Positions 1-6,018 of a DNA stretch of 6,018 nt are shown here, piece after piece; position 1 is the first letter of the stretch, and each line of letters begins with the position of its first letter. The stretch covers positions 1 to 6,018 of the forward strand of contig CAIWXP010000071.1 in the NCBI GenBank assembly GCA_903916665.1, written 5' to 3'. The stretch is from Candidatus Iainarchaeum sp. Lineage in GTDB: Archaea; Iainarchaeota; Iainarchaeia; Iainarchaeales; 0-14-0-20-30-16. The notes beneath the pieces were generated by a model. The model was not told the origin of the DNA. It searched no databases and saw nothing but the letters and a program-made list of their open reading frames with translations. The position numbers and the translations under genes were made by a program.

Positions 1-17
1 ATATGACTATATATAAA

Positions 18-47
18 TATAGTAATATAGTAAGTAAATAATAAATG
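18..47 (+). promoter_or_regulatory. Upstream tandem octamer (TATAGTAA)x2 followed by GTAA, and a TAAATG start context for ORF 45-1364
   Basis: TATAGTAA occurs at 18-25 and again at 26-33, a perfect tandem. TAAATG lies at 42-47 and overlaps the start codon. It resembles the poxvirus-type late initiator, but its information content is low in AT-rich DNA. Only 44 nt of upstream sequence is in the window. Confidence 0.25.
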
Positions 48-1364
48 AAATTAACAAAACATAGTCAATTATTAATGTCATTTTTCCTAAAAAAAAAATG
101 TATTGAACCATCTAATTTAACAAAAAAAACAGAAAAAATATTAACATCATTATATTATGATATTCTTGAAGCAAATAAATATATTGATTCAACTAAAAAA
201 AAGATGGGATCTAAGTTTTATAAATTACAAACAAATGAAATACATAGTATTACACAAATACCAAAACCAACAATGTTTCCGAATGATAGTTTTCCAAAAG
301 AAGTAAGAGAACATATTAATGATAATACAAATAATCATTTAACATATAATTTTTCTCTCTTTGATCGTTTAATTAAATTTCATTTTGTAATTGAAGATTC
401 TAATCTTGAAATACAAATTGAAAAATATAATAAATATGTGGATATTATGTTAACCTGGATGTATATATTAAATCAATATGCATCCAAATCTTGTTCAAAA
501 GAAATTACAGTTTATTTATATTTTACAGAATTATTAAAAAAATTACCTGATACAAATATTCAAATATTAGGAAGTAATCATGTGAATACTGCTTTTACTA
601 CAACTTGTCCAAAAGTATCTGAAATTGTTATATTTCGTAAAGAAGAATGGTTTAAAGTATTTATGCACGAAACATTTCATAATTTTGCATTAGATTTTTC
701 TAATATGAATAATGATGAATGTACTAAAAATATTTTGAATATTTTTCCAGTAAAATCAGATGTAAATTTATATGAAGCTTATGCTGAATTTTGGGCTGAA
801 ATAATGAATGTTTGTTTTTGTAGTTTTATGGAAATGTCTCGTAATGATGATATTCATAAAAATCAACAAAATATAGATAATTTTATTGTTCATTGTGAAA
901 TATTTATTAATTTTGAAAGAACGTATAGTTTTTTTCAAATGGTAAAAGCTTTGGGTTTTATGGGACTTTCTTATAAAGATTTATATTCAATGACACCACA
1001 AAGTATTATATTGAGAGAAAATTTATATAAAGAAGATAGTAACATTTTGTCTTATTATGTTATTAAACTTGTATTATTAAATAATTATCAAGGGTTTTTG
1101 TCTTGGTGTGATACAAACAATACTTCACTTTTACAATTTAAACAAACAACACAAAATCAAAAAGATTTTTGTACATTTATTGAGAAAAATTATAAAAATA
1201 AACCATTTCTTGAAAGTGTAAAATGCACAGAAAGAATTATTAATTCTGTTAAAGTAGTAAAAGGACAAGAAAAAGTAAAAGGACAAAACAAAATATTATT
1301 AAAAAATGATCAAATTGATTTTATATTGAAAAATATGAGAATGAGTATTTGTGAGTTGGGTTAG
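45..1364 (+). CDS. Putative zinc metallopeptidase, gluzincin-like (HExxH plus downstream ExxAE); otherwise an orphan 439-aa protein
   Basis: Uninterrupted 439-codon ORF with ATG at 45 and TAG at 1362-1364. No competing ORF in the track. HETFH lies at aa 208-212 (nt 666-680). E244 (nt 774-776) lies 32 residues after H212, within LYEAYAEFWAE (E248 at nt 786-788). This is the HExxH plus Glu-on-a-later-helix layout of clan MA(E) gluzincins, comparable to NEGFA in M1 and EFFAE-type motifs in M34/M90. No obvious signal peptide or TM segment by eye. The family cannot be assigned without a profile search. Confidence 0.75.
   Translation: MKLTKHSQLLMSFFLKKKCIEPSNLTKKTEKILTSLYYDILEANKYIDSTKKKMGSKFYKLQTNEIHSITQIPKPTMFPNDSFPKEVREHINDNTNNHLTYNFSLFDRLIKFHFVIEDSNLEIQIEKYNKYVDIMLTWMYILNQYASKSCSKEITVYLYFTELLKKLPDTNIQILGSNHVNTAFTTTCPKVSEIVIFRKEEWFKVFMHETFHNFALDFSNMNNDECTKNILNIFPVKSDVNLYEAYAEFWAEIMNVCFCSFMEMSRNDDIHKNQQNIDNFIVHCEIFINFERTYSFFQMVKALGFMGLSYKDLYSMTPQSIILRENLYKEDSNILSYYVIKLVLLNNYQGFLSWCDTNNTSLLQFKQTTQNQKDFCTFIEKNYKNKPFLESVKCTERIINSVKVVKGQEKVKGQNKILLKNDQIDFILKNMRMSICELG
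666..680 (+). other. HETFH candidate zinc-binding/catalytic motif of ORF 45-1364
   Basis: Codons cac gaa aca ttt cat read directly at 666-680 in the ORF frame. The motif is preceded by a hydrophobic stretch (WFKVFM), as is typical for the active-site helix of zincins. Confidence 0.55.
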
Positions 1365-1380
1365 GTTTGTCATATAATAC

Positions 1381-1394
1381 AATAATATATTATT
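1381..1394 (+). terminator. Perfect 14-bp A/T palindrome AATAATATATTATT, 16 nt after the ORF1 stop; candidate 3'-end hairpin signal
   Basis: The palindrome was verified by hand reverse-complementing. The stem can extend by 3 bp (1378-1380 with 1397-1399) if 1395-1396 bulge. The position fits the mimivirus hairpin rule for mRNA 3'-end formation. It is not a bacterial rho-independent terminator, because it has no GC stem and no T-tract. Confidence 0.4.
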
Positions 1395-1421
1395 ATGTAA
1401 TGAATGTATTATTATGTAATG
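1384..1421. repeat. Tandem 19-mer x2 (AATATATTATTATGTAATG / AATGTATTATTATGTAATG), 18/19 identical
   Basis: Read directly. The units are 1384-1402 and 1403-1421. The shared 15-mer TATTATTATGTAATG lies at 1388-1402 and 1407-1421. Confidence 0.85.
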
Positions 1422-1436
1422 TATATGTGATACATT
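1418..1436. other. Hairpin-capable element with a 7-bp stem (AATGTAT / ATACATT) and a 5-nt loop
   Basis: 1418-1424 pairs with 1430-1436, and the loop is 1425-1429 (ATGTG). It is central in the convergent intergenic region. Confidence 0.3.
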
Positions 1437-1444
1437 GAAATTAT

Positions 1445-1462
1445 TGTATTACGTGTATTACG
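1445..1462. repeat. Perfect tandem 9-mer x2 (TGTATTACG), overlapping the palindrome TATTAC-G-GTAATA (1456-1468)
   Basis: Read directly. The units are 1445-1453 and 1454-1462. This is one of the few CG-containing motifs in the spacer. Confidence 0.85.
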
Positions 1463-1469
1463 GTAATAA

Positions 1470-1481
1470 AATAATATATTA
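1470..1481 (-). terminator. Second copy of AATAATATATTA (contains the 10-bp palindrome TAATATATTA), 8 nt beyond the stop of the minus-strand giant ORF
   Basis: The 12-mer at 1470-1481 is identical to 1381-1392. The 10-bp palindrome at 1472-1481 was verified by hand. It is placed symmetrically to the first copy behind the opposing gene. Confidence 0.3.
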
Positions 1482-1489
1482 ATAAATAT

Positions 1490-4400
1490 TTATACACCTA
1501 CCAAGTTAAATATTCCATTTGGTACAAATGATTTAATAGTAACATCATAAAGATATAATTCTGTAACCCCAAGTTTATTTAACTCCACATTAAAAAATTC
1601 AAAATAATCAACATATATTTTTGTAATTTTATTATTATTTGGATTTGTACCACCATTAGATACATATAAAACACCTGATGCATCAAATGACAATCCATTT
1701 GGACTATATACGCAGGTATTCATATAAGGTTGTATAGAAGACAAATATGGTGTAATTGAAATTTTACTAATTGTATTTGATTTAGCATCACAAGTATATA
1801 TGTAACCATCATTTTTATTTGTAATAAATGTTGGAGGATATGTTAAATTTGTTGATGCTACATAAATTGAATATTGATTAGTTATTAATATTGGTCCTAT
1901 TGTTAAATTAATAGCTGATATTTGATTTGGTAATAATTGTCCCAAAGTATTAGTAAATTGTCCTTGTCCTATATATAAATAAGTATTTCCAATAATAAAT
2001 GGACTTAATGAATGAACAGTGGTTGATAAAGAATTACATACAAATCCTGGAACATATTGTCCTACTGTTATAGACAAAGGATTATATAATGTACCTGCAG
2101 GTAATGATAATACTGTAATATTAGAAGAGTCAGCTATAATAGTATTTGTAGATACATCATATATAAGTGGTATTTGTGTAATAATATAAGTTGGACTTAT
2201 TCCACTTAATAAATATATTATATTTGAACAAGAATCAATAGTCATACTAATTGGATTTGATATTGAAGGATAAAAATTATTATTTACAATAATTTGTCCA
2301 TTAGAATATTGTATTTGACTTATTGATGCTACAACTGGAATTTGAAGATCATTTGGATTAACTGAAATGCCTGTTGTTGTTGACACAGCTATTGCTGTAG
2401 CTAAAGCTGCAGTATTTGTTGCTACTGAATTATGTGTATTCAAAATATAAAAATTATTACTTGAATCATTTACTATATTTGTTGGACCTAAAAGACCTGA
2501 TGATGATGGTACAAAATTATTATAAAGAGGATAAATATCTCCAACATCATTATAATTTACATTTACTAATGAAATAGTATTATTTTGTAAAGGAAAATAA
2601 AATTGTGATAACAAATTATTATATAAAATACCAGTTGGATATGTAGAACCTGGTGTTTGTTTTGCAGTAACAATTATATCATTATTTACCATTTGTTTTG
2701 ATACAATTTGTCCAGTGATTAATGTTAAAACATAAGTATGTGTTGGATCAGGTAATATTATCGGATTTATAAAATGAATAGTAATAGAATTAGAAGTATT
2801 TATTGAAATAAATGATGGATCAACAACTGTATAATCATATACATTAAATATTGTTATTACTTGATTATTTGAAATATCATATGGATTATTAATAGTAAGT
2901 GTATCATCATATGGACCAAGAGTACAACCTGAAAAATCAAAAGATAAATAATATTTATCAATATTTTTAATACCTGACGCACAAACTAATATGGAATTGT
3001 CCATAGAATTGTATTTTATTGTTAATATATATTCAGCAAAACTAACATAATTATTATTAAAAACTACAAGTGTGTGTGTATAATATAAATATGTTATTGG
3101 ATATTCTGTTCTATATAAAACTGATTTAAGATTTGGTGTATTATTATAATTATATTGGGTTATATACATGTAATCATCCGAATCAAAACATATTCCATAA
3201 ACTGTAAAATCATTACTAGATAAAACATTAGGTACTGTAACAAAATTAGTTCCTACTTGAGAAGTTAAATTTATTTTAACAATTTGATTATTTGATAAAT
3301 CACCACCAGTATTAAATCCAACATATAAATTTTCTCCTGCATTATCTATACTTATACAAGAGGGTTTAGTTAACGTATTTGGTCCAAAATATGACCAAAT
3401 ACCGTGTTGATTATCAGTTAATGTAATTTTTACAATTTGTGTCAACGTTATATCAACAATATAAAAGTTACCTAGTAAATCAAATGTCATATCAAATGCA
3501 TCTGTTAATGGTTGTCCTGAATTTGTAATATGAAAAGGTTGAGGTGTAATATAACTAGGTCTTGATAAATCTACAGTATATATTTGTTGATGACCAATAT
3601 TATCATTATTCAATATATATAATAAATTTGTATTTATTGGAGAAATTGCACACGCAACTTGATTATAAATAACCGAATTATTTACAATAATACTAACTGT
3701 ATTATCCAATGTTAATTTATATACAAGACCGTTACCACCATTATTTACACCTAATATATAGACATTTCCTTCTGCATCAATTGTAAGATATGTCGTTGAA
3801 TTAAAACCATTTTGTGTTGAATTATATAATTGAGTATTAATATAAGTGTTTGGTAACGTAACAATAGAATTAGATGGAGTATAAATACCTGTAATACTAT
3901 CTACATTATAAGATTCATTAATATTTGTTAAATATAATGTACTTCCAGAAGTAGTTAAACAAGATGGATTTGTTAAAATAGATCCAGATAAATCATATAT
4001 AAATTCAGATACTGTTCCATTATTTGTTATTATACTAATTTTTTTATCATTTGCATTAGATACAAATAAATCTCCTCTACTATCAAAAACAAGAGAAAAT
4101 GGATTATTTAAAATTGTATTAAATGAATTATTATAAATTGATCCTTGACCAGTATTTCCGATAATATCGGTAACTATAATAATATTATTTGCACCAGAAT
4201 TTGCAATATATAAATTATTTGAAGAGTCAAAAATTAAGTTTGATGGTTGGTTTAAAGTAACTCCTGTAATTGTAAATATACTTCCTACCAAAGAACTTTT
4301 ATTTATTTGTACAATAGTATTTGAAGTATAATTACTTACATAAAAATTAGTAAATGTATTATCAAATGCAATTCCTGATGGATTATTTAATGAAACACCT

Positions 4401-5722
4401 GTGATAGCTAATATTGATCCACTTGCTCCTGGTGTTGTAATTTTAACAACTGTATTTGCACTTGAATTTGTAACATATAAATTATTTGAGGAATCATTAT
4501 CAAATACCATAGCAGTAGGATTATTTAAATTTGAATTATTATAAAAAAGTGTTGCTGGATTTGTTGAACAATTGTAAATAGATCCGTCTATTACATTAGA
4601 TGGATTATTAGGAATTGATTTACTATAAACTGCTGCATATAATACTGGATTAGGAGAAGTATGATCAAAAACTAATGAACTAATTTGATTACTTGAAATA
4701 TCTATTGTAGTTGCAATATTATAAGAATTATCAAGTTGGTATATTAAATTATCACCATCATTATTTAATCCATTTGAATTAAGTGAATTTGTGTAATATA
4801 AATTATTGGAATTATCAAATGTTATTCCATATGGATGAGTTATAAATAAACTTAATGATGTAAAACTATGGGTAACTTGTCCATTTACTATAGAACAAAT
4901 ATAACCTTTGTTTCCTGATGTTGGTCCGCCAAAATTTGTTACATATAATATTTTATAATAATTATCAAATCGTAATGATACTGGTACATCTAATCCTGTA
5001 GCAAATACAGAAATCATAGAACCATCTGAAGACACTTTAATAATATTATTTTCATTTGTATTTGCAATATATAAATTACCAATATTATCAAATGTTATAT
5101 CAGTTGGGCCATTTAAACCTGCAGAATATGGGACAAATATAGATCCTTGTCCAGACGTTGCATTTATTATTGTTGATTTAATAATACAATTATTACCTTG
5201 ATCTGTAATATATAAATTACCAGAATTATCAAAAGCAATGCCTGTAATATAATTCATAGTAACATTACTTATATTAAATTTGGTAAGTTTGCCATTTGAA
5301 TTTATTGTATATATTTGACAAATATTTACACTAACATCTAAATATGCAGTAGATACATATATAGTGGATGAGGTATCAAAGACCATACCGTTTATTCCAC
5401 TAGGTGGAAGATAAACTGAAGATGAATCTATTACATTAATAGCTGTCAATGTATTAGTATATAAATTTAATGTACAAATAAAACCATAATAATTTACTAC
5501 GTATAGATTTGTGAATAATGGGTCAAAATCTAAAAAACCAGGCCTTAATAATCCTAATGGTGACGCATATGGAACAAAATTATTAGAAACAATTCTACCT
5601 GTACTATTTTGTAAATTATAAGTATTAGTATAACTAGGTATTATACTTGTATTTGTATAAGTTATTGAATTTAAATAATCTAATCGGTCTCCACTTGGAT
5701 CTGTTGTTACAGTATAAGACAT
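1490..5722 (-). CDS. Giant (1410 aa) multi-blade NHL-type beta-propeller repeat protein, probably several tandem six-bladed propellers; function unknown
   Basis: Uninterrupted 1410-codon ORF. The ATG is the complement of 5720-5722 and the TAA is the complement of 1490-1492. The motif P-x-x-[IL]-x-[FI]-D-x-x-[GN]-N-[LF]-Y-[IV]-x-[ND]-x-x-x-N-x-[IV]-x-K-[IV] recurs, for example ITGIAFDNSGNLYITDQGNNCIIKS, PTDITFDNIGNLYIANTNENNIIKVS, PTAMVFDNDSSNNLYVTNSSANTVVKIT and PSNLIFDSSNNLYIANSGANNIIIVT. This matches the NHL repeat consensus. No signal peptide or TM helix seen by eye. Confidence 0.9.
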   Translation of the reverse strand: MSYTVTTDPSGDRLDYLNSITYTNTSIIPSYTNTYNLQNSTGRIVSNNFVPYASPLGLLRPGFLDFDPLFTNLYVVNYYGFICTLNLYTNTLTAINVIDSSSVYLPPSGINGMVFDTSSTIYVSTAYLDVSVNICQIYTINSNGKLTKFNISNVTMNYITGIAFDNSGNLYITDQGNNCIIKSTIINATSGQGSIFVPYSAGLNGPTDITFDNIGNLYIANTNENNIIKVSSDGSMISVFATGLDVPVSLRFDNYYKILYVTNFGGPTSGNKGYICSIVNGQVTHSFTSLSLFITHPYGITFDNSNNLYYTNSLNSNGLNNDGDNLIYQLDNSYNIATTIDISSNQISSLVFDHTSPNPVLYAAVYSKSIPNNPSNVIDGSIYNCSTNPATLFYNNSNLNNPTAMVFDNDSSNNLYVTNSSANTVVKITTPGASGSILAITGVSLNNPSGIAFDNTFTNFYVSNYTSNTIVQINKSSLVGSIFTITGVTLNQPSNLIFDSSNNLYIANSGANNIIIVTDIIGNTGQGSIYNNSFNTILNNPFSLVFDSRGDLFVSNANDKKISIITNNGTVSEFIYDLSGSILTNPSCLTTSGSTLYLTNINESYNVDSITGIYTPSNSIVTLPNTYINTQLYNSTQNGFNSTTYLTIDAEGNVYILGVNNGGNGLVYKLTLDNTVSIIVNNSVIYNQVACAISPINTNLLYILNNDNIGHQQIYTVDLSRPSYITPQPFHITNSGQPLTDAFDMTFDLLGNFYIVDITLTQIVKITLTDNQHGIWSYFGPNTLTKPSCISIDNAGENLYVGFNTGGDLSNNQIVKINLTSQVGTNFVTVPNVLSSNDFTVYGICFDSDDYMYITQYNYNNTPNLKSVLYRTEYPITYLYYTHTLVVFNNNYVSFAEYILTIKYNSMDNSILVCASGIKNIDKYYLSFDFSGCTLGPYDDTLTINNPYDISNNQVITIFNVYDYTVVDPSFISINTSNSITIHFINPIILPDPTHTYVLTLITGQIVSKQMVNNDIIVTAKQTPGSTYPTGILYNNLLSQFYFPLQNNTISLVNVNYNDVGDIYPLYNNFVPSSSGLLGPTNIVNDSSNNFYILNTHNSVATNTAALATAIAVSTTTGISVNPNDLQIPVVASISQIQYSNGQIIVNNNFYPSISNPISMTIDSCSNIIYLLSGISPTYIITQIPLIYDVSTNTIIADSSNITVLSLPAGTLYNPLSITVGQYVPGFVCNSLSTTVHSLSPFIIGNTYLYIGQGQFTNTLGQLLPNQISAINLTIGPILITNQYSIYVASTNLTYPPTFITNKNDGYIYTCDAKSNTISKISITPYLSSIQPYMNTCVYSPNGLSFDASGVLYVSNGGTNPNNNKITKIYVDYFEFFNVELNKLGVTELYLYDVTIKSFVPNGIFNLVGV
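1493..2497 (-). other. C-terminal degenerate propeller-like region (aa ~1076-1410)
   Basis: Weaker blade cores are present: GPTNIVNDSSNNFYILNT, NPISMTIDSCSNIIYLLS and TNKNDGYIYTCDAKSNTISKIS. One canonical blade lies near the C-terminus: SPNGLSFDASGVLYVSNGGTNPNNNKITKIY. Confidence 0.45.
2498..3112 (-). other. Central non-NHL beta-rich module (aa ~871-1075), possibly an Ig-like (IPT/TIG-like) domain
   Basis: The blade periodicity stops here. The segment YTVVDPSFISINTSNSITIHFINPIILPDPTHTYVLTLITGQIVSKQMVNNDIIVTAKQTPGS has the alternating pattern and P-x-[IF]-x-S-[IV] ... [IV]-T-[IV] start typical of Ig-like beta-sandwich domains. This rests on pattern resemblance only. Confidence 0.35.
3113..5554 (-). 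other. N-terminal NHL-like blade array (aa ~57-870), about 17 blades
   Basis: Hand-indexed [FI]-D blade cores at aa 65, 115, 164, 211, 252, 302, 352, 407, 453, 498, 546, 648, 747, 792 and 846. Two degenerate blades lie near aa 590 and 694. Mean spacing is about 49 aa (about 147 nt). Seventeen to eighteen blades would fit three six-bladed propellers, which is inference. Confidence 0.7.
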
Positions 5723-5745
5723 ATACTATACTTTTAGAAAAAGTA
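5723..5745 (-). promoter_or_regulatory. AT-flanked TCTA tetramer 13-16 nt upstream of the giant ORF start; candidate late-type promoter core
   Basis: The minus strand reads ...CCATACTTTTTCTAAAAGTATAGTAT-ATG. TCTA is the complement of 5735-5738. A TCTA tetramer flanked by AT-rich sequence is the late promoter motif reported for Cafeteria roenbergensis virus and the Mavirus virophage. A 4-mer is weak evidence. Confidence 0.25.
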
Positions 5746-5864
5746 TGGCAAAAACAACTTGGGAATTTGGGTAAATATGATAAATATTTATCTTGTATTA
5801 AAATATTATCATTCTCAATACAAAATTACGTAAATATTAACCGTTGGTTTTGCCATAATTTTTC
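5737..5864. repeat. Inverted repeat with 22-nt arms (20/22 match) around an 84-bp AT-rich spacer
   Basis: The left arm at 5737-5758 is GAAAAAGTATGGCAAAAACAAC. The reverse complement of the right arm at 5843-5864 is GAAAAATTATGGCAAAACCAAC. The two mismatches were verified by hand. The arms hold most of the G/C in this intergenic region. Confidence 0.8.
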
Positions 5865-5874
5865 CCAAAGTATT

Positions 5875-5882
5875 AAAATTGA
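5875..5882 (+). promoter_or_regulatory. AAAATTGA octamer (Mimiviridae early-promoter motif) on the + strand
   Basis: An exact AAAATTGA lies at 5875-5882. It is 100 nt upstream of an ATG at 5982 that stays open to the window end (MRYYQLILESLQ...). I found no exact copy elsewhere in the window on either strand by eye. Confidence 0.35.
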
Positions 5883-6018
5883 AATAGATTAATATAATTT
5901 GTTATTCTGCTAAAGAACAATTCACCTGTGCTGCAGAGTTGATTTTATCATTAAATGATCGTGTCCTGACGTGTCACAGGCATGAGGTATTATCAACTGA
6001 TATTAGAATCTTTACAAC

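Follow-up and report, generated by a model that had tools for sequence, protein, structure and literature searches.

Propellers built from NHL blades (PF01436) are represented by the extracellular sensor domain of PknD (PDB 1rwi/1rwl) and by the 'Pizza' proteins, designer propellers that go back to this domain; PknD carries one regular propeller on a transmembrane kinase. Several six-bladed propellers in one chain are found in the ectodomains of LRP4, LRP5/6 and LRP2 (megalin), which are extracellular ligand-binding scaffolds with four tandem propellers in LRP4 and LRP6 and eight in LRP2. The LRP propellers consist of YWTD (LDL-receptor class B) repeats, with a Cys-rich EGF domain after each propeller. 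YncE is a single seven-bladed propeller, hydrolases and lyases are common among six-bladed propellers, and DDB1, WD40 and Kelch scaffolds recruit partners. Bacterial multi-NHL and YncE- or YvrE-like surface proteins are long NHL/SBBP/SGL-type chains, to which Ig, FN3, cadherin-like, PEP-CTERM or secretion-sorting domains are added according to their Pfam lists. In relatives of Mimivirus, virus-encoded glycogene clusters decorate the virion fibrils (PMC9614988). Many repeat proteins of giant viruses are packaged or expressed with intracellular roles, and host manipulation has been proposed for them (PMC5753266). The literature searched contained no giant-virus virion surface protein built on a propeller.

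Architecture of the chain

The window, which is the whole stretch of 6,018 nucleotides analysed here, contains an intact ATG-started ORF for a 1410-aa protein on the minus strand (1490..5722 including the stop codon), and the extent of the gene is supported by the ORF list and by homologues colinear with it from end to end. The identical protein is also predicted on two ENA metagenome contigs. An NHL-type blade motif recurs about every 48 aa. An HMM made from six seed blades found 12 blades in the real protein, compared with a mean of 0.1 and a maximum of 1 in 200 shuffles. The matches of the repeat HMM, with E-values down to 1e-17, start at aa 63, 109, 155, 203, 247, 293, 345, 399, 445, 489, 537 and 582, further matches at aa 641, 697, 739, 783 and 842, and those of the C-terminal part at aa 1045, 1079, 1154, 1247, 1297 and 1340. 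The 15 blade cores placed by the initial annotation between aa 65 and aa 846 agree with these positions. Fixed-lag autocorrelation of the protein was not significant because blade lengths vary, and no tandem repeat was present at the DNA level within the gene.

The whole protein matched NHL (1.2e-11) and SGL (2.9e-12) in Pfam above cutoff. It has the motif x-P-x-G-[IV]-x-[FV]-D-x-x-G-N-[LI]-Y-[VI]-x-D-x-x-N-x-[IV]-x-K in common with PknD and Pizza, with E-values of 1e-17 to 2e-24. Together with the shuffle control, these matches bear out the NHL-type blades first claimed from the sequence. Searched separately, propeller 1 matched NHL (1.1e-9) and SGL (3.1e-8) and propeller 2 matched NHL (23.7 bits, cutoff 20), while propeller 3 gave only a marginal match to a PknD-derived PDB sequence (E 0.0016) and propeller 4 had no Pfam match. 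The last two blades of propeller 4 match the NHL-derived Pizza proteins (Pizza7H, 7.2e-11 on aa 1297-1360). The expected tiling of profile matches along the full length thus held in part, being marginal in propeller 3 and absent from Pfam in propeller 4; the remaining blades were supplied by AlphaFold2 models.

Two AlphaFold2 models, built on 40 homologues, had pLDDT values of 85.7 (pTM 0.83) and 78.0, and together showed 18 + 6 four-strand sets, 24 blades in all. Eighteen blades across aa 61-935 correspond to 48.6 aa per blade. We read the 24 blades as four predicted six-bladed propellers (aa 61-343, 344-617, 641-935 and 1036-1370), which refines an earlier estimate of 20 or more blades in three to four propellers. 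Ring closure and the geometry between propellers are predicted from the arrangement of strands given by DSSP, from pTM and from the matches in Foldseek. The top Foldseek matches are tandem-propeller chains, LRP4 first (2.5e-22 across 1018 columns), followed by LRP2, LRP6, DDB1 and Trm734, and ribosome-assembly propeller proteins were also matched. The LRP ectodomains are the best overall structural matches, but they belong to a different repeat family, their identity to the viral protein is 12-15%, and the viral chain, which has 15 Cys, is without any EGF domain. The TM scores of about 0.2 against LRPs indicate that the inter-propeller geometry differs. Model 2 matched PknD 1rwl with a target-normalised TM score of 0.78 over a 254-residue six-bladed propeller, a value for one viral propeller that the output does not name. 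The blade type is the same as in PknD, whereas the viral protein has four propellers and no kinase, most of its blades are far more diverged, and the modules at its N-terminus, between propellers 3 and 4 and at its tail are peculiar to the family.

All parts of the chain are given here on the minus strand. The N-terminal segment (aa 1-60, 5543..5722) has the family consensus MSYxVxTDPSG...YQLRN... and is conserved (majority-residue frequency 0.66, gaps 0.01), with L14, Y22, P29 and Y35 invariant and two short predicted strands (aa 19-23 and 35-39). Propeller 1 (blades 1-6, aa 61-343, 4694..5542) consists of six four-strand sets with pLDDT mostly 85-96; its blades 3-4 (aa 151-240) are the best conserved (0.72) and give the strongest NHL matches among blades. 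Propeller 2 (blades 7-12, aa 344-617, 3872..4693) is supported by six four-strand sets, the repeat HMM and Pfam NHL. It is followed by a linker of low conservation (0.47; aa 618-640, 3803..3871), modelled as a beta hairpin (aa 618-623 and 625-634) and a helix (aa 635-638). Propeller 3 (blades 13-18, aa 641-935, 2918..3802), with six four-strand sets in both models and repeat-HMM matches, varies more across the family than any other propeller (conservation 0.48).

Between propellers 3 and 4 lies a beta-rich, family-specific mid module of about 100 aa (aa 936-1035, 2618..2917) with the top regional conservation (0.70). A profile of 11 members of this module found no relative in PDB or Pfam, where the top hit, Big_11 (E 0.012), stayed below cutoff, and outside the full-length family its sole match was a partial sequence from a copy of this gene that carries a frameshift. 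AlphaFold2 confidence was low at aa 929-973 in model 2. Propeller 4 (blades 19-24, aa 1036-1370, 1613..2617) is irregular and is defined by the strand sets of model 2 (pLDDT ~85-93) and the repeat HMM. It holds a lineage-specific insert (aa 1085-1140, 2303..2470; gap frequency 0.40-0.65 in the family) in which the sole sizeable predicted helix is located (aa 1104-1117; H505-518 in model 2 numbering). The chain ends in a conserved, gap-free beta-hairpin tail (aa 1371-1410, 1493..1612; conservation 0.63) with model 2 strands at aa 1373-1379, 1385-1393 and 1398-1409. Pfam gave nothing for the N-terminal segment or the tail. The description as a chain of blades therefore accounts for the 24 blades but leaves out the N-terminus, mid module and tail, which are among the most conserved parts. 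The architecture taken alone, a four-propeller chain with extra modules, is very probably correct.

The composition is rich in Asn (13.5%), Ile (11.1%), Ser (10.9%) and Thr (10.6%), and the entire chain has just 10 Glu, 11 His and 7 Arg. No TM segment was found (top 19-aa Kyte-Doolittle mean 1.35), and the N-terminus is not hydrophobic and has no signal peptide; on these points and on the Asn/Thr/Ser/Ile richness we agree with the initial annotation. The protein contains no coiled coil and no recognisable trimerisation or capsid-binding element. K+R+D+E amounts to 8.1% of the protein and 8.8-14% in the family, compared with 23.5% for the neighbouring gene in the window and a median of 24.3% among 138 ORFs from the same loci. 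Nine of the 12 lowest-charge ORFs of those loci are propeller family members.

A conserved viral family

About 45 homologues of 1295-1460 aa are colinear end to end. All are metagenomic and carry automatic labels only, such as 'YncE' and 'YvrE' (JGI), so no close homologue that is both annotated and characterised was found; with these homologues the protein forms a viral family that is small, conserved and uncharacterised. Its members have 4 or 5 propellers and keep both ends. They diverge by 30-47% with a conserved architecture, which indicates long residence in the lineage. In the comparison of orthologues propeller 3 is least and the mid module most conserved. Tandem paralogues in one locus (L008) have 18-34% identity in their first ~1000 aa and 49-75% in the final ~400 aa.

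No family relative was present in 185,579 prokaryotic species genomes, and no member was found among isolated viruses. The nearest relatives outside the family are bacterial multi-NHL proteins of Verrucomicrobiota and Acidimicrobiales (~25% identity), and many such proteins of 800-2400 aa are among the weaker matches. They resemble the viral protein as long chains, with ~22-28% identity over parts of it, but lack the N-terminus, mid module and tail of the viral family. BFVD contained no close orthologue (8-16% identity) and no isolate protein that has four propellers and is detectably similar in sequence. The 262-aa 'NHL repeat containing protein' of Satyrvirus is viral and shares the fold of one propeller (TMt 0.71); with a single propeller and 13% identity it is not orthologous. 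The architecture, at first described as rare, is thus rare in viruses but not in general, as LRP4, LRP6, LRP2 and the bacterial multi-NHL proteins demonstrate.

Genome context

Contigs with the propeller gene are AT-rich, 65-479 kb long and of giant-virus gene content, and the gene occupies one conserved syntenic slot. Genes for DUF5871, DUF5765, SWIB, XPG, DnaJ, a DEAD helicase, GT25, NADAR/OTU and a rhodopsin occur on them in conserved order. The family gene is also carried by IMG/VR contigs, one of whose loci is named GVMAG. The virus-like genome suspected at the outset is supported by these data. The source is an uncultivated giant virus whose gene content looks like that of Imitervirales, or Mimiviridae in the broad sense.

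The convergent neighbour in the window (45..1364, plus strand) encodes a 439-aa protein, is syntenic with the propeller gene and is 63% identical to a 422-aa gene adjoining P0001; the same slot is filled likewise in L008-L011. This neighbour has more than 3000 homologues, some deposited under bacterial MAG names, and its HExxH motif is invariant (H208, E209, H212). The AT-rich spacer between the 3' ends of the two genes (1365..1489) contains a 19-nt tandem repeat at 1384-1426 and several inverted repeats.

Discussion

Our data point to an all-beta giant-virus protein that serves in binding or structure rather than catalysis, has four propellers and a constant C-terminus, and perhaps sits on the outside of the virion; for this statement as a whole we see an even chance. 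The virion-surface role on its own is tentative. The low charge, found family-wide, is plausibly in keeping with a structural or extracellular protein, although this is circumstantial. Genes for epimerase/dehydratase, GT25, O-FucT, GT92, NTP-transferase and GFAT recur within 10 kb of the propeller gene and lend the surface role circumstantial support. The constant C-terminus and diverging N-terminal propellers of the paralogues support it indirectly, as does the absence of conserved catalytic residues. Two possible supports failed and count against it: N-X-S/T sequons are not enriched in the family (z -2.9 to +0.4), and the upstream regions of homologues have no common promoter motif, which leaves no argument for late expression. 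The giant-virus fibre proteins (Mimivirus GMC-oxidoreductase fibrils, collagen-like proteins, and the fibre-heads of Marseilleviridae and virophages) are alike in proposed role only, as external, possibly glycosylated attachment decorations with glycogene clusters nearby (PMC9614988); in sequence and fold they are unrelated to the propeller family.

The protein could instead act off the particle, as a multi-propeller scaffold present in the infected cell or virus factory, where it would recruit partners from host or virus. The Foldseek matches to the triple-propeller adaptors DDB1 and Trm734 and to ribosome-assembly proteins, the lack of a signal peptide or TM segment, and the host manipulation generally proposed for giant-virus repeat proteins (PMC5753266) are consistent with such a hub. 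However, the DDB1-type matches have TM scores of 0.2-0.3 and reflect mere succession of several propellers, the blades are of the bacterial PknD/YncE NHL type, and the gene, present as a single copy in a fixed syntenic position, is not part of an expanding multigene family. A charge of 8% K+R+D+E, at the extreme of the local proteome, is atypical of soluble cytoplasmic hubs. We consider an intracellular hub unlikely.

An enzyme, such as an SGL/SMP-30-type lactonase, a Vgb-type lyase, or a ScyE-like or glycan-degrading protein that might breach the host cell coat, is less likely still. Many propellers of this size are catalytic, and the profile scores for SGL (47.2, cutoff 26.3) and NCBIfam ScyD/ScyE (92.1, cutoff 80) exceed their cutoffs, with Vgb_lyase just below (49.9, cutoff 50). 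These matches, however, span parts of propellers 1-2 only and stem from the common NHL blade motif, and that to ScyD/ScyE covers just profile positions 1-189 of 333. In no propeller of the family does a His, Glu or Cys reach 90% conservation, which argues against an enzyme in a chain so poor in Glu, His and Arg; the conserved polar residues are mainly the structural Asp of the blade 'FD' motif, with some Ser/Thr and a few Lys. A cellular gene, bacterial or from the host eukaryote, misassigned to viruses or recently transferred from bacteria without a viral role, is highly improbable, since the bacterial affinity of the nearest relatives and the MAG names of some neighbour-gene homologues are outweighed by the lack of members in the 185,579 prokaryotic species genomes, the fixed slot on giant-virus, IMG/VR and GVMAG contigs and the long residence in the lineage.

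We therefore return to the non-enzymatic binding or structural protein. Its chain would run from the 60-aa N-terminus through three NHL-type propellers, the ~100-aa module and the fourth propeller to the 40-aa beta tail. The C-terminal third, made up of the module, propeller 4 and the tail, may be a constant part with a role in assembly or anchoring, and the three N-terminal propellers may provide evolvable ligand-binding surfaces. Its likeliest site would be the virion outside, where the protein, possibly glycosylated by virus-encoded enzymes, may serve as a surface decoration or in host attachment.

Results

The propeller gene is an intact ORF at 1490-5722 on the minus strand, starts with ATG and encodes 1410 aa; the G+C content is about 24% across the whole window. 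Residue counts bear out the description of the protein in the initial annotation as rich in Asn, Ile, Ser and Thr (13.5%, 11.1%, 10.9% and 10.6%, respectively). Charged residues are scarce (Lys 2.0%, Glu 0.7%, Arg 0.5%), and the chain contains 10 Glu and 15 Cys in total. The claimed absence of transmembrane segments also held: there is no TM-like segment and the N-terminus is not hydrophobic.

A repeat HMM was seeded on six obvious blades and then iterated inside the window protein. The six-seed HMM alone gave 12 blade matches, against a mean of 0.1 and a maximum of 1 in 200 shuffles. After iteration, blades start at aa 63, 109, 155, 203, 247 and 293 in propeller 1, at aa 345, 399, 445, 489, 537 and 582 in propeller 2, at aa 641, 697, 739, 783 and 842 in propeller 3 and, past a gap, at aa 1045, 1079, 1154, 1247, 1297 and 1340 in the C-terminal part. 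Every blade core listed previously coincides with these positions, and the mean blade period is 48.6 aa. The blade repeat is real and is present at the protein level only. The window DNA has no tandem repeats at the blade periodicity, which marks the blades as old and diverged. Fixed-lag autocorrelation of the protein was not significant because length differs between blades, and an Rfam scan of the window found no RNA family.

The window protein, aligned with 40 colinear homologues, was modelled by AF2 in two overlapping pieces. The first model (aa 1-960; mean pLDDT 85.7, pTM 0.83) is essentially all-beta and contains 18 consecutive four-strand sets. The second (aa 600-1410; mean pLDDT 78.0, pTM 0.56) reproduces propeller 3, is weak at aa 929-973, and has six further four-strand sets at aa ~1040-1370, with a beta-hairpin tail after them. 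Over both predicted structures there are 24 four-strand sets, with blade counts of 6+6+6+6. The 24 blades very probably form four six-bladed propellers, at aa 61-343, 344-617, 641-935 and 1036-1370, with ring closure and packing between the propellers as predicted by the models. The top Foldseek matches of the first model in the PDB were tandem-propeller chains (LRP4, LRP2/megalin, DDB1, Trm734, BT4663 and LRP6), with LRP4 at 2.5e-22 over 1018 columns; the second model matched a single six-bladed PknD propeller with a TM of 0.78 normalised to the target. Together with the blade counts, this match favours a closed ring in one propeller or more.

Searches with the whole window protein matched Pfam NHL (PF01436) at 1.2e-11 (44.5 bits versus a cutoff of 20) and SGL (PF08450) at 2.9e-12 (47.2 bits versus a cutoff of 26.3), the SGL alignment placing aa 72-262 on profile positions 53-243 of 246. 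Taken alone, propeller 1 was significant for both NHL (38.3 bits) and SGL, and propeller 2 gave an NHL score of 23.7 bits versus a cutoff of 20. Propeller 3 was below Pfam significance, with a marginal PknD-derived match (E 0.0016), and propeller 4 had no match in Pfam; its blades 23-24 matched the NHL-derived Pizza7H at 7e-11. The initial annotation had expected propeller profiles to tile the length of the protein, which they do in propellers 1 and 2; because propellers 3 and 4 are not significant in Pfam, the profiles cover the chain only partly. Among sequences of solved structures, the PknD NHL sensor domain and the 'Pizza' derivatives matched at 1e-17 to 2e-24, and in the whole-protein search these matches were confined to aa ~155-250. 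Judged by these matches, the blades are of the NHL family, nearest to the bacterial PknD type. A PHROGs search gave no meaningful match.

Narrower assignments were rejected. Virginiamycin B lyase (Vgb_lyase, PF24684) scored 49.9 bits, just under its cutoff of 50, and no propeller His or Glu is conserved. The ScyD/ScyE profile (NCBIfam NF033206) scored 92.1, above its cutoff of 80, with a best stretch of only profile positions 1-189 of 333; membership was dismissed as a partial match to the blade motif only, and on context too, which is one of giant-virus genes and not of a scytonemin cluster as in cyanobacteria. SMP30-type lactonases carry a Glu/Asn/Asn/Asp metal-binding set in the central channel. 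On family conservation, an SGL-type metal site was rejected because Glu is not conserved at 90% or more in any propeller and the whole chain has only 10 Glu.

An identical protein was found on two short ENA metagenome contigs and nowhere else. Some 45 homologues, 1295-1460 aa long, align with the window protein end to end at 30-47% identity; all are metagenomic, their names are automatic at most ('YncE', 'YvrE'), and several sit on contigs of 65-479 kb. Pattern scans found no relatives in 185,579 prokaryotic species genomes (GTDB), and BFVD contained no close orthologue from an isolated virus, only remote fold matches at identities of 8-16%. An IMG/VR scan with a single sequence gave no match; with the alignment it gave four loci, all uncultivated, including a GVMAG-named contig that carries the propeller gene. 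The C-terminal 550 aa were compared with 1.84 billion cluster representatives, and because just 14 clusters were recovered at E <= 1e-30, the family is small and restricted.

One 479-kb contig (L008) has two propeller-gene paralogues in tandem, at 5464-9765 (1433 aa) and 10001-14215 (1404 aa), with 18-34% identity in the N-terminal ~1000 aa and 49-75% in the C-terminal ~400 aa. The longer homologues P0017, P0024, P0034 and P0256 (1628-1665 aa) are colinear with the window protein at both termini and have about six extra blades ahead of the mid module, which makes five propellers, not four. Members at least 90% identical to the homologue P0001 differ at 50 columns, almost all in the C-terminal end of one shorter member, and their substitution pattern was discarded as uninformative since the variation comes mostly from that end. 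On a pilon-polished 333-kb contig (L012, 3054-9514, plus strand) the propeller gene and the adjoining XPG gene are split into many short ORFs, most likely by uncorrected frameshift error rather than by pseudogenisation.

The K+R+D+E content is 8.1% in the window protein and 8.8-14% in the family, compared with 23.5% in the neighbouring gene product and a median of 24.3% over 138 ORFs of the same loci, where 9 of the 12 ORFs lowest in charge are family members. It is the family, and not the genome, that is depleted of charge. Conservation was expressed as majority frequency over 35 aligned full-length members. The best conserved parts are the N-terminal segment of 60 aa (0.66), blades 3-4 (0.72), the mid module (0.70) and the last blades with the 40-aa tail (0.63-0.76). 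The lowest value, 0.48, is that of propeller 3. At a level of 90% or more, none of the family's propellers has a conserved His, Glu or Cys; the polar residues that are conserved there are mainly structural Asp of the blade 'FD' motif, with some Ser/Thr and a few Lys. Propeller 4 contains a lineage-specific insert (aa 1085-1140; window 2303-2470, minus strand) with up to 65% gaps, which is missing from most family members and holds the sole sizeable predicted helix, the Ala/Thr-rich ATNTAALATAIAVSTT.

The mid module is a stretch of ~100 aa between propellers 3 and 4 (aa 936-1035). A profile of aa 925-1045 from 11 members matched nothing in the PDB or Pfam, and its sole match in a large protein database was part of a propeller-gene copy with frameshifts; the module is specific to the propeller family. 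Three Cys are conserved in this module in most members of the family alignment (window aa 1000-1020; C-N-G-T...F-C-N-N-C-T-Y-N) and are lost in the window protein and its closest relatives (L-I-T-G-Q...M-V-N-N-D-I-I).

The propeller gene lies in the same slot in five diverged loci. The gene order is DUF5871, a 355-aa SAP-domain gene, SWIB, often an epimerase/dehydratase, XPG nuclease and the propeller gene, followed by a convergent ~420-aa gene and, further away, a NADAR/OTU protein, GT25, DUF5765 and a DEAD-box helicase. Family contigs of 65-479 kb at ~24% GC carry DUF5871, DUF5765, SWIB, XPG, DEAD helicase, GT25 and rhodopsin with the order kept. Within 10 kb of the propeller gene (L008-L011), genes for sugar-nucleotide enzymes and glycosyltransferases are met repeatedly: four loci have an NAD-dependent epimerase/dehydratase one to three genes upstream, four have GT25, and O-FucT, GT92, a nucleotidyltransferase and a GFAT-like gene each appear in one locus. 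Virus-type contig content and the absence of relatives from GTDB species genomes lead us to conclude that the propeller gene belongs to uncultivated giant viruses and is specific to their lineage. The flanks read extended 10 kb, with hallmark genes such as MCP and PolB outside them, and placement in Imitervirales is suggested by gene content, including the viral groups in which these DUFs occur. On a 150-kb contig (L009), a bacteriorhodopsin-family gene (viral rhodopsin; 22851-23615, plus strand) is found 8.5 kb downstream of the propeller gene, which fits a lineage of aquatic giant viruses that infect protists.

The convergent neighbour in the window (45-1364, plus strand, 439 aa) is 63% identical to the ~420-aa gene of the conserved slot, and in every locus examined the two genes keep their synteny. 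Its homologues, more than 3000 and metagenomic, share 54-67% identity, and it belongs to a very large, well-conserved giant-virus family. The H208-E209-x-x-H212 motif is invariant and E244/E248 are conserved, which would fit a zincin-like metalloprotein; neither Pfam, NCBIfam, PHROG nor PDB sequences (profile against PDB) gave a match. The 125-nt spacer between the two genes (1365-1489) is extremely AT-rich and contains a 19-nt tandem repeat (1384-1426) along with several inverted repeats, one of them having perfect 12-nt arms at 1375-1386 and 1440-1451. Hairpin-type 3'-end signals have been described for Mimivirus. The inverted repeats could be signals of this kind, or may have arisen by chance, the DNA being so AT-rich.

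Discussion

On the best supported reading, the window protein is not an enzyme but a multivalent binding protein or a structural one. Low charge, an all-beta fold and many N/S/T/Y residues typify external structural proteins, and the make-up of the window protein suggests such a role. Virion attachment proteins show a constant module joined to binding domains that diverge and can expand, and the propeller family shows a like pattern in which the constant part is C-terminal. The C-terminal module might serve in assembly or anchoring of the protein, and the N-terminal propellers might bind ligands. The sugar-related genes near the propeller gene also bear on function: giant viruses of this group use enzymes of their own to glycosylate surface fibrils (PMC9614988). 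We tentatively favour a role at the virion surface. More speculative still is a new class of giant-virus particle-surface protein with four propellers, or five in some lineages, in which the C-terminal module would dock to the capsid and the diverging N-terminal propellers would read host-surface ligands and so contribute to the host range of a clade of uncultivated Imitervirales that is abundant in aquatic settings. Known giant-virus surface folds are oxidoreductase, collagen-like and fibre-head folds, whereas this class would consist of beta-propellers.

The main rival to a virion-surface role is an intracellular interaction hub, which we regard as unlikely. Null results weaken the virion-surface reading. 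N-X-S/T sequons are equal to or below composition-shuffled expectation, so canonical N-glycosylation is unsupported. Directly before the ATG of the propeller gene, TTTTTCTAAAAGTATAGTAT has a TCTA core in AT-rich surroundings, like the late motif of CroV; the upstream regions of six homologues have neither this nor any other motif in common, and the late-promoter reading was dropped for this reason. In the literature searched, no paper dealt with NHL-repeat proteins in giant viruses, and papers on haptophyte-virus virions and PelV-1 make no mention of such a protein. If the protein is instead an intracellular scaffold, the family would still be among the larger conserved orphan families of the clade and would add a viral case to the few known chains of at least four tandem propellers.

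An enzymatic function, to which the SGL, Vgb and ScyE profile matches point, is improbable; a lactonase- or lyase-type enzyme is disfavoured because no His, Glu or Cys is conserved in the propellers, where the conserved Asp belong to the structural 'FD'/'TD' blade motif. A cellular origin is hardly credible for a gene of this viral setting and distribution.

The initial annotation considered chains of several propellers to be rare. This is not so in general, because LRP4, LRP6 and LRP2 have tandem six-bladed propellers in their ectodomains, with an overall architecture like that of the window protein; for viruses the claim stands. The likeness to the LRP chains is structural only, at 12-15% identity and a TM of about 0.2. 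LRP4/5/6 and LRP2 have YWTD blades and a Cys-rich EGF-like domain after each propeller, whereas the window protein has neither and few Cys, and it gave no match to Pfam Ldl_recept_b or EGF. What is new for viruses is a conserved NHL chain of four propellers that has N-terminal, mid and tail modules of its own.

Our study presents the window protein as a solid candidate surface protein of giant viruses that can be tested, and it overturns nothing in current understanding. Little is known of how aquatic giant viruses recognise their hosts, because most lineages have not been cultured and the surface proteins described so far are those of a small number of amoeba viruses. The present protein is large, single-copy and fixed in synteny, and it is modelled with confidence as four propellers. 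Its C-terminal module is constant, its N-terminal propellers diverge and its composition differs from that of the remaining proteome. Such a protein is a concrete candidate for a surface or attachment component of the virion.
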